Source: a phage
DNA length: 64,000 nt
Strand: one strand, 5' to 3'
Sequence record: NC_101835.1
Made by a program: the position numbers and the translations under genes. How positions within the stretch are numbered: the stretch's first letter is position 1; every line of letters starts with the position of its first letter. Positions 1-64,000 of the stretch are shown one piece after another. A model generated the notes under the pieces. It saw nothing but the letters and a program-made list of their open reading frames with translations, was not told the DNA's origin and searched no databases.

Positions 1-46
1 GGTGGTGCAGTTCTGATGTATAACTATCTTGAAAAAGGAGACAGCA

Positions 47-232
47 ATGGTAAAAAATAAATCTTTAGAGCAGGCTGAAAACCTTCTCCACGAGCTGGTA
101 AAGGAGTGGAAAGTTGAATACTCAGATTTTAATGCACGAGAGGGTGAAGATTATTGGCCTACGGAGCGCTCAGAGGGCGAATGGTATCAAGATTTTATAG
201 AGTGGTTATATCAGACGTGCGATGAGGGGTGA
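47..232 (+). CDS. hypothetical small protein
   Basis: ORF with ATG 7 nt after AAGGAG; track TTG start at 29 less likely. Confidence 0.5.
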   Translation: MVKNKSLEQAENLLHELVKEWKVEYSDFNAREGEDYWPTERSEGEWYQDFIEWLYQTCDEG

Positions 233-234
233 CG

Positions 235-699
235 ATGTTTGTTAAATATGTAAAAACGTGCCTCAACAGTCTTGGCAGAGAGCATTGGTACACCTTGCTT
301 GAAAAAGGGGAAATTTTAACAAAATCTGGAAAGATAACTTTGATACCTCTTGATAGTAAAGGTAAAGACCCGTCACGACTTGTTATAGATGATTACGTTA
401 CAGGTGTGACGTTCGAGGTCTCTGTGGAGAGGTTAATACGCAGAGCTGGCGGCCCTTATGACCGAAGAGAGTATGTTTTCGATTCCGTTACAGAGATGGG
501 GGAGCATCCGTCTTTAATGTTCAGGATGGTAATCAGAGATATGAGGTCATCTATAGATAGGATCGTAAAGGACATTAAGGAACCTTTTAGAGTAAAAGTT
601 AAGAAGTTTTTCGATTCTAAGATTAACATACTCGCCGTTGCACTAGGTGTAGTTCAACTTCTGTTAATTTTGCACTATTTTGAACTGCTATTTAAGTAG
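235..699 (+). CDS. hypothetical protein with C-terminal hydrophobic segment
   Basis: ORF overlapping previous stop; GAGGGG upstream of ATG; C-terminal ILAVALGVVQLLLILHYF membrane-anchor-like. Confidence 0.5.
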   Translation: MFVKYVKTCLNSLGREHWYTLLEKGEILTKSGKITLIPLDSKGKDPSRLVIDDYVTGVTFEVSVERLIRRAGGPYDRREYVFDSVTEMGEHPSLMFRMVIRDMRSSIDRIVKDIKEPFRVKVKKFFDSKINILAVALGVVQLLLILHYFELLFK

Positions 700-761
700 T
701 AGTTGAGATATGGCACAAAGGATGTGCCATAGTGAAATAAACTAAGAAAGAGGTAGAGAGA

Positions 762-1109
762 ATGCCAAAGATTAAAACGTTATTACTGTGGGTAGCTGTT
801 TTAGCTTTTATAGGGTACTGGACTTGGGAAACTGAATTAAAAGATATCGGATATACCAGTCTTGAGAGCAAGGCGTGCATTGGCATAACCGATGCGTTCA
901 GGCAAAATGCTATGGATCACGAATGTGTTGATGCAGATATAGATGAGAAACTGTCTAAGGACAAAGATTTTTACCATGGGCATGCTTTACTTGATAGTGG
1001 TGACACTGTAGAGTTCTGGTCGTGGTTTCGTGAAGATGGAACAATAAAAACAGCAGTAAAGATCTCTAACAAAGAGTTAATGCTGTTGCAGCAAAAGGAG
1101 GCTCAATGA
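762..1109 (+). CDS. hypothetical protein, N-terminal signal/TM segment
   Basis: AGAGGTAGAGAGA RBS before ATG; N-terminal LLLWVAVLAFIGYWTW hydrophobic. Confidence 0.55.
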   Translation: MPKIKTLLLWVAVLAFIGYWTWETELKDIGYTSLESKACIGITDAFRQNAMDHECVDADIDEKLSKDKDFYHGHALLDSGDTVEFWSWFREDGTIKTAVKISNKELMLLQQKEAQ

Positions 1110-1393
1110 TCTGGATATCCTATGCTGATGGCACCATGCTGTATACTGCAGGTACCAGATATGAAGTTCAGGAGAACGATAAAAAATTTATCGTAAAAAC
1201 ATTTGACAAGGACGACAACCTTTTGCTAGAATTGACTTACAAAGTTGGAGAGGTATCCAATATCCAGTTGGATTGTGGTCATAAAGATAATCCACTCAAA
1301 AAACCTGGAGTAGGTAAGGCTTCAGAAGAACGTCTGTCTCGTATTGCAGAAAGCGTTTCTCCCCAAAAATCTAAGAAGAGGACTAGAAAATGA
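1106..1393 (+). CDS. hypothetical protein
   Basis: AAGGAGG RBS; start overlaps upstream stop (ATGA). Confidence 0.5.
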   Translation: MIWISYADGTMLYTAGTRYEVQENDKKFIVKTFDKDDNLLLELTYKVGEVSNIQLDCGHKDNPLKKPGVGKASEERLSRIAESVSPQKSKKRTRK

Positions 1394-1584
1394 AAAACTT
1401 ACGTTTTAACACTTATTACTACAACACATTGAATGATTTGTATTATATTGTTCGAAGTAAAAGTCCTGAAACAGTCCTATTCTGCCGCGAACCTTTCAAA
1501 GGGGAGGAAGTAGAGTCTGAGATGAATGTTAGCCAGATCACCTCTTTGTTGCTCTCAGGCGCAATGGAAGAAGCAATATTCTAA
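1390..1584 (+). CDS. hypothetical protein
   Basis: ATGA-coupled ORF, AGAGGA upstream. Confidence 0.45.
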   Translation: MKNLRFNTYYYNTLNDLYYIVRSKSPETVLFCREPFKGEEVESEMNVSQITSLLLSGAMEEAIF

Positions 1585-1602
1585 ACCAGGCAGGAGGGTT
1601 TT

Positions 1603-1791
1603 ATGAAGCACTATTGCCTGTCTGGTAGAATGGGTGCAGATTGTGATTGGGTTTTCTTAAAACTTGTCAGCATTCGAGAGTTCATCCCAGAGGAAGAGCA
1701 AGAAAGCGAGCTGATGTCATGGATCAACCATTACGGTAACACTTTTCGGCATGTTAAGGTAGAAGAGTTGCCAAGCGAGGCTGAATTATGA
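1603..1791 (+). CDS. hypothetical protein
   Basis: GGAGGG RBS before ATG. Confidence 0.45.
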   Translation: MKHYCLSGRMGADCDWVFLKLVSIREFIPEEEQESELMSWINHYGNTFRHVKVEELPSEAEL

Positions 1792-2084
1792 AACTTTTTG
1801 AGTGGTTTAAAAAGTTTAAATATAAAGCTGTAGCCATCGTGCCGTGGTCCATTCAGTGGGTTGATGAAGGTGGTCTACCGATACCTGGTGACAAAGATAC
1901 TGGGTACTGGATTATGATGGAGAACGGGTTTGGAAAGCGAAAGTATACGTGCACAAACTCTACTCGATCTGCACTTAATAGAGTGCCTGGTTACAAACTT
2001 ATGGTTGTGTGGAAAATGTCAGGCGTGCCTCCAGCCAATGCTCAATTTCTTACTGACAATCCGACCACGGTAGAGGGAGATTGA
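1788..2084 (+). CDS. hypothetical protein
   Basis: ATGA overlap with upstream stop. Confidence 0.5.
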   Translation: MKLFEWFKKFKYKAVAIVPWSIQWVDEGGLPIPGDKDTGYWIMMENGFGKRKYTCTNSTRSALNRVPGYKLMVVWKMSGVPPANAQFLTDNPTTVEGD

Positions 2085-2086
2085 TA

Positions 2087-2368
2087 ATGAAAAAGATTAA
2101 CAGTAGTGAAGTAGAGTTTAAACTTGTCGGAAAAGGCACTTACTGGGAAGTTCGTCAAAAGGTATATTTGTTCGGTCTTATTCCCTACTGGTCTAAATTC
2201 TACTGGGGAGCTAACGAGTTGGGAAGATACGCCACCAAATCAATGGCACTTATTGGTATAGCAGAGTACATTGCAGCCCGAGACAGGGTTGGAACCACTT
2301 ATTACTACACTGCTGACGATATTCGTAACAGTGTTTACGTCCCACAACCACCTGATGGAGACCGTTGA
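2087..2368 (+). CDS. hypothetical protein
   Basis: ATG after GAGGGAGA; track TTG start 2081 less likely. Confidence 0.5.
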   Translation: MKKINSSEVEFKLVGKGTYWEVRQKVYLFGLIPYWSKFYWGANELGRYATKSMALIGIAEYIAARDRVGTTYYYTADDIRNSVYVPQPPDGDR

Positions 2369-2592
2369 TGAAAGTTAAAGTTTTAGATTCAAGCTTCTAT
2401 ATTGGTCAGGAGCCTTTAGTAGGAAAAGTGTTTACTGCTGTCCCTAACGAAGATTACCCTGACCTTTTAAAAATAAAAGGAGCAGATCTTATTGCCGCTG
2501 GTGCATCTCAAGAATGCTTTGACAGTCAGTGGACCTATAACTTTGCCCTAGGTGAGGATGTAGAGGTAGTGGAGGACGATCATGAAGGTTAA
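2368..2592 (+). CDS. small acidic protein, paralog family 1 (copy A)
   Basis: MKVKVLDSSFYIGQ..GKVFTAV..ADLIAAGAS..GEDVEVVE; clear paralog of 2582-2836. Confidence 0.55.
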   Translation: MKVKVLDSSFYIGQEPLVGKVFTAVPNEDYPDLLKIKGADLIAAGASQECFDSQWTYNFALGEDVEVVEDDHEG

Positions 2593-2836
2593 AATTCTTG
2601 ATTCTAACGTCTACTTGGGACAATCCTTCCTGAATGGAAAGGTCGTTCCTGCGGTATACTTTGAAGGGTTGCCGTGGGATGATCCTGTGCGGCAACATCA
2701 CAGTTATGTAGGCCACAACGTGGTGTTTATCTTGGGATCAGACCTGATCACCGCTGGTGCACCTGAATATTATTTCGGGGAAGAGTCCTACTATGCCTTT
2801 GGGGTAGGGTCAGATGCAGATATTGTAGAGCTGTGA
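2582..2836 (+). CDS. small acidic protein, paralog family 1 (copy B)
   Basis: MKVKILDSNVYLGQ..GKVVPAV..SDLITAGAP..GSDADIVE; GGAGGA RBS. Confidence 0.55.
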   Translation: MKVKILDSNVYLGQSFLNGKVVPAVYFEGLPWDDPVRQHHSYVGHNVVFILGSDLITAGAPEYYFGEESYYAFGVGSDADIVEL

Positions 2837-2848
2837 TGGGTAACCGTT

Positions 2849-3247
2849 GTGAAAAATAAACTGTTTAAAGTTACAATGAAAATTCGCGGGGCTTGGAGCG
2901 TAAAGCAAGGGCGTATTCCAGAATTTGAGAAAGACTTCTACGTAGTCTCCACCTCGGAGGAGGCTGCATGCTGGCAGGCTGGCTATGCCTATGCAAGAAC
3001 CTGGTACGAAGGATACCAGACTGGGGGCTATGACGGAGAAATTATCAGCAAGGGTGTAGAAGAAATTAATGTGTTGACAAGTGAAAAAGTTTTTGTTATA
3101 GTGCATCCAGATTCCAGAGTGAAGCATTACTGGAATGCCAGAACAAAAACTTGGACACCGTTTGCAGATTCTGCTACGCCACTTTTAAACCAGAAAGCTC
3201 TTGACTCTGCCCCAAGTTATGGGGTTGTTGAAGAAAAGCTAAACTGA
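2849..3247 (+). CDS. hypothetical protein, paralog family 2 (copy A)
   Basis: GTG start inferred; C-terminal HPDSRVKHYWNARTKTWTP matches HPHSNIAYYWDVLNNEWTP of 5059-5454. Confidence 0.5.
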   Translation: MKNKLFKVTMKIRGAWSVKQGRIPEFEKDFYVVSTSEEAACWQAGYAYARTWYEGYQTGGYDGEIISKGVEEINVLTSEKVFVIVHPDSRVKHYWNARTKTWTPFADSATPLLNQKALDSAPSYGVVEEKLN

Positions 3248-3264
3248 AACAGTGAGGTGTCACC

Positions 3265-3555
3265 ATGATGGATTTAATTCTAAATATTGATAACGCAGGA
3301 GAGTTTAAAGACGATGGTGTAACAAGCATGGACAAACCCTGCTCTGCTAAGGTTGACTCAAAATGGACCTACAAGTTTGACGGAGAGATCTTCGCAAATG
3401 ATGAGAAGGTTGTAGATGCTGCAGCCATTTTAAACGCTCTAGGGTACGACCCTGTGAATTCTTTGATCAAGGATCCTGTTGAGTTTGCAGAGTATGTTCG
3501 AAAAATGGCAGATCTTGCTGTGGATATTTTAAAAACTATCGACAACAAGCTGTAA
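3265..3555 (+). CDS. hypothetical protein
   Basis: GTGAGGTG RBS before ATG. Confidence 0.5.
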   Translation: MMDLILNIDNAGEFKDDGVTSMDKPCSAKVDSKWTYKFDGEIFANDEKVVDAAAILNALGYDPVNSLIKDPVEFAEYVRKMADLAVDILKTIDNKL

Positions 3556-3561
3556 AAACTG

Positions 3562-3590
3562 TTGACACAACGCTTCAGATTTAGTATCAT
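3562..3590 (+). promoter_or_regulatory. sigma70-like promoter (TTGACA-N17-TATCAT)
   Basis: TTGACA at 3562-3567, 17-nt spacer, TATCAT at 3585-3590, about 50 nt upstream of hpf-like ATG. Confidence 0.45.
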
Positions 3591-3639
3591 TGTTTTCAAA
3601 GAGAGATAGTTATTCCCTCTTCCTTAAAAGGAACACGTT

Positions 3640-3960
3640 ATGCAAATTGAAATCACTGGCAACAATGTAGAAATCACAGAAGGTATGGTATCTTTTATTT
3701 CCCGCAAAATGTCCAAGCTGGAGCGTTTACATCCCTCTGTTAACTATGCACGTGTGAGTGTAAAAGTTGAAAATGATCACCAGGAAGTTATGGCGTTCAT
3801 TTTTGACAATTCTGGAAAAGAAGTTATTGCCAAGGCTAAAGGCAGTGATGCTTACGAGGCAACTGACCGTATGGTAGATGTTGCAGCACGTCAGCTGGCT
3901 AAATGCGGTGGAAAGAAAGGTAAGGGGAAAGGCAAAGTAAAGATTGACTTTGGAGAATGA
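3640..3960 (+). CDS. hpf: ribosome hibernation promoting factor / RaiA (S30AE) family homolog
   Basis: N-terminus MQIEITGNNVEITEGM.. recalls bacterial HPF MQLNITGNNVEITEAL..; KLE and ARQLAK segments; lysine-rich tail. Confidence 0.7.
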   Translation: MQIEITGNNVEITEGMVSFISRKMSKLERLHPSVNYARVSVKVENDHQEVMAFIFDNSGKEVIAKAKGSDAYEATDRMVDVAARQLAKCGGKKGKGKGKVKIDFGE

Positions 3961-4097
3961 GGTGCTACAATGGGTGTGATTAAGAAATTAGTCCCAAATG
4001 TAGAGATTGCATGCTTTGAAATTATGTTTGCAATCGCAGTTGTAGTTAATGTGTTAGGTTACGGCTATTAATATCAAATAATTGAGGAGACCTCTAA

Positions 4098-4367
4098 ATG
4101 AAAATTAAATTATTCCAAACTGAGCTGGCAGACAAAAATTGTGGACTGGTTGAAGGCATGATTGTTGAAGCACAACCAGTGGACTATATGAAGGTGGTTC
4201 GTGATGCCCTAGGTGAAGGTTTTGATCTGATGGAGCCAGCTCTGCGAGAAGATGTTATCGAGATGGCTAAAAAGCACACACCTGAAGGTTTGGTGGTGTT
4301 TGTTGCACCGGGTAACGGAGAAGAGTTGATTGTAACTCCTGATGTGTATGAGATTGTAGAGGAATAA
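4098..4367 (+). CDS. small acidic protein, paralog family 3
   Basis: GAGGAG RBS; MKIKLFQ.. ending ..TPDVYEIVEE; shared architecture with 5534-5791 and 6471-6758. Confidence 0.55.
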   Translation: MKIKLFQTELADKNCGLVEGMIVEAQPVDYMKVVRDALGEGFDLMEPALREDVIEMAKKHTPEGLVVFVAPGNGEELIVTPDVYEIVEE

Positions 4368-4458
4368 TCCTGCTTGGATTAGCATACTTCCTCGCTAAGG
4401 AAGATTTGTAATTATTTGTGGGAAAGGAGTCCCAATCTCTTACCAGAGGTGATACTAT

Positions 4459-4722
4459 ATGATTGTTTATTTTAAAACTTCAGGTGGATACCCTGATTCT
4501 CAAAGCTTGATCGGAAAAACGTGCACAGCATACTCACCTCTTGATGAGGAGGTAAGCGATATTTTACGAAATATGTATCGGATTGACCCCCAAGAAGCCT
4601 TTGATCAAAACCTTGTATTTGTCAAGGGCTCAGATATGAAGTCTTTGGGAGCATTCCCTGAAGCAGATGATGATGCCGTTTATTCGTTCATGACTCCTTT
4701 TGAAGCTATGGTTGTTGGGTGA
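4459..4722 (+). CDS. small acidic protein, paralog family 1 (copy C)
   Basis: GAGGTG RBS; GKTCTAY / FVKGSDMKSLGAF resemble family 1. Confidence 0.5.
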   Translation: MIVYFKTSGGYPDSQSLIGKTCTAYSPLDEEVSDILRNMYRIDPQEAFDQNLVFVKGSDMKSLGAFPEADDDAVYSFMTPFEAMVVG

Positions 4723-4726
4723 TAAT

Positions 4727-5059
4727 ATGAAAGTACGCTTTATTGGTGAAACAATTCCTGTGCATCTCCGGTCGCCTGAGGATTCTGCAGATCTTGCATC
4801 TCAAAAGGCGAGAGGTTATGATAAGAAAGTAACCTCAACCGATGTAGTGCTTGAGGCTACTAGTCTACCTGACCCTGCTGCATTCTTTAATCATTATGGG
4901 TACTATTTCAGCAATCTGATGAATATCGGTGAGCTTGTGTTTATTAGTGGTGGAGAAATTGTTAGCAAGCTTGGCGGCGATCCGGATATCTTTCATGAAA
5001 CCTGTCCTTTTGCATTTGTGGTAGGTTCAGATGTGGAAGTTATTGAGGAGGTGCGGTAA
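4727..5059 (+). CDS. small acidic protein, paralog family 1 (copy D)
   Basis: ATG at 4727 (track TTG 4700 less likely); C-terminal FVVGSDVEVIEE matches family 1. Confidence 0.5.
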   Translation: MKVRFIGETIPVHLRSPEDSADLASQKARGYDKKVTSTDVVLEATSLPDPAAFFNHYGYYFSNLMNIGELVFISGGEIVSKLGGDPDIFHETCPFAFVVGSDVEVIEEVR

Positions 5060-5454
5060 TGGTAAGCCTATACCGTGTTGAGTATAGCTCAGATACTGTA
5101 TACAACGTAAGAAGCAAAGATCGCAGCGACAGAGTGCAAGAAATGTATGTTCTTGCCGACAGTCCGTTATCTGCAGCGTTCAAGGCAGGGGCTCTTGCAT
5201 CTCGTTGGAAATTTGAAGGTGGATCTTTCTATGAAGAAACCCTTGAAGATTCTGTTGTTATTTCTTCTGTAGAGGTTTCAGATGACTACGAAGGGAAAAA
5301 GTTCGTAATGCGGCACCCACACAGCAACATTGCGTACTACTGGGATGTTCTGAACAACGAGTGGACCCCAGATCTTCAGAAGGCTACTGTGCTAACACCG
5401 TTTTTGGCAGATAAGTTCCCACCAGAAGGTAATTTATCCGCACTGTTTCAGTAA
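5059..5454 (+). CDS. hypothetical protein, paralog family 2 (copy B)
   Basis: GGAGGTG RBS; paralog of 2849-3247. Confidence 0.55.
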   Translation: MVSLYRVEYSSDTVYNVRSKDRSDRVQEMYVLADSPLSAAFKAGALASRWKFEGGSFYEETLEDSVVISSVEVSDDYEGKKFVMRHPHSNIAYYWDVLNNEWTPDLQKATVLTPFLADKFPPEGNLSALFQ

Positions 5455-5533
5455 TTTTCTTGCACACAGGTGTTGACAACGCCAACCCTGTGTGAAATAA
5501 TACCTTCATCTTAATAAGACAGGGGACCGATTG

Positions 5534-5791
5534 ATGAAGATTAAATTGAAAAACCTTGAAACGGCAGAGATTCAGGACGGTGTTGATTTCCGTTCTAAAG
5601 ATGGTGACATCTTAGAGGTAAATATTCCAACCTACGAGCTGATTAAAGGTTTTGGCAACGTTCCGGAAGAGGATATTACAGAAATTCTTATGATGTTGAT
5701 TCTTGACGGAACTGTGTTTGTAGGTGAAGGTGAGAACGCTATTGCAATCCCAGGCCATTTTTATGAAGTAGTTGACGAAGAGGTGCTGTAA
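5534..5791 (+). CDS. small acidic protein, paralog family 3
   Basis: MKIKLKN..KDGDILEVNIPTYELIKG..HFYEVVDEEVL. Confidence 0.55.
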   Translation: MKIKLKNLETAEIQDGVDFRSKDGDILEVNIPTYELIKGFGNVPEEDITEILMMLILDGTVFVGEGENAIAIPGHFYEVVDEEVL

Positions 5792-6142
5792 ATGAAAGTA
5801 GAAATTACCGGTTTTGATGTGAATGTGGTTCCGGAAGATATTTTAGCTAAACTTCCAGAAGGTTTTGGTAACGGCGTTGTGGTGGATGCTGTTCCTCCTA
5901 CCAAAGACATTCTGCTGCAGTATGGTGTAGCAGAGGAAGATGTCGATAAAGTTCTTACAATGATGGCAATCGATCGTGTTGTCGTTGTTAAAGGTCTCGA
6001 TAATTTTGAGAGTGATCCCTTGATTATTCGTGGAGATGACTACAAAATCATCGATAATGAAGGCCAAGAGTTCTATGAACCTTGTGCAGAAGATATTCTT
6101 AACTTATTACTGGAAGCAGGTACCGAAGAGGAGGACGAATAA
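5792..6142 (+). CDS. small acidic protein
   Basis: ORF directly abutting upstream stop; acidic C-terminus EEEDE. Confidence 0.5.
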   Translation: MKVEITGFDVNVVPEDILAKLPEGFGNGVVVDAVPPTKDILLQYGVAEEDVDKVLTMMAIDRVVVVKGLDNFESDPLIIRGDDYKIIDNEGQEFYEPCAEDILNLLLEAGTEEEDE

Positions 6143-6471
6143 TGAAGATTGACCCGTTACTGAAGGCTCGTGCAGAAAAAGCGTACACCATTAAGCTGAC
6201 CAACCTGGTTCCTACTTGTCATCCAGATGTAGGTTGGCCTGAAGGTCTGGTAGAGGGGACTGTAACAGCTGCATACCTCCCTAACATCAAATACCTCATG
6301 GAAATCTTGGAGCTGGATGAGGAAACGGCAGAAGAGTTCCAGTTGGACATGAAACAAAGTGGGACTCTGGTTATTCACGGGTGGTACAATACTAGAGATG
6401 CAGAAGACCCTCTGGTAACTTCTAATCTGGCATATGAAATCTTAGGGCCTTTGAACCTGGAGGAAGACTAA
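6142..6471 (+). CDS. small acidic protein
   Basis: GAGGAGGA RBS; start overlaps upstream stop. Confidence 0.5.
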   Translation: MKIDPLLKARAEKAYTIKLTNLVPTCHPDVGWPEGLVEGTVTAAYLPNIKYLMEILELDEETAEEFQLDMKQSGTLVIHGWYNTRDAEDPLVTSNLAYEILGPLNLEED

Positions 6472-6758
6472 TGAAAGATCTGGTTAAGATTAAGATTAAA
6501 GATACCAATGGAGAACTCAGTCATTTTGGAATTAATGATGGTGACGAGCTGATCGCACACCTGCCTACCAAGGAGGTTGTAAGCAAAGCAGTTGCCGGAG
6601 AAGAAGCTGCAATGCAGGCTGCAGGTGTGGATGAAAACTATGTAGCTATGTGCATGTGCCGAGATCAGGTTGTTCTGTATAAAGCGTATCGACCAAACGG
6701 AGCCACGGAGTGGCTTGTATTCCGACCCGAAGGATATGAAATCTTAGAGGCACTATGA
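6471..6758 (+). CDS. small acidic protein, paralog family 3
   Basis: GGAGGAAGA RBS; NDGDELIAHLPTKEVV.. ending EGYEILEAL. Confidence 0.55.
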   Translation: MKDLVKIKIKDTNGELSHFGINDGDELIAHLPTKEVVSKAVAGEEAAMQAAGVDENYVAMCMCRDQVVLYKAYRPNGATEWLVFRPEGYEILEAL

Positions 6759-6847
6759 TAAATCTTGCCAAGGTTGCAACGGCACTGTTAGTTATTTGCT
6801 GGTCTGTAACCTTAACACTGTGTCTTGTATTTCAGTGAGGTGCTTGT

Positions 6848-7111
6848 ATGAACATCCTGATGTGGGTTATAGCAGTGGCGTTTGTTGCATGTTTTTGCTG
6901 CTGGGTTGCGGTGAGGATTTCTGTAGCTACCCTTCGGAAGTTGGGGTTCTCAGAATGGGATATTAATATCCTTTCTTTTCGCAATGAAACAATCTCAGCC
7001 GCCCTGCTTTGTAAGAAATTTAAGTGGGAACCTTGTGAGGTCATGAGCTATCTAAGAACAGGCGATATCCCTGAAAGATTTAAAAAAGTTCTTGACGGCA
7101 AGGATAAATGA
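6848..7111 (+). CDS. small membrane protein
   Basis: GTGAGGTG RBS; N-terminal MNILMWVIAVAFVACFCCWVAV hydrophobic. Confidence 0.5.
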   Translation: MNILMWVIAVAFVACFCCWVAVRISVATLRKLGFSEWDINILSFRNETISAALLCKKFKWEPCEVMSYLRTGDIPERFKKVLDGKDK

Positions 7112-7120
7112 CAGTATAGT
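7092..7120 (+). promoter_or_regulatory. sigma70-like promoter (TTGACG-N17-TATAGT)
   Basis: TTGACG 7092-7097, 17-nt spacer, TATAGT 7115-7120. Confidence 0.4.
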
Positions 7121-7139
7121 GACTAACAAGAGGTGAGGA

Positions 7140-7280
7140 ATGACTGATTTTACTGAAGCTTTAATGATGGCCTTGTCTGTTTTAGCGCTATCGGTGTGTT
7201 TTGGGGCGTTATTCACATCTCTGGTTAAAGTTTTACATACAGTATTATTACCCAAGGAGCGCAGTAATGACGAAGATTGA
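7140..7280 (+). CDS. small hydrophobic peptide (46 aa)
   Basis: ATG after AGAGGTGAGGA; below ORF-track size cut-off; hydrophobic core ALSVLALSVCFGALF. Confidence 0.3.
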   Translation: MTDFTEALMMALSVLALSVCFGALFTSLVKVLHTVLLPKERSNDED

Positions 7281-7518
7281 CTTAAATGCTGGAGACCATG
7301 TTGTTGTCAAATGCATCGGAGATTATCTTGGATTCACAATCGGCAATACTTACGAGGCGGTAGTGGCGAAGGTTTACCATGATAAAGTCCTCAGTCTTGT
7401 ATTTGACTGCGATGATGATGGGGATGACCGATACGTCTGTGAGGTGCTGGCACGAGACGATAGTGAAGACCAGAAATTCCTGGTTATTGAACTGAACGGT
7501 ATTTTTGTAGAACGTTAA
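7267..7518 (+). CDS. hypothetical acidic protein
   Basis: ATG after AAGGAGCG; track start 7201 less likely. Confidence 0.5.
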   Translation: MTKIDLNAGDHVVVKCIGDYLGFTIGNTYEAVVAKVYHDKVLSLVFDCDDDGDDRYVCEVLARDDSEDQKFLVIELNGIFVER

Positions 7519-7546
7519 TTTAAAACAACATAAGGAGACTCTTACT

Positions 7547-7852
7547 ATGGCTAAATCTAAAGTTGAACTGTTCACCTCTCTTCCTTCTGACACTGCAGAG
7601 CGTGATCGCCTTCGCAAAACAATCGAAGAACTGGTAGAACTCCAACTTCAGATTAAAGATCTGAAAGATGCCATTAAGGATATCATTCTCGTTGAGAAGC
7701 AGGATCACCTGTATTCTCCTAAATTCATCAAATCTCTGGTGGCTACCGAGTTCGATATTCGCTATGAGGCTGAAAAACGTCGCGCTAAAATCGAAGAAGA
7801 GGTTGAGCACATGTCTGAGGCAGACATTCTGTTCAAACGCTCTGTAGAATAA
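7547..7852 (+). CDS. hypothetical coiled-coil protein
   Basis: TAAGGAGA RBS; followed by strong intrinsic terminator. Confidence 0.6.
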   Translation: MAKSKVELFTSLPSDTAERDRLRKTIEELVELQLQIKDLKDAIKDIILVEKQDHLYSPKFIKSLVATEFDIRYEAEKRRAKIEEEVEHMSEADILFKRSVE

Positions 7853-7859
7853 TGACAAA

Positions 7860-7884
7860 GAGGGGGGCTTGGGCCCCTCTTTTT
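7860..7884 (+). terminator. rho-independent terminator
   Basis: GAGGGG/CCCCTC stem, 8-nt loop, then TTTTT. Confidence 0.65.
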
Positions 7885-7907
7885 ACTATCTATGAAGGAG
7901 ATTTGAG

Positions 7908-8234
7908 ATGGGTATACCGATTACTGTAAAAGAGCTAAATGAACGTGATGCAGGTGGTCTATGGCCTGCACGAAAAATCCGCTGCGTCTATATGAAAGAG
8001 AATCTTGAACATCTTGATCAACAGATAAAGGTCGGCGATATTTTCGAGGTCTTCTATTCCAATCGGCGCAACTGGGAAACCATTCAGCCTTCTGGTTTTG
8101 TTCTTGCCAAACTTGACACTGGAGAAGTGATTATCCCTGGGTTGGATATTGTCTTCGAAATTATCCAAGAGTGGGATCCGGATAAGATTAGATACGAAGA
8201 ATTATTCGGTAAAGGTATTATCAAACCTGTGTGA
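7908..8234 (+). CDS. hypothetical protein
   Basis: GAAGGAGA RBS. Confidence 0.55.
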   Translation: MGIPITVKELNERDAGGLWPARKIRCVYMKENLEHLDQQIKVGDIFEVFYSNRRNWETIQPSGFVLAKLDTGEVIIPGLDIVFEIIQEWDPDKIRYEELFGKGIIKPV

Positions 8235-8242
8235 GGTGGATT

Positions 8243-8542
8243 ATGTCTACAAAGGCGGCTAAATACTCCTATATGCCATCAACCTCTGCAGAGGTAGACT
8301 TTAGTTTCGATGTGTTTCCACTGTTTGAGGTGGTTCTGGCATACCCAACAATACTAACTACTCCTGAATCACTTGTGCCTGTTAAGTTGCAGAACGCTAT
8401 GCATTCTATGCACTACAACAATAAATGTAGGCACAGATGGTGTCAGGACGAGGAAAAAGATTTGGATAGTTTGAGAGATTTTGACAGTCACCTTTTGACA
8501 CCTTTTAGCTACTCCAACCTTGATAAGCCCTCATGGGTATAG
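8243..8542 (+). CDS. hypothetical protein
   Basis: ATG after GAGGTGG; track start 8231 less likely. Confidence 0.45.
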   Translation: MSTKAAKYSYMPSTSAEVDFSFDVFPLFEVVLAYPTILTTPESLVPVKLQNAMHSMHYNNKCRHRWCQDEEKDLDSLRDFDSHLLTPFSYSNLDKPSWV

Positions 8543-8566
8543 CAAAATATCAAATTTAAGACACCT

Positions 8567-8593
8567 AGGACGCTCTGTGGCGTCCTTTTCTTT
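8567..8593 (+). terminator. rho-independent terminator
   Basis: AGGACGC/GCGTCCT stem, loop TCTGTG, then TTTCTTT. Confidence 0.55.
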
Positions 8594-8755
8594 GTCTGGT
8601 GCACGATTGCATACCTTGGACAGATAATCTCGTTACAGAGCGTTTAAGAGCTTCCTACAAACAACTCCATATTTCGAGCGTAGCGAGAACGCACGTCCGT
8701 TTTGACCCAAATCACCATACGCTCGGATTTTAACCAAACCCTCGCGGCGTTTCTA

Positions 8756-8784
8756 TTGACACATTACAGCTCCAGTGATAATAT
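8756..8784 (+). promoter_or_regulatory. near-consensus sigma70 promoter (TTGACA-N17-TAATAT)
   Basis: TTGACA 8756-8761, 17-nt spacer, TAATAT 8779-8784. Confidence 0.55.
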
Positions 8785-8804
8785 CCACACATCATTTGGA
8801 GAAT

Positions 8805-8906
8805 ATGGAATACACTATGAGAACATTGTCCGAAGTTTTAGTGGTGATCCTGATGATCATTACGTCCATAGCGGCTGTTGCCGGAATACTCACAGGTGGA
8901 ACATGA
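8805..8906 (+). CDS. small hydrophobic peptide (about 30 aa)
   Basis: Just downstream of promoter; GGAG before ATG; ..LSEVLVVILMIITSIAAVAGIL..; stop overlaps next ATG (ATGA). Confidence 0.35.
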   Translation: MEYTMRTLSEVLVVILMIITSIAAVAGILTGGT

Positions 8907-9115
8907 TCAACACACATGCATCTGAAGAGACATCCGAAGGAGTGACCATATGTCCCTTGGATGAGCCAGTTAAAGAGGAAAACTTAGATTCTGAGGACTC
9001 TTCATCTTCGTCCCAGACAGATCCTGAGGCTGATGACCTGACGTGGGAGGACATCGTAGATATCTGGTTCTCTATTATGCCTGAGCACGAAGAGTTCAGA
9101 GGTGGTAGACTATGA
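8903..9115 (+). CDS. small acidic serine-rich protein
   Basis: ATG after AGGTGG, coupled to upstream peptide; replaces the longer track ORF 8702-9115 which reads through the promoter. Confidence 0.35.
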   Translation: MINTHASEETSEGVTICPLDEPVKEENLDSEDSSSSSQTDPEADDLTWEDIVDIWFSIMPEHEEFRGGRL

Positions 9116-9234
9116 AGCACCGAGCCCACACAGGTTCCTCATGCTAAAGCATGGCCTGAAGAGGCAAACGTGCATAATTCCTGCGCATTTGGACGTATAA
9201 TCCTGTTCACACTCTCATTTCCAGAGGAGATTTT

Positions 9235-9450
9235 ATGAAGATAGAGATATTTGGTGGAGCTGACAACACTCGTGGCCTGATTTACCTTGAATTCGATGAA
9301 TCATACCTGCCAGAGGTGTTAAATATAGACTCTGTTGCTGAGGCTTTGGGAGTAAACCCTAAAGAACTCCACTCTTGTGCTGAGATCGATGGTTGGGAAG
9401 AGACCATGAACATTGATTTCAGTGAAGTAGAGGATGAACCGCTGGACTGA
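9235..9450 (+). CDS. small acidic protein
   Basis: GAGGAG RBS; MKIEIFGG.. acidic; last rightward gene before the non-coding zone. Confidence 0.5.
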   Translation: MKIEIFGGADNTRGLIYLEFDESYLPEVLNIDSVAEALGVNPKELHSCAEIDGWEETMNIDFSEVEDEPLD

Positions 9451-9800
9451 CACACAATTAGCTGCCCGGCTAAAGTGCTGGAAGCACCTATAACACATCT
9501 TTCAACTAAATTTCCTACCACCACAATCACTTACCTCCCACACATGACTGTTTGCTTGTTTAGTGAGCAGTCATGCCTTGACATTCTTGCCTATCCTGAT
9601 AAAATTAAGTTCTTCTCTTTTCTTTTACCGAGTAATTCGGGTTTTCTGTTCTCTTCGGTTTGAAGGGGTATGGAGATACACCTGAGTGAACAGGGTGAAC
9701 AACCGAACCTTTGGCTATGGCATTAGCATGGCGAAGCGGACGGGTGACGAAAGAGGGGCCGGAGGACACCAGTCACTGCCATATGATATATGGGTGATAA

Positions 9801-10342
9801 CCTGAAGAGTCTGAATAAGTGTTTAAGTACCAGTCAGAGGAAAAGGTGAATGGTAGCCGAAGGGGGGAGGGGGGTTTCTTGTATCTTTAATTTGTATATT
9901 ATGTATACACTTGTAAACCAATCTAATCTGAATCTGTTTACCACACAAAGCGGATAGAGACAAATATTGCCTATTAAACTTGAATTATTTATAGAAAATA
10001 CCACAACACTACTTAAGTCTTTGATTTTACACACAAATCCTGCAGATATTCACCCTCCATATTTAACATACTTGTAACATATTCCATACTCTACCTGCCC
10101 GATCAATTCACCCAACTACATCCCCATATTTTCCCTGTCTGTACTACCCCTGCCCCGCCGGGAGTCCCATCATATCTGGCTTTCCAGCAAATATCACACC
10201 CACAAATATCATTGCCTGAAGAGGGTTTCATCCCATAATACCTGCCTTACCTGAAGAGCGCTTCATACACCACGTAAATTTTTTAATTGACCTCCCCCTG
10301 CCCCGCCGGAGAGGTTGGCTTTTCCCACACAGACCTGAAGAG
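9801..10342. repeat. dispersed direct repeats (CCTGAAGAG x4; CCCCTGCCCCGCCGG x2)
   Basis: CCTGAAGAG at 9801, 10215, 10250, 10334; CCCCTGCCCCGCCGG at 10148 and about 10295; GACCTACAGG x2 near 10390-10450. Confidence 0.5.
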
Positions 10343-10918
10343 TCAGCCAGAAATATCTGAATAGGCCCAATTCTACCACGATTTTGACCTGACCTACAGG
10401 GAGGCCCGAAGGGTCTAGCTTTCAGCTAGAGTCCTTGCAGGACCTACAGGAGCGCTGCCAGGCGGACGGAATGGGAATACTTCTCATTCTTATAACAATT
10501 CTCAAATATCGAGGCAGTGAGAGAAATTAATAGGCCAGGCCGTTCACACAGTGGCACAACATTTGCAACCTATTTTGTGTGGATGAATGAGAATACCTAT
10601 CATTATGAGAATAGTTATCATTACTGGCAATTTAACATAATACCCATTATGCGCACCACTGGCGATCCATACAGGGATTGATAACATGAGTTACTGTTTA
10701 CGCATATAACAATTATATTTATTACTATTTGTGTTGGGTATAGTTAGCAGCCGATAGATTAGATATTGACCTGCAGACTTCCAACTGTCTAGACGTCTAA
10801 ACGCCCACACAGCAAGGATTATACATACACAACTGAATGTAAACAGGGCCGCAAAAATGCTACCATACCAGATTGTAAATTTTTCATGCAGCACTTGACA
10901 AAGAGGAGGAAAACTTGT

Positions 10919-10960
10919 CTGACATACTGTGACATAATATGACATAATAGTGACACACTG
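10919..10960. repeat. tandem 10-11 bp iterons (TGACATA-type)
   Basis: tgacatactg / tgacataata / tgacataatag / tgacacactg in direct tandem. Confidence 0.5.
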
Positions 10961-11052
10961 GGCATACTCAACACTGGATACAATAACAATTGTTACTATT
11001 GCATGCCTCACTGTTCACGCATAGATGATAAGCCATGCCATTCGTTTGCATG

Positions 11053-11312
11053 ACAATAATTAACTTGTTTACAATCTTTCACTGGCTATGCCAGGTGACC
11101 TTTGGTCACCCCTTCGGGTGTTTCTATGACATAATATAAAAGCAGGGCAACTATTAGAAGATCTATAGTTGCCTTGCTTGTTATGTCATGATTAACTAAA
11201 TACAAGGCAACTATGATCTGATTAATAGATTGCAGACAAACTATCACGGGGGTGATGGTTACTGCTTTTATATTATGTCGCGACTCCGTCGCGCCATGCC
11301 ATTCGTTTGCAT
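11053..11312. repeat. inverted-repeat element bracketed by 19-bp direct repeats
   Basis: CCATGCCATTCGTTTGCAT at 11053-11071 and 11294-11312; inverted arms 11127-11146 and 11262-11279; palindrome 11147-11174; GGCAACTAT 9-mer x4 in alternating orientation. Confidence 0.5.
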
Positions 11313-11972
11313 AGTTGCCTTATTGTTACAGGTAAAATAATTACATTATTAATTATTTCTTATCTTTCTCTTAGTCATCTAATGATTCCAGTCAGTATAG
11401 TAATGTACAGTAAACATTAGACGACTAAATATTTCTCTGTTTATGATAACTCACCGTGACAATTTCGGACTGTTTACGAAAAATGTTGACACCTAAGCTG
11501 ATTTATGTTATGCAGTTTACACGAATAATTATTTTATGCAGGTATTGACTATTCCGTTATTCTGTGGTTGGAATAAATACTTTGCAGGCTATAGAATGGC
11601 GTGCGTACATGAATTCTGAGATCTGGCGGCTATAGTTATACTCGATTTTTCACGTAGAACACGCTTTTTAGTTTGTGTAAGTGTATGACTTATAAGAATT
11701 TTTACTTGTTGACAAGATATTGAAGATCTGCATCAGGTTAAAATTTGTGCAATAGCTGCATTACGTGCAATTTTGGAAGGGAAAACGGGTAAAAATAGCC
11801 CTGCTACCACACAATGAAAAGTTATGCAATAGTTATTTTACATGTATATTTGTACAGTGTGTGGGGTTGATGGCTCGTCAATTATTCCACTTGCCAGGTA
11901 GGGCCGTTTATGGTAGGAGAAGAGCAGACAAAAAGAAAGGGGCCTAAGCCCCTTGATAATTCAGTTAAAAAA

Positions 11973-12392
11973 TTATAATGATTCGTATATTTCAAAAATC
12001 CGATTTGCCAGGTCGTTACGGTAGCGGAATTTTTCCTCACGTTTGATCATAAGATCTTTATAGCCGTACTCTTTAAGCACTTCATTAACTTTATGGCGGC
12101 ATACTTTCATATTATCCTGCGCGTCACCAATAAATCTGTTGCTATGGTGCATGGCTTTAATTTCTTCTTCCAGGACCAGGGCAACTATGCGGACCGGATC
12201 AAGCTGATAGGCGGTAACATCCATGCGGCATTGTAAACGGCTTTTTACGTCTGCCACCGGATATACTGCAACCTCTTCCCCGTCAACATTGACAATAATT
12301 AGTTTACCATCGATTTCGAATCCTTTCGCCGCCGGACCGTGACAAAAAGCGTTATCAAAGCTATATGCCGGATTATTAGATTTAATGTTCAT
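11973..12392 (-). CDS. hypothetical protein
   Basis: AAGAGG RBS before ATG; last gene of the leftward array. Confidence 0.55.
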   Translation of the reverse strand: MNIKSNNPAYSFDNAFCHGPAAKGFEIDGKLIIVNVDGEEVAVYPVADVKSRLQCRMDVTAYQLDPVRIVALVLEEEIKAMHHSNRFIGDAQDNMKVCRHKVNEVLKEYGYKDLMIKREEKFRYRNDLANRIFEIYESL

Positions 12393-12536
12393 GGTGTTTT
12401 TACCTCTTAGTTAATTTTCTTACAACTTCCCTTCAAAAAAGAATATAGCAAAACTGCCGATCCCTGTCAACCAGGGATAGCATAATTTTTATGTGATCAA
12501 GGGGCTTTATTGCCCCTGACCATGTAACTTGTTGTA

Positions 12537-12800
12537 TTATTTGTTGCTCATCCAGTTTTCCCAAGCTGCCTGATAATCTGCCTCACTACGGCGGATCTCT
12601 TCTTGCTCTTCAAGGCGGATCTCTTCTTCCAGGTACCCCAAGATGTCAGCCTTTTTAGTCTGGCGCAGCATCCAGTCATCTTTTTTGCGAGTGAAGATCT
12701 TATAAGCTTTCTCGCAAACCTCTTTTTTGCTACCTTTCTGGACTTCAAGAACACGATAAGCCATATATTGAACTAATTTGAGCTGATCAAGACGTTTCAT
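12537..12800 (-). CDS. hypothetical protein
   Basis: AAGAGG RBS. Confidence 0.55.
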   Translation of the reverse strand: MKRLDQLKLVQYMAYRVLEVQKGSKKEVCEKAYKIFTRKKDDWMLRQTKKADILGYLEEEIRLEEQEEIRRSEADYQAAWENWMSNK

Positions 12801-12860
12801 GATGTTTACCTCTTTGTGCGGTTCTGATTAGTGGGCCTTTTGGCCCGTGTCATTATCTTA

Positions 12861-13133
12861 TTACTTATGGCGGCAGAATTCAAGCGTTTTTAATTGATAA
12901 TCTTCCTCAGCTTGGAGTACGACCGCCTCGATCATTTCGTTGGCATTGTTAAAGCCATAACCTTTAGCGAACTCATCCGCGCCACCTTCGTGATCATGTT
13001 CTGCGTTCATCGCTTCCACAAAATGGAATTCCAAATTGTTGAGGTAGGGGCTTGATGTTCCGTCCTCTTTTTCGATGAGATCCCAAATAGCATTAAAACG
13101 TGATTCGACTTCTTGATTAATCCAGCTTGACAT
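12861..13133 (-). CDS. hypothetical acidic protein
   Basis: GAGAGGAAAA RBS. Confidence 0.55.
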   Translation of the reverse strand: MSSWINQEVESRFNAIWDLIEKEDGTSSPYLNNLEFHFVEAMNAEHDHEGGADEFAKGYGFNNANEMIEAVVLQAEEDYQLKTLEFCRHK

Positions 13134-13344
13134 AGTGTTTTCCTCTCTCCTGGTTGTTGTGTGGGCACTTTTGCCCCTTCAAGATAAATGTTACCCCACC
13201 CCATGGCAGATGTCAACGGTTTTTATAGTTCTTATATGACAGGCAGGCCCGGTGATTGTCTCCCCCCGTCGCCAGGTGCCTGCCGTGAAACAAGTATAAC
13301 AAAAAACAGGACCATTGCAAGCCCTGTTTTGTAGTTTATAAATA

Positions 13345-13536
13345 TTATATTTTTTCGCCTATGTAGTCCGGTCGGTTTTTCTCTGTCATGCGCTTTAGCA
13401 ATTCTTGCATGTTGCTTATGGCTTGTAGTGTATCCCCTTCCAGGCTTGAATCGACATAATCAGGATCGTCTATGACCTTTCTATGATTATGATAACGCAG
13501 TACCGCCAATACCTTTCTGACTTGTTCGATATTCAT
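13345..13536 (-). CDS. hypothetical protein
   Basis: AAGAGCGG RBS. Confidence 0.5.
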   Translation of the reverse strand: MNIEQVRKVLAVLRYHNHRKVIDDPDYVDSSLEGDTLQAISNMQELLKRMTEKNRPDYIGEKI

Positions 13537-13685
13537 TTTTACCGCTCTTTAAAACAAGGTGCCAACCGTTTCCAATAGATCACTGACTGCCAGGACAATA
13601 CCGATCAGCACATATCTAACCATAAGGGGAAAGAGCGCCAATATTGCCACCACAATCCCCAAGGTGATAATTATCTTTCTCATGG

Positions 13686-13970
13686 TTAACGGTTCACGTA
13701 AGTTTTCCCGTTCACGGTTATGGGCAGATCCTCCAGGTCTGGATCTTCCTTAAGGTCGCGAGCAAGCTCACCGCACCGGATACCCTCGAATCCGTAGTAC
13801 TCTGTTGTGCCGTCCTTAAAAGTTTTAGCGGCAAGGCATAAGCGATAAGTAACCCCGATTTGATTGACGGCATGAATATCCGTTAGATTAACCTCTTTTG
13901 CCAGCTCTTTAGCCATTACAGGCGCATTAAGTCCAACAACCAGGGCAACCACTGCGATCATCTTTTTCAT
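13686..13970 (-). CDS. small secreted protein (signal peptide)
   Basis: MKKMIAVVALVVGLNAPVMA signal-like N-terminus; GAGGATGG upstream. Confidence 0.5.
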   Translation of the reverse strand: MKKMIAVVALVVGLNAPVMAKELAKEVNLTDIHAVNQIGVTYRLCLAAKTFKDGTTEYYGFEGIRCGELARDLKEDPDLEDLPITVNGKTYVNR

Positions 13971-14061
13971 TGTGTCCATCCTCTTTCTGCTACGTTTAAG
14001 GCGGCGGTAACCGCCTGTTTATGCTTTGTTGGTTAATTTTCGGGTATAGGTATAAATTAAA

Positions 14062-14277
14062 CTATGCTGTACGCTCAACTATAACAACGGCTTGAGGGAT
14101 CTCACCTTCAACCACTATCAAGGCTTTTTTCTGCGTGATAGATATCTTTACCCGCTTCAGCGTGGCGGTAAAATCTTTCATTTCGTCACGTGGTGTTTTA
14201 GTGCAATACCAGATCTCAGGCTTGCCGATCTGTAAGTTGCGTAAAAATTCTGTTTTGCCTGTTTTGTTAGTGATCAT
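14062..14277 (-). CDS. hypothetical protein
   Basis: GTGAGG RBS. Confidence 0.5.
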   Translation of the reverse strand: MITNKTGKTEFLRNLQIGKPEIWYCTKTPRDEMKDFTATLKRVKISITQKKALIVVEGEIPQAVVIVERTA

Positions 14278-14286
14278 TTGGCAACC

Positions 14287-14391
14287 TCACCCGATACCGT
14301 TGGAAGACAAGATCGCATTAGCCATGGTTGCAATCAGGCCAATACCCAGGGCAATAACCAAGATCACTGCATCGATTAATTTCTGTTTCAT
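14287..14391 (-). CDS. small hydrophobic peptide (34 aa)
   Basis: MKQKLIDAVILVIALGIGLIATMANAILSSNGIG; AGAAGAGAA upstream; below track cut-off. Confidence 0.3.
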   Translation of the reverse strand: MKQKLIDAVILVIALGIGLIATMANAILSSNGIG

Positions 14392-14468
14392 GGTGTTTAT
14401 TCTCTTCTGTTAGTAACCTTATTCATGGGGCCGCTACCACAGCCCCAAGGTAAGGCAGCTATGTGCTT

Positions 14469-14714
14469 TTAGTGTTTCATTCCAACCATCGCGGCACGGA
14501 TCGCCGTAGTGCTGTACTTGAAGCCGTCCGGGGTCTTATCTTGTCCGGTTAGCTCCAGAAAAAGCATCATATCCCGCGCCGCATCATTACGATTAGCATT
14601 GGCGTTAATAAAGCCTTGGGCCAACCGGTACAATGACTCATCGTTATTAATCCAAAGGCTTACATTCCAATGAGTTTTGTTTTTGTAACCGTTATAACCT
14701 TTATTGCTTTTCAT
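14469..14714 (-). CDS. hypothetical protein
   Basis: AGAAGAGG RBS. Confidence 0.5.
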   Translation of the reverse strand: MKSNKGYNGYKNKTHWNVSLWINNDESLYRLAQGFINANANRNDAARDMMLFLELTGQDKTPDGFKYSTTAIRAAMVGMKH

Positions 14715-14805
14715 GGTGTTTACCTCTTCTTTGTTCCAGGTGGCGGATCATTCTACCACCTTATGTATTATGCTTTGTTAGATGGTTGTTTGTTGTCAAA
14801 CTATT

Positions 14806-14985
14806 TTACCGATAATCATCATATGCTTTATTTACCTGGCGAATATAACATTCAAAAGCCAAATCAATAGATTTATATTCACGGATATACTCACCATAGG
14901 AAACCACATACATTTCTATAGCTTCCTCATATGCGAGGAGAATAGAATCTAAGCCTACGATCTCAGTCTTTGCAATAATAGCCAT
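14806..14985 (-). CDS. hypothetical small protein (59 aa)
   Basis: MAIIAKTEIVGLDSILLAYEEAIEMY..; AAAGAGGATAAAAAATC before ATG; below track cut-off. Confidence 0.35.
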   Translation of the reverse strand: MAIIAKTEIVGLDSILLAYEEAIEMYVVSYGEYIREYKSIDLAFECYIRQVNKAYDDYR

Positions 14986-15060
14986 GATTTTTTATCCTCT
15001 TTGTGGTTGGTGGGGTTCGTTGCCCCTTTGATTTATATATTACAGTCTTATATGGTCATG

Positions 15061-15294
15061 TCAACTATTTTCAAAAAATTTTTCTGCTGTGATATTCTTC
15101 CCGGTAGGGTTCGCTACTTTCAAAATTTTATCATGCACTGGACGCCCAAAAGAATAAGCGCCGTACACAGTAAACCAATAATCGCCGTCAGGTTGTACTA
15201 TTACTGCCGCATATGGTACGCCTTTTTCGTTTTTGCTGACAAAATAGATCACGTTGCCATTAATAGCCTCGGCGCGTTTAATTTGTTCCATCAT
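15061..15294 (-). CDS. hypothetical protein
   Basis: AGAGAGG RBS. Confidence 0.5.
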   Translation of the reverse strand: MMEQIKRAEAINGNVIYFVSKNEKGVPYAAVIVQPDGDYWFTVYGAYSFGRPVHDKILKVANPTGKNITAEKFFENS

Positions 15295-15350
15295 GATGAT
15301 TTGCCTCTCTTTATTTTCATAATTGGGGGGCCTTTTCGGCCCCGCCAGGT

Positions 15351-15635
15351 TTATTTATTGATAGCGTGCAGCGGGAAAGGTACGCCAGGTTGATAGATAA
15401 CCTTTACAACCTCATCAGGACAAAAGAAGTTGCAGAACTCACCGCAATAGGCCTCATCCTCTTTCAACTCTTCATCAACATACTCAAAAAAGTAGTCGAT
15501 GCTTGGATAATCTTGACCAGGGTTATAATCAACCATAGTGAGGACCAGTTCAAGATCATTGCGGATGATATGCATACCAGCTTTTAAATACTTCGCTTCC
15601 ATTTTTACTACATCGCCAGCGGTAACAATAGCCAT
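15351..15635 (-). CDS. hypothetical acidic protein
   Basis: Start moved to MAIVTAG (AGGAG RBS); track start 15701 lies upstream of the RBS. Confidence 0.5.
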   Translation of the reverse strand: MAIVTAGDVVKMEAKYLKAGMHIIRNDLELVLTMVDYNPGQDYPSIDYFFEYVDEELKEDEAYCGEFCNFFCPDEVVKVIYQPGVPFPLHAINK

Positions 15636-15866
15636 GGTTTTAACTCCTGTTTCTGTTAATGATTGGAGGCATAACCCCCCTCGACAACTCTTATTATCCA
15701 TATTGTAGGGCTTGATGCAAGTACTTCTTTAAAAAAAAAAATTTTTTAAGTGCCTTGGAGGCCGCTGTAACGCCAAAATAATAAAGGCCATGCAACCGCA
15801 TAGCCTTTATGTGATTATATCGCTGCAGGCCCTGCTAGGGGCCTTATTTTGCATCATTTGCCGGAA

Positions 15867-16175
15867 CTATACAGAGAAAACATCGTTCACAATAGCGATC
15901 ACAATGCCGCCCACCTTGTCACGGTCAACAATGCACAAATCACCATAGATCATGTGGTAGTCTGGATGATCTTTCACGGAATAGTCAATGAGCGTTTTCT
16001 TGTCGTCCAGCTTTGTAACTTCCATTCTCATAACGATATGAGAATCATCAAAGGCATTATTCCGAAAAGTCATAGCCTGACCACCAGGGCACCCAGTGAT
16101 CTCCACTTCCACACCGTCTACGATCTGACCATCAAAGAAATAAAGATTATTAGCCAGGATAAACATGTTTATCAC
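15867..16175 (-). CDS. hypothetical protein
   Basis: AAGGAGTG RBS. Confidence 0.5.
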   Translation of the reverse strand: MINMFILANNLYFFDGQIVDGVEVEITGCPGGQAMTFRNNAFDDSHIVMRMEVTKLDDKKTLIDYSVKDHPDYHMIYGDLCIVDRDKVGGIVIAIVNDVFSV

Positions 16176-16214
16176 TCCTTGTTAACTGCGTGTTATTTTA
16201 CCACGATTAAAATT

Positions 16215-16258
16215 TACTTTACTGATGGCCCTGGCGTCAAGGCCATCTAAAAATAAAT
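16215..16258. repeat. 44-bp conserved hairpin element, copy 1
   Basis: TTTACTTTACTGATGGCCCTGGCGTCAAGGCCATCTAAAAATAA; hairpin GATGGCC/GGCCATC; directly follows the stop of 16259-16459. Confidence 0.55.
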
Positions 16259-16459
16259 TTACAGGCCTACAATCTCTTTGATTCGTTTAACTGCTGCCTC
16301 AGCGCCTTGGGGGTAGAAATTATGGTAACCGATCACGCGAGTGATACTAATCGCAGTTTGATGATCTTCATAATAGCCCTTGAAGATTTCTTGACCGTCA
16401 ATCAGCACGGCAATTTTTTCTTCTTTTTTGAAGTTAATAACGCGGATATTGTTGCTCAT
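16259..16459 (-). CDS. hypothetical protein
   Basis: AAAGGAGAAA RBS. Confidence 0.5.
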   Translation of the reverse strand: MSNNIRVINFKKEEKIAVLIDGQEIFKGYYEDHQTAISITRVIGYHNFYPQGAEAAVKRIKEIVGL

Positions 16460-16716
16460 TTTGTTTCTCCTTTCTGGTTTTTGTGTTGGTGGGGATTAGC
16501 TCCCCGTTGATTATTATTATCCATATTTCGGACCGGATTGCAACACCCCGGAAGAAAAATTTTTTGAAAAAGTTAGGCCCCCAGGGATCGGGGGCCGTTA
16601 TCAGTTACTTACAGCGATAAAATACATCCCTACGCCTAACAATATTTCAAGGGCGATGATCTCAAGCCATACCATAACCCGGCGCACCTTATCGGTGCGG
16701 GGCTTATCCTTGGTTG

Positions 16717-16964
16717 TCATCGTCTCCCCCTTTCATCCTGGTAGTAGTGACGTGGTTTACAATGGCCCCCAGGAGTACCATCACCACGCACATCACAAGA
16801 AAAATTATCTCTGTCGTTGTTCGATCCATTGTTATAAAATTCCTTAAGATCAGGCCTGAAAATAAAGCGTTCGTTATTGAATCCATCACGCCAGGCGGCT
16901 GGCTTCAAATCTTCATCAAAGGGATTAATTAACGTGGTATTATTTAAACGGCTGGCCCACATAT
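16717..16964 (-). CDS. hypothetical protein
   Basis: ATG after GAGAGGAATAGAAAAT; an alternative overlapping frame (16704-16889) also exists, so the call is uncertain. Confidence 0.3.
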
Positions 16965-17310
16965 TTTCTATTCCTCTCAAATAGGCGATCCGCCTCAGTT
17001 AAACAAATCTCATGGGCGTGATCTCTGGTTTTAGCTTCATCGAAAACCTGTTGTGCAAGGCTGCAGCGTAGGGAGACTGGAAGATCACTATAATAGGCGT
17101 TGACAAATGTTTGCGCGTCATACAGGTCGGAAAATACTTTACCCTTTCTATTATCGCCTTTGTCAACAATTGCAAGGATAACAAGTACAATAGTTGCAAC
17201 CACCCCCAGGAAAATAGATATAATAAACCATAAAAAGGCGGATCTACCCATCTTGCCAGCGATCCAGGCGTTAAACAAGGCAACTAATACGGCCAAAATA
17301 ATAAATTCCA
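16940..17310 (-). CDS. membrane protein (two predicted TM segments)
   Basis: AAAAGAGGTACATAGA before ATG (MEFIIL); hydrophobic ILAVLVALFNAWIAG and FLWFIISIFLGVVATIVLVILAIV. Confidence 0.5.
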
Positions 17311-17375
17311 TTCTATGTACCTCTTTTGCAGTTCTGTTTAACAATAAGGCGGCAAATATGCCGCCTGTTACCTGA

Positions 17376-17755
17376 TTAAAAATTATCGCCGTAAATCTTT
17401 CCGCTTTCTGCCCACACCACCACGCGGGGCATACTATCCCACACGTCTTGTTTTAGATTGAGCGCGTGCAATTCTTCGGTGGTGCCCATACCAGGCACGG
17501 GCTGATTGTATACTGCAAAACGACCACCCGCATAGTCATAGGCCAGAGTTAAATCACACTGGATCATCTTTTTGATCATGGCATTAAGCATGGCGTTAGC
17601 CGCATACTGATCACGTTTTAAAGGCAACTCTTTGATTAGTTTGCGATAGTTTTCAATGTGATCGCACACTGTTTCACGTGGAAGATCTTTCATATCCTCG
17701 CGAAAGGTAACCAGGTTAAACATGACGGTGTCAATAGCTTTAGTAGTGTTTTTCA
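17376..17755 (-). CDS. hypothetical protein
   Basis: AAAGAGGAAAACATC before ATG (MKNTTKAID). Confidence 0.5.
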
Positions 17756-17810
17756 TGATGTTTTCCTCTTTGTTTTGTGTGGGGGGCAAACGTCTTGCCC
17801 CTTGAGTTTT

Positions 17811-17838
17811 AATATAGCAGGTTTTTAGATTATTGCAA
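17811..17838 (-). promoter_or_regulatory. sigma70-like promoter (TTGCAA-N16-TATATT)
   Basis: On minus strand, followed by a GC hairpin (17781-17801) and RBS of 17376-17755. Confidence 0.4.
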
Positions 17839-17846
17839 CACTTTAT

Positions 17847-18470
17847 TTATGAAAAACTCATCTCTCCATATTCATCCACATCAAACCGCCAATCATTGGC
17901 CTCGATAAGGCCGATCAGGTTTTCGGTAGTAAATTGTTCAAGATAAGCTTGCTCCAGGTCTACGTAAACCTTGCGGGATAGTTCCCGTACGTTCTCGGTG
18001 ATCAACTCTTCCAGCTCTTCAACCTTACTTTCTTGCTTGGCTGTCAGGTCTAGCCATGTAGTATCGATGTACCCGCTTACAGTGTTTTCGTGACTATAGC
18101 GGCTATATGGATCACGCTCAACACTTGCGGATAGCTCGCCATCGTGCATTGTGCCGAACAAGTGACGAATTGAGCGGAATTTAGTCAGAGACTTGACTTT
18201 ACGCAAGAATTTTTCTAAATCCACGTTTTCCGCACTGATTGACGCGCCGTCGCCCTGGCACCAAAAGCCGGACCAATGTACCTTGGTATCTTCAAGGCCA
18301 TACTCTGGAAAGATATGTTCTTTATAGTCTTCAATTACACTTTCTGCAAAAAAGTTATCCCCGCTGTGTTCTTCTCTTTCGCGGACCATTTCAATAGCTT
18401 TTTCTTTTTGTTCATCGGTCAGCACGTCGAAAGATAAATTGTAACCTGTGGTAATGTTAACGGTGGTCAT
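17847..18470 (-). CDS. hypothetical acidic protein
   Basis: ATAGGAGAAAATATC before ATG. Confidence 0.55.
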   Translation of the reverse strand: MTTVNITTGYNLSFDVLTDEQKEKAIEMVREREEHSGDNFFAESVIEDYKEHIFPEYGLEDTKVHWSGFWCQGDGASISAENVDLEKFLRKVKSLTKFRSIRHLFGTMHDGELSASVERDPYSRYSHENTVSGYIDTTWLDLTAKQESKVEELEELITENVRELSRKVYVDLEQAYLEQFTTENLIGLIEANDWRFDVDEYGEMSFS

Positions 18471-18527
18471 GATATTTTCTCCTATTTTCTTTGTTAGTGG
18501 CGGGAAGTTTTCCCGCCTGTGTGTTTA

Positions 18528-18555
18528 AGTATACTTATCGAGATTTACTTGTCAA
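18528..18555 (-). promoter_or_regulatory. near-consensus sigma70 promoter (TTGACA-N16-TATACT)
   Basis: Minus strand TTGACA (18550-18555) and TATACT (18528-18533); then 5-prime UTR hairpin GGCGGGAAAACTTCCCGCC and RBS. Confidence 0.5.
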
Positions 18556-18805
18556 CACTATTTTTTAAATTATTGTGGCGCAAAATGCTTAAAATCTCTT
18601 CAACGTCATCAACACGGCGGCAATTTTTAAACGCTACCAATTGCCCCATGATTTTAATCACTGGACGGCCTTGCCAGTGCCCCTGGAGAAAGCGCGCCTT
18701 GACTTTATCGGTGGAACTATCACGCCACCAAATGGCCTTGTTATTGCAGTAGTAAAAATTATTCAGGACAACATCAACTTTATCAAAATTTTTTAATTTA
18801 CGCAT
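18545..18805 (-). CDS. hypothetical protein
   Basis: AAGGAGTAAACGCC before ATG. Confidence 0.5.
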   Translation of the reverse strand: MRKLKNFDKVDVVLNNFYYCNNKAIWWRDSSTDKVKARFLQGHWQGRPVIKIMGQLVAFKNCRRVDDVEEILSILRHNNLKNSVDK

Positions 18806-19051
18806 GGCGTTTACTCCTTCCTTCTTGCTTTGATGTGGTTAGTATATCCGGACTATTCCAAGGTGTCAAGCTTTAAATAAAATCACTGTCAATGATATTT
18901 TTTAACACCATAAAACGGCCCTGGGTGATGTTTTCAGGTTAATAAAGGGGATTGCATAGGTAGGGGCTTTTGTGGCGTTTGTGGGGCCAACCAGGGGCGC
19001 TATTCGTAGGATAGAAATAAAAAACCCCGCACAATGGCGGGGCGTTGGTTG

Positions 19052-19249
19052 CTATTTGTCTTTGTGGCGGTATCGTTCCGCTTGTCGTTCACGTTCCAAA
19101 AGCAGGCTGGGTAATTTGCGATCATAGTGATTTCGCCAGATCTTCCCAAATCTTTTCGGCTTATTCAGTTTATTGTTACGCTGGCGTCGTTCCGGCAGCT
19201 CTTCGGAATCATGAGATCGCTTTACAATCTTCTCAAAATTAATCTTCAT
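19052..19249 (-). CDS. small basic protein
   Basis: AGGGGGGAATAT before ATG (MKINFEKI); K/R-rich. Confidence 0.4.
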   Translation of the reverse strand: MKINFEKIVKRSHDSEELPERRQRNNKLNKPKRFGKIWRNHYDRKLPSLLLERERQAERYRHKDK

Positions 19250-19592
19250 ATATTCCCCCCTTGCTAACTTCAATATTGGCCTGAATAGCCCGGATACGGC
19301 GCTTTATAACCTCCTGATCCTTGCAATCATATCCCCAAAAGTCTACGATTTTTGCGCCTCCAGCCTTTAGGCGGTATAGTGTTTCTTGCATCTTGTAAGC
19401 CGGGATCGGTCGCGGTGTTACCTGGTCGCCCTTCTCATTCTTGTACTTGATAATGTAGTCTTCATTGTCGTTGAATACCCAAAATGGGTATTCTGTGAGC
19501 GCGTTGCTCTCTTTTTCGTTTTTAGATTGGATCTTGTTTACAATTAAAGCCGTAGCAATAGCGCCAATAATAAAACTTGCCCCGCTGATCAT
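19239..19592 (-). CDS. membrane-anchored protein
   Basis: AAAGGAGAAAGTAC before ATG (MISGASFIIGAIATALIV). Confidence 0.5.
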   Translation of the reverse strand: MISGASFIIGAIATALIVNKIQSKNEKESNALTEYPFWVFNDNEDYIIKYKNEKGDQVTPRPIPAYKMQETLYRLKAGGAKIVDFWGYDCKDQEVIKRRIRAIQANIEVSKGGIYED

Positions 19593-19667
19593 GTACTTTC
19601 TCCTTTCATTGTGTTGATAAACTATCTTTATAGATGGCCCTGCTACCAGGACCACCGAAAAAACAGC

Positions 19668-19913
19668 TTATTTGACGATACCGACAAAACAGATCCCGCC
19701 TTCCCCTATATAGGCAATATCGGTAATTTTATAATTTGTCAAGATCCGCGTGTTCAGATCATTAATAAAATCGGTCATCGCGTTGGTGTGGTTGTCTTCC
19801 GTGTCTAAGGCATAATCCCAGGTGTAAACCTTTTTACGTCCGAAGCCTTTTACCATGATACGGGCGCTTTTGGTGTTGGTAGGGGCATAATATTTGGTGA
19901 TTAGTGCTGCCAT
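19668..19913 (-). CDS. hypothetical protein
   Basis: AGAGGAG RBS. Confidence 0.5.
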   Translation of the reverse strand: MAALITKYYAPTNTKSARIMVKGFGRKKVYTWDYALDTEDNHTNAMTDFINDLNTRILTNYKITDIAYIGEGGICFVGIVK

Positions 19914-19956
19914 GGTTTTAACTCCTCTGAATTAGTTCAGTGTTAACAGTATAAAG

Positions 19957-20000
19957 TTTACTTTATTGATGGCCCTGAAGTCAAGGCCATCTAAAAATAA
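19957..20000. repeat. 44-bp conserved hairpin element, copy 2
   Basis: TTTACTTTATTGATGGCCCTGAAGTCAAGGCCATCTAAAAATAA; directly follows the stop of 20003-20344. Confidence 0.55.
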
Positions 20001-20002
20001 TC

Positions 20003-20344
20003 TTACTCGTTTTCTTCCAGCTCCGCAAGCTCTTCTTTTGCTTCTTCTAACTCTGTCTGTAGTTCCTGGTATTCTTCATCGTCCTCAATATCCAGGCTGT
20101 CGATGTAGTCGCTAAATCCGCAGCGGTAAGCGATAGGATCTAGCTCCTTGAGGATACGCGACGGAAGAAAAGAAATGTTTCCGATCATAATTTCGCCGTA
20201 GATCTCGTCTAACCATTCATCATAGTTTTCGTCGTACTTGTCCTCGTCGATTTCAAAGTTATCGATCTTGTTCTCAAGGTCTGCGATCTGTTTTTTCAGC
20301 GCGGCGATCTGCATAGCTTTTTCTGCGGCGGTCATAGTAGTCAT
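20003..20344 (-). CDS. acidic coiled-coil protein
   Basis: AAAGGAGAAAACACC before ATG; E/D-rich. Confidence 0.5.
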   Translation of the reverse strand: MTTMTAAEKAMQIAALKKQIADLENKIDNFEIDEDKYDENYDEWLDEIYGEIMIGNISFLPSRILKELDPIAYRCGFSDYIDSLDIEDDEEYQELQTELEEAKEELAELEENE

Positions 20345-20395
20345 GGTGTTTTCTCCTTTTGTGTGCTCTGGGAAGTTTTCCCGTTTACGTGTTTA

Positions 20396-20423
20396 AGTAT
20401 ATCGATCTAAGTTAGTTTGTCAA
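20396..20423 (-). promoter_or_regulatory. near-consensus sigma70 promoter (TTGACA-N16-TATACT)
   Basis: Same promoter-hairpin-RBS layout as 18528-18555; hairpin GGGAAAACTTCCC. Confidence 0.5.
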
Positions 20424-20577
20424 TTAAAAATTTAAGAAAAATTTTGCAAAACTGTTAGCGCTACTCATTAACATTTGCGCCAGGATGTAACCGACAACGC
20501 AAACGATAATAGTTACCTTTGTGTATTGGCGTGTAGTGCTCATCTTAAAGCCCCCTTTTTTCGCTTAGTTGAGATTA

Positions 20578-20622
20578 GTTTACTTTATTGATGGCCCTGA
20601 AGTCAAGGCCATCTAAAAATAA
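20578..20622. repeat. 44-bp conserved hairpin element, copy 3
   Basis: GTTTACTTTATTGATGGCCCTGAAGTCAAGGCCATCTAAAAATAA; directly follows the stop of 20625-21020. Confidence 0.55.
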
Positions 20623-20624
20623 AC

Positions 20625-21020
20625 TTAGTAAGTTTTCAGTACTTTACCGTCCAACCTGTCAAGCTGGATCTCGATAGCTGCAGAAAACCTATTGTAAACC
20701 ACATCGCCCATAGAATCCAACCAGTCTATGACATTATACACCTGCTCTTTATTCTTGCAAGTCCGGATCCGTTTCATTACGTAAGACGGATCAATATTAG
20801 TGCTCCCGTTGTTGTGGTCATGCGCCTGGCCTGCTGCACTGGTTATAGATTTTACAACCACCTGAAAGGGCTTTAAGGTGCCTTTTGCGTTCATCTCACG
20901 CGCTTTTGCGGCGCGGTTGTTATATGTTACACAACGGCGGCAAATGTTGACTAAATGCATGTCAATAATTTTTTCATCGTTTGCCAGTTCGTTCATGATG
21001 CGGCGTACGTTCTTATTCAT
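20625..21020 (-). CDS. hypothetical protein
   Basis: AAAGGAAAAAAGATC before ATG (MNKNVRR); track start 21119 lies upstream of promoter and RBS. Confidence 0.5.
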   Translation of the reverse strand: MNKNVRRIMNELANDEKIIDMHLVNICRRCVTYNNRAAKAREMNAKGTLKPFQVVVKSITSAAGQAHDHNNGSTNIDPSYVMKRIRTCKNKEQVYNVIDWLDSMGDVVYNRFSAAIEIQLDRLDGKVLKTY

Positions 21021-21069
21021 GATCTTTTTTCCTTTGTGCTGGCGGGAAACATTCCCGCCTTTTGTGTCT

Positions 21070-21097
21070 AGTTTACTTAAATTTTGCAGCGTGTCAA
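21070..21097 (-). promoter_or_regulatory. sigma70-like promoter (TTGACA-N16-TAAACT)
   Basis: Followed by 5-prime UTR hairpin GGCGGGAATGTTTCCCGCC (21043-21061). Confidence 0.45.
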
Positions 21098-21103
21098 TGA
21101 TTT

Positions 21104-21502
21104 TTATTCGTGGGCGCATGTCACAATGTGCTTTTTATAGCCCAGGTGGTCAGCAAGTGCCGACAAAAACTCTTCTTCGTAGATCCAGCCGTCGGCAGTG
21201 ATCCCCATAGCATTTAATGCGCTCTCAAGTGCTGCGTTAGCTTTATCGTAACCGTGACCGCTAGCCTTGCCGCCAGTATAACCGTACTTATTGTTCTTGT
21301 TGTCGTGAATCCAAAACACGCAGTAGTGAGTGTTACCACTGGCGGCGGCATAATACCGGATCTCAGCTACTTCGTGCAAATTATTGTCATCGTCCAGGCC
21401 CACCAGATTATAAGCCTTGTAAAATCCACGATCACGGCGGCAGTTCTTGACATCAGAAAAAGAAAAGTCGGCATTATCAAAATTAAAGGTTGTGGTTTTC
21501 AT
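21104..21502 (-). CDS. hypothetical protein
   Basis: TAAGAGGATAAAATC before ATG. Confidence 0.5.
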   Translation of the reverse strand: MKTTTFNFDNADFSFSDVKNCRRDRGFYKAYNLVGLDDDNNLHEVAEIRYYAAASGNTHYCVFWIHDNKNNKYGYTGGKASGHGYDKANAALESALNAMGITADGWIYEEEFLSALADHLGYKKHIVTCAHE

Positions 21503-21566
21503 GATTTTATCCTCTTAGTGTCTTTTGTGATTTCAGTATATTTTGTGTCAGACTACATGTCAATAT

Positions 21567-21768
21567 TTATTTTTTATTAAACCAGTGGTTGATCTGACCT
21601 TTTGTCAGGGCGCAACGATTAAGCTGTTGCAGGGTATAGCTATGACCGCGACGAAATTTATAAAGGCCTTGCCCGTTGTTGATGGTTACATCCACCCGGC
21701 AAATCACTTGATTGGTGACCACCTGGCGAGTGTTGCGACGTACTTTAATTCCGTAGGCGTTCATGATT
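21567..21768 (-). CDS. hypothetical basic protein
   Basis: AGAGGATAAAAAAATC before ATG (MNAYGIK). Confidence 0.4.
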
Positions 21769-21850
21769 TTTTTATCCTCTCTGTTAATTGGTGTGGTGTT
21801 GTTCACCTTGCGAGGATAAGAATAACAAGAACTGTCCGAGCTGTCAACCA

Positions 21851-22027
21851 TTAGTTAAAATTATTTTTTGGGTAGAATTCTCCAGCCGCCGCCCCTGCCA
21901 GGTTAACCATCATTTTTTCGTACTCTTCTTTATGTTCCAACGCTCCCGCCATAGCCTTTTCAACCAGGGCGATAGCCTCAGCGTCATTAATAGCTACATT
22001 TTCCAGGGGGATCATATTACCTTCCAT
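21851..22027 (-). CDS. hypothetical small protein (58 aa)
   Basis: AGGAGGTACAAAA before ATG (MEGNMIPLENVAIN..); below track cut-off. Confidence 0.4.
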   Translation of the reverse strand: MEGNMIPLENVAINDAEAIALVEKAMAGALEHKEEYEKMMVNLAGAAAGEFYPKNNFN

Positions 22028-22069
22028 TTTTGTACCTCCTCTTCAATTGTTACCTATCCTATAGCATAG

Positions 22070-23040
22070 GCCCACCAGGTTTACAAGCCTTCATTCTCCC
22101 CTACCTGGTCAGTTAGGTCCTGCCAGGCTGGCCCCGCCAGGTTGCAGCGGTTAGCGCATCAGGTTAGAAAAATTTTTTGAAAAGTGTTGACAGCGGCCCC
22201 GCCAGGTGGCACAATATACCTATCGAAAGGACGGCAGGCACTGGTGACGGGGGAGACAACCACCGGGGATGGGCGCTGCATAAAATGAGAACGATTATCA
22301 TTATCATTTAAAAATTTATGCAAAAAATCCTTGCTTTCTTTGTCCTGTGTGATACTATAATAACAAGCCGGGGCAACAGGGGCCGGGAGACAATCACCGG
22401 GCCTGCCCGTTATTCTGCAAACGAGAATGATTATCATTCAAAATTCTAAATGAGAACTCCTCGCATTTAATAAATTTAATTAGCACGCTAATTACCTACC
22501 GTGACAATTATATATAAAATAATACCTCCTAAAATATTTCCATATACAAATTTTAAAAATCCATTTCTGAAAACGAAAAATCGATTTCGTCCCCAAAAAT
22601 TTCAGGTCGAGATCCGGAACGATTTCCAGAAAATCCGATTTAGAAAACGAAAAACAGATCGAGTACTGAGAAATTTATCGAGAAAAATTTTCAGAAAATC
22701 CAAGCCATGAAATGAAAAGTAGATCGAGTACTGGAAAAATTGTACCGCAACCCACTGATAGTGATGGGTTTTCCGTCATAAATCACTAAGAGTGAGTGGA
22801 GAAAGGTATGGTGGAGAGGTGTGTATGTGTGGGAAATCTGTAATGGTGGCCTGAAATATGGTGCAAACGGCTAGATAGATTGGCACAATTTTCCGCGCCT
22901 GTGTTGAAAAAATCCATTTTAGTTTTCGATCCATTTTCTGATTTTCTAAGGATTTTAAAATATCCTGGTAGGTAAAATATCAAAAGGAGGAAATCCATTT
23001 TAGAAATCCCCCTTATACTTGATATGCCAGGAATTTTCAA
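22070..23040. repeat. non-coding repeat island (GC-rich motifs, tandem about 60-nt units, AT-rich iterons)
   Basis: GGCCCCGCCAGGT x2; two units GGGAGACAA(C/T)CACCGGG...GAGAA(C/T)GATTATCATT; 22500-23040 has repeated AAAATCCATTT(T/C) and AGATCGAGTACTG. Confidence 0.5.
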
Positions 23041-23043
23041 GTA

Positions 23044-23373
23044 TCAGTTGTCTTTGTTTTTAGGTTTGTACATGCGCAGAGGTATGGTCTTTGTAACATT
23101 CCATTTCCTCAACCCTTCCCAGCTCCAGTTGTGGGCGTGGTATCCGGTTATGCATGCACTACTGGAGTGATCGTAAGCATAAGAGAACGCTAAGCGCACC
23201 AGGTGGGGCCAGTCCTTCCATGGTTGTGGACCGTAAGCTTTTCTCCAACACCGACACAAACTAAATGTCTCAAGGATAGGAAGGATAACAAACCCATACA
23301 CTGTCACCAAAATAGTCAGTGCAATGATTGTCAGGAACACATACCCTGCAGTTGAAATGATGATCTCTGTCAT
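23044..23373 (-). CDS. membrane protein
   Basis: AAAGGGGA RBS; N-terminal TM YVFLTIIALTILVTVYGFVILPI. Confidence 0.5.
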   Translation of the reverse strand: MTEIIISTAGYVFLTIIALTILVTVYGFVILPILETFSLCRCWRKAYGPQPWKDWPHLVRLAFSYAYDHSSSACITGYHAHNWSWEGLRKWNVTKTIPLRMYKPKNKDN

Positions 23374-23573
23374 TTGTCGTCCCCTTTCTTACGGATATAA
23401 ATGTGAGAACCTGCCTGTATATAAATTTCTCGACCATCTTCTGCGAAGATGTGGAATACACGGTCACCTTCGTACTCAATACGAGATATCTTCATAGTGG
23501 TCTTCCCACCGGGGATACGGATCTCATCACCCACAGCAATGTTCCATGCGGATTTAAGCTTAAACATCAGCAC
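23370..23573 (-). CDS. hypothetical protein
   Basis: AAAGGAGGG RBS. Confidence 0.5.
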   Translation of the reverse strand: MLMFKLKSAWNIAVGDEIRIPGGKTTMKISRIEYEGDRVFHIFAEDGREIYIQAGSHIYIRKKGDDK

Positions 23574-23805
23574 CCTCCTTTGGGAACTTAAACTCTGGCA
23601 TAGCCATGTACGCTACAACAGGGTTGTGATCAAAGTAGAACTGACCGTTAATTATCCCGGTTTTGTCCACATAGTTACCAGATCCTGCAAGAACAACCTC
23701 GCAAGCTCCGAAATCCACATTGCCATCCTCATCAGCCATGGCTACGATATACTTTCCAAGAGGCATGTTTTTAACGCCGTCTACAAATGTCCACTCTGTG
23801 TTCAT
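23560..23805 (-). CDS. hypothetical protein
   Basis: AAGGGTAAAG before ATG. Confidence 0.5.
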   Translation of the reverse strand: MNTEWTFVDGVKNMPLGKYIVAMADEDGNVDFGACEVVLAGSGNYVDKTGIINGQFYFDHNPVVAYMAMPEFKFPKEGADV

Positions 23806-23814
23806 ACTTTACCC

Positions 23815-24147
23815 TTAAGGTAGCCAGTAAACAATCTCGCCTTTCAGCTTCATGTCGTTTCCAACATAAATTTCCCAGCCATCCATCTTAGCCACTGCAG
23901 GAGTGAAGTCCGTAGAACCACTAACCTCTTTCCAAGTCCCGTAGTCAGGTTGCCAGATATAGAATCCACCTTCCTTGTCCCATGCTCCATATACCACATC
24001 GAGCAGGTTGCCCATTGCAACAATAATAGGCCGTGGGAATAATACATCTACAGATGCGCCACAATTTCGGGTATCTTTTAAGTTGCAATCCCAAAAGATG
24101 TCTGCCAGTGTGGCGGCGATAGCTTTACGTCTTTCCAATGTTACCAT
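23815..24147 (-). CDS. hypothetical protein
   Basis: ORF with GTGAG upstream. Confidence 0.45.
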   Translation of the reverse strand: MVTLERRKAIAATLADIFWDCNLKDTRNCGASVDVLFPRPIIVAMGNLLDVVYGAWDKEGGFYIWQPDYGTWKEVSGSTDFTPAVAKMDGWEIYVGNDMKLKGEIVYWLP

Positions 24148-24154
24148 ATCATAC

Positions 24155-24346
24155 TCACTTGTTGTTAAGAAGTTCTAAAACTTTCTGTTTTACTTTATCA
24201 AGATCTGTTGATTCAAAAACTGTGCGATATCCCCAACTTTGCCCGTAGGAGTGACTGCAATCCCCGTAGCACCATTGCTCAATTTGATAGTATTCAAGGA
24301 ACGGGTGCTGTCTAACTATGATACCATCCCGGTTAAAAATTACCAT
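24155..24346 (-). CDS. hypothetical protein
   Basis: AGAGAGTGATG upstream. Confidence 0.45.
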   Translation of the reverse strand: MVIFNRDGIIVRQHPFLEYYQIEQWCYGDCSHSYGQSWGYRTVFESTDLDKVKQKVLELLNNK

Positions 24347-24409
24347 AATACATCACTCTCTGTTAGTTTATGCATATATTATACACTGCAGTTTTCAGAT
24401 GTCAATCTT

Positions 24410-24604
24410 TTACAGGTTACTCCAGTATAATCGGCATTTACATTTTGGGCAATGAGGTTCTTTTATGTAATAACCATCAGTCTTTGGAACACTTTTTGGT
24501 GCAGTTTTAAGATTGTACCTGGTAAAACATCGGAAGCAGGTTACCTCTCCCACCTGTTGATCGTTGATCCACTCACCAGAGTAAAGCTCTTTCTTGTTTC
24601 TCAT
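24410..24604 (-). CDS. zinc-ribbon-like small protein
   Basis: GGGAGAG before ATG (MRNKKELYS); CFRC ... CPKCKC cysteine pairs. Confidence 0.45.
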   Translation of the reverse strand: MRNKKELYSGEWINDQQVGEVTCFRCFTRYNLKTAPKSVPKTDGYYIKEPHCPKCKCRLYWSNL

Positions 24605-24855
24605 AATTCTCTCCCAAATCCTCTGCAATCTTATACCAAAATCTCCAGCCAGAAAGCACACGGGAACACTTTGAGGATTGAATCTTTACTTGGCTCGGAA
24701 GTTCTTTTTCCGTATGGTAGGTAGAAATACCCTCCTGCAGATTCGAATATAGCTCCTTCGGTTGTATCTACCACAGCAAGAATTAAGATTTTAGTCTCCA
24801 CAGTGCTCTCCTCTCTTAGTTGTTGTGGAGACTATATCACCTCAGAAGATGGTCG

Positions 24856-25254
24856 TCAACACTTTTTGTACTCTACTACAACCACATCAATATCTGTGGT
24901 TGCAAGATTAATTACATCTTCTACATGTTCCCACTTTAGACCGCCAATACCGCATCCGATTTTAGGAATGTAGAACGGCAATGACACACCTTTGAATACC
25001 TCGTTGACTCGCTCAAAACCTTTCATGATTGAGAAGTATTCAGCATTGGGCCCTGGGTAGAACTGGGTATACAGGTTGATTCCATATACGACCCTGTTCT
25101 TGGCAAAATGCTCCCAACAAGAAAACATACCCAGCTTGCCTAGATCACCATAAGCAGTCTCTTTGTCGGCTGCCAGTGCTTGAGGGAACTCACGGGCAAT
25201 ATCTTTCGCTATGCCTGCACCCATTGTGTGAAAGCAGTTACAACCGTGGATCAT
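24856..25254 (-). CDS. macro-domain protein (putative ADP-ribose hydrolase)
   Basis: N-terminal HGCNCFHTMGAGIAKDIAREFP and later IPKIGCGIGGL recall the glycine-rich phosphate-binding loops of TARG1/DarG-type macro domains. Confidence 0.55.
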   Translation of the reverse strand: MIHGCNCFHTMGAGIAKDIAREFPQALAADKETAYGDLGKLGMFSCWEHFAKNRVVYGINLYTQFYPGPNAEYFSIMKGFERVNEVFKGVSLPFYIPKIGCGIGGLKWEHVEDVINLATTDIDVVVVEYKKC

Positions 25255-25304
25255 GTGGCCCGACCCTTTCTTGAAAAGAGAGATTAGATCTCCCCCCTAT
25301 AGTA

Positions 25305-25730
25305 TCAATAATCACGGTATGCCAGCTCCTCTTCCGCAATTTCAAAAAACTCAGTCCAGCACTGTGGCATATTGGAGTTACCGAAGTGGCTTTCATAGTA
25401 AAGGTTCTCACCGCTCGGGAGGTAGAAATCTGTTACCTCGTAGAATCCACAATCGTCGCACTCACCTTCTTCAAACTTGGCCTCAACCTTAATACCGAGG
25501 AAGGTGAAAAGTTTATGGATATCTTCAGTTTCGAACTCCCAGCAAATATTGTTTTCCGCATCGGTATAGAACTGGATCAGCAGACCATTGTCCAGTTTAC
25601 CAAAATACTCTGTGAAGTAACTTCCTTCCCAGAAATCTTTATGACAAATAATATCCATGCGTTTGCCCATAATAATGGTGTGAGCGTTTTGGGCATCGTC
25701 ACGAATCAGTTTTGGCATTTCATAGATCAT
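25305..25730 (-). CDS. hypothetical acidic protein
   Basis: GGAGAA RBS. Confidence 0.5.
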   Translation of the reverse strand: MIYEMPKLIRDDAQNAHTIIMGKRMDIICHKDFWEGSYFTEYFGKLDNGLLIQFYTDAENNICWEFETEDIHKLFTFLGIKVEAKFEEGECDDCGFYEVTDFYLPSGENLYYESHFGNSNMPQCWTEFFEIAEEELAYRDY

Positions 25731-25798
25731 CTTAGTTCTCCGGGTTCAACAGGTGGTGGTGCTACAGGAAGATCATAAAACATGGCTATCACAGTCTC

Positions 25799-25996
25799 TT
25801 ACACAGGAATTGCTTCAAATAGACCGTTATCTATACCGTCCTTCAGATAGAGATTATATTCTATGTCGGTATCTGTATAAAGGGCAGCATCCAGCATTCT
25901 ATCTGTGAGTCCATCCATCGGGTGGAGAAACCACCACCCACGCCAGTCAAAGTAACAGCCTGGTGCATCTTCTCTTACACGGATTCGATAAATCAT
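25799..25996 (-). CDS. hypothetical protein
   Basis: AGGAGG RBS. Confidence 0.45.
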   Translation of the reverse strand: MIYRIRVREDAPGCYFDWRGWWFLHPMDGLTDRMLDAALYTDTDIEYNLYLKDGIDNGLFEAIPV

Positions 25997-26092
25997 GGGC
26001 AGTGGCCTCCTGTTAGTTATACATCCCAGTTTTCTTCGTTCATCACGTCCTCCCGTTTTATGAAGTTATAATTGCACACCTTTCAACCTGTG

Positions 26093-26509
26093 TCAACAGA
26101 AAACTTCAACAAATTCTTCCACAGTTTTAATGTCATGGGAAAAAGGTTTACGGCTATAACGGGCAATAGCACTATCAACCACCGCCCGATACTCAAGATC
26201 TTCAGAATATTTCATGAAGCATTGCAGCGTCTCTGGGCAGATAGCTAAATAGCTCCACCACCCTTCTTCAGATTGGTAGTCGAATCCCATACTCTCCAAC
26301 CATGAAGCATATACTCCAGCACCCTCAAGCCAGTGAGTATTTTCATCCAGAAACTTGTTAACAGACATGTGAGCTTCTAAGCACTTGTCCAGCTCTTTTC
26401 CGTTAACCAGCCACGCACTAACTGTGGCGCATCCAAGGTCTACAGATTGAGTTGACAGGTTGTATTGGTCATAGTTCTCAGGTTTAACAATGATATCTTC
26501 TAATGTCAT
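26093..26509 (-). CDS. hypothetical protein
   Basis: AAGGAGA RBS. Confidence 0.5.
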   Translation of the reverse strand: MTLEDIIVKPENYDQYNLSTQSVDLGCATVSAWLVNGKELDKCLEAHMSVNKFLDENTHWLEGAGVYASWLESMGFDYQSEEGWWSYLAICPETLQCFMKYSEDLEYRAVVDSAIARYSRKPFSHDIKTVEEFVEVFC

Positions 26510-26528
26510 TTTTCAGATCTCCTTATAC

Positions 26529-26556
26529 AAAAATGCCCCACCCTTTCGGGCAGGGC
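26529..26556 (-). terminator. rho-independent terminator
   Basis: Minus strand hairpin GCCCTGCCCGAAAGGGTGGGGC then TTTTT; identical copy at 38270-38296. Confidence 0.6.
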
Positions 26557-26571
26557 TATGTCAGTTAGGTG

Positions 26572-27150
26572 CTAAAAGTATTCATAGAGGTATCCATCGG
26601 GAGCTGGAATTTTTTCATGAATGTAGTAACCAACATATATTCCGGTTTCTCTGCTGCAAGAGTTGTGGGATACCCATTCTTTAAGAACGTTGCCATTCAT
26701 GTCCAACCTCCTTACATTTTTGCACCGTCTACCGCTGGTGCTTCTATGTAACAGAATATCCTCTGTCTGCTTGTCTTTATTTTCTCCCCAAGTCGTTAAA
26801 CGGATATTATCAAAAGAGTATCCTTTGAAATCGTCTATCCTGTCACAAGAAGGCTTTTTCCTTTTGTCGTATCCGCTGGCTACCCATTGGTCATACAACT
26901 CTTTGTAACCGTTTAGGTATAGCCACTCTTTAAACTCTTTTTTGGTGTAAGTCGGAGGAGGGTGACCTCTTTGCTTGCTGTTGCACTTTTGAGTCTTGTA
27001 CAACACACGTATTACACCTTTTTCTGAAGAGTCTTTAGCAAATTGGTCAGCCTCCCTGCTGGCCTTCTTACAGCACTCTTTGCACGTTGATTTGTTGCTG
27101 GTGTAGAAGTCGGAGGCCTCCTTGTCCTCCCCACAACGTTTGCATTTCAT
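26572..27150 (-). CDS. zinc-ribbon + HNH-like (DRID variant) endonuclease-like protein
   Basis: N-terminal CKRC..CKEC; C-terminal CDRIDDFKGYSFDNIRLTTWGENKDK resembles HNH_3 motif with R replacing the first His. Confidence 0.45.
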   Translation of the reverse strand: MKCKRCGEDKEASDFYTSNKSTCKECCKKASREADQFAKDSSEKGVIRVLYKTQKCNSKQRGHPPPTYTKKEFKEWLYLNGYKELYDQWVASGYDKRKKPSCDRIDDFKGYSFDNIRLTTWGENKDKQTEDILLHRSTSGRRCKNVRRLDMNGNVLKEWVSHNSCSRETGIYVGYYIHEKIPAPDGYLYEYF

Positions 27151-27158
27151 AACTGACC

Positions 27159-28385
27159 TCAGAAAGGGATCGAGTCATCAAAGGCGTACTGTGCTGGATT
27201 CTGATCCATCGGGTCATCTTCCTCATCATTTACAGGAGGAGCGTCTACAGTGTTTTGCTGTGGAGCTGCTTCCTGTTTGGCAGCCTGAGGTTCTTGATGG
27301 TCAGTTGACCCAGCACCGTTCTTGATCCAATCGTACAACGGCTCAGCCAGATTAGTCAAGACATCTTTTGCTTCTGCAGTAATTGCCACTGCAAAATCAT
27401 CAACTTTCGTTTTCTTGTCAATACGGCGACAAGCGTTCAACACCGCATTACCGACACTGGCACCTACTTCATCTTCAGTTCGGTTGGTGGCTTGAGCATA
27501 CTCTTTCTTAAGCTCAATAGTGACTACGTGTAGTGTTTTAGCCACTCCTAATGGGTCGTCTACCTTAAACCCGCGATCCAGGATGATCTGCAACGCATTG
27601 ATGCTATGCCCCGTTTCCACACCGATAGGGTCGTAAGAGGATTTACGCTTGCCACCGGAGCCTTGAGTGCCGTTCTCTGCCTTAGGAGGATAGGCCTTGA
27701 AACCACTGATAATGTTTCCAGTGTCTTTGTCAACAATGGCTGCAACACGACCACCTACCACCAGGTCTTTAAGCTGCTCATCAGTGACAACCATAGCACC
27801 TTCGCCAATCTTGTGGTCATTAACAGTAACCACGTTGCCAACAATCTGAGTCACATCACCATAGATGCGTAAAACGTCCTGATTGGCATTCTGCTGAGGT
27901 TTCTGCTTCTGGCCTTGTGATTGTGCACCTTGTTGCTGTTTTTGCTGCTGAGTCGCTGCTGGAGCCTCTCCTGCACCCAGCTTGACCATCTTAGCCAGTG
28001 AGCCTTTGTAATAGGTCTTACCGTTATGCTCGTTTGCCTTCAAAGGGATATTTACGATCCATCCTGGCGTTACGGTTTCCCACTTGTCATCAATTTTAAC
28101 AGAGACAGAGTCTTGATGACCCGGTTTAAGCAACTTATCGCCCATACTGATCCAAACTTCTTCACCACCTTGAAGCAGGTTATCAGAGGAATCCAGTTCA
28201 GAAATCAGTAAAGAGATGGTGTGGCTGGATTCAATTTTCTTACCTTGCCACACAGTGGTTTTAATACCTGTTGTAGGATCAGCACCTTTGATAGGCTTGA
28301 TGCTGACACGTTTAATCATGCCGTGAGCCAGTAAAACAGTTTCACGCGGATTCATCGGGTTAGCGAATTGTTGAATAACGCTCAT
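27159..28385 (-). CDS. putative ssDNA-binding protein with SSB-type acidic C-terminal tail
   Basis: C-terminus ..DDPMDQNPAQYAFDDSIPF resembles E. coli SSB tail DDDIPF; Q-rich linker; sits in the replication block. Confidence 0.5.
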   Translation of the reverse strand: MSVIQQFANPMNPRETVLLAHGMIKRVSIKPIKGADPTTGIKTTVWQGKKIESSHTISLLISELDSSDNLLQGGEEVWISMGDKLLKPGHQDSVSVKIDDKWETVTPGWIVNIPLKANEHNGKTYYKGSLAKMVKLGAGEAPAATQQQKQQQGAQSQGQKQKPQQNANQDVLRIYGDVTQIVGNVVTVNDHKIGEGAMVVTDEQLKDLVVGGRVAAIVDKDTGNIISGFKAYPPKAENGTQGSGGKRKSSYDPIGVETGHSINALQIILDRGFKVDDPLGVAKTLHVVTIELKKEYAQATNRTEDEVGASVGNAVLNACRRIDKKTKVDDFAVAITAEAKDVLTNLAEPLYDWIKNGAGSTDHQEPQAAKQEAAPQQNTVDAPPVNDEEDDPMDQNPAQYAFDDSIPF

Positions 28386-28750
28386 TATTTGTCTCCTTGT
28401 TCTTCGTTAGTGTTTGCCGTGTGTGCAAACCCTGCTTGAATTAATTTGTCCTGAACTTGAGCCAACAGGCCCATTGCAAAACTTGTAGTCCCAGAGAGGG
28501 CCATTAGCATATCTCGTTGTTGAGCTACCCAACCTAAGGCATAGTCCAAACGACGATATTTTTCTTCTTCACGCAGAGCCTGAAATAATTGTTCAGCCTC
28601 CGGTTGTTGTGTGAGCTCCTGAAGTCTTCCCATGAAAGAAGAAAGCACTAGCAGAAGAGACACTTGATCTTTACTTAACCCTAAGAAAAATTCTTGAGGT
28701 TGTTCTTGCTCGTTCATCGCAACCGACGCTTGATCGTTCATTTGTTCCAT
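28385..28750 (-). CDS. hypothetical protein
   Basis: GGAG RBS, ATGA coupling to SSB-like gene. Confidence 0.5.
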   Translation of the reverse strand: MEQMNDQASVAMNEQEQPQEFFLGLSKDQVSLLLVLSSFMGRLQELTQQPEAEQLFQALREEEKYRRLDYALGWVAQQRDMLMALSGTTSFAMGLLAQVQDKLIQAGFAHTANTNEEQGDK

Positions 28751-28833
28751 TATGGAATCTCCGATTTTATTTGAACAACATAGAAGGAGACACTATTTTA
28801 GCATCCCCTTCTGTAAATTACAATAGGTATTTG

Positions 28834-29079
28834 TTAGCCAATCACTTCGAAAGTTCCCCAATTCCCGTCCAGCAGGCAGGTGATCGGATCTCCATCGTCG
28901 TCAAAGATTTCAAAGTTTTCAGCATCCAGGATGTGGCCCTCGAACACAATACTCTCGTCGCCACCACCAGAAATAACAGCGTATTCCTTACCTTGAGTCA
29001 AGTTTTGACACCCTTTGCCACCAAAACCTACTTCCACACAACGTACTTTCTGTCCTGCGCGAGCAACTACTTCAGCCAT
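28834..29079 (-). CDS. hypothetical protein
   Basis: AGGAGA RBS. Confidence 0.5.
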   Translation of the reverse strand: MAEVVARAGQKVRCVEVGFGGKGCQNLTQGKEYAVISGGGDESIVFEGHILDAENFEIFDDDGDPITCLLDGNWGTFEVIG

Positions 29080-29096
29080 CTTAAGGTCTCCTGATA

Positions 29097-29398
29097 TTAA
29101 TCGTCAAGTTCAAAATAGATTTTAACAGCTTCATCAAAGATTGGAATCCCGACGTTGTTGATAAGCTGCCAAACTACCATATCTTTACCTGGATCTGGGA
29201 GAATGTCAACCTTTCTCCATGCGCTGTATATCCAGTTCGGACCACCTTCTGCACTAACTGGCAGATTTTCACCAGCTTCCTGTAGATACTTATACAGCAA
29301 AAGATATTCTGGATACTCTAGAACACTGTCCTCTGTAGTATATAGCAGTTCACGGTATACTTTTAAGAACCCTGCTGGGGTAATGTTTTCAGTCTTCA
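29097..29398 (-). CDS. hypothetical protein
   Basis: AGGAGAAGCGGCAA before ATG (MKTENI). Confidence 0.5.
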
Positions 29399-29778
29399 TT
29401 TGCCGCTTCTCCTGCATTCATCAGGTCTGCCATAGCGTCACCCACGAAGAGAACAACCACATCGTTGACAGCGTCAGCATCATCTTTGTTGACGTTGCTG
29501 AATTTAGGACACACAGCAATGATCATATAGACACCGTTACCAACCTGGACTGTCCGTGTGGTGCACATCATGGCGGTATTTGTGCCTTCTTTGAAGGCGA
29601 AGCCTTGAAGACGCTCCTCTAAAGTGTTACCGGTAGACTTCAGAAGCGCCAGCTCGTCCAAGGCATAGATGATATCTCCGGAAGTTAGTGTTGCCTTGCC
29701 ATCAGACACCATAATCACTCCATCAGTACCGTCAAGCTTAGAGGCTTCAAAGATATCAATATCCCAAATATTTTTCAT
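29389..29778 (-). CDS. hypothetical acidic protein
   Basis: GAGGAAGCG RBS. Confidence 0.5.
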   Translation of the reverse strand: MKNIWDIDIFEASKLDGTDGVIMVSDGKATLTSGDIIYALDELALLKSTGNTLEERLQGFAFKEGTNTAMMCTTRTVQVGNGVYMIIAVCPKFSNVNKDDADAVNDVVVLFVGDAMADLMNAGEAANED

Positions 29779-30050
29779 TACGCTTCCTCGTCGTCTAAGT
29801 AATCATCAAGAGAGGCGAAGATTTCACCGAAGTATTCTAAGATTTCTAGCTCACGTGTGGTGCAGCAAACATAATCGCCTTGGTCGTCCTTAATAGTGGC
29901 CTCTTTACCCAGAATATCTACTTCAAGTTCATCGTTCAACAGGACGGCCCCTGTGTAAACTTTGTCAGCTGTGCAGTCCCGAAAAGCAGAGTCCTTCTCC
30001 AGATAGTCTGGCTTAACCTTGGCTTTAATTCGTTGGTATTGTTTGGTCAT
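29778..30050 (-). CDS. hypothetical protein, tandem paralog pair (copy 2)
   Basis: AAAGGGGACCACAGCA before ATG (MTKQYQ); KPDYLEKDSAFRDCT / IKDDQGDYVCCTTRE matches 30114-30368. Confidence 0.5.
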   Translation of the reverse strand: MTKQYQRIKAKVKPDYLEKDSAFRDCTADKVYTGAVLLNDELEVDILGKEATIKDDQGDYVCCTTRELEILEYFGEIFASLDDYLDDEEA

Positions 30051-30071
30051 TGCTGTGGTCCCCTTTCGTTT

Positions 30072-30100
30072 TGATAGGGCCATTATATTAGGCCCTATCA
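30072..30100. repeat. perfect 10-bp-arm palindrome
   Basis: TGATAGGGCC-ATTATATTA-GGCCCTATCA between two paralogous genes; no flanking T-run. Confidence 0.5.
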
Positions 30101-30113
30101 CTGTTGTCAAGTA

Positions 30114-30368
30114 TTAATGTTCAGGTTTTACAAAAACGACTTCATTAACAGTGCACCAGACAGAGTCTCCTTCATCATCTTTAAAGGTAAGGCACTGTGC
30201 TGAGTTTTCCAGCTCATCGATCTCTTCTTGTGATAAAGGGGCCCCTTCTTCCAGAAGGGCTTTTACCAGAGGGTTCTCACAAAACTCTGCTTCATAAATT
30301 GCACCGACTGTGCAATCTTTAAAAGCTCGGTCATTTGCAACGCATTCTGGCTTCAAAGTAATTTTCAT
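30114..30368 (-). CDS. hypothetical protein, tandem paralog pair (copy 1)
   Basis: GAGGAGA RBS; KPECVANDRAFKDCT / FKDDEGDSVWCTVNE. Confidence 0.5.
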   Translation of the reverse strand: MKITLKPECVANDRAFKDCTVGAIYEAEFCENPLVKALLEEGAPLSQEEIDELENSAQCLTFKDDEGDSVWCTVNEVVFVKPEH

Positions 30369-30444
30369 CTTGGCAGTCTCCTCAGTTATTTAAAAATCAA
30401 CGCTCTGTTTGTGTGAAGCATCTTATATCTAATCTTACTTCTTG

Positions 30445-30816
30445 TCAATGGCTATTTTCAATCAGCCACACAGGGTCGAGGTAAATTTGTTGGCGTGTTG
30501 CCCAATGACAAACTTCATTGTACATCTGAATCTCTTTGTCTGTCAATTCACGAATAGGCTCATCTATACCCTCATTTTTGTGGTAATCCCAGTCGGCATC
30601 GATTTCCCACAGCCATGACTTGTTGTCACCACGCTTACGCACACAGAAGTCACCAGGACGGCCTGCCAATGCATTTAAGAACTCGTTCTCCGCTCGCTCT
30701 TGGAGAATACTAAGGAGCAAAACGTTAGAACATGACCGTAGAATATGCTTCAGCTCACAATCATCAATCTCAACTTCAATACGTTGTTTGACTGTGTGGG
30801 TACCTTTTACTAACAT
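30445..30816 (-). CDS. hypothetical protein
   Basis: GAGGAGGTAGG before ATG (MLVKGTH). Confidence 0.5.
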   Translation of the reverse strand: MLVKGTHTVKQRIEVEIDDCELKHILRSCSNVLLLSILQERAENEFLNALAGRPGDFCVRKRGDNKSWLWEIDADWDYHKNEGIDEPIRELTDKEIQMYNEVCHWATRQQIYLDPVWLIENSH

Positions 30817-30826
30817 CCTACCTCCT

Positions 30827-31021
30827 CTAAACGAACTCTGCAAGGGTTGTGTTGTTCACTGCACCGCAGTAAATGGAGTATCCCAGCCCATTAGAGTGCA
30901 GAAACCACGGCGTGCCGAAATTATCTTTCACGTAGACATCGCCGTTGCTTGTAAAGGGCCAATATTCTTCACCAAGGGTGAAATACCTACTCATACCCTC
31001 AGCCAGATACTTTACTTTCAT
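30827..31021 (-). CDS. hypothetical protein, tandem paralog trio
   Basis: GAAGAGGG RBS; shares ..KDNFGTPWFL.. motif with the next two genes. Confidence 0.5.
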   Translation of the reverse strand: MKVKYLAEGMSRYFTLGEEYWPFTSNGDVYVKDNFGTPWFLHSNGLGYSIYCGAVNNTTLAEFV

Positions 31022-31245
31022 AGGCCCTCTTCAACAGCTACAAACTTGGCAAGCAGGGTGGTTCCGTAGATATGATACTCACCGTTTGCCAGATGGGAGA
31101 TAAACCAGGAAATCCCTTCCTCGTCTTTAATCATCTTGTTTGCACGATTTTTATCGTAATAAACCTCGTAGGTCTTTCCTTCTTTAAAGAATGACAGGTC
31201 TGTCATCTTTTCTTCTACAAAAGTAGCTTTAACCAAAGTTGTCAT
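31018..31245 (-). CDS. hypothetical protein, tandem paralog trio
   Basis: AAGGAGA RBS; IKDEEGISWFISHLANGEYHIYGTTLLAKFV. Confidence 0.5.
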   Translation of the reverse strand: MTTLVKATFVEEKMTDLSFFKEGKTYEVYYDKNRANKMIKDEEGISWFISHLANGEYHIYGTTLLAKFVAVEEGL

Positions 31246-31526
31246 TGATCGGTCTCCTTCTTGTTAAGTCTGAATACTGCAATAATAGCATTCCCAAGGT
31301 GCAGTGTCAAATCATTTCCAAGATACCACAACATTCCACGGTCATCTTTAATGAAAGGGTAACAATCTGGTGCCTTCCAGACATTGTACACTTTCCCAAC
31401 CTGAAAGAAATCAGGCCCTGTTGGGATTTTGGTGCCAGGCCACACTTGGGATGCCTGAACACACTCCACCTGCATAATAACAGGGATAGTCATAGATGTA
31501 AATGTTTTTGTTGGTTCTACTACCAT
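31242..31526 (-). CDS. hypothetical protein, tandem paralog trio
   Basis: AGAGGAGAC before ATG (MVVEPTK); IKDDRGMLWYLGNDLTLHLGNAIIAVF. Confidence 0.45.
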   Translation of the reverse strand: MVVEPTKTFTSMTIPVIMQVECVQASQVWPGTKIPTGPDFFQVGKVYNVWKAPDCYPFIKDDRGMLWYLGNDLTLHLGNAIIAVFRLNKKETDQ

Positions 31527-31575
31527 AAAAGTCTCCTCTTTGCTCAACAACACTTCCATGTGTTGATAGTTTACA

Positions 31576-31929
31576 TTAGTGACAATCACCCCAATTACGA
31601 CCACACAAGTATTCACCTGTGATCTGGAACGGGACTCCCATCATTTTAGAAGCTTGCCAGAAGCAATGTACCACCATTTCGCCCACAGGACTCCAGATAA
31701 GTTCAAGCTTTCCGTCATCGTTCAAGATAGGATCGTACACCGTGTTTCCGTTTCTGTCAACCACTTCGTTTCCGTTTTCATCCTTGCGTGCCTTTTTGTA
31801 CTTATGACCGTCGAACACATGAAGTTTGGCCTCCTGCTCTGCCTTAAATGCTTCCAATTCTTCAATTGTGTCGAAGGTGTACACAGTCTTATACTTAGGT
31901 GTGTCAGGGACCTGAAGTTGGTACTCATC
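31576..31929 (-). CDS. DNA polymerase (family A), C-terminal segment / putative exon 2
   Basis: Begins DEYQLQV (completes HDE motif C with the upstream exon) and ends ..CGRNWGDCH, like the C-terminal His of T7 gp5 / Pol I; no SD before it. Confidence 0.6.
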   Translation of the reverse strand, partial: DEYQLQVPDTPKYKTVYTFDTIEELEAFKAEQEAKLHVFDGHKYKKARKDENGNEVVDRNGNTVYDPILNDDGKLELIWSPVGEMVVHCFWQASKMMGVPFQITGEYLCGRNWGDCH

Positions 31930-32205
31930 CAATAGTTCAGGTAGGTCGTTAAGCTACCCCGCACCATTACGTGCATAGCCATACGTTTTCACGTAGGATC
32001 GGACCATCTCATATTCCTATGATAAGCAACCACAGGAATCCTCCCATTTCGACCGCACTTGCTGGTCTACTTCCTTTCGGAATGGCCTCTGAGCGTTCGC
32101 TCTTTTGAGCGCTTCGTTGCGGATTACCTTGCCATAAGGTTTAGGCTTCCCGCAGTTAAAGAGGTTATTCGACATAGATTACTCTATGAAGCCACAATGT
32201 TATTT
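31930..32205 (-). other. putative group I self-splicing intron in DNA polymerase gene
   Basis: 276 nt between ..YYH and DE..; 5-prime exon ends in U, intron ends in G; GUGG near intron start can pair with exon CCAU; P-like AACUGCGGGAAGCC and Q-like AAUCCGCAACG; GAAA-capped hairpins. Confidence 0.5.
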
Positions 32206-34629
32206 ATGGTAATAAATAATACGACGAACACCTTCATCGTACCACCCACGCTTCACCATTTGGTGGTGCATAAGTATCCCAACCAAGTCACACAGCGATG
32301 CACCACCATTCTGTTGATATGCATTAAGTAAAGAGTGTTTAGATCGGGTCCAGATGGCATGACCATCAAAAGAGTAGATAAACTTCTTACCCGTTGCTTC
32401 CCAGAATTTCTCCAGATCCTCTTTACGGCCCTTAAGACCAGGGTTGGCATCCCAAAGCGCATCGATTACCCTTTGTCCCAACTCTGGAGAGATGTCCAGC
32501 ATATCTGCAACTTTATCTTTTTGTGCCCCGTACATAACCCCATACGTGATAGGTTTACCGTCGTTACGGGACACCTCTCTACCTGCTACTTTTGTATATG
32601 CCTCAGCATTGTTTTGGTGTGCGTCCCCGTTACTTACAACATCGTAATACAGGCCGTTGTCGAACTCAAAGGCACCCCAAGCCCCGATAAGCTGCTCTAA
32701 GTTGGACCCGTCAATACCGATCTCAAAGTATCCCGGAGGAACACCCCACAGACTACGCATCTCTTTACCCATAACCACTTTAGGAGATGGTTTAGGCATG
32801 TTTGCACAAATACTGTGTTTCTGTCTGGAAGTGTTTGTTAATCCAGAGCTTTTAGCAGGAAGCTTATGGTCAATCTTCAAACGTGGGTGATTAAGAAGAC
32901 CAGTGTCAACCTTATCCTCCTTGATTGGATCAAGTACCGATCTGCGGTTTCGCAATGATAACCATAAGACGATATCTTTAGCCATCTCTCCGTTCAATTT
33001 TTCAAGATTCGGACACAGGTGTCCAAACGTATCTTTCAGTTGCGGAGAAGTAATAAGTGCCCTAGCTTTTCTACGTATTTTCCCGAATACTTCCTTTTTA
33101 ATCCTTTCGGAGTTAGGAAAGCTTCGGAACTTGTGCACTGTTGTCTGAAACTTAGCATCAGTTTTGTTCCAGAAGTTGATAATTAGGTCACAATACTCTG
33201 ACTCTAAAAGCTCGTCCATGTATGCATATACTCGTGCATCAACATCTGCATCAGGTAGAGCTTTCTTCTTGCTGTCTTTAGTTACATCCTTAGTTCTCCA
33301 CATTGTCGGAAGCCAACCAGCACTGATCAGGTATCGCTTAATGTCGTCCTGATTGCTGATTTTCATAGGTATCTTGCAGTCAGGCATTCGCTTCTGCTGC
33401 AGATCGCTTATTGCCTGATCCATCAGCTCTTTAGGCAAAGGTTGTGGTGTGGAGGTGCCCTTAATATAACCTCTCAAGAAATCAGCCATCTTGTCGGGGT
33501 CTTTGCAGCCCATCTCTTCACACCATTTTATCCCCATCTTACTGACATCTCCTGTGGAGGTAAATGCTCTCTTAGGCGGGGCTTTGAACTCTAGAGCGCT
33601 CATGTCTACAGGATAGCCAAGCTTATCTTTTAACCATTTCCAACCATTATTAGAGATTGTCCCGTCTTGGTTAAACGGCTTTTCAGGGAACTTGGGCCGC
33701 TGAGACATTGACAGCTCTTTTAAAGGCAGTTGTGGTTCAACACGATCAGCGATTTCTTTCATCCACGCATCGCAACGGTCACGTAAAGCAATAGCTCCAT
33801 CTATGTCGAAGTATACACCCTGACGGGCCTGCAGCTCCATCAGGAAGTGCTGCAGCATGCCTCGACGTAATGCGTTCTTCCAGGTGATCTTCTTGAACCC
33901 TTTCGGCTTCTCTTTGGCAGGATCGTACATAAAGTTCTGCATGTCAGATTTGCCGTAGAATACACCTTTTGATTCCGCTACCAGTTCTTTCCAGAGCAGC
34001 TCCTGGATGATAACGTCCTCAAATACACGATCCACATACTTCCACAACGGAAGATCGCGCCAGTCATCAATTTGAACTTTCTGGTTACCAAGGGCATAGC
34101 CCCATGCCATAAGGCCGTGGGGACCAACAGGCTGCATTTTCTTAGTAACCGGGTTGAATACAGCGTCCGGACAACCTTTTGGTAAAGGGCGATCAGGCCA
34201 CAAGATTCGGCTCATCGCCAACGTATCAAACAGGTTAACCTGGTGGTCGTTGATAGTCCCCATGCATTTAGGATCACGGAACATATCAAAATGAATACCG
34301 GATAATCTTTCCATCAGCATAAAGTCATAACTGTAGCAGTTATGGCAGTTCAAAGCTGTTGGTGACCAGTCGGAATTGCCTGTAAGCCAACCTTCCAACT
34401 CCGAAAAATCTGCTATGCGAACTTCAAAACCTTTATAAAGAGTTTTCTTTGCCAGAATGAAGTTCTTAGCCTTTTCTATATCCTCCTCGGAGTAGTGTGT
34501 GCGGTCATTTAGAGGAAGGAACAGCATAAAACGGTTCTTATTCAGCTCTTTAAACAGGCCGCAGTGATAATAAAGATCTGGATCTTCCAAAAGCCCTGAG
34601 GCCTCCAGATCGAAGCACCAATTACTCAT
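32200..34629 (-). CDS. DNA polymerase (family A, T7 gp5-like), N-terminal 808 aa / putative exon 1
   Basis: N-terminal FDLEASGL..HCG exonuclease motif like T7 gp5; motif A region IGIDGSNLEQL; motif B KPITYGVMYGAQ; ORF stops at ..RIIYYHK, i.e. at motif C. Confidence 0.85.
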   Translation of the reverse strand: MSNWCFDLEASGLLEDPDLYYHCGLFKELNKNRFMLFLPLNDRTHYSEEDIEKAKNFILAKKTLYKGFEVRIADFSELEGWLTGNSDWSPTALNCHNCYSYDFMLMERLSGIHFDMFRDPKCMGTINDHQVNLFDTLAMSRILWPDRPLPKGCPDAVFNPVTKKMQPVGPHGLMAWGYALGNQKVQIDDWRDLPLWKYVDRVFEDVIIQELLWKELVAESKGVFYGKSDMQNFMYDPAKEKPKGFKKITWKNALRRGMLQHFLMELQARQGVYFDIDGAIALRDRCDAWMKEIADRVEPQLPLKELSMSQRPKFPEKPFNQDGTISNNGWKWLKDKLGYPVDMSALEFKAPPKRAFTSTGDVSKMGIKWCEEMGCKDPDKMADFLRGYIKGTSTPQPLPKELMDQAISDLQQKRMPDCKIPMKISNQDDIKRYLISAGWLPTMWRTKDVTKDSKKKALPDADVDARVYAYMDELLESEYCDLIINFWNKTDAKFQTTVHKFRSFPNSERIKKEVFGKIRRKARALITSPQLKDTFGHLCPNLEKLNGEMAKDIVLWLSLRNRRSVLDPIKEDKVDTGLLNHPRLKIDHKLPAKSSGLTNTSRQKHSICANMPKPSPKVVMGKEMRSLWGVPPGYFEIGIDGSNLEQLIGAWGAFEFDNGLYYDVVSNGDAHQNNAEAYTKVAGREVSRNDGKPITYGVMYGAQKDKVADMLDISPELGQRVIDALWDANPGLKGRKEDLEKFWEATGKKFIYSFDGHAIWTRSKHSLLNAYQQNGGASLCDLVGILMHHQMVKRGWYDEGVRRIIYYHK

Positions 34630-35360
34630 ACTGTCTCCTCCTGTGTCTTCTCAGCATTCTTTCTTGCAGCTATTGCATCGTCCCTGTTCTTGAAATACCC
34701 AAGGCATTTCCTTTTACCATCTACATAAATTCTGGCTACCCATCTTTCATGGGTTTTATCCCAATTCACCCCTGAGCAACCGCTGGTGTTATTATACTGC
34801 ACGGCTCTTCCACTCTTGTGCGAAAAACCATTATCTTCGAAGAACTTTCTTGCCCACTCTGCCTCTTCAAAAGTTCTGTACTGGCCTAGCCAGACCCTTT
34901 CACCTACAGAGTCTGTGCCTTGAGCTACCCATGCCCCTCTTTCTTCAGAATAGTGCACCCCGACCCTGCCAGATTTGTTGTTGCTACGAGGTATCTTGCA
35001 ACTTTTCTTTTTGTTATCTGTAGGTTCGAGTAGTTGCAAATTTTGAATACTGTTGTCAGCCACACCACCTGTTTCCCTTATCTCCTTGATGTGGTCAACC
35101 TCATACCCTTCCGGTACAGGACCGTTAAACATTTCCCAGATTATAACGTGGGCACCTTTAGTGCAATGCTTTCCTAGACTAACCACAGGCCTGCCATCAG
35201 CATCTTGCCCCTTGTCAGCTCTGGAGCCTGCTGAAGTTTTAACATATCCTACACCGCTGCCTGCCAGAATGTCTATCTTCCAAAAAAGATTTTGACCGTC
35301 ATACTCCAATATTTCTGACCACAAGTGATTAGCTACACAGTGATCTCTGAACTCGTTCAT
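34626..35360 (-). CDS. HNH homing endonuclease with two AP2 domains
   Basis: HNH core GYEVDHIKEIRETGGVADNSIQNLQLL..N; AP2-like repeats SGRVGVHYSEERGAWVAQ and SGCSGVNWDKTHERWVARIYVDGKRKCLGYF; stop overlaps polymerase start. Confidence 0.75.
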   Translation of the reverse strand: MNEFRDHCVANHLWSEILEYDGQNLFWKIDILAGSGVGYVKTSAGSRADKGQDADGRPVVSLGKHCTKGAHVIIWEMFNGPVPEGYEVDHIKEIRETGGVADNSIQNLQLLEPTDNKKKSCKIPRSNNKSGRVGVHYSEERGAWVAQGTDSVGERVWLGQYRTFEEAEWARKFFEDNGFSHKSGRAVQYNNTSGCSGVNWDKTHERWVARIYVDGKRKCLGYFKNRDDAIAARKNAEKTQEETV

Positions 35361-35418
35361 AAAGTGTTCTCCTTAAAGGGGAGGCGGTTGTACTACCCCT
35401 CCCACTCTTTGTTAAACA

Positions 35419-37497
35419 TTAAAAAGGCGTTTCATCATCCTCAAAACCAGGGACCGGGTCAGAGGATGGATCATCGTACTGGAGGTCTTCCTGCGTGTCA
35501 ACAGGCTTAACAGTAGGAGTTACAACCTTATCAGCCACAACCTTGCCCATAGGTGTTTCTACAACTGCATGCTCCTGATCCTCAAACATAGCCTGAGGTC
35601 TCCAAACAACCTCCCCACCTTCTCCGTCTGTAAACATTTGCATTTCTTTGTCCCAGTACCAATTACTGGCATCATGGAACTTACCTGTATGTGGGTCCAT
35701 AACTAAAGTGTCAGCAATACCTAAAGTTTTTGCTGGACGGTTTTTAAGACCTACCAGACGGACACGCCCACGAGAACGATCCACCATTTCTTCGGCCTCG
35801 ACACCTATGACTACCCAACTCAACTGTTCAAGCCCAGCCGATCCTCGCAAATTCTCTTTTCGCACAGGATACCAGAAAGGTAATGGGTTACCATCCTTGT
35901 CCTTAGGGGGCACAATCTCTGTACGTTTGAGGTGAGCGATCACCAAGATAAACACGTTAAACTGCTTACAAAACGCAGCCAGCTGAGTCATAGCCATGTC
36001 CAGTTCTTTTCGCTCATCTTTAACATTAAGCCCTGAAATTACCATAGACAGGTGATCCAGCACAATATAGCGACAATGGTACAGGCAGACCATTTGCTTA
36101 AGCTTGGTAATCAACTCGTCCACTGGAATAGACCCGAAATGTTTGAACACTTTGATTTTTCCAGCTTTTGCCCATGATTGGTGAATCTCTGCATGTTCTT
36201 GATCAGTTAAAAACTGGCTAGGATCTTCAACAAACTCTTTAACATCAAACCCTAACTGGTTTGCATACAAGGAGTTAATTGCTTCCTCTGGGTCCTCCTC
36301 AAGATGAATCATGCATAGACGATCATCCTCTTCGTAGTCATCGGCCTTTGGACATGTCGGGTCCATTAGGTATCTTGCAATACAGTGTTCCAGTTTTTTG
36401 GCTACAGTTGTTTTACCACCTCCTGATGGACCTGTAAGCATTACGAGTGTCCCTTTGTGCAAGCCTTTTAGCATTTTTTGCAGTTTTGGAAACTCTGCGC
36501 TGATATCTACCCCGTTGGAAGTCTTTTTCCGCAAAGATTCGATAGAGAAGTCTTCTAAATCCGACACAGCATCAGGCACATACTTAACAGGATGCCGGAA
36601 CATGTTTACAATATCTTCCAGCTTTTTAGCCTTCAGCATGTCACGGATATCTTTTACACCATCAGGGTCGTTTACCTCGCCAGGATATTCCACGTGGTAA
36701 ACGTTGTCAGCCATCAAAAATGCTGCAATATTATGTGTGGCTTCAACACCTTTGATAACGTGTTTTTGCTTCTCTACCTCGTTAGCCGCATCGTTGTCCA
36801 TTGCAAGGACCACTGTTCCGTAGCTACGGATAAATTTCTCATTGTTTGCAAAAGTATCTACTGCGTTTGCACATCCACAGTTAATTCCAACAAAAGGTAG
36901 GCAGGGTTTTCCTGCCAGATCACCCCCGTTGATAACTGCATCGATCCCGTCCTGGACCTCTTTAGCCCACTGTTTCACCTTTGCCGGGGCTTTAGCGTTG
37001 GTGAGAATCCCTTTTACTTGTATCTGATATGCAGCCTGCCATGCTGCAATAACATCACCTTCCCCCTCACAAACGTTAATCTGCTTACGGTTGTTAGAAG
37101 ATGCACACAGCTTTTGCCCAAACATTTGGGAGTTAGCCTTTACGATCCCAACCGTCGTAAAGTGCCCACGTTGCTCTTTGGGGATCGTCCAGTCACGCTT
37201 TTTGAAACCGGACAGATTCCCGTAGCGGTCGTAATATGGGAAATATGTTGCAGTAACTGTCACACCGTCTTCTTGGGACAATGCTGATCGCACACCAAAA
37301 TATTGTGCAGCCATCAGACCGATATTTTGTTGTGGGACAGGGACGATTTTAGTATTTTCTAAAACAGTCTCTACAGTTTCAACTTCTTTTTCATCACGAT
37401 AGTCTCGTTTCACACTTCCCCCACTTTTATACTTAGTTGCTTTCGGGTTTGGCTCACCGAAACGGTTGTATGCAGATGCCATAAATTTACTTCCCAT
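35419..37497 (-). CDS. bifunctional DNA primase-helicase (T7 gp4-like)
   Basis: TOPRIM residues CEGEGD and VLAMDNDAANE; Walker A LTGPSGGGKTT; Walker B YIVLDHL; acidic C-terminal tail ..FEDDETPF. Confidence 0.85.
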   Translation of the reverse strand: MGSKFMASAYNRFGEPNPKATKYKSGGSVKRDYRDEKEVETVETVLENTKIVPVPQQNIGLMAAQYFGVRSALSQEDGVTVTATYFPYYDRYGNLSGFKKRDWTIPKEQRGHFTTVGIVKANSQMFGQKLCASSNNRKQINVCEGEGDVIAAWQAAYQIQVKGILTNAKAPAKVKQWAKEVQDGIDAVINGGDLAGKPCLPFVGINCGCANAVDTFANNEKFIRSYGTVVLAMDNDAANEVEKQKHVIKGVEATHNIAAFLMADNVYHVEYPGEVNDPDGVKDIRDMLKAKKLEDIVNMFRHPVKYVPDAVSDLEDFSIESLRKKTSNGVDISAEFPKLQKMLKGLHKGTLVMLTGPSGGGKTTVAKKLEHCIARYLMDPTCPKADDYEEDDRLCMIHLEEDPEEAINSLYANQLGFDVKEFVEDPSQFLTDQEHAEIHQSWAKAGKIKVFKHFGSIPVDELITKLKQMVCLYHCRYIVLDHLSMVISGLNVKDERKELDMAMTQLAAFCKQFNVFILVIAHLKRTEIVPPKDKDGNPLPFWYPVRKENLRGSAGLEQLSWVVIGVEAEEMVDRSRGRVRLVGLKNRPAKTLGIADTLVMDPHTGKFHDASNWYWDKEMQMFTDGEGGEVVWRPQAMFEDQEHAVVETPMGKVVADKVVTPTVKPVDTQEDLQYDDPSSDPVPGFEDDETPF

Positions 37498-38250
37498 TAA
37501 TTCTGCTCCTTACTACAGGCTCGTTTGCTAAGAATACGGCTTTTGCCCAGCCACGTGGTGTGAGGCTTCGGATCATCTTCGTTCTTGCACTCTTTCCACC
37601 CAGCTTGGCGTGTTGCATGGAATACCCGCTAACCGCGTCAACTATTTGCGGGACAGGTTTTGTGGCCGGGATTATAAATCCATTACCTATCCAGCCGCAA
37701 GTTATTTTTGGATAGGCATCACGTGGAGCTATAAATTCAGGAAACCAAGGGTTTACATCATCCTCCGGTAAATACCCTCCATAGTCAGAAGGATGAAAAC
37801 GGTAATCAGGTTTGCGCCACAGTGTGGACATAACACCAACAGGATTCTCTACATGCCACGGGCAATCGTAAATCTCTCCCAGCTCTTCCGCAACCCGAGC
37901 ATCCTTTACAGCATTAATTTGGATCATGGGGTCCTTAGCCAGCTTTTTCTTAAAATGTGCAGCACCTGATACCGCTAAATGCGTGCACGGAGGAAATGCA
38001 AGAATAAAGTCTGGGGCTGGGTACATGCAAAAAGTTTCCTGAGGGAACCATGGGTCAATCCAATAATCCACATAGTGGATGTTGGGATGATCGGTTATCA
38101 CCTCTGCATAACTGCCGTGATCAGCACCTTCTGCATTGAAGCATAGGCACAGGTACCCAGCTTTTGCCCAGTCAATGACTGCACCACCAGACCCGTCAAA
38201 TAGACTCCACACAACACCTTTGTGGTAGTGTTCTTTGTAGATAAATTTCA
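37487..38250 (-). CDS. C5-cytosine methyltransferase-like protein
   Basis: FDGSGG (motif I-like), FPPCTHLAVSG (PC motif), WHVENP (ENV-like) in canonical order; start placed at TTG after AGGAGA because the track GTG start sits inside the terminator. Confidence 0.45.
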
Positions 38251-38269
38251 ATTTGCTGTCTCCTAATGC

Positions 38270-38296
38270 AAAAAGCCCCACCCTTTCGGGCAGGGC
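38270..38296 (-). terminator. rho-independent terminator
   Basis: Second exact copy of GCCCTGCCCGAAAGGGTGGGGC + TTTTT (minus strand). Confidence 0.6.
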
Positions 38297-38302
38297 CTAG
38301 TG

Positions 38303-38785
38303 TTAAACCCGGATACCTATTGTATACTCGGTGGATACCAATGTCAAATCTAAATTTAAAATTTCTTGCATCTCATAGTATGCGTCCAGGGTGAGATACA
38401 TTTCCCCATCCTTTTCTACATACTTGTCCAAGTGCTTGAGGCATTTCGGATAACTATCGAGCGCAGCTTTCAGACACTCAAACTCTGTGCTGTTGATGAG
38501 TCCTTCCATCTTGGCTACCCGTTCTGGGGTAACGATAGCACTGTAGTGAGATTTAGCTTCCTGAATGCAATGGGTCCAAGCATCAACTTTCTCTTCGAAA
38601 AGTCCGAAGAATTTCTTTTTGGTGAGCTTCAGATTCTTTAAGTGCTTAAGCACTCGGTTGCCGATCACAGCCACATCACGAAACTTAAGGATCACTTTGT
38701 CGATATCTTCGCGACCTATTTTCACAAAACAGGCCTTACACATTTCAGGGGAGGAATAACCAACTTTCCACATAAAATCTGACAT
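38303..38785 (-). CDS. hypothetical protein
   Basis: AAGGAGAGGGTGGT before ATG. Confidence 0.5.
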   Translation of the reverse strand: MSDFMWKVGYSSPEMCKACFVKIGREDIDKVILKFRDVAVIGNRVLKHLKNLKLTKKKFFGLFEEKVDAWTHCIQEAKSHYSAIVTPERVAKMEGLINSTEFECLKAALDSYPKCLKHLDKYVEKDGEMYLTLDAYYEMQEILNLDLTLVSTEYTIGIRV

Positions 38786-38797
38786 ACCACCCTCTCC

Positions 38798-39193
38798 TTA
38801 TTCCTGAAAAGCAACGATATCATATGAACTTGCAGACGATCCTAGTGAAGAATGACTCCAGTCCAGGTTATCAGAGTAGTCAGCGTACTGTGCACCACTA
38901 CGTAGTTTATATTTTACCCACTTACCTGGTGCAGGGTTTTCACCACCTTCCCATACTTCCCAGTCTTCTGGCAGGCCGTCCTGAGGGTAGTCATCCACCT
39001 CACTAATAATCTTAGGGTTTGGCACCAAGACCCATGCAGGCTCTTCCTTCCGGGTAAGTGTCCACACAGCGTAGGTATCTGAGCAGGCGCATGATAGCAA
39101 AGTATATCCACTATTCAGAACTTCTGCAAGCTCTTTTTCAGCATCTCCCAATTTGGTTAAGTGGTATTGGATAATCTTCACACCTGTAATCAT
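38798..39193 (-). CDS. hypothetical protein
   Basis: GGGAGG RBS. Confidence 0.5.
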   Translation of the reverse strand: MITGVKIIQYHLTKLGDAEKELAEVLNSGYTLLSCACSDTYAVWTLTRKEEPAWVLVPNPKIISEVDDYPQDGLPEDWEVWEGGENPAPGKWVKYKLRSGAQYADYSDNLDWSHSSLGSSASSYDIVAFQE

Positions 39194-39495
39194 CAGAAAC
39201 CTCCCACTTCTTCAGCAAATGCAGCTGCTGTCGTCGCTGCATCCAGATAGGACTCTAGTTCACGGGCTGCACGTTTGTAAATTGAGTGGCGCATATCGTT
39301 TGGCAGTTGGTGGAAGTCCACCTCTTCACCGTTGTGGTAAACACGCACATCGGTAATTTGTCTAAATCCGTAATAGTCAACATCAGAGTCACGGCACTCC
39401 GAGTCTGGCAGCTGGACAACTGCTTGAGCTTCCACAGTAAACATATCGTCAAGTTCGAAATCGATTTCAAAAGTGTATGGTTTATAACGTTTCAT
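39193..39495 (-). CDS. hypothetical protein
   Basis: AAGGAAG RBS. Confidence 0.5.
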   Translation of the reverse strand: MKRYKPYTFEIDFELDDMFTVEAQAVVQLPDSECRDSDVDYYGFRQITDVRVYHNGEEVDFHQLPNDMRHSIYKRAARELESYLDAATTAAAFAEEVGGF

Positions 39496-39555
39496 CGTTT
39501 AGTGCTTCCTTAGTTTTTGTGGGGAGGAGTGCCTCCCCTTTAGACTAACATCTTA

Positions 39556-39897
39556 CTACTGAAGGTCTTCAGAGTCAAGCTCAAAAAGAATCAAACTGTG
39601 CATGCCTGCAGAGAGATCAACGCACCCTGCAATAATAAGGGTCTGATAGTAAGGTTCAGCACCATCAATGTCTTCGTTAAAATCTACAACAAGATAGTCA
39701 CCTTTGTTAAAGGTGTATTTGTCCGATGTAAACGCAAAACCTACCCAGTCCCCTACTGCAGGATCTTTATCAGTCACCTTTGTTAGCAGTAGATCTTTTT
39801 CACGAGATCTTTTAGTAAAATCGTGAATCACAACATCCTTCTCTTCAGGAGTTGGATTGCCGCACACGTAGTTAACTATATTTCTCCACAAACTCAT
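39556..39897 (-). CDS. hypothetical protein
   Basis: AGAGGGGGA RBS; coupled to helicase gene. Confidence 0.5.
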   Translation of the reverse strand: MSLWRNIVNYVCGNPTPEEKDVVIHDFTKRSREKDLLLTKVTDKDPAVGDWVGFAFTSDKYTFNKGDYLVVDFNEDIDGAEPYYQTLIIAGCVDLSAGMHSLILFELDSEDLQ

Positions 39898-41264
39898 ACG
39901 TCCCCCTCTTCGGCTCTGGTTTCAAAATCTTTCCTGACAATTTTGTCTAAGTCAGGGAATGTTGTATTGTAAAACTCTACGACTCGCGGGTCAACAATAA
40001 TGTCAACTTCTCTTAGTGGACGCAACAAGTTTATTCCTTGTATTGTCTTAACTCGACTCAAAGCAACATACGTCATCCCCGGAGAGAAAGCTCCGTTCTT
40101 TCCAAGGTCTAGGTTGTAACAATCTAGCGTAAGTCCTTGACTTTTATGAGATGTTACGGCGTACCCAGATTTCAGAGGAAGTTGCTTGTATGACCCAATC
40201 ACTACCCTCTCTATAAACTTCTCCATCTTCCTTTCTGCAATATTGTATCTCTGAGAGGGCTTATACTCGTTATTCTCCCACAACCTCTGCTCTATGTCAA
40301 CCTGTGTTCCATCTTCAAGCTCTACCACCACCGCCTTGTTCTTAAATTTAACAATTGTGGCACGTGTTCCGTTAACATAATAAGGTACTTTGTGCGTCGG
40401 GTCAACATCGTTGGCGGTTATCATAACTTTCATGCCAATTTTCAACTTCATCTCCTGCTCAACTGGCAGGGTGGAGGGAAACTTACCCTTCATTTCACCA
40501 GTGTATACCTTCTCTGGGGCGTTGATGGCATCATAGAACCTTCTGTTTACTTCCTCTGCTTGTTTGTTGGTGGCGCAAATTGTGAGAGCATCTGTTGGTA
40601 CACCACCTTTGTAACAGCGAGCATTAAGTTCTGCTACAACCTCTTTTATGCGACGACCCTCACGAACACAGTTGAGCATTGTGGCAAATCGAATAGACTC
40701 CTGTCGGAACTGATCTATTAGGGCTATGTTGTGGAGGTCAAGCTCTTTCCAAGATTCGGTATAGCAACACAGGTCCGTATGGTAGAAGTTGAAGTAGGCT
40801 TCCTTCTCCATAGAAGAGACAACAGGAGGTGCCTGGTAAAAATCGCCAAACAATATGACCTGTATGCCCCCGAAAGGTTTGTCATTTTTTCGAAGGAAGC
40901 GGAGTTTCCTATCCATCTCTATAAACTTATCAGCACGAATCATAGAGATTTCATCGATAATTAGGATGGTAAATGCCTTGCTTTTCAAAGGCTTTGCTGT
41001 TTTTGCCCTTATTGCGGTCCAGTCCGACTCCATGCTCACACCTGCTGCAAGATCGAAGGTTCGGTGTGCTGTTGCTCCATTAACGTTTAAAGCGGCTACC
41101 CCTGTCGGGGCAACCGTTATGCAAGAGTCTCCATACATTGACTGGATCATGTTGATGAGGTACGTCTTCCCACAACCTGCGGGTCCTGAAACGAAGACAT
41201 TCTCACCGCTCATGATTGCAACGAGGGCAGCATCTGTGCCTACATCATACTGCCCTTTTTCCAT
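39894..41264 (-). CDS. SF1B DNA helicase (Dda/Pif1/RecD-like)
   Basis: Walker A SGPAGCGKTY; Walker B LIIDEISM; C-terminal YAVTSHKSQGLTLD motif. Confidence 0.8.
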   Translation of the reverse strand: MEKGQYDVGTDAALVAIMSGENVFVSGPAGCGKTYLINMIQSMYGDSCITVAPTGVAALNVNGATAHRTFDLAAGVSMESDWTAIRAKTAKPLKSKAFTILIIDEISMIRADKFIEMDRKLRFLRKNDKPFGGIQVILFGDFYQAPPVVSSMEKEAYFNFYHTDLCCYTESWKELDLHNIALIDQFRQESIRFATMLNCVREGRRIKEVVAELNARCYKGGVPTDALTICATNKQAEEVNRRFYDAINAPEKVYTGEMKGKFPSTLPVEQEMKLKIGMKVMITANDVDPTHKVPYYVNGTRATIVKFKNKAVVVELEDGTQVDIEQRLWENNEYKPSQRYNIAERKMEKFIERVVIGSYKQLPLKSGYAVTSHKSQGLTLDCYNLDLGKNGAFSPGMTYVALSRVKTIQGINLLRPLREVDIIVDPRVVEFYNTTFPDLDKIVRKDFETRAEEGDV

Positions 41265-42469
41265 TACGCCTCCTCGTAAAGAATGTCGATAGTATTACCG
41301 TCACGATCAACTACATATTCAATAGGGTCTCCATCTTTGCGTGCTTCCGGAGCTACCACAATCTCATAGCGGCATGCACGGCACTTAGCGCTATTGTGTT
41401 GGTATGGCACACTAACCACATCTGCAGGATCAACCATAACAGTCATTACAGTGCCGTAGCTCTTTGCATACTCTTTGCTGGCGCAGTGTAAGCCATAGGA
41501 GCACGCAGCTTCCGGATCATCCTCTACAAAGTTACGAGGCATGGATACAAAAGCACCCTGGTATTGTGGAACTTTACCACTGTGCCAATCCACCCACTTG
41601 CTGCCGTTAAACTGAACCCCTTTGTAGCAAATGATTCGACCATCTTCTGCAATCTGGATATCGTTGGCCTGCATAAAATCGTAGAGCATGTTTACAGATT
41701 TTGCAGAAGGATTGCGTAGCAGGCGAACGAGGAATTTCACATAGCGGTCATCCAGCGTTCCGTCTGCATAATCTTTCTCAATTTTCTTTGCAATGGTGGA
41801 TCGCATCTCTACACCGTAGTAGTAGAGCTTACCATCTTTCATGATCAGGTTGTCTGCAAGTGTGGTGAACTCATTCTTGCGTTCCAGCCAGACAAGGATT
41901 TCACCAATTGCCTCATCATATTCCTGAACAGAGATATGGTCGAAGACTTTCTGGTAAACTTCCTCACTTTCGCTGCGGCGAATTTCAAAAATGCCTTCGT
42001 TGCAGGTGATCTGGAGGAGTTCACCACAAATAACTACCAAAGGCTCGATGCTTCGAGTCTGTTGCTGAGACACACTGCTCACCACCTCCAGCACCGGGTC
42101 TTTGACTTCTACTAAAGGTTCTTCTGACTTGATTGCCACCCCAGTGAACCCCACACCGTGAACAACACACAGTGGGTATACCACGCCCCAACGTTTAACG
42201 GAACCTTCGCCTAAGTCTAAGATCATGGCGTACTTACCATTATCTTCCAGCCCATATCGAAATAGACGGGCCTCTTCACGGGTTTCAAAATCCTCACGGG
42301 TGTAGCAGACGCTGTCACGGTCAGGATCGAACAATTCTGGGGCACCCACTGCCAGTGTCCAGGTTGTGTCACCTTTCTCAATGGCACATGTGAAACCCTT
42401 CTTCTCAAGTTCTGCACGGCGGTCGCGTGCTTCTTTACGAGTTTTGAAATGTTCGTAGATGAAAATCAT
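41264..42469 (-). CDS. rIIB: rIIB-like protein
   Basis: C-terminal AACSYGLHCASK..VMVDPADVVSVP..KCRACRYE resembles T4 rIIB (TCSYGLHVCSK..VHPRDVVSIP..KMRTCQYE); directly downstream of rIIA-like gene. Confidence 0.7.
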   Translation of the reverse strand: MIFIYEHFKTRKEARDRRAELEKKGFTCAIEKGDTTWTLAVGAPELFDPDRDSVCYTREDFETREEARLFRYGLEDNGKYAMILDLGEGSVKRWGVVYPLCVVHGVGFTGVAIKSEEPLVEVKDPVLEVVSSVSQQQTRSIEPLVVICGELLQITCNEGIFEIRRSESEEVYQKVFDHISVQEYDEAIGEILVWLERKNEFTTLADNLIMKDGKLYYYGVEMRSTIAKKIEKDYADGTLDDRYVKFLVRLLRNPSAKSVNMLYDFMQANDIQIAEDGRIICYKGVQFNGSKWVDWHSGKVPQYQGAFVSMPRNFVEDDPEAACSYGLHCASKEYAKSYGTVMTVMVDPADVVSVPYQHNSAKCRACRYEIVVAPEARKDGDPIEYVVDRDGNTIDILYEEA

Positions 42470-42479
42470 CTTGGTCTCC

Positions 42480-44462
42480 TTATTTGATGTTATTCTTTGT
42501 ATCGATCAGTTCACGGTATTCAATCATAGCAGGAGTGTCCCAATATTTCAAGCCTACATGCTTCAAAAGTGGGTATTTCTTTTCCAATCTTGCAATATAG
42601 GCCTTCCCGCATTTAACTCGGTTGGCGATTAAGATTTTGGCACGATGATTTAGCTCACTGTGCTTCCACGTGGTGTTACCTTCCCACTTGTGGAAATGTG
42701 GCCGATAATTTCCAAAATCTTGCATGGGAATAATTTTCCCTAATTGTCTATACAGGCTGTCATAAGAAGTCTCATTTGCTGCACGGGTCAGTAAGAATTT
42801 CCAAGCATCCTCTTTCAACAGGTGCTCCACATTCTTCTCTGTAACATACTGGCAATCAGGATCAGTCCAAAGCAGACGAGATTCAGATACCAGATACAGA
42901 TCTTCACCTTCAGGAATCTGAAGTGCCGCACGTACACGGTCATAATCTTGCTGGTAGATGTTACTCATCTGCCCCAGCCAACAACTTCCACGTTGGATAT
43001 CACCCTCATAAGGGATGCAGTGTTTAATCTTCCGGAACTCTGCCTTAGTAATACGCTCACGGCGGAAGTAACCATCCTTCTCAAGTTTTTTAACCCAATA
43101 GCCTGGCTCATAACGAGTTTTTGTTTCACCTTTCTTGGCAGGTCGGCGAGGGAGCTCCGATAACAATTTGACCGTATCTGCAAAGAACGGGTGGTGTGCC
43201 GCTTCTTTAAACTCTTCCACCAGATCCGTGGTACGGCAATAGAAAACGTTGCGTCCGGTGATCTCGCTTAAGTAGTTACACTTATTTCGGTTATATTTGC
43301 CGTCTCCGTCGTTAAATACTAAATAGACTCCCCGTAAGAACTCTGACTTTCCATAACGAGCATAGCCTATGCGGCCTTTATTTAAGCCGCCAGCGAAAAT
43401 TTCACAATCGCCTAAGTCTCCAAGTCCTGTTTCTTCCCAACGGTTCCACATAAAGTTTTTGCCGAAGATGTGTCCGAACACCCCACTATTCTTCATCATT
43501 TCACGTGCTTCTGAGGATGTTTTTGCTGTTTCCAATTCCGCAACAACTTCTGCCCCACGAAGACGGATACCTTCTTTGACAAAGGCCTCCAGGCGATCCT
43601 GGAATCCACCGTCGTCATGGCCCTCTATGGTCCATTCACGCCCAGGGTTAATATTGCAATCCCCAATAGGAATTTCCACGCAGATTGCAGGGTAATCGGT
43701 CAATGTCTCCAGGAACTTGGAGCGGTAAGGTTGGTGACCCATCACAACACGGCTCTCATCAGAACTGGTATAACCTTTCAGGATGGTCATTTTCCAGCCA
43801 TCCTTCTCGTAATGATACTGTGCCTCAACCTTGTCACCTTCTAACATCTTACTGGTCATAGGATCGGTGACGATGAACGGAAACTTCGCATAGCGTAAGC
43901 ACGATGCAATAGCAGTGCGATATTTCAGGACATGCTCTTTCTTAACATGGAACTGAACTTTTACCCCGTTGTGCTCTTCAGTCTTCCGCTCACGGATCTT
44001 GGTAACGTTTGGGATACCCTGATCCAAGAACAATAGATATGTGCTTTCAACACCATTGTGCACACTGATAACATCGAAAGTGTCCACCATACTGAACGGA
44101 GCCTTTGAACCAACACCTTTATTACCTACCAGAGCGTTGCTGTTGCGCTTGGTTGACTCCCCGAGATTCATGAAAGTGTTGCGGACCATCTCTTCTGACA
44201 TGCCCAATCCAACGTCCTGCACAAAGAAGTATGGTTCAAGGTCTGTAGGGGAGTGAATGATGATCGGTACATCACCCCGTCCAGACTCAACATGGGAGTC
44301 CACAGCATTGAAGATTGGTTCACGGCAGCTTGCCAGCACCTTATCTTCGTAAATCCCTTTAATGATTAGCCCAAAAGTCTCTTTGTTCAGAGAAATTGAG
44401 CCCCTGGTGACCTCCATATTTCCGGTTAGTACTGCTTTAGTTTCATTACTGTTTACAATCAT
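42480..44462 (-). CDS. rIIA: rIIA-like protein (GHKL ATPase fold)
   Basis: N-terminal FNAVDSH, FFVQDVGLGMSEE and GNKGVGSKAPFSMVDTF match the T4 rIIA N-terminal ATPase-like motifs. Confidence 0.75.
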   Translation of the reverse strand: MIVNSNETKAVLTGNMEVTRGSISLNKETFGLIIKGIYEDKVLASCREPIFNAVDSHVESGRGDVPIIIHSPTDLEPYFFVQDVGLGMSEEMVRNTFMNLGESTKRNSNALVGNKGVGSKAPFSMVDTFDVISVHNGVESTYLLFLDQGIPNVTKIRERKTEEHNGVKVQFHVKKEHVLKYRTAIASCLRYAKFPFIVTDPMTSKMLEGDKVEAQYHYEKDGWKMTILKGYTSSDESRVVMGHQPYRSKFLETLTDYPAICVEIPIGDCNINPGREWTIEGHDDGGFQDRLEAFVKEGIRLRGAEVVAELETAKTSSEAREMMKNSGVFGHIFGKNFMWNRWEETGLGDLGDCEIFAGGLNKGRIGYARYGKSEFLRGVYLVFNDGDGKYNRNKCNYLSEITGRNVFYCRTTDLVEEFKEAAHHPFFADTVKLLSELPRRPAKKGETKTRYEPGYWVKKLEKDGYFRRERITKAEFRKIKHCIPYEGDIQRGSCWLGQMSNIYQQDYDRVRAALQIPEGEDLYLVSESRLLWTDPDCQYVTEKNVEHLLKEDAWKFLLTRAANETSYDSLYRQLGKIIPMQDFGNYRPHFHKWEGNTTWKHSELNHRAKILIANRVKCGKAYIARLEKKYPLLKHVGLKYWDTPAMIEYRELIDTKNNIK

Positions 44463-44959
44463 TTATTGCGCTCCTTGTAGTAGATATGACTCCCGAATTG
44501 AGCTGTCCTCTGCATCTTTTTTGCCCATTTCGGTCGTACTTTGGTTGTATGGTAGTGTGTTGCTCCACCTGTTATATCCATAGCCATGTATGCAACATGG
44601 TTGTTATTATAGACCTTTAGAAGCATCTTTGCAAGACTTTTAGCGTGATCCCATGAATCTTTTTCTGTCACCTTAAAAGTTTTGCCGTGGTTTGTCCACG
44701 AAAACTGGTTGGGTTGGTAGACAATCTTTCTTATAGTGTCTGGGTATTTAGGGTGAGATTTCCTGTTTAATGTGGCAAACCCAGATGCCAGCATACCCAT
44801 CGTGCCATCCCCTCTAGCTTCCCTGTAGATATTACATGCCAAAATGTTTTCCTTAGTATCTGAGGGCTTGCAAGTATGATATACTTTTTGTTTTGGTGCT
44901 GCAACAACAGGCAGCGATAAAAATGCGCTCAAAATAATAGCAAAGATCTTAATTTTCAC
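44459..44959 (-). CDS. secreted cell-wall hydrolase (SleB/Hydrolase_2-like)
   Basis: GTG start after GGAG; signal peptide MKIKIFAIILSAFLSLPVVAA; NIYREARGDGTMG..LNR..YPDTIRKIVYQPNQFSW. Confidence 0.6.
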   Translation of the reverse strand: MKIKIFAIILSAFLSLPVVAAPKQKVYHTCKPSDTKENILACNIYREARGDGTMGMLASGFATLNRKSHPKYPDTIRKIVYQPNQFSWTNHGKTFKVTEKDSWDHAKSLAKMLLKVYNNNHVAYMAMDITGGATHYHTTKVRPKWAKKMQRTAQFGSHIYYKERNK

Positions 44960-45007
44960 AATAACTCCAAATAGAAAATCCCCGCCGAAGCGGGGTGGTA
45001 TTAGAAA

Positions 45008-45388
45008 TTAATCGTAGTGTGCCAAAATCTCTCCATCGTTGCAAGTTCCCTCTACAAAGTTATGAAGATTCATGCACTCATCTTGATAGAAGAATTTACC
45101 GCTTTTCAGCCGTAAGCCAAACAACTCCGCATCTCCACGATGGCAAGCCTCTACAAGTTCATAGATTTCATACGGCAACTCTCCGTCGTCATGGAAGAAC
45201 CCAGCCTTATCGTTGACATAGATGAAGAAATAATCACTGCTATCGCAAGCGTCCAATATTTTAAACCAGATTTCATCTACATCTTTTTCTCGGATATCGA
45301 TCACGCAAGTGGAGCTGCATTCGTACTCCTTCTCCGGCTCCTCGGTCAATACCACCAGGTAGTTTCCCCGCTTACCTACTTTAGCCAT
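45008..45388 (-). CDS. hypothetical acidic protein
   Basis: AAGGAGG RBS. Confidence 0.5.
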   Translation of the reverse strand: MAKVGKRGNYLVVLTEEPEKEYECSSTCVIDIREKDVDEIWFKILDACDSSDYFFIYVNDKAGFFHDDGELPYEIYELVEACHRGDAELFGLRLKSGKFFYQDECMNLHNFVEGTCNDGEILAHYD

Positions 45389-45397
45389 ACAACCTCC

Positions 45398-46582
45398 TTA
45401 AGCTTTAGCCAAAATGGCGCTAAACTCTTCACCAAACTCTTTTACAATCTTCATCAGGTTTGGGTATGCTTTGATCAGCTGAGCAACAATCTTGTCACGA
45501 CCTTTACCGATAAGCAAGGCATTTCCTAAGGCATTAGGTTTCATCATCGCCATAAAGACTGAGAATACAAAATCTCGGTTCTCGTCCTTGAAGTTTTCCC
45601 AAAGGAAATCGAGGAAGTTTGCCACACAGCTAACAAGATCTTCGTCGGAGATACTTGCATTTTCCATCATATTACGAATAGCGATACAACCTTCAGATCC
45701 AAGAATCCACAAGATGTCTGGCTGTTTAGGGCCTACGTATTCTTTGCAACCTCCTGCCATAATCCGACCTATTTCCGGTAAGTTGCGTTTCTTGGTGTGG
45801 TAAGTCCAGATCTCTACCGCTGCAGTGTGACCAATAGCACCTTGTAGAAGAACACGGGCCATAGCGTCAGAAATAATACCGCTGTCAAAATCGTGCAAGA
45901 TATCAGATGCAGCAACCCAAGATCGCGGTGTGGCAAAAGATGGACAATTAATCTCAGCCATGGCCTCATAATTATCAATAGCTGATGGAACTCTTTTCAG
46001 ATATCCAATTACAGAGGAGTGCACCCCATTAAGGAATGCGTAGTCCTCAATAAACACCTCTGCGTTGCTTGTAACTTCTACAATGATAAAGCGGTTAGCC
46101 AGAGGGGCTTCGAGCGCCGAAAGAACAGCACCATCTGTAGAACGGTTACCTGCAGCTACAAAAACAGAGCCCTTAGGGAATGCATAGGTGCCACACTTGT
46201 GGTCGAGCATAATCTGCATTGCAACCTTTTGCAGGTAGTTATCTGCATGAGTGAGCTCATCCAGAAAGACAATTCCGCTCCAGTCAGGATCCGCAGGCCA
46301 AAATTCTGGGATTGCAAACACTGTACGTGTAGTCCCATCCGCTTCTACAGGGATAGGTAGCCCAGATAAGTCGGCAGGATCTTTATCTGACAGCCGCACG
46401 TCAACCAGGTTGTCATCTCTCTCACCGAACATATTATCAGCGATCTGCTTCATCACCTGACTCTTTCCCACACCCATTGGTCCTAAAATCAGGACAGATC
46501 GGTTATGACGCTGGGCAAACTGAATGATAGCTGGCAACTCACGGACAGTGATTTGACCACTTTCAAATACGTTTCTTGACAT
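45398..46582 (-). CDS. AAA+ ATPase (MoxR/CobS-like, AAA_5-type)
   Basis: Walker A LILGPMGVGKSQV; Walker B IVFLDELTHA. Confidence 0.7.
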   Translation of the reverse strand: MSRNVFESGQITVRELPAIIQFAQRHNRSVLILGPMGVGKSQVMKQIADNMFGERDDNLVDVRLSDKDPADLSGLPIPVEADGTTRTVFAIPEFWPADPDWSGIVFLDELTHADNYLQKVAMQIMLDHKCGTYAFPKGSVFVAAGNRSTDGAVLSALEAPLANRFIIVEVTSNAEVFIEDYAFLNGVHSSVIGYLKRVPSAIDNYEAMAEINCPSFATPRSWVAASDILHDFDSGIISDAMARVLLQGAIGHTAAVEIWTYHTKKRNLPEIGRIMAGGCKEYVGPKQPDILWILGSEGCIAIRNMMENASISDEDLVSCVANFLDFLWENFKDENRDFVFSVFMAMMKPNALGNALLIGKGRDKIVAQLIKAYPNLMKIVKEFGEEFSAILAKA

Positions 46583-46884
46583 TAGTAAAAGTCCTCTACT
46601 TGTGTGTAAGTGTTTTCAAAGTTTTCCAAAACAGATATCACATCGGATCTGTCAATATCGTACACAACTTCCCAGTTGTATGCAACCCTTTCTGCTGTTG
46701 CCTCTTCTGGCGCTAGTCGTCTGCTGGCATAAAAGAGTGTTGGAGTACACTTTCTTGCTTGCCCTCTAACTTTCCCATAATAATATCTGTGAATATCTTT
46801 GTCAAAATTTAACTCTTTTTCTGCACGAAGTTCATATTGCTGGTATAACATGTTTATTACTCTTTTAAGTGGCATCCTTGCCAC
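46582..46884 (-). CDS. hypothetical protein
   Basis: ORF coupled to AAA+ gene; true start ambiguous (GTG/ATG candidates). Confidence 0.4.
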   Translation of the reverse strand: MARMPLKRVINMLYQQYELRAEKELNFDKDIHRYYYGKVRGQARKCTPTLFYASRRLAPEEATAERVAYNWEVVYDIDRSDVISVLENFENTYTQVEDFY

Positions 46885-46890
46885 TACCTG

Positions 46891-47271
46891 CTAGAATACG
46901 GTCCGAATCCAGACAAGGTTCTTATCTGCCCAATCATAGAGGCAAGTCATTGCACTGTTGAATTGCTCACACGGAGGATAATCTTCTTCCATCTGGCGCA
47001 TAGCAGAGCCTTGTGGGTAAAGCTCCTGTGCTGCAAACCACGCGTCGTAGTCATCAACGGTGTCGAAGTAGTATACAACATCCTCCAACTCAGGATCGAA
47101 CTTTGAACTATCAGGATCCAGTTGTTCAGGGAACTTGGAGCGTAACTTGCCAGCCACAATACTTGCCAACTCGCTAACATGCTTATTGTCCCACTCCACT
47201 AGCTTCCCGCCTTCAGTGATGCGTCCTAACCACTGATCATGAAGGTCAACTGTTGTCTTCCACTGGGCCAT
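46891..47271 (-). CDS. hypothetical protein
   Basis: AAGAGGTGG RBS. Confidence 0.5.
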   Translation of the reverse strand: MAQWKTTVDLHDQWLGRITEGGKLVEWDNKHVSELASIVAGKLRSKFPEQLDPDSSKFDPELEDVVYYFDTVDDYDAWFAAQELYPQGSAMRQMEEDYPPCEQFNSAMTCLYDWADKNLVWIRTVF

Positions 47272-47273
47272 TA

Positions 47274-47531
47274 TCAGTCCACCTCTTCTTCTCGTTGTAG
47301 TTCAAGATACCCGTAGGTCTGGACATCTTCAAGGGTGTGGAACTCCTCATCTGCCGCTAATGCACGAACAACTTGGCACAAAACCTTATGAGGAACTTCA
47401 TCCAGACCAAGATTCAGTGCAGGGAACACCTTATCTAAGTCAACAAAATAAATGAACTGTAGCTCACCAGCTTCAAAAGGTGTATCTTCAATAAACATCT
47501 TCTCGGCATTAGTCAAGATCTGCACTTTCAT
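47274..47531 (-). CDS. hypothetical protein
   Basis: GAGGAGG RBS. Confidence 0.5.
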   Translation of the reverse strand: MKVQILTNAEKMFIEDTPFEAGELQFIYFVDLDKVFPALNLGLDEVPHKVLCQVVRALAADEEFHTLEDVQTYGYLELQREEEVD

Positions 47532-47887
47532 TATTCTACCTCCTCTTCTTTTTCTTCGGCATTAGTTTCATGGCTACCCCACTCTGGAGTTTCCACCTCG
47601 ATAGTAAACTCACGCACTACACGGTAATTACCCATGAAGCGCTCCACTTCGTCAAGGCTTACGGAGAAGCCATTGGCAACCAGGTCTGCAGCACCCTCTT
47701 CTACCAGGTAGTCCAGATTGGCTTCCAGAGCTTCAGGCTCAAACCCTGTCAATGCAATCAGATAACCTTCCCCTTCATCAGGTAGGACAATACAGCCCAA
47801 CTGATTTTCTTTAAAAAGGCAGTGACCATCATTATTGATCGGGTGTTCATTGCAGTAAATAGCTGCACGATAAGTAACTTTAGACAT
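47531..47887 (-). CDS. hypothetical acidic protein
   Basis: AAGGAGACC before ATG (MSKVTYRA). Confidence 0.5.
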   Translation of the reverse strand: MSKVTYRAAIYCNEHPINNDGHCLFKENQLGCIVLPDEGEGYLIALTGFEPEALEANLDYLVEEGAADLVANGFSVSLDEVERFMGNYRVVREFTIEVETPEWGSHETNAEEKEEEVE

Positions 47888-47900
47888 AGGTAAGGTCTCC

Positions 47901-48173
47901 TTAGGCAATTGTCATTTTACATTCTTGAAATTTTAACACAAGACGGTGATTGTGCCTAGTGTCTAAAAAGATTTTCTCAACCATCAGGCACACGGTATAA
48001 CCGTCCATCTTGTTGATAACAAAATCTCCAGGGTGAGGGAGGATGTCTCCCGGATTGGGGAAACATAGTCCACTCAGAAAGGCATCGTCAGTGGTGGACT
48101 TAATAGATTTCCACACACTGTCTGCCTGAACATGTTCACCGACGTAATATACATTACCACATGCCTTCATCAT
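47901..48173 (-). CDS. hypothetical protein
   Basis: GAGGG upstream of ATG (MMKACG). Confidence 0.45.
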   Translation of the reverse strand: MMKACGNVYYVGEHVQADSVWKSIKSTTDDAFLSGLCFPNPGDILPHPGDFVINKMDGYTVCLMVEKIFLDTRHNHRLVLKFQECKMTIA

Positions 48174-48175
48174 AG

Positions 48176-49075
48176 TCAAACCCTCGCATAAATTAAACTT
48201 GTATCAGTATACTTCTTTAATGGGTAAATATCCTGTCCATAGATGCAATCATTAAACACCTCATCTACCCAAAGGCTACACTTATATCCCATCATTTCTA
48301 AAACACCCATCTCTTCTTCGGTAAACTTATCACCGCTCTTGCAAGATGTCAATACCTCATTCTGAACTCTTGCTACCTCGAAGCGGTTATTGGCAATATC
48401 GCTATTGGCGATCAAATACTCACCTAGAGGGTGTGCGGCATTAAAGATGCACAGTGGACGGCTGACGTAATAGTCTCCGGGTGTATAAAAATTGTTGAGG
48501 TCTTTCACTAGAACATTCTTATCAGTCACTTCATTTATAACATCATGCATATCGCACATCTTTATATGTTTGAGGATTCCATCCCCCATCACAAAATAAA
48601 AACTTGCTGAGACACTTTCGGCATAGATCTTACTAGATCCGTTGTAGTTGTATTTTACTCGGATGCTAACGGGGGTTTTTCCTGTCGCGTTAGCCATCAT
48701 CCAAAGAAATGGCAGCTCATACTTCTCCTCTGAGGAAACAAAAGGTGAGGTAGCCAGAGATCGAAAACCTCCAGAGAAGTTGAAAGTTACAGAACCGCTC
48801 CGGCGGTATGATACCGCGTATTCTACTTTTATATCGACATACCCATTGGAATAGGTGTGTCCTTCATTATCTAAATATGTCCACTTATCAGACCCAGATA
48901 CCAATCTACGCTCAATAACCTTCATCACTATAGGAATTAATGGGTTGGTACAAACCGCTTTTGAAGTAGCTTTATCATCTAAAGCCTCGTAAATTGCAGA
49001 AAGGATGTCTCCAGCTGAAAGATTGGTTGTTATATCCTGTTGCCACCGCGTACTAAAACTGTTAAGATTTGCCAT
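48176..49075 (-). CDS. hypothetical protein (299 aa)
   Basis: AGGAGC RBS; first gene of leftward operon from the divergent promoter. Confidence 0.55.
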   Translation of the reverse strand: MANLNSFSTRWQQDITTNLSAGDILSAIYEALDDKATSKAVCTNPLIPIVMKVIERRLVSGSDKWTYLDNEGHTYSNGYVDIKVEYAVSYRRSGSVTFNFSGGFRSLATSPFVSSEEKYELPFLWMMANATGKTPVSIRVKYNYNGSSKIYAESVSASFYFVMGDGILKHIKMCDMHDVINEVTDKNVLVKDLNNFYTPGDYYVSRPLCIFNAAHPLGEYLIANSDIANNRFEVARVQNEVLTSCKSGDKFTEEEMGVLEMMGYKCSLWVDEVFNDCIYGQDIYPLKKYTDTSLIYARV

Positions 49076-49115
49076 GAGTGAGTGCTCCTATGTTAGTTTT
49101 CTTTCGAATGGGTGC

Positions 49116-49144
49116 ACTATATCGGAGATTTAGAGTAAAGTCAA
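49116..49144 (-). promoter_or_regulatory. sigma70-like promoter (TTGACT-N17-TATAGT), leftward
   Basis: Minus strand TTGACT (49139-49144) and TATAGT (49116-49121). Confidence 0.5.
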
Positions 49145-49157
49145 CACGTTTTTGATG

Positions 49158-49186
49158 TTGACATCTGTTGAGACAATTGATAAGAT
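49158..49186 (+). promoter_or_regulatory. sigma70-like promoter (TTGACA-N17-TAAGAT), rightward
   Basis: TTGACA 49158-49163, TAAGAT 49181-49186; back-to-back with the leftward promoter. Confidence 0.5.
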
Positions 49187-49217
49187 TTCTTCACTTACAG
49201 AGCACGAGAGACAACTC

Positions 49218-50195
49218 ATGAATCTTGAAAAATATTATACACCAGAAGAGTTAGAGCGCCTGCTCAAAAAATATAGACGCAAACAGAATAATGCACGGAA
49301 ACGAGATATAGAGTTCGACCTGTCGTGGGAAGAATACCTACTATTTGGTAAAAAACTTTTAGGGGAAGGGGTATGCGACTACACCCTTATACCTTTCGAC
49401 ATGCACACAGATGAAAACGGACTGGGAAATCCTTTCTATCCATCTCTGGAGCGGATAGATGATGAAGGTCCTTACGCAATTGATAATTGTTGTGTGGTAG
49501 GGTTGAGGTGCAACGCTCTGAAGGACTGTCTGGTAGATAAAAAGACTGCAATATTGATAAAAGACAAAACTGATCGAAAAATTGTCCAGCAGATGATGCT
49601 CCACCTGAGCGAAGAGCGTATGGAGAAATTGAAAGGTGATTATACTTTCGAAGATTTCATCTTGCAATACGGGACAGAAGAAGATAAACTAGCACTTTTT
49701 GACGAAGAGGAAGAAGATATGTCACCAATGCAGGACTTTAAAAATTTCATGGCTGATCGTGCAGCCAACAAACACATTTCAGATATCGTAAACGAAACTG
49801 TGACAGAAGAAATTGAAGAACAGAACTCTGAAGAGGAAAAAGAGCCTCAGGAGGTCGAAGAGGAGATTGCAGAAGAGGTTCCTGCACTGCCTGATGATGT
49901 TGAGGTTGCTAAGGCTTACACTTTCTATTGTCAAACGTTCTACGATGCAGGTATGAAAGTTGATCTGTCGTTCAGCCAATTTAAGAGTTCATATATTCGC
50001 AAATGCTGTGCTTTAACTGGTGAACGTCTCGGAGCTGGACTTAAACCGCTGTTGGTGACCGACTGGAATAAAGGTTTCACTAAAGGAAACTTTATGGTAG
50101 TATCTCCAATTATGGAAAAAGCCATGACAGATCTTATGAAGACCACTCGCATGACAATGACTGAGTTGGCAGGTATTTTCAAACACGTTAAATAA
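49218..50195 (+). CDS. hypothetical protein with HNH-like DRID-type segment and acidic linker
   Basis: ATG after GAGAGA, downstream of promoter (track start 49152 would overlap it); PSLERIDDEGPYAIDNCCVVGLRCNALK; E-rich linker. Confidence 0.45.
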   Translation: MNLEKYYTPEELERLLKKYRRKQNNARKRDIEFDLSWEEYLLFGKKLLGEGVCDYTLIPFDMHTDENGLGNPFYPSLERIDDEGPYAIDNCCVVGLRCNALKDCLVDKKTAILIKDKTDRKIVQQMMLHLSEERMEKLKGDYTFEDFILQYGTEEDKLALFDEEEEDMSPMQDFKNFMADRAANKHISDIVNETVTEEIEEQNSEEEKEPQEVEEEIAEEVPALPDDVEVAKAYTFYCQTFYDAGMKVDLSFSQFKSSYIRKCCALTGERLGAGLKPLLVTDWNKGFTKGNFMVVSPIMEKAMTDLMKTTRMTMTELAGIFKHVK

Positions 50196-50207
50196 TGACA
50201 GGGGCCA

Positions 50208-51689
50208 ATGGCCCCTTCTGGAGTTTTAATGGATAGCAGAAGTTCAGAAATCGTTGCCTCACAGAAAGATGATGCCCTGAGAATGTTGCAGGCTGCACGT
50301 ATGTATCTCCTTGAAAAGCTGCCGTTTTATGGCACACTGCTGTCAGGGTTGCAGTTCGTAGAAAACCACACATGGTGCTCCACCATGGCAACCGACCATA
50401 AACGCATCTATTACAGCCCTGAGTTCATTATGGGATTGGCTGATGAACGCAAGGCTATTCTTAAGGCCTCTCTAACTGACAAGCAGTTTGAGATGGCTGA
50501 GGTTTTCTATTCCCCCAAATCTGTGAAAGAGGTGGCCTTTCTTCTGTCGCATGAGGTGGGGCATATTATCTGTGATCACCTGGTCCGTGGTAAAAGCTTT
50601 GAGCCGGAACTGTTCAATATTGCTTGTGATCACGTTATCAACACAGGCCTTGTGGTTGACTTTAGCAAACCTCCTTGTGTTTTCTTCTCGAAGGGGAAAA
50701 GCACTACGTTCGTGAAAGGTAAGCCTTTTGGCTTCTTAGCCAGCTGCTACTGCGACATGAAGTTTCATGGATGGATTGCTGAGAACGTTTATGCAGTTCT
50801 TGATAAGCAAAGAGATCAGAATAACGGTAAAAGTAAGAGCGGTAAAGGTGAGAACTCTCAAGAAGATAAGCGACAAACCGATGATCACATGAGTGGTAAC
50901 GGTGGCACCAGTGATGATCTTGGAAAGGCTATGGGGTATGATCAGCCACAACCTGTAATCAGTCAATCTGATAAAGATCAGGCCATGCAGGACTCTGGTG
51001 ACATGCTGGAGGCAGCAATGCAAGCTTCCGGAGGTCGTTGCCCTGAGGCGGTTCGTGAGTTTGTCAAGAATAGAGGTAAGCCTGTAATTAATTATATAGA
51101 CATCATCAAGCAACGCATGTTGTCTAAACGAAAGGCTGAACTGACCTACAGAAAACCTGGTCGCCGATCTGGGTCTTTGACCAGCACAATGCGAAAAGTT
51201 GGGGCTATAAACAAGAACCAGCACGTTATTGTTCCTGGTCGTAATCCGGAAAACACCATAGATATTGTGGTAGCTTTAGACGTTTCTGGCTCGATCTCTC
51301 AAAGAACTTTAAAGAAAATGTTCAATGAAATCACCGGATTGTGCAATCTGTATAAAGAGTTTAAGGTTACAATGTTCTGTTGGTCAACTGAAGTCGGAGA
51401 GGTTAAAGTATACACTCGCGGCAACATAGACGAGATGATCAACTATGAGGTACACTCAACATGGGGCACAACAGCTGCTTGCGTGTTCGAGTATCTGGAT
51501 GCCAACATACCGAATGCAAAAGATGTCATCGTCCTGACCGACCTATACTTTGAGCATAACTTTGAACAAAAGGCTGTTGACAACAAGTGGAAAAAGTACG
51601 ATACTTTATGGGTTCTCACCGAAGGGTATAATAAAAATTATATCCCTAGCTTTGGGAAAACTGTGGAATTAATCGAGTACGCTAAGTAA
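50208..51689 (+). CDS. VWA-domain protein with N-terminal HExxH metallopeptidase-like motif
   Basis: LSHEVGHIICDH zinc-peptidase motif; VWA MIDAS motif IVVALDVSGSIS; typical partner of MoxR-like AAA+. Confidence 0.65.
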   Translation: MAPSGVLMDSRSSEIVASQKDDALRMLQAARMYLLEKLPFYGTLLSGLQFVENHTWCSTMATDHKRIYYSPEFIMGLADERKAILKASLTDKQFEMAEVFYSPKSVKEVAFLLSHEVGHIICDHLVRGKSFEPELFNIACDHVINTGLVVDFSKPPCVFFSKGKSTTFVKGKPFGFLASCYCDMKFHGWIAENVYAVLDKQRDQNNGKSKSGKGENSQEDKRQTDDHMSGNGGTSDDLGKAMGYDQPQPVISQSDKDQAMQDSGDMLEAAMQASGGRCPEAVREFVKNRGKPVINYIDIIKQRMLSKRKAELTYRKPGRRSGSLTSTMRKVGAINKNQHVIVPGRNPENTIDIVVALDVSGSISQRTLKKMFNEITGLCNLYKEFKVTMFCWSTEVGEVKVYTRGNIDEMINYEVHSTWGTTAACVFEYLDANIPNAKDVIVLTDLYFEHNFEQKAVDNKWKKYDTLWVLTEGYNKNYIPSFGKTVELIEYAK

Positions 51690-51695
51690 GAGAGG

Positions 51696-51962
51696 ATGTT
51701 ATTTATGGCAACAGAGGTAGTAATTAAAGCTGAACGCCCAGTTAAAAAAGCTATCAACACGTTCCCTGTGGGAACCATTGTGAGCATGATCACAGAGTCA
51801 GGTCGTGTATCTACGCTGCTGATTGTGAAATCTGCATGTTCTTCTTGTGTGTGGGCTTACGATCTGGACAAGAAAGAACTAAAATATTTTGTTGGGGAGC
51901 TGAAAGCAACCGAGCTCGATGCTCGTATCGAAGTATTTGGTGAAACTATGGAGGAAGAGTAA
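51696..51962 (+). CDS. hypothetical protein
   Basis: ORF in rightward array. Confidence 0.5.
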   Translation: MLFMATEVVIKAERPVKKAINTFPVGTIVSMITESGRVSTLLIVKSACSSCVWAYDLDKKELKYFVGELKATELDARIEVFGETMEEE

Positions 51963-52225
51963 TGACCACGAAAATCACTATTGCAGAACCGAAAGCTAAC
52001 ACGCAACCTATCGAAAAATTTAAATGTGGTGAGGTGGTAACATTTACACCAGATAATGAAGATGCTAAGATTTTCGCCATGGTCACAGCTGAGTGGATGT
52101 GCGACAATACCACACAGGTTCTGCGTTTTGACACCTATCTTACCGATGAAATCAGGAACGACAAGATCGTGACTGGTGTTGATACTGAAATTATTTTCTA
52201 CAAGAGCTTTTTAGAGGGTTTCTGA
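51962..52225 (+). CDS. hypothetical protein
   Basis: ATGA-coupled ORF. Confidence 0.5.
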   Translation: MTTKITIAEPKANTQPIEKFKCGEVVTFTPDNEDAKIFAMVTAEWMCDNTTQVLRFDTYLTDEIRNDKIVTGVDTEIIFYKSFLEGF

Positions 52226-52226
52226 T

Positions 52227-52460
52227 ATGGAAAAAATTCGTAAATTATCCAGCAATCAGGTTGTGAAAGACTTTGAATCTGGAGAGATTCTGTATGTTCG
52301 TGATGCAGATGACGAAGGTGAAGATCTTGTTATGTTGGTGGGGCACGCTGAGGACGGATGCATCCAAGCTGTTTTTCTTGAAACAGCTATGGTGCACTGG
52401 ATAGAGCTGGACTTGAAAGCACGAAAACCTAAAGCAGAAATCCTGATTTACGAAGATTAA
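52227..52460 (+). CDS. hypothetical acidic protein
   Basis: Tightly packed ORF. Confidence 0.5.
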   Translation: MEKIRKLSSNQVVKDFESGEILYVRDADDEGEDLVMLVGHAEDGCIQAVFLETAMVHWIELDLKARKPKAEILIYED

Positions 52461-52476
52461 CAAAAAGGAGATAGCC

Positions 52477-52926
52477 GTGTTGAGCAAGCGTGAATGCGAC
52501 AGCATTAGCCTGAATTCTTATAAGAAACAATGGTTTGGGGTAGAAGTTTGCCGACTGCGGCTAGGCTCCTACCTGAACTTCGTTTATTATGAGAGCGATA
52601 GTCGTATCGTTTCTTATGAAGTGTTCTACACTAAGAACACCTTCGAACTGCGCCGTAAAGTGGATGGTGGGAGAACTACCACCCAGAATAATTGGGAAAC
52701 TATCCTACCTACAGATGTTATAGGAAGTCCCCTGAATGTATCTGAAGATGAAAATCTTATGGTTCATGCTATGATGGGACTTGACAGCTTAGAGCTGGCG
52801 ATCTATGATATGTCCATCGAAGCAGTTAAGCTGGACTACATCGAAAACACTTTAGAGGAAGGTATCAAGAAGTTTCTCAGTGAGAAATTAAAAGACCACT
52901 TTCATAAGGAGCTATATCTGTTATGA
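52477..52926 (+). CDS. hypothetical protein
   Basis: AAAGGAGA upstream. Confidence 0.5.
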   Translation: MLSKRECDSISLNSYKKQWFGVEVCRLRLGSYLNFVYYESDSRIVSYEVFYTKNTFELRRKVDGGRTTTQNNWETILPTDVIGSPLNVSEDENLMVHAMMGLDSLELAIYDMSIEAVKLDYIENTLEEGIKKFLSEKLKDHFHKELYLL

Positions 52927-53168
52927 AGACCCGTAAAGAACGTAACAAAATTTTACCTGGAGCTCTCGAACACCTGATGAAGTGCAGATCTATTTGGCAC
53001 TCTGCCAAGGAAGGGCAGAAGGTGGTTGTGGTTAGTGACAATACCAACCCGTTTGGAGATTATACCACCATGATGGCCCCATATGTCCGTGATGGCGTTG
53101 TAGAAGTGGTCCCTTACAACGGTTTGCATGAACGGCACTTTGAAAGCACTTTGCTAGTGGAGCTATAG
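52923..53168 (+). CDS. hypothetical protein
   Basis: ATGA-coupled ORF. Confidence 0.5.
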   Translation: MKTRKERNKILPGALEHLMKCRSIWHSAKEGQKVVVVSDNTNPFGDYTTMMAPYVRDGVVEVVPYNGLHERHFESTLLVEL

Positions 53169-53170
53169 TC

Positions 53171-53737
53171 ATGGCGGTCAATGTGGCTTACAACACAGGA
53201 AAGCTTGACAGAGACATTGGGTGTCTTGTCCTTTCAGATACAGAAGAGTATTGGGGCTATGGGTTGCTGTCAGACCCACACCCGAGCAACCTTGTATCAA
53301 CGGTGCTATACCGCTACGACCCCGTGCCAACTGTACACGACAAAGACATTCACGACCTTCGGATCAAGTGTCTGGAAGATCTGCTGAACAATGGTTGCAA
53401 TGATCTGCGGGTAGCCAAAGAGAAGCTTACAAACATTCACAAAGAGGAAGTGATGAGCACCCTCAGTAAGAGATCAGTGCACAAAAAGATGATGCTGAAC
53501 TTTGCAATGGGTATCTACATGGATGGGTATAAGGGCGGGGACCCGATTCTCAAGCTTCGCTGCCCAACACTGTGGGAAAGGGTGGTTGACAGTAAGGACG
53601 GCACTGCCCTGCTTGAGCTTCACACTGCAGGTTGGATATGGCGGTATGTTGATGGATACCCTCTATGGGCATGTGGGCCTGGGGAATTTGTTGACAGGCC
53701 TAGTGCGGTGGTGGACTTGCTATTGCAGTTTGAATAA
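53171..53737 (+). CDS. hypothetical protein (188 aa)
   Basis: Tightly packed ORF. Confidence 0.5.
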   Translation: MAVNVAYNTGKLDRDIGCLVLSDTEEYWGYGLLSDPHPSNLVSTVLYRYDPVPTVHDKDIHDLRIKCLEDLLNNGCNDLRVAKEKLTNIHKEEVMSTLSKRSVHKKMMLNFAMGIYMDGYKGGDPILKLRCPTLWERVVDSKDGTALLELHTAGWIWRYVDGYPLWACGPGEFVDRPSAVVDLLLQFE

Positions 53738-53792
53738 AAGTGAGATATAAGGTGTTCATGCACCTACCAACAATACAACAAGAGAGACTGAG

Positions 53793-54068
53793 ATGACGAA
53801 AGAAGAAGCTGACGTATTAGACTTTGCACTGGAGGCTACGCAAGAGGCTCTGGTGTTAGCTTGGAAAATGAACCAGCGTGCTGCAGAATGCAACCGCCGA
53901 ATCAATGAGATTCTGGGCATGTCTATGTATGATTTCACTATGCATGCCGGAGAGATTCCTGAATTAACTGCAGAGATGAATGATCTTGACAATAAGATTA
54001 ATATCATTCTGAAGACAGCAGAAACAACTCACCAAACCGCCCGTAAATTTATCAACGAGAAGGTGTGA
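53793..54068 (+). CDS. hypothetical protein
   Basis: ORF in rightward array. Confidence 0.5.
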   Translation: MTKEEADVLDFALEATQEALVLAWKMNQRAAECNRRINEILGMSMYDFTMHAGEIPELTAEMNDLDNKINIILKTAETTHQTARKFINEKV

Positions 54069-54544
54069 ATATGGACTACAGCTACTGCGGGGAAGAAGTT
54101 CCTTTTAACTACAGCAATCTTACCACAAGCAATCCATATGAGACTCGCCACGGCACGCACATCATTGCCATTGACTTTGATGGAACGTTTAATGCGAGCC
54201 CTTTCATCTTCTCCCGCCTGATCAGGGATCTGAAGAAGGAGGGGTGGACAGTCTACCTTGTGACTTTCCGATTCATTACTCAAGACAATGTAGACATTGA
54301 GTATTGGCGCAAGGAGCTTGATGTTGGTGTGTTTTATACTGGAGGTGTTCAGAAGGCAGCCTATCTGGCTCAGTTTGATATCTACCCAGATATCTGGATT
54401 GATGATTCTCCGGCATGTATTCCGGCTAAGAATCAATTAGAGTTTGCAATGAAGGAGATTAAGTATAAGTCTGAAGCAAAGCGTAATGGATGGCCTTTTA
54501 TTATTGAAGATTACCCAGATCCTGAACCGGAGAAAGAGCCATGA
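54065..54544 (+). CDS. HAD-superfamily phosphatase-like protein
   Basis: HIIAIDFDGTF matches HAD motif I (DxDGT); later WIDDSP acidic motif. Confidence 0.45.
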   Translation: MNMDYSYCGEEVPFNYSNLTTSNPYETRHGTHIIAIDFDGTFNASPFIFSRLIRDLKKEGWTVYLVTFRFITQDNVDIEYWRKELDVGVFYTGGVQKAAYLAQFDIYPDIWIDDSPACIPAKNQLEFAMKEIKYKSEAKRNGWPFIIEDYPDPEPEKEP

Positions 54545-54741
54545 GGCTAAGATATCATTACCTGATGTGGAAGTTATATCATGGTGCTGCTAAAGCTTAC
54601 CGCACCGTGTTTGGTAATGACAATCACTGCATTATGTTACACCTTACCGCCATTGAACATCACAATGAGTGGATTCGTGCAATCGTAATAGGTGACAAAG
54701 ATTTTAAGTAAAGTATTGCTTTCTAGATGGAGACTGATTAA

Positions 54742-55122
54742 ATGTGCAAGTGTAAATCCTATAATTGGAAAGTGAAAGGTGCCAAGCATCAAAATGTTAT
54801 CGTTGATGTGCCTAAAAAGCTCCGTGACGGCAAAAAACGTGTGTGCCTTGATAAGTGCATGGCTAAGCCTATCATGAGTCTATGGGCGGCAGGATTGAAA
54901 ACGCTAAACTGCTGCTGTGGTCATAACAAAGATGTTCCAAGCATCATTATCCCAGAAGATGCAGATCCTAAAGCTTATGCCAAAATACTGACCCGCTATC
55001 CCAGCACCTTCCTGATTGGAAAATGGTGTCACGATGAACTTCAATGGTGGATAGCCTATGGTAGTATAGGCACTACTTTTGGCTTCCCAGCTTTGTCAGA
55101 GCGCTATGTCAAAGTGTCATAA
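54742..55122 (+). CDS. cysteine-rich hypothetical protein
   Basis: MCKCKS..CLDKC..NCCCGH; possible metal-binding. Confidence 0.45.
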   Translation: MCKCKSYNWKVKGAKHQNVIVDVPKKLRDGKKRVCLDKCMAKPIMSLWAAGLKTLNCCCGHNKDVPSIIIPEDADPKAYAKILTRYPSTFLIGKWCHDELQWWIAYGSIGTTFGFPALSERYVKVS

Positions 55123-55285
55123 TAGAATTTAAGGCCTCAAACGAGGCCTGTGCCTTCATAAATTGCCCCACCCTGTGCGATTGCCTTCCTGAATAAAATA
55201 CCCTCTCAGATCTCTTAAAATTAATCTTGACACCAACAACAGATTTGTATAGGATTATCTCACCAACCAAACAGAGGAGACTGCC

Positions 55286-55693
55286 ATGGAGAATCTTGCA
55301 AGTGTGAATGTCGAAATTGTTAAACTAAAGTTCTTGGGCTTTCGAGACCCTTATTCTTTAACAGCTATACTAATGGATACCCACTTCACACCGGGTAAAG
55401 AGTACACAGCCTTCCGTTATATTTGTGGAGATCACGAATCAGCTTATAGTGTGAATACAAACCTAGGCGAGGGATATTTCATCAGAGATATCACAGATCA
55501 CTTATGGGGAATGTGGGAGTTGGTGGAAGAAGAGAATAAATCCCTTCCTAAAGAGATTTGGGTGCACACCTTCCACACAGGTAAGTTTGGAGGTACGGAA
55601 CATAAGTCTATTCACTATGATGAAGAAAGTGCCATCAAACAACAAGCTGTGCTTGGTGGATCTGTAGAAAAATTTGTTAAATGCGAGGACTGA
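55286..55693 (+). CDS. hypothetical protein
   Basis: AGAGGAGA RBS. Confidence 0.5.
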   Translation: MENLASVNVEIVKLKFLGFRDPYSLTAILMDTHFTPGKEYTAFRYICGDHESAYSVNTNLGEGYFIRDITDHLWGMWELVEEENKSLPKEIWVHTFHTGKFGGTEHKSIHYDEESAIKQQAVLGGSVEKFVKCED

Positions 55694-55696
55694 GAA

Positions 55697-55897
55697 ATGG
55701 CTGATTTTTGTAAAGATTGCTCTGAAGAGTTGTTTGGCTTTGACTGCAAAGATTTGGAAGGTCTGATCACTGAGGATCAGTGGAAGGAAGGCTATGCAGC
55801 ACCTGTTATTTGTGAAGGTTGTGGCTATACCTATGTTGACCATAAAGGTAAGCGCGTCAAGCCGTCTGAAGATGGTGCATGTTGGGAGTATTACTAA
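55697..55897 (+). CDS. zinc-ribbon small protein
   Basis: CKDC ... CEGC cysteine pairs. Confidence 0.5.
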   Translation: MADFCKDCSEELFGFDCKDLEGLITEDQWKEGYAAPVICEGCGYTYVDHKGKRVKPSEDGACWEYY

Positions 55898-55902
55898 CTA
55901 TA

Positions 55903-55934
55903 AAAAGAAAGGGGCCGTTTGGCCCCTTTTTATT
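55903..55934. terminator. bidirectional rho-independent terminator
   Basis: AAAAAGAAA-GGGGCC-GTTT-GGCCCC-TTTTT between convergent genes ending at 55897 (+) and 55947 (-). Confidence 0.7.
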
Positions 55935-55946
55935 TACCCCCTCTTG

Positions 55947-58900
55947 TTAACGAGAAAAGGTTGCGTAGGCTTCTAGACGATACTGCTGGTCACCAGGGAA
56001 CATAACACCTATAGAGGCTGTCCCTAGAATCCTGCCTTCCTTTCCAGGCTCCATTCTGAACCCTACCCATCCTGAACTCCTTGCAGCCTCGATGTTGTCG
56101 CTATACCCGAAAGTGGCAAGATCGTCAACACCAGCCCCAAACAGCAACTGAAGCTGACTTCTCGGAAGCCCTATAATTTCAGGAATATACGCACCAAAGT
56201 ACACCATCTGCCCTACCTTAGGACCGCTGCCGTACTCCATCGGTTTGCTTGTAGAGAAAGTCTTCATACCAGAAGTACCTGCCGGATTAGGGTATGCCCC
56301 GTTTGTTGCTGTACCTATCCACATTCTCCACTGTGGTGCCATCTGTTTGACAGTAAAAGATGTTGAAGACGTTTTGCGCCCTGCATCATCAGTAACTACA
56401 AACTTTATGGTGACATTCCCAGTAGCTTTAAATGTTACCAGCCCTGTGGCAGCATCCACTGTTGCAATGTTGGTATTACTACTTTCCCAAGTCTTTCTAA
56501 TACCGGATACGTTGGAAGGGGTAATAGAAGGTTCCTGCATCTGCAGTTTACCACCCACAATCCCTATGCCGTTACCTGGATTATACAGCACACCAACCTC
56601 GTCTACAATGTTCCCTGCTTTGAGACTATACTTCCTTGAGAAGTTGTAGGTTCCGTTATAAGTGTGTGTCCCTGAGAAGGTGACATCTGCCTTCCCGTAA
56701 GAGATGCAAACCAAAGCATACTTCCTGTCAGGCAACGTTTCTCCAGTCTCTGGGTGAGTTTTACCCACCTGGAACACGCTCGGGTCAGTAGAGTCGTGAC
56801 TATCGCTAATGGAGCTTGGACCGCCCATCAACTGTGACAAACAATTCCTTACCCATGTCCAGTTATTATCACTGGAGAAGTCCACAGTCAAATCAAACAC
56901 AACCCACTCATTCGGCTTCCACACAGGTGTTGCAATGGACTTGCCTGCACCGCCTCCTTGGAGTGTTGCCGACTGTTCGGTGATCAGGGCCGCATAGGCC
57001 AGAGTCCCTAAACTCAGAGTCTGGCTTGCTGTCCTTACTACCTTAGAATCAGCATCTGTGAAGTTGTTGATGATTTGGAATGTGCCATAAGTGTTTTTAC
57101 AGGTAATTCTGGCGTTCAGTGTGTCAATCTTCCTCACATCTGCCATAGCAGTGTTAGACACAGAGAAGTCAGAAGCTTTAGCTGAGTTTGCCGCAACAGC
57201 AGGATCAACGTTAAGAGTTGCGTTGAACTGACAGGCAGGGGTAACCAGCAGCTTGTTATCACCTATTTGCTTCCATGAAACACTTTGAACAGGGAGATTC
57301 CATTTAATACCTGAGAAAACCTTAGCAACCCTTGGCCCCAAAGCTCCAGTCCTGTTGTCTTTACAGCACATAGACATGGTGATCGTTGACGGAGTGGCCT
57401 GACCAAATAATTGCTGTGCTTTTGCAGAGGACATGGTGTAGAAATTGTCCTTAACAAACTCATCAGCGGCTAAAGATCCATCAGCCCTCCACCACTGGAC
57501 CTGATACCCTGTTTTATCCCAGCCTCCAACCTGCTTCAAGTCCTCCCAAGAGATTTCCAGATCCCCCGTGGTAGGGTTGATTGCAGCAGTTCCTGGTGTA
57601 CCGGATGACCACAATGGGATATCAAACCACGCAGGTTTAACAGATTGCACTGCATTAGGACCTATTGCAGCAGCAAGTTGTTGACCCATCAGCACGCGAG
57701 CATCTTTCACCAGGCCCCATTCTATCATAGACCCAGAGTAACCTTCTTTCTTGTAGGCAGAGGATCCGTTCAAATGGATGAGCCTGCTGCAGTCGAAGCC
57801 ATACGCTCCACCACCGTTAGGATCTGCAAAGTTGGTTATGATTCTATCCCTAATATTTTTCCATGCCCTACCTCCAATCTCGTAGTCATGGTCATAACAT
57901 CTTTGCAACGTTGTCCAGCAAATGATTGCCATTCTTCTGCCGCCTGTGAACCCGAAAGCGCCGTCATTCAGCTCTTTCCACAGGTAACAGTTGGTTGTCC
58001 ACATAGCCCTGTGGATATTGAACCAGTTTATAGATTTGGCTGAGTTGTTCCACTGAGTCCCAGGTAATTCAGGCCACACTGCATTGACTAGCATGTCCTC
58101 TGTACCGGCATCCATTAAGAAGCCTCTTACCTTCTTGCCCATACCTACCCTGTCTTTAGCAATCCAATTGCCAAACAGTCTCAGTTTTGGACCATAAACA
58201 ACATCCTCTGGGTGCTCAAAAGAGACATACTTTAAGTAGATTGTTGGGTCACCGTAGGTGCCATCACAAACACTTTTGTGCATGTTTTCGCCAAGGTCTA
58301 GACGAAGCCCCGTCACTACTTTAGACGTGTCGGTGAATTTGTCTGTTAAGTCAAATTCATACCACCACCACCCACCACCTAGCATAAATTTCTTGCATCG
58401 CACAGCGTCTGTGTCAGATATTCTCTTATCCCCTGCAAAAGGTGAATCAGCAAACTGATAGTGCAGAGCAGTCTCAAATAGGTGGGTGGAAGTTCCGTTC
58501 TCTGCAAGAACTTGCTTACCTATCAGATCGCACTTAATGATCATCACAACACGCTTGTATCCGTTTGTTACCGGAACTTGCATAGATATGGATGTTCCAT
58601 CCATGTTCGATCTTAGATCACTCATGATGATATAGGGGTCGACAGCGTTGCCTAAAGTTTCAGGCCCTGGAATTATCTTGTATTTCTTGACCTGGCCCAT
58701 AAATCTGTCACTGGCGTAAGTTGCAGCCTCAAAACAAGAGCCACCACCAGGTAATTCTCCAGGTCCCCAGAAAAATGCCCCATAGCAGTTATAGAACCAC
58801 TTATTAGGGTCGTATTTGTTCTTGAAGGTCTGGACCTCGTTGGCCTGTTTTGTCAAGAAAACCTGCGTATCTGTAAAGATTGCAGGATTTACCCTTGCCT

Positions 58901-61583
58901 GACGCGGAGGGTAACCTGTAGTTTGGTTAAACCACAAATTACAAGAGTAATCCCTCATATAGTCATAATCAGAGTATTTGTTTACATCTTCGTTCCAACA
59001 CATGTTTAGGTTGGTACCGCCCATGCATACAATATATTCTGCGACATACTTATCACTTCTGGTAGGAATACCTATGAACCATCTGTTAACAGGCTCATCC
59101 CAAGCTGTGCGCTCATCTTTAACGCAGATAGCAATCCAGTCATGTGTTCCTGTTTTCTTGCACACATCTCGCTTCATACCGTAGTAGAACTCTTTAGTAT
59201 TCGGCTCAGGTGCATTTATCAGATAACTCCATGCCTGATTTGCATAAGTCCCATTGGTGCGCGGATCATGATCAAAGGCATACATGATGATCCTTTCCCC
59301 ACCAAGATGTTCGCCAAGAGTAACTTTGACATTCACATCGCCGTAACCGTTGCGAACAACATCTATGTTGTCAATAGAGATGCCCCTAGGGGTGTAGGCA
59401 ATTTTCAGGGAGTTATCCTCACTAGTGCCACCAAGGGTGATCCCTATGTTGTTTGTTGTCCCGTCGGCATATCTTACTGTGGCTTCCCAGCGTATTCCGA
59501 AATATCCTGCATCATGGCTAACAATTTTCAGTGTACGAGCACCAGAGTTAGGTTTTCCAGGATCAGGCCAAGGATCTGGATGTTCATGGACAGTCAACGA
59601 TGTCCCGTTTTGCTCGTTGACCTGCAACATTTTACCGCCTCTGCCGTTAGGGTTGAACTCCCACAAGGCTTGTGTTTTCACAACATTGTCATACGTGGTA
59701 CGTCTCTGATCGTAGATCTCCTGAGTCACATCGTAGGTTACAGACCCGGCATCCATTCTATGGAGTCGTACTATATACGATGTATCGCCTTCTACAGCAG
59801 GTTGAGCTGCGTTAAGCCCGAAGTATACAGTATCGTTGACATGGAACTGTTTGTTTCTACCGACAGTATGCCACTTGCCGTTGGACGGATACGCAGGAAC
59901 TATGGTGTTCCAGTTCAAAGTCCTTGTCGTATGGGTTCTGCCTGTGCCATGCTTGTCATGATAGGTTATTTTTACAGAGTACAGGCCACGTCTGTTAACA
60001 TTTCTGTTATACTGGGTAACAACAACTTCGTTGGCCCCGCCGTGGTTCCAGTTGGTGGAGAATTGGTAATTTGCATCTGTAACAACCGTACCTGCAGCAT
60101 TTACCAGTTCAATCTTGTCAATAATGAACGTAGCCCCCTCTGGCTGAGGCTTCAACTTCATCTTGACCGTGTCACCAATGTAAATATTGCTAACGCTGCT
60201 AACACCGTTAACGTCGAAAATATCCTCAACACCCCAGCTGTCTACCGGGACATTTTTATACCAATTCTCAGGAACCTCTGTGAACCCCTGGCTATTAAGT
60301 CTGCCTCCAAACAGGTTGTTAGAGCCTGCAAAACTTCCCCTTGGGATGCCTGACCACCAAAGTTTACCATTAACAACAGTAAAGGTCCCTAAGAAACCTT
60401 CTCTATGGATGCCTTGGAAATAAACACTCTCTGTCCAGCTAACTGGCAGGCGTTGCTCAACATATTTAGCTGTAGCAAGAGCTTGATAGTGGATAAAATC
60501 AGACCTAGGACTATTGTTTGCAGATTGTGCACCAATATCATTACACAAGTTGCGAGAGAATCCACGATACTGCTTGGTGCCATTATTGAAGAAAATGCCA
60601 CTTGTGCCGTACCCACGAGCCATTATTACCTCATGGGTGTAGGTGATATTCAGTTCCCGCCATGTATCATCTCCCCAAATGTTTTGACCATAAAATACGT
60701 TAACAAGCTGCTGGTCATCGGGTCTATGCATCCTCTGTGTGGCAATTATTGCCCCGTTAGGACCGCACATAAACCCTTTCCACTCCTCATCTGCAGGAAT
60801 GCCCCTCAAATCGTTACGAGTAATCTGCACAGGAGGCCAAACAAGGTCGTTTCTACTGTTATTTCTCAGAAAGTCGTATCCAGCAATCCAGAAACCTCTA
60901 GGACCACCGAAAATAACAGAGTTGTCATGCACCTCGCAGTTGATGCTTGGGTTTTTCCAAGGACCTGTTTCAGGATTTTCCGATGTCTCACCAATCTTTA
61001 CAGGGGTTGCATGCTGATTTTTGTCAACATGAAGAGAGCCGTAAGTATTATTGCCAGAGCCGTACAGGTGAAGCATACCATCAGCCTCTGGTGCAGCAAT
61101 TACCCACACTGTATTGTTTACGCCACCCATTACTTCAACAAGTCTCTCAGGATGGGTGTCCAAATGCAACCCTGTTACGATCTGTTCCGGCAAAGGTGTC
61201 CACTCTCTGACACAAACATCGTTTCCACCTGCTGCCTCCGATCCGATAAGACCAGCTGTGCAACCAATATAGAAAAATTTATTATCGAATGTGCGGATTA
61301 CAAATGCACGGTCAGCTCTCCAAACATGGTCTACGTTCCAAGCTGCCTCATTAGGATAGTTTATTGTATCAAGATCTCCAGTCCGACACTCTCCGAACCT
61401 ATTATAGCCAGTAATATTAAGCTGACCATCATCAAAAAGTATAGCTAAGCTATTTACATAGGATACTGTGTTGCTTGTACCATCACTGTTGTCTATTGGG
61501 TATGACAGAACAGCAAGTTCCTTAATTCCACCCCTCTTATCGAGGAAATGACGACCAAGTTTTAGCAAAGGGATTGGAAGCAT
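55947..61583 (-). CDS. large tail fiber/tail protein (1878 aa) with Ig-like (Big_2-type) domain
   Basis: Single ORF with GGAGAA RBS; Gly/Asn/Thr-rich; ..ITPSNVSGIRKTWESSNTNIATVDAATGLVTFKATGNVTIKFVVTDDAGRK.. Confidence 0.7.
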   Translation of the reverse strand: MLPIPLLKLGRHFLDKRGGIKELAVLSYPIDNSDGTSNTVSYVNSLAILFDDGQLNITGYNRFGECRTGDLDTINYPNEAAWNVDHVWRADRAFVIRTFDNKFFYIGCTAGLIGSEAAGGNDVCVREWTPLPEQIVTGLHLDTHPERLVEVMGGVNNTVWVIAAPEADGMLHLYGSGNNTYGSLHVDKNQHATPVKIGETSENPETGPWKNPSINCEVHDNSVIFGGPRGFWIAGYDFLRNNSRNDLVWPPVQITRNDLRGIPADEEWKGFMCGPNGAIIATQRMHRPDDQQLVNVFYGQNIWGDDTWRELNITYTHEVIMARGYGTSGIFFNNGTKQYRGFSRNLCNDIGAQSANNSPRSDFIHYQALATAKYVEQRLPVSWTESVYFQGIHREGFLGTFTVVNGKLWWSGIPRGSFAGSNNLFGGRLNSQGFTEVPENWYKNVPVDSWGVEDIFDVNGVSSVSNIYIGDTVKMKLKPQPEGATFIIDKIELVNAAGTVVTDANYQFSTNWNHGGANEVVVTQYNRNVNRRGLYSVKITYHDKHGTGRTHTTRTLNWNTIVPAYPSNGKWHTVGRNKQFHVNDTVYFGLNAAQPAVEGDTSYIVRLHRMDAGSVTYDVTQEIYDQRRTTYDNVVKTQALWEFNPNGRGGKMLQVNEQNGTSLTVHEHPDPWPDPGKPNSGARTLKIVSHDAGYFGIRWEATVRYADGTTNNIGITLGGTSEDNSLKIAYTPRGISIDNIDVVRNGYGDVNVKVTLGEHLGGERIIMYAFDHDPRTNGTYANQAWSYLINAPEPNTKEFYYGMKRDVCKKTGTHDWIAICVKDERTAWDEPVNRWFIGIPTRSDKYVAEYIVCMGGTNLNMCWNEDVNKYSDYDYMRDYSCNLWFNQTTGYPPRQARVNPAIFTDTQVFLTKQANEVQTFKNKYDPNKWFYNCYGAFFWGPGELPGGGSCFEAATYASDRFMGQVKKYKIIPGPETLGNAVDPYIIMSDLRSNMDGTSISMQVPVTNGYKRVVMIIKCDLIGKQVLAENGTSTHLFETALHYQFADSPFAGDKRISDTDAVRCKKFMLGGGWWWYEFDLTDKFTDTSKVVTGLRLDLGENMHKSVCDGTYGDPTIYLKYVSFEHPEDVVYGPKLRLFGNWIAKDRVGMGKKVRGFLMDAGTEDMLVNAVWPELPGTQWNNSAKSINWFNIHRAMWTTNCYLWKELNDGAFGFTGGRRMAIICWTTLQRCYDHDYEIGGRAWKNIRDRIITNFADPNGGGAYGFDCSRLIHLNGSSAYKKEGYSGSMIEWGLVKDARVLMGQQLAAAIGPNAVQSVKPAWFDIPLWSSGTPGTAAINPTTGDLEISWEDLKQVGGWDKTGYQVQWWRADGSLAADEFVKDNFYTMSSAKAQQLFGQATPSTITMSMCCKDNRTGALGPRVAKVFSGIKWNLPVQSVSWKQIGDNKLLVTPACQFNATLNVDPAVAANSAKASDFSVSNTAMADVRKIDTLNARITCKNTYGTFQIINNFTDADSKVVRTASQTLSLGTLAYAALITEQSATLQGGGAGKSIATPVWKPNEWVVFDLTVDFSSDNNWTWVRNCLSQLMGGPSSISDSHDSTDPSVFQVGKTHPETGETLPDRKYALVCISYGKADVTFSGTHTYNGTYNFSRKYSLKAGNIVDEVGVLYNPGNGIGIVGGKLQMQEPSITPSNVSGIRKTWESSNTNIATVDAATGLVTFKATGNVTIKFVVTDDAGRKTSSTSFTVKQMAPQWRMWIGTATNGAYPNPAGTSGMKTFSTSKPMEYGSGPKVGQMVYFGAYIPEIIGLPRSQLQLLFGAGVDDLATFGYSDNIEAARSSGWVGFRMEPGKEGRILGTASIGVMFPGDQQYRLEAYATFSR

Positions 61584-61596
61584 TGTGTTCTCCAGA

Positions 61597-61624
61597 TAAG
61601 AAAACCGCCCCGTCAGGAGCGGTT
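61597..61624 (-). terminator. rho-independent terminator
   Basis: Minus strand hairpin AACCGC-loop-GCGGTT then TTTTCTT, after stop of 61634-63379. Confidence 0.5.
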
Positions 61625-61633
61625 AGATATATA

Positions 61634-63379
61634 TTAACGTTGTGCAATTACTACGTCTACGATATCACCAACACCACAATATGTTAATTGCAGCAAGGTA
61701 ACACTATTAGCCTTGTTATTAATAACAGGCGTTGCCGACAGGATAGCATACTTATCGTGCAAAGTCACGTTGTGACCTACAGCATCCTGAATGACATAGA
61801 TAACCGCAGTGAATGGATAAGGTTTATCTTCCGCTGATGTACCAGGCCATTGTCCTATTGTAAAATCCCCTTTCGCGTGGACAACATACATACTGGCCTG
61901 CCCGTTAGGTGTCCATGTCCCACTGGACGCGTCAACCTCCTCTAAATCAAAATCTACCTTTCCTGCGTGGAAAGTAGGGGCAGTAATGGTTTTACCCGCC
62001 TCAATTTCTTGAGAGGTGGTTATCTTGCCACTGGAGTTAATGCCATTACAAACAAAGTTGACATTAGAGAAGTCTGGCAGCCACCCAGTCACTGTGCCGG
62101 ATATTTCAAGGTTGTGAAGGTAGGTGGTGCCCGTCCCTGCTGCGTTTAAACTAACATCTCCATTTACCTGCAAGTTTCTGGTAACGTTGCAGTTTTCAGA
62201 GTTTGCAGTTGTTGCAGTTAAAGTAGTGGTTGTCAGCTCGGTAATTACACCTTTGTTGGCTGTAAGCCCTTCCCCTTCAAAAGTTGCACGCTCATTGACT
62301 CTTAGGGTATTCAGAGCTATGTTTTGGATAGAGGCTGTACCTCGAATAACTACAGATCCGCCAACTTCTAAATCACCATTTATTAATGCGTCCCCCGTGC
62401 TTTCAATATAGCTAGGGTAAATCATGGTGCCATCGACAGAGTAGGTTATCCCTGTAACAGTGCCTGTCACCTCAAGGTTCTTAACCCTGGTGGTTCCATC
62501 TACCTGCAATGTCGGTTCGGTTGCTGCCTTCATGGCATTACCACGAATGTACACGTAGTCAAAAAAGTTATTACCTAGACCATCAAAATGCACATCGTTA
62601 TTATTAGCCACTGGTTTCCCAGAAGTTATAGTGTCAGCTATAACCCTGTGGGTGGACACTTCATGAGGTTGCAGCTCTGTGCTTCTCCAGTCTGCATGCT
62701 TAGGATCACTCCACGCAAAAGTAAGTGTAGAAGTATTTGCCGTGAGGATTAGGTTCCTGAAGCGTGCAGTAGAATCTGCTCCATTAACAGGCCCATGTAA
62801 GGTGAGTGTGCCACCAACTATAGTGTTAGCAAGTTCTGTAAGACCTTTTACCACCAAAGACCCTACAGTAACTTTCATTCCCTCCATGGCTTCAAATATG
62901 CTATCCACATAGTCAACAACAAACTCTGTGTTTGCTATAGACTCGGATTTGTCGTCCATTGGAGGCGTAGGTACTCGCGGGTCACCTTCGAACCTCGGAC
63001 TGTTAAGTTTTGCGTAGTATTTTGCCATTACTGCAGAATCGGTATATAATCTCCAGTTTGGAGATTGTGAAGGATCTGCTGGCATTCTAACCGGGTTAGA
63101 TTTTGATGCTGCGGGAGCGTACCACCACTGAGGGCCTGTGTCCCCTTTAAACTCGTACAGCTGGTTAAAAACTGTTGTGGATGCACCATACGCCCAAGGG
63201 ATTGGTGGCGTTTTAAAATAAAGGGTGTCAAGCATGGCTTTTCGTACCGTAGGGATGGTGGTCCCATCCTCTACGACAACTTCATCCACAGCGTTACCGT
63301 TGACAATCAGGTGCAAACGTTCAGAATCAACAATTACTTGATCTACCGCCTGCTCAAAGCTTGTCATGTCTTGCGCCAT
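61634..63379 (-). CDS. tail fiber/tail spike-like protein (581 aa)
   Basis: AAGGAGAAATC RBS; repetitive G/T/N/V-rich beta-rich sequence next to the giant tail gene. Confidence 0.6.
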   Translation of the reverse strand: MAQDMTSFEQAVDQVIVDSERLHLIVNGNAVDEVVVEDGTTIPTVRKAMLDTLYFKTPPIPWAYGASTTVFNQLYEFKGDTGPQWWYAPAASKSNPVRMPADPSQSPNWRLYTDSAVMAKYYAKLNSPRFEGDPRVPTPPMDDKSESIANTEFVVDYVDSIFEAMEGMKVTVGSLVVKGLTELANTIVGGTLTLHGPVNGADSTARFRNLILTANTSTLTFAWSDPKHADWRSTELQPHEVSTHRVIADTITSGKPVANNNDVHFDGLGNNFFDYVYIRGNAMKAATEPTLQVDGTTRVKNLEVTGTVTGITYSVDGTMIYPSYIESTGDALINGDLEVGGSVVIRGTASIQNIALNTLRVNERATFEGEGLTANKGVITELTTTTLTATTANSENCNVTRNLQVNGDVSLNAAGTGTTYLHNLEISGTVTGWLPDFSNVNFVCNGINSSGKITTSQEIEAGKTITAPTFHAGKVDFDLEEVDASSGTWTPNGQASMYVVHAKGDFTIGQWPGTSAEDKPYPFTAVIYVIQDAVGHNVTLHDKYAILSATPVINNKANSVTLLQLTYCGVGDIVDVVIAQR

Positions 63380-63388
63380 GATTTCTCC

Positions 63389-63655
63389 TTAAGCTTTTTG
63401 CTCTTCGTTTTTAACGTGGTCAGGGTGCTGGCAACCCCACCGGAGCGAGATGAATTTGCTAATAAGCTGGGGGCAAGCTACTGAAGGCGCGTATATCCAC
63501 GCATACCATTCAGGAAGCGTATCATTATACCCCATATGAATAAACACCCCAGTCATCACCGCCATGCCTATGTTCGACCATAGCTTAGATTGGGACACTT
63601 TCGTAGGGTCATCAGATGCCGCAACCAGTCCCCATAAAAACTGAGTTAGTTTCAT
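63389..63655 (-). CDS. small membrane-associated protein
   Basis: AAAGAGGGTAA RBS; one hydrophobic segment IGMAVMTGVFIHMGY. Confidence 0.45.
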   Translation of the reverse strand: MKLTQFLWGLVAASDDPTKVSQSKLWSNIGMAVMTGVFIHMGYNDTLPEWYAWIYAPSVACPQLISKFISLRWGCQHPDHVKNEEQKA

Positions 63656-63666
63656 TTACCCTCTTT

Positions 63667-64000
63667 TTAAGCATAAGATATGGTGATCCATTGACCATTT
63701 ACAAGTTTTTGGATAGCACCTGTCCAGTAATCACCTTGATAAGGGTGTTTATAAGCGTAGTTACCAGAGCACATCACATGTCCGGGGTAGACCCTTGACT
63801 CTCTGTAGGTGGTTTTGAAACGGTTTGCTATCCTTACATCATCAACCCCTCTGCTGGGCATAGGGATAGTAAGGTTACCACTACCGTCTGCGCTGTTACC
63901 ATTTACCCTACGGACCACGTTTCTTCCACCAACTGTTGCATATTGGCCCCTGACGGTTTCATCGTTACAATCAACTCTTCCACCTATTTGAGCGCTTCCA
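63667..64000 (-). CDS. structural protein, partial (5-prime end beyond window)
   Basis: Reading frame stays open to the window edge on the minus strand; track Met at 63918 is internal. Confidence 0.45.
   Translation of the reverse strand, partial: GSAQIGGRVDCNDETVRGQYATVGGRNVVRRVNGNSADGSGNLTIPMPSRGVDDVRIANRFKTTYRESRVYPGHVMCSGNYAYKHPYQGDYWTGAIQKLVNGQWITISYA

Follow-up and report, generated by a model that had tools for sequence, protein, structure and literature searches.

Bidirectional promoters have been described between genes 10 and 11 of bacteriophage rV5 (Kropinski et al. 2013, Virol J 10:76, PMC3606486), and Table S4 of that paper (Additional file 4) lists them as P010 (6636..6681, minus strand) and P011 (6685..6713, plus strand), found by consensus search only. 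The window analysed here, a stretch of 64,000 nucleotides from record NC_101835.1, belongs to an rV5-like E. coli myovirus of the genus Vequintavirus; for 5 kb around the junction under study, 120 phage records match with an identity of 90-99.9%, and almost all belong to Escherichia phages of this genus. The junction is the gap between the orthologues of rV5 genes 10 (leftward, gp10) and 11 (rightward, gp11), and it measures 142 bp from the gp10 start codon (CAT 49073-49075) to ATG 49218, as an earlier, sequence-only reading of the window had claimed. The 46 nt of rV5 P010, CAAAAACGTG-TTGACT-TTACTCTAAATCTCCGA-TATAGT-GCACCCA, are identical in the window, and rV5 P011, TTGACATCTGTTGAGACAATTGATACGAT, is one base off (TACGAT in rV5 vs TAAGAT in the window). 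We note that the best matches to the 5-kb stretch (98-99.9% identity) are records named 'Campylobacter phage', including GenBank MG065658, MG065661 and MG065682; the 'Campylobacter phage' record that was opened is flagged UNVERIFIED, unannotated and classified as Vequintavirus, and the host labels of these records are probably wrong.

Both promoters lie exactly where the sequence-only reading had put them, in the raw sequence as well as in a consensus scan: TTGACT-N17-TATAGT leftward (49144..49116) and TTGACA-N17-TAAGAT rightward (49158..49186), with 13 bp between the two -35 boxes (Table 1). Each has near-consensus hexamers that match at 10 of 12 positions, and both -10 hexamers carry the A2 and T6 of the consensus. 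The spacer is 17 bp in both, and 16-17 bp in all 34 related loci described below, where 17 +/- 1 bp would be looked for in a sigma70 promoter. An extended -10 (TG at -15/-14) is present in P011 and absent from P010. Each promoter faces the first gene of one of two divergent units, in the same orientation as that gene, which has no other promoter. The predicted P010 leader is unstructured (-2.8 kcal/mol, z = 0) and that of P011 weakly structured (-4.1 kcal/mol, z = -1.1).

Table 1. Features at and around the gp10-gp11 junction and related elements, in window coordinates unless stated otherwise.
Feature	Position	Strand	Remarks
gp10, 299 aa	48176..49075	-	first leftward gene; phrog_12338
gp10 Shine-Dalgarno AGGAG	49085..49089	-	9 nt before ATG (49075..49073); Murica annotates an RBS at the equivalent place
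Intrinsic terminator CCCCGCTTCGGCGGGG + T-rich tail	44980..44995	-	t003 of rV5 Table S4
Leftward -35 TTGACT (rV5 P010)	49139..49144	-	sequence, consensus scan
Leftward spacer, 17 nt	49122..49138	-	
Leftward -10 TATAGT	49116..49121	-	sequence, consensus scan; within P010 of rV5 Table S4
Predicted leftward transcription start	49109	-	7th nt after -10, from hexamer positions; 33-nt leader
Inter-box gap CACGTTTTTGATG	49145..49157		central A5/T5 tract 49149-49153; leftward AAAAA-CG-TG-TTGACT
Dyad GTCAACA-N9-TGTTGAC	49140..49162		two -35 boxes + upstream TG; sole notable symmetric element
Rightward -35 TTGACA (rV5 P011)	49158..49163	+	sequence, consensus scan
Rightward spacer, 17 nt	49164..49180	+	
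Rightward extended -10 TGaTAAGAT	49178..49186	+	hexamer 49181..49186; TG 49178-49179
Predicted rightward transcription start	49193	+	from hexamer positions; 25-nt leader
gp11, 325 aa	49218..50195	+	Srd/HNH-like; first rightward gene
gp11 start ATG 49155 in other records	49155 (equivalent)		nom, I29
gp11 start ATG 49218 in other records	49218 (equivalent)		Murica, JEP1, inoa, ECP32
gp11 start in rV5 record, 311 aa	49260 (equivalent)		rV5
gp12, DUF2201_N + DUF2201 metallopeptidase/VWA	50229..51689	+	
5' hairpins after promoter-like sites	18517..18499, 21059..21041	-	weaker near 20382, 13176, 15026; also L003 ~1521-1541

Sites matching the consensus at 10 or more of 12 positions are in clear excess across the whole window, with 56 observed against 18.3 +/- 4.0 expected from 200 dinucleotide shuffles, and at 48 of the 56 (47 plus the leftward site of the pair) the orientation agrees with that of the local genes. 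Divergent back-to-back pairs with -35 boxes no more than 40 bp apart were observed twice, compared with 0.055 per shuffled 64-kb window. Among the 47 co-oriented promoter-like sites, 12 have TG directly upstream of the -35 box (7.1% in the background, P = 9e-5) and 19 an AAAA tract 3-15 nt upstream of it (6.5% in the background, P = 3e-11). This phage has, in other words, a sigma70 promoter flavour of its own, A-tract..TG-TTGACA-N17-TAnnnT. The region upstream of P010 reads AAAAA-CG-TG-TTGACT and that of P011 TTTTT-GA-TG-TTGACA, so that the upstream TG is present in both and the A-tract in P010. The other divergent pair, at 10901 (-) and 10919 (+), is the weaker of the two. It falls in a region, about 9100 to 12000, that is devoid of long ORFs (none exceeds 106 aa), appears to be the 'non-coding' box of the rV5 genome map and yielded neither tRNA genes nor Rfam families. 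We also note that at several early promoter-like sites a 5' hairpin of the GGCGGGAAAACUUCCCGCC type, stable at -14.6 kcal/mol, follows the predicted start by no more than a few nt; these hairpins may be mRNA-stabilising stem-loops. The leaders of gp11 homologues in other genera carry a conserved ACGGG-N5-CCC hairpin just before GGAG, which is missing from the P011 leader of the window.

Within the genus, seven Vequintavirus sequences were aligned across the gap and four more were read (ECP32, I29, L018 and L019). Both -35 boxes, the leftward -10 and the rightward TGn are invariant, and the rightward -10 varies at its third base only (TAAGAT or TACGAT, the extended -10 of rV5 being TGATACGAT). 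The leftward spacer has substitutions at 7 of its 17 positions, and in ECP32 most of the P011 spacer is replaced (tctacccaggcgcttgg vs tctgttgagacaattga) with N17, TGn and both hexamers kept. For a wider comparison, 35 loci upstream of gp11 homologues came from a tblastn search with gp11, from annotated records and from an IMG/VR scan, and the same divergent pair occupies the junction in 34 of them, from several Vequintavirinae genera, Seuna-, Mydo-, Henuna- and Avunavirus among them, and from an uncultured lineage; one locus, L033, was without a rightward site under the search criteria. The rightward promoter follows the pattern TTGAC(A/T)-N16/17-nAnnnT, its -35 box being TTGACA in 33 of the 34 loci and TTGACT in one, and the leftward promoter follows TTGnnn-N16/17-TAnnnT, its -35 box preceding the rightward one by a few bp. 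In the sister lineage the rightward TGn is kept and the -10 hexamer is TAGTGT or TAATGT. TTGACT is the leftward -35 box of every Vequintavirus locus and of the uncultured sister lineage; the other genera have TTGATT, TTGACT, TTGTTT, TTGAAG or TTGCTT. In two further relatives, SSBI34 and phiA047, the gene upstream of the gp11 homologue is co-oriented with it, and even so a TTGACA/T-N17 site precedes the homologue itself.

Control windows from the same loci, searched under the same criteria, contained the full pair in 0 of 5866 cases and a rightward-type site in 7.9%; because the search among relatives demanded TTG in the -35 box and A2 and T6 in the -10, invariance there is partly by construction, and the control addresses the frequency of the pair and not this bias. 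The weight of the cross-locus evidence lies in the regularity with which a pair recurs at this exact place. Between Vequintavirus and the other genera, identity within the rightward promoter is 0.98 for the -35 box, 0.25 for the spacer and 0.50 for the -10, and within the leftward promoter 0.81, 0.28 and 0.67 respectively. Judged from these alignments, the boxes are under selective constraint relative to their surroundings and the spacers have diverged to background identity. The sequence-only reading had two back-to-back sigma70-type promoters fire outward into two units; the comparative evidence speaks for such a predicted arrangement, which also agrees with the rV5 predictions.

The composition of the two units departs in part from what had been read from the sequence. 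Leftward, gp10 is followed by five small genes, a MoxR-like AAA+ ATPase gene (45398..46582) and gp3, and the intrinsic terminator at 44995..44980 likely ends the unit. Beyond it lie a cell-wall hydrolase, rIIA and a 401-aa ORF without family match, and then, at 32-41 kb and with promoter-like sites of their own, a PIF1-like helicase, a DnaB-like primase-helicase and a family-A polymerase. The leftward 'replication/AAA+ operon' thus keeps its AAA+ part, the MoxR-like gene, and loses its replication part, such genes being 8-17 kb further on. Transcription of the leftward unit may have another entry point at 46805..46777 (-), where the small gene that immediately precedes the MoxR-like gene contains a strong promoter-like site (TTGACA-N17-TATTAT, 11/12). 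No Pfam match was obtained for gp10 or gp11; for gp10 the sole outside hint, human FUT9, matches weakly (E = 0.0013) and is the probable source of the 'fucosyltransferase' label. A group I intron (Rfam RF00028, 64.7 bits, E = 4e-14) at 31980..32215 (-) abuts the family-A DNA polymerase ORF (32200..34629), an HNH endonuclease ORF (34626..35360) adjoins the same ORF, and the polymerase gene may be split.

Rightward, the proposed 'VWA-protein operon' does include a VWA protein, as its second gene, gp12; the first gene is the Srd/HNH-like gp11. The PHROG labels matched by gp11 are HNH endonuclease (E = 7e-111), 'decoy of host sigma70' (E = 1e-12), endonuclease VII (E = 4e-10) and 'Srd anti-sigma factor' (E = 3e-9), and no solved structures were found for it. 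Since Srd of T4 has been reported to stimulate RNase E, 'anti-sigma' is for gp11 a label and not a demonstrated activity. The rV5 authors considered gp11 a probable Srd homologue (PMC3606486). gp12 most likely starts at ATG 50229, as annotated, with GGAG at 50221-50224. A GC-rich hairpin, AGGGGCCAATGGCCCCT (-14 kcal/mol), occupies 50200..50216 between the gp11 stop and gp12; it has no clean T-run, is annotated as a terminator in Murica, and holds the mechanical start ATG 50208 in its loop. MoxR ATPases are usually paired with a metallopeptidase/VWA-type partner, and here the MoxR-like AAA+ ATPase and the DUF2201 metallopeptidase/VWA protein are on opposite arms of the divergent promoter, not in one operon.

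GenBank records disagree on where gp11 begins (Table 1). The sequence-only reading had preferred ATG 49218 to the mechanical ORF start TTG 49152, with which it is in frame, and several lines of evidence agree with this choice. ATG 49155 is AGG in 5 of 10 other Vequintavirus genomes, and the ten variable positions in 49155-49217 are spread 4/4/2 over codon positions 1/2/3 of the long ORF, as in non-coding sequence, compared with only four variable positions, all synonymous, in the 83 bases after 49218. In tblastn searches distant homologues align from query residue 19-23, residue 23 being the Met of 49218; the annotated N-termini of homologues coincide with this Met in a multiple alignment, and the PHROG family profile begins at residue 3 of the 49218 reading. 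A start at ATG 49155 or TTG 49152 was rejected as unconserved, without a codon-position signal or Shine-Dalgarno sequence, and upstream of the -35 box. The start used for rV5 gene 11, equivalent to 49260, was also rejected, as it reads CTG in the window and the preceding 14 codons are conserved and align with homologues. The Shine-Dalgarno sequence before 49218 is weak (GAGAGA, 49206-49211) and resembles the AGAG-type sites of other early genes in the window. Taken together, the comparative evidence favours ATG 49218 as the probable gp11 start.

We propose that the gap is, very probably, a compact bidirectional early promoter of rV5-like phages, at which the host sigma70 polymerase would use two back-to-back promoters. 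RNA polymerase with sigma70 would recognise P010, as TGTTGACT-N17-TATAGT with an upstream A5 tract, and P011, as TGTTGACA-N17-TAAGAT with the extended -10 TG, and would start, presumably early in infection, near 49109 leftward and 49193 rightward, about 85 bp apart. The leftward transcript would run from gp10 to gp3, including the MoxR-like AAA+ ATPase gene, as far as the terminator, and the rightward transcript would cover gp11 from ATG 49218, gp12 (metallopeptidase + VWA) and the small genes beyond. For the Certrevirus phage CB7, in which no RNA polymerase gene was found, dependence on the host enzyme has been proposed (Buttimer et al. 2020, PMC7344957), and for rV5 all the promoters reported are of the E. 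coli consensus type (PMC3606486). Against the proposal stand the imperfect boxes in the -10 of P011 (TAAGAT) and in the leftward promoters of other genera (8-9 of 12), the weak Shine-Dalgarno sequence before ATG 49218, and the closeness of the -35 boxes, across whose 13 bp two polymerases may interfere, so that the two promoters need not be active together. The searched literature offered no transcription start, transcript, footprint or reporter data for any Vequintavirinae phage; the sole RNA-seq paper there that mentions Vequintavirus dealt with a T5-like phage.

One alternative is that the dyad at the centre of the gap is an operator, so that a dimeric regulator of phage or host origin would cover both -35 boxes and switch the two units together, much as at lambda OR. 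Two perfect 7-bp arms, 9 bp apart, form an inverted repeat midway between the promoters, conservation of the 13-bp gap is high within Vequintavirus, and the resemblance of gp11 to the Srd and 'decoy of sigma70' families makes some early shut-off plausible. However, two inverted TTGAC boxes by themselves dictate five of the seven arm bases, and the other two are the TG that is general in the promoters of this phage. T49156 is G in 5 of 10 other Vequintavirus sequences (A140, JEP1, inoa, ECP32 and L019), which shortens the dyad arm, and in L018 the gap also ends in GG, with one extra T. In the other genera, where the boxes are 3-4 bp apart, there is no common dyad beyond the boxes. We read the dyad as a probable by-product of two TGTTGAC promoters, not an operator, because its arms are accounted for by the boxes and the TG, T49156 is not conserved and the dyad is missing in other genera. 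The search for operator-like dyads that the sequence-only reading had recommended returned only these two TGTTGAC boxes and no separate operator; other dyads or direct repeats in the gap were short, chance-level matches, among them the 7-nt ACTCATG, which recurs in inverted form at the two start codons (about five such repeats are estimated by chance in 400 bp). No conserved dyad distinct from the boxes was found, and no repressor gene or other DNA-binding regulator was identified among the flanking genes. The 'shared regulatory node' of that reading is left with adjacency as its support, the dyad being incompletely conserved within the genus and absent from the others, and we regard an operator here as quite improbable. 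A terminator scan also flagged the dyad (49162..49140), which was rejected as a terminator: its stem contains three G-C pairs, folds at -8.6 kcal/mol (z = -1.1 and -2.5) and is not followed by a proper T-run, and as it lies upstream of both predicted starts it would not be transcribed. No known RNA families were found in 48800-49500 at E <= 1.

Another possibility is that only one promoter is functional, most likely the rightward P011, or that the two are mutually exclusive through overlapping polymerase footprints and alpha-subunit contacts. With boxes 13 bp apart, and elsewhere 3-4 bp, the -40 to -60 region of each promoter overlies the -35 box and spacer of the other. The leftward boxes of other genera are also weaker, at 8-9/12. 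Against this, no other co-oriented promoter-like site lies upstream of gp10 and the genes that follow it, and their promoter must be in the gap; the leftward -35, N16-17 and -10 are kept in every lineage, with a spacer identity of just 0.28. Back-to-back promoters about 80 bp apart can moreover both be active, as PR and PRM of lambda are, and we consider this explanation highly improbable. The strand switch could also be a replication origin or other DNA-level element in which the hexamers are incidental, as the GC skew changes sign there, with the cumulative skew minimum at about 49.0 kb and the lowest GC content (0.38-0.39). A change of coding strand alone yields such a skew flip, however, two promoters and two leaders nearly fill the 142 bp, and the gap has no iterons or repeat arrays and no RNA family matches; this reading is scarcely credible. 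Host transcription from two adjoining promoters remains the explanation that we prefer.

Spacing between the -35 boxes falls into two classes, 13-14 bp in Vequintavirus and the uncultured lineage L020-L023, and 3-4 bp in five genera, Seuna-, Mydo-, Henuna- and Avunavirus among them, and in other distant contigs. The extra ~10 bp of the long class, about one helical turn, is an A5-6/T5-6 tract. In work of Estrem and colleagues in 1999, the proximal subsite of the UP element is said to read AAAAAARNR, with an A-tract at about -46 to -41. In the window AAAAACGTG is directly upstream of the P010 -35 box, where its A5 tract resembles a candidate proximal UP-element subsite, and the same tract faces P011 as TTTTT. 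Perhaps the relative rotational setting of the two polymerases has been selected and the A/T tract is a shared dock for alpha subunits that couples the promoters, either cooperatively or as a toggle, with the Srd-like gp11 able to feed back on both, but we hold this to be unlikely. The contigs L020-L023 (118-141 kb, from IMG/VR metagenome 3300045988) encode gp11 proteins 63-66% identical to that of the window and had no megablast match in the sequenced-phage collection.

The promoter pair is real, ordinary and already published as a prediction for rV5 in 2013. What is added here is a phylogenetic footprint, an explanation of the dyad, a resolution of the gp11 start and the two-class -35 spacing, so that a pair that was formerly just a consensus match is now backed by comparative data. 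The pair is the likely point at which host RNA polymerase enters two early units, in a group of phages with wide use in E. coli O157 biocontrol and therapy, and the evidence settles the conflict between GenBank records over the gp11 start (equivalents of 49155, 49218 and 49260) in favour of 49218. A compact, conserved bidirectional promoter could be a part for phage engineering, although the practical value is modest and no new question is opened.

Among the closest described systems besides rV5 is Salmonella phage PVP-SE1 (GenBank GU070616), in which a promoter is annotated upstream of gene 218 ('anti-sigma factor') at the same junction, where a leftward gene adjoins the gp11 homologue, with the sequence TTGACA-N17-GATAAT. 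That record has the rightward promoter only, and a leftward TTGATT-N17-TATGCT was identified in the present analysis; its -35 boxes are 3 bp apart vs 13 bp in the window, and its leader carries the ACGGG-N5-CCC hairpin that the window is without. The early promoter consensus of Certrevirus is AAAA(N3-4)TGTTGAC(N17-19)TATAAT (Buttimer et al. 2020, PMC7344957). P010 of the window, AAAAA-CG-TGTTGACT-N17-TATAGT, shares with it the A-tract, the TG and TTGAC, whereas P011 has a T-tract and not an A-tract upstream, and the consensus was drawn from many sites in another genus. The promoter flavour of this phage as a whole matches the Certrevirus consensus. PR and PRM of lambda are divergent sigma70 promoters between which CI and Cro bind three 17-bp operators. 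The window's gap differs from lambda in that no operator was found in it, and its phage is strictly lytic; the likeness lies in the divergent sigma70 promoters, with starts about 82-85 bp apart as predicted here, that split two early units.

Follow-up and report, generated by a model that had tools for sequence, protein, structure and literature searches.

A dispensable, propeller-headed protein related to N4 gp65 closes the tail-fibre operon of an rV5-like coliphage and probably acts as an accessory adhesin

The tail-fibre operon of this phage ends with its largest 'fibre' gene, and the locus raises the question of whether the product is a fibre that sets host range, an enzyme, or an adhesin of another kind. 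The DNA analysed, a window of 64,000 nt, is from a Vequintavirus (an rV5-like coliphage). As a sequence-only reading had indicated, the gene is a single 5.6-kb ORF: it extends from ATG to stop at 55947..61583 on the minus strand, is a complete CDS (1878 aa plus stop), and is preceded by a GGAG ribosome-binding site, 6 nt ahead of the ATG. All features located below lie on the same strand. Glycine (10.0%), threonine (7.9%) and asparagine (6.9%) together account for ~25% of its residues, compared with ~17% in typical E. coli proteins, so the Gly/Asn/Thr richness noted earlier is genuine yet moderate; tryptophan is also high (3.0%). The gene reads in the same direction as the fibre genes and is flanked by two hairpins, one terminator-like (61603..61624) that lies between it and a 581-aa fibre gene, and a strong intrinsic-terminator-like one (55908..55929) at the end of the operon.

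By orthology the gene corresponds to rV5 gp27, already known and uncharacterised in rV5-like coliphages, and to bas53_0040 and bas54_0041; all have the same length and position and show no structural difference. Its frame of 1878 codons is intact in >100 Vequintavirus genomes with 91-100% protein identity, whereas V18 and APECc02 have the gene annotated as several fragments; the phi92 equivalent is also fragmented. Current annotations of the orthologs are 'Ig-like domain-containing protein' and 'lateral tail fiber protein with intimin domain'. Conservation drops from the N- to the C-terminus, a pattern typical of receptor-binding proteins. The BASEL authors counted the gene among three large fibre genes with allelic variation and called its variation only 'moderate'.

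Published data on the dispensability of bas54_0041 apply directly to the 1878-aa gene: transposon data indicate that its disruption is tolerated on E. coli K-12, and that it is dispensable also for virion formation. Some lateral fibre genes of Bas54 are conditionally essential on clinical isolates. Mass spectrometry of rV5 virions gave weak evidence for gp27, with 9 spectra from 3 peptides that were non- or semi-tryptic and covered 3.1% of the protein; rIIA also appears in that list. PVP-SE1 gp40, a short homolog, is among the virion proteins detected by MS. Only three proximal fibres were resolved in the cryo-EM work on Bas49 and Bas54, in which no protein of the 1878-aa type was reported.

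The 581-aa neighbour (61634..63379; rV5 gp28), which had been called fibre-like, is a genuine lateral tail fibre: it belongs to phrog_4549 (E=1.5e-250), and its residues 8-325 match a wedge-bound fibre chain of the phiTE baseplate (PDB 9CUY/9MJN, E=8.7e-77). It was said to follow the 1878-aa gene; both are on the minus strand, and in transcription the fibre gene precedes it. This layout, fibre then large gene, is found in five genera (Vequintavirus, Phapecoctavirus, Seunavirus, Justusliebigvirus and Avunavirus). Together with the position of the gene at the end of the fibre operon and the virion MS listings of rV5 gp27 and PVP-SE1 gp40, it bears out the earlier designation of the product as a tail protein with an Ig-like domain.

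Across the five genera, the upstream fibres have only their last ~100 aa in common (47-56% identity, E about 1e-25), and this segment is kept even where the remaining fibre sequence is unrelated; one of these fibres, ESCO13 gp246, carries a Tail_spike_N (TSP1/Gp66) domain. The downstream proteins, in turn, have only the motif M-[LFY]-P-I-P in common, with or without a propeller after it. In gp27 this motif opens the N-terminal peptide MLPIPLLKLG (61554..61583), and it also starts phi92 gp152 and Av-05 gp106, neither of which has a propeller. Since these are the sole features co-conserved across the five genera, we infer that the C-terminal ~100 aa of gp28 (about 61634-61950) and the N-terminal peptide of gp27 may form a docking pair. 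The conserved fibre C-terminus could instead serve folding, or be a receptor-binding head unrelated to the 1878-aa protein.

After the peptide, at about residues 20-440 (60264..61526), comes an RCC1-like repeat beta-propeller. The N-terminal family profile (A4) matched exclusively RCC1-like structures in the PDB, with UVR8 at E=1e-8 and HERC1, HERC2, RPGR, RCC2 and RCC1 as the other matches. Two homologs, 4MG_038 (36.9 bits) and ESCO13 gp245 (24.0 bits), exceed the Pfam RCC1 cut-off of 21.7; the 1878-aa query alone gave no RCC1 match at E<0.1 in the Pfam search. By profile similarity, this part of the protein classifies as an RCC1/RLD-type propeller. AlphaFold2 (AF2) modelling of residues 1-1000 from a 7-sequence alignment had a mean pLDDT of 39.9, too low for a fold search, with strands predicted at 20-235 (pLDDT 50-70) and values <30 at residues 234-400. 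The following beta-rich region (residues 445-840; 59064..60251), modelled as beta-strands at pLDDT 45-70, is probably composed of several Ig-like sandwiches; one homolog has a weak Bact_surface_Ig-like match. A comparison of 11 segments of the protein by hhalign found no internal repeats above 7% probability.

The clade-specific core that follows consists, in order, of a helix-rich part, a carbohydrate-binding-module (CBM)-like jelly roll, an N4-gp65-like domain and an FN3-like domain. An exhaustive HMMER search with the core against 1.84 billion representative proteins returned family members and one fn3 protein only, and word-indexed homolog searches with sub-regions of the protein gave almost no matches. 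The AF2 model of residues 835-1445 (mean pLDDT 49.7) is usable only at 964-1124 and 1354-1424, its helix-rich parts falling below 50, and we interpreted fold matches only for these two beta-sandwich domains. The first (58212..58694) is modelled as a beta-jelly roll resembling characterised CBMs and may bind sugar; the second (57312..57524) is an FN3-like beta-sandwich. The N-terminal, helix-rich part of the core (residues 842-960; 58704..59060) is helical in the low-confidence AF2 model and carries an invariant CxGGTN motif at 853-858.

Residues 1128-1350 (57534..58202) form the C-terminal part of the N4-gp65-like domain, with the invariant motifs GTEDM (1160-1164) and MIEWG (1286-1290). By hhalign, this domain matched Av-05 gp106 at 83-87% probability and a combined Av-05/phi92 gp153/N4 gp65 profile at 88% (E=3e-6). 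In a tblastn search with gp153 as the query, a gp27 ortholog was matched at E=6e-4, and gp153 itself matches N4 gp65 at E=1e-24. Through phi92 gp153 and Av-05 gp106, the core at ~1147-1396 is homologous to the central domain of gp65 (residues 440-603 and 912-1067) and the FN3-like domain after it; the link rests on these intermediates, as the direct hhalign comparison of the core with N4 gp65 alone was not significant (E=0.08). The NCTSP_N (PF23844) and TIM-barrel_NCTSP (PF23845) domains, present in N4 gp65 and in the rV5 gp34-type fibre, were absent from the 1878-aa protein in the Pfam search. An equivalence of the core with the deacetylase-type TIM-barrel_NCTSP domain of rV5 gp34 was ruled out (0.1% probability by hhalign); gp34 overlaps with gp65 over only about 55 residues. 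A search for related loci with the Av-05 domain found Av-05 itself only.

Two relatives of the core have sub-threshold matches to the SASA esterase family (PF03629; cut-off 24.8 bits), namely phi92 gp153 (16.3 bits, E 0.008) and Av-05 gp106 (17.4 bits, E 0.0035), and the 1878-aa protein has no Pfam match to it. A PDB search with the A6 profile matched N4 gp65 alone and no SGNH structure. The CxGGTN motif aligns by position with 'FAGGDNAA' of Av-05 and 'FAGESQVA' of N4 gp65, at hhalign E-values of 0.04-0.3 that are not significant. In this candidate block I (C-M-G-G-T857-N), threonine stands where the nucleophilic serine of SGNH/SASA enzymes is expected, and the residue aligned to the histidine of 'RIHY' is an invariant glutamate, Glu1288, which is tyrosine in N4. 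As aligned, the core lacks both the catalytic Ser (block I) and the catalytic His (block V) of an SGNH/SASA esterase.

Beyond the core lies a divergent region (residues 1430-1680; 56544..57296), with 12-35% identity to distant homologs and several indels. It is followed by a Big_2 Ig-like domain (PF02368) at residues 1682-1733 (56385..56540), which scored E=1.1e-8 and 35.3 bits in Pfam against a curated cut-off of 22.8. The Big_2-like segment quoted in the sequence-only reading (ITPSNVSG...DDAGRK, residues 1687-1736) overlaps this domain. In the PDB the Big_2 region matches Ig domains of intimin and S-layer proteins, and the full-length family profile gave marginal Ig-like matches only against PDB sequences. 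From residue 1592 on, the C-terminal 290 aa are spanned by phrog_215, which PHROG files under 'head and packaging'. The protein ends in a tip domain (residues 1753-1878; 55950..56327) that occurs as two alleles with a conserved scaffold and differing loops, allele A in the window's copy and rV5 and allele B in Bas54. The Seunavirus and Phapecoctavirus homologs have the Big_2 domain in common with gp27, but not the tip.

The short positional homologs, PVP-SE1 gp40 / 4MG_038 (567 aa), ESCO13 gp245 (891 aa), Av-05 gp106 (647 aa) and phi92 gp152 plus gp153, all occupy the gp27 locus and, like gp27, have the N-terminal peptide and carry Big_2 domains. Beyond these, the Seunavirus and Phapecoctavirus homologs share its RCC1-like propeller, and the Avunavirus and phi92 homologs its N4-gp65-like and FN3 modules. 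The Vequintavirus-type protein alone combines all of these modules, and adds ~1000 residues made up of the beta-rich region, the jelly roll, residues 1430-1680 and the tip. N4 gp65 (PDB 9LC0, 9YF4/5/T), a non-contractile tail sheath and receptor-binding protein that is monomeric and has 10 domains, is likewise large and multi-domain with globular and FN3-like modules. It differs in having NCTSP_N and TIM-barrel_NCTSP, in lacking the M-x-P-I-P start, and in forming a podovirus sheath, whereas the 1878-aa gene sits in a myovirus fibre locus; no partner resembling gp64 of the N4 system was identified for the 1878-aa protein.

Together, these results tip the balance modestly towards gp27 being a large, low-copy, non-essential virion adhesin that is docked on the gp28 fibre and makes weak glycan contacts. 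Its N-terminal M-L-P-I-P peptide would dock onto gp28, the lateral fibre bound to the baseplate, at the conserved head formed by its last ~100 aa. The rest of the protein would form a beads-on-a-string chain of globular domains, with the propeller followed by Ig-like sandwiches, the clade-specific core, Big_2 and the loop-variable tip. Such a chain could make weak multivalent contacts with surface polysaccharides, raising adsorption to certain hosts or under certain environmental conditions while being unneeded on E. coli K-12. We infer both the monomeric state of gp27 and its binding of glycans.

Parts of this arrangement have counterparts in known systems. T4 Hoc and phage Big_2/FN3 decorations expose Ig-like domains on the virion surface, can be dispensed with in the laboratory and presumably bind carbohydrates weakly; Fraser et al. 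reportedly treated such accessory adhesins in 2006. The 1878-aa protein resembles Hoc-type adhesins in its Ig-like domain, its laboratory dispensability and its presumed weak carbohydrate binding. It differs from them in being encoded in a tail-fibre operon rather than among capsid genes, in its far larger size and in its propeller and N4-gp65-like modules. In the branched complexes formed by CBA120 TSP1-4, by G7C gp63.1/gp66 and at the T4 gp36-gp37 joints, one receptor-binding protein docks on another via a short N-terminal module. The docking principle proposed for gp27 and gp28 is the same; unlike the adaptor modules described, the proposed pair would join the C-terminal head of a fibre to an M-x-P-I-P peptide.

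The position of the gene in the fibre locus, its intimin-domain fibre annotation and its inclusion among the three large allelic fibre genes in BASEL would fit a classical homotrimeric lateral tail fibre that is the principal determinant of host range, as would the variable tip loops and the conditional essentiality of some Bas54 lateral fibre genes. We consider this unlikely. Pfam, PHROG and PDB sequence searches found no coiled-coil, triple beta-helix, collagen-like or Peptidase_S74 segment; the AF2 secondary structure, although from low-confidence models, is globular and mixed; a globular RCC1-like propeller starts ~20 residues into the sequence; and the core is related to a monomeric protein. 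The protein is also strongly conserved throughout the genus, dispensable on K-12 and not among the fibre densities of Bas49/Bas54. Gp27 looks like neither a classical fibre nor the main host-range switch, but a dispensable accessory. Of the earlier proposal that it is the likely host-range determinant, there is left at most a conditional, accessory role, given the 91-100% identity, the two tip alleles, the 'moderate' variation and the tolerated disruption of bas54_0041.

That proposal had also allowed for a depolymerase, for which we found no lyase or hydrolase match in Pfam or among PDB sequences; nor did Pfam, PHROG, PDB or fold searches reveal a right-handed beta-helix lyase/hydrolase or a sialidase-type domain. 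A broader version, in which gp27 is an active O-acetyl esterase, deacetylase or depolymerase acting on capsule, ECA or NGR-type polysaccharide, could draw on the consistent yet sub-threshold SASA matches of phi92 gp153 and Av-05 gp106, on block-like motifs invariant in the family (GG[TDS]N, G-x-E-D and IH/IE), on 'GES' at the first block of N4 gp65, and on the adjacent CBM-like module, typical of carbohydrate-active enzymes. Activity of this kind is decidedly unlikely: the 1878-aa protein has no above-threshold match to any enzyme family, its profile finds only N4 gp65 in the PDB, Thr857 and Glu1288 replace the expected Ser and His in the N4-gp65-related domain, and the block I alignment falls short of statistical significance. 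It is very unlikely that gp27 is not a tail component at all, whether it decorates capsid or neck in the manner of Hoc, stays out of the virion or is a decaying relic, even though phrog_215 is filed with head and packaging proteins, the rV5 MS signal is marginal, the gene is dispensable, and it is fragmented in phi92 and in the annotations of V18 and APECc02. Against this stand the intact, highly conserved frame in >100 genomes, its co-orientation with the fibre genes between the terminators of the operon, the virion listing of PVP-SE1 gp40 and the synteny with a fibre kept across five genera.

A further, speculative and rather unlikely extension of the adhesin reading is that the core and the central domain of N4 gp65, phi92 gp153 and Av-05 gp106 constitute an undescribed phage family for glycan recognition or processing, with an SGNH-like layout and non-canonical active-site residues. 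Its targets would be ECA or NGR, conserved enterobacterial glycans that N4 and rV5-like phages both need, and gp27 would act as a monomeric 'second receptor arm', with a portable N-terminal peptide as the plug and a conserved site on the lateral fibre as the socket.

Phages of the rV5-like and phi92-like groups are popular broad-host-range therapy candidates; in their 'Swiss-army-knife' adsorption apparatus, fibre II of phi92 and six fibres out of the nine annotated in Bas49/Bas54 are without a gene-to-density assignment. If our inferences are wrong, gp27 is an ordinary conserved accessory tail gene. On the reading we favour, the annotation 'intimin-domain lateral tail fiber', which suggests a classical fibre, is corrected: the largest 'fibre' gene encodes a dispensable, propeller-headed adhesin that is related to N4 gp65 and has the tip of gp28 as its probable socket. 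This adhesin, its probable insertion into gp28 and the proposed pair, conserved in five genera, suggest specific assignments for the unresolved densities that can be tested, and a way in which distal binding modules might be exchanged. The plug-and-socket arrangement of gp27 and the lateral fibre, if true, could find further use in engineering.

The window belongs to a Vequintavirus, an rV5-like coliphage, and its 1878-aa ORF (55947-61583, minus strand, ATG to stop) is orthologous to rV5 gp27. In rV5 the product is listed with 1878 aa and 208 kDa as a 'conserved hypothetical protein'; the BASEL annotation reads 'lateral tail fiber protein with intimin domain'. The gene starts 6 nt downstream of a GGAG ribosome-binding site and its DNA is 99.9% identical to that of phages I29, inoa and JohannBauhin (Bas53). 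It is present in ~120 phage records, with protein identities of 91-100% in more than 100. These include 15-16 records (MG0656xx; 'Campylobacter phage C2, D1, A141...') labeled as Campylobacter jejuni phages, whose gp27 is 94-99.9% identical to that of E. coli rV5-like phages; contaminating coliphages or mislabeling probably account for these host assignments. Likewise, an NCBI 'hypothetical protein, partial [Eggerthella lenta]' (P0017), encoded on a 955-bp contig and 100% identical to part of the gp27 N-terminus, probably stems from phage DNA contaminating that assembly.

gp27 is the last gene of the tail-fiber operon, which extends from gp49 to gp27 in rV5 numbering. A reading of the sequence alone had described a large ORF with an Ig-like segment, and this description stands: Pfam places a Big_2 domain at residues 1682-1733 (E=1.1e-8, 35.3 bits versus a cut-off of 22.8), and the segment originally quoted (residues 1687-1736) coincides with this match. 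The enrichment in Gly, Thr and Asn is likewise real but moderate (~25% together; Trp, 3.0%). The same reading had the ORF followed by a 581-aa fiber-like gene. That neighbor, gp28 (61634-63379, minus strand), is by homology a true tail fiber, matching phrog_4549 (E=1.5e-250) and, across residues 8-325, the phiTE baseplate fiber chain (PDB 9CUY/9MJN; E=8.7e-77), but it lies transcriptionally upstream of gp27 rather than after it. The 50-nt gap between the fiber stop and the gp27 ATG contains a terminator-like hairpin (61603-61624, minus strand; AACCGCTCC-TGAC-GGGGCGGTT then TTTTCTTATCT), weaker than the strong one directly after gp27 (55929-55908, minus strand). The gap hairpin may attenuate read-through and thereby hold gp27 protein copy number low. 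Two ORFs lying fully within gp27 on the opposite strand (59142-60353, 403 aa; 60405-61448, 347 aa) are most likely compositional artifacts, not genes.

Across 15 full-length homologs, identity is ~75-80% over residues 1-450, 50-70% over 450-750, 30-65% over 750-1430 and 12-35% beyond, the usual N-to-C gradient of receptor-binding proteins. Residues ~20-440 form an RCC1-like repeat propeller: a family profile built with Phapecoctavirus and Seunavirus homologs, which themselves exceed the Pfam RCC1 cut-off, recovered only RCC1-like structures from the PDB (UVR8, 1e-8; HERC1/2, RPGR, RCC2 and RCC1). Residues 445-840, modeled as β-rich by AF2 at low confidence, are probably Ig-like. Next comes the core (residues ~842-1430), for which no relatives outside the gp27 family were found among 1.84 billion representative proteins; AF2 of residues 835-1445 resolved two parts, including an FN3-like sandwich (1354-1424), flanked by helix-rich stretches of low confidence. 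Metagenomic homologs P0003-P0015 are mosaic in the core (P0012 is of the P0003 type in its first third and of the P0008 type thereafter), which indicates recombination between sub-domain blocks. The tip domain (residues 1753-1878) comes in two allelic versions across the genus. Up to the end of Big_2 the alleles are identical; past it, the scaffold is conserved and the differences fall chiefly in two loops and at the C-terminus.

A fold search of the core model against BFVD picked phi92 gp153 (E=6e-8), a protein that is clearly homologous in sequence to the N4 receptor-binding 'non-contractile sheath' protein gp65 (phmmer E=1e-24; gp65 residues 506-593 and 911-1067 plus FN3-like repeats). By tblastn, gp153 also matched a Vequintavirus gp27 ortholog directly (E=6e-4). 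Av-05 gp106, the intact positional homolog in Avunavirus, matched the gp27-family profile over residues 1125-1430 (probability 83-87%, E ~4e-6), as did a combined Av-05/gp153/gp65 profile (probability 88%, E=3e-6). Comparison of the core with gp65 alone was not significant (E=0.08), so gp27 and gp65 are related transitively, through these intermediates. N4 gp65 is a monomeric, 10-domain receptor-binding protein (RBP) that pairs with gp64. Comparison ruled out that the core is the 'TIM-barrel_NCTSP' deacetylase-type domain of rV5 gp34. The published N4-Vequintavirus 'deacetylase' homology, checked with a gp34 ortholog (22832-24904 of a retrieved locus, L001), spans only ~55 residues (gp34 302-359, gp65 375-429); gp65 thus has separate pieces in common with two rV5-type tail proteins, gp34 and gp27.

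The last gene of the fiber operon follows a 580-670-aa fiber gene in Vequintavirus, Phapecoctavirus (ESCO13 gp245), Seunavirus (4MG_038, PVP-SE1 gp40), Justusliebigvirus (phi92 gp152 and gp153) and Avunavirus (Av-05 gp106). The downstream proteins range from 202 to 1878 aa and vary widely in their modules, but every one begins with M-[LFY]-P-I-P, including the propeller-less phi92 gp152 and Av-05 gp106. The upstream fibers all have in common their C-terminal ~100 aa (47-56% identity, E ~1e-25), while the remainder may be unrelated. The best explanation for such co-conservation is a physical interface, in which the N-terminal peptide would plug into the fiber's C-terminal head. In the window this head is encoded at 61634-61950 (minus strand); its conservation across five genera with different hosts and different shafts is unusual, the distal tip normally being the most variable part of a fiber. 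The phi92 locus (8321-9983 of retrieved locus L011) is divided between two genes: gp152, with the N-terminal peptide and two Big_2 domains, and, after a 166-nt gap, GTG-started gp153, a fragment with N4-gp65-like and FN3 parts that is annotated 'no RBS, weak statistics'. The arrangement suggests a copy that has decayed or been rearranged.

A depolymerase had been suggested, and enzymatic activity is unsupported. Relatives give consistent but sub-threshold matches to Pfam SASA (sialate O-acetylesterase), and block-like motifs can be aligned. However, gp27 carries Thr857 in place of the expected Ser nucleophile, and Glu1288, which is invariant, aligns with the His of 'RIHY'; no SGNH structure was recovered from the PDB.

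Published experiments bear on virion location and host range. MudPIT of rV5 virions reported gp27 from 3 non- or semi-tryptic, low-scoring peptides (9 spectra, 3.1% coverage) in a list that includes rIIA, and its authors gave gp27 no MS-evidence flag; a later comparison table places rV5 gp27 and PVP-SE1 gp40 among virion proteins. In a related phage, W70, the virion includes stand-alone RCC1-like proteins. In cryo-EM of Bas49 and Bas54, no more than three proximal fibers could be resolved, and phi92 fiber II has no gene-to-density assignment. HIDEN-SEQ transposon mapping of Bas54 found that bas54_0041, which we confirmed as the gp27 ortholog, tolerates disruption, so neither infection of K-12 nor virion formation requires it; some Bas54 fiber genes are conditionally essential on clinical isolates. 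In V18 (NC_041937) and APECc02 (KR698074) the annotation breaks the gene into 3-4 separate hypothetical proteins that cover it only in part, which could reflect frameshifts, sequencing errors or pseudogenization, the last of which would fit dispensability. Rather than the likely host-range determinant first proposed, gp27 is at most an accessory, conditional factor.

Overall, the sequence-only reading was partly right: gp27 is an Ig-domain surface protein of the tail locus for which carbohydrate-binding modules are plausible, but it is neither a classical fiber nor a demonstrated depolymerase. We lean slightly toward gp27 being a low-copy, probably monomeric adhesin with domains strung as beads, which would dock by its N-terminal peptide on the gp28 fiber head and make multivalent glycan contacts. 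The gene was already known; its domain parse, the N4 gp65 relationship and the proposed plug-and-socket pair were not found in the searchable literature. Together, the parse, the gp65 link and the proposed docking pair make gp27 a variation on the modular-RBP theme already known.
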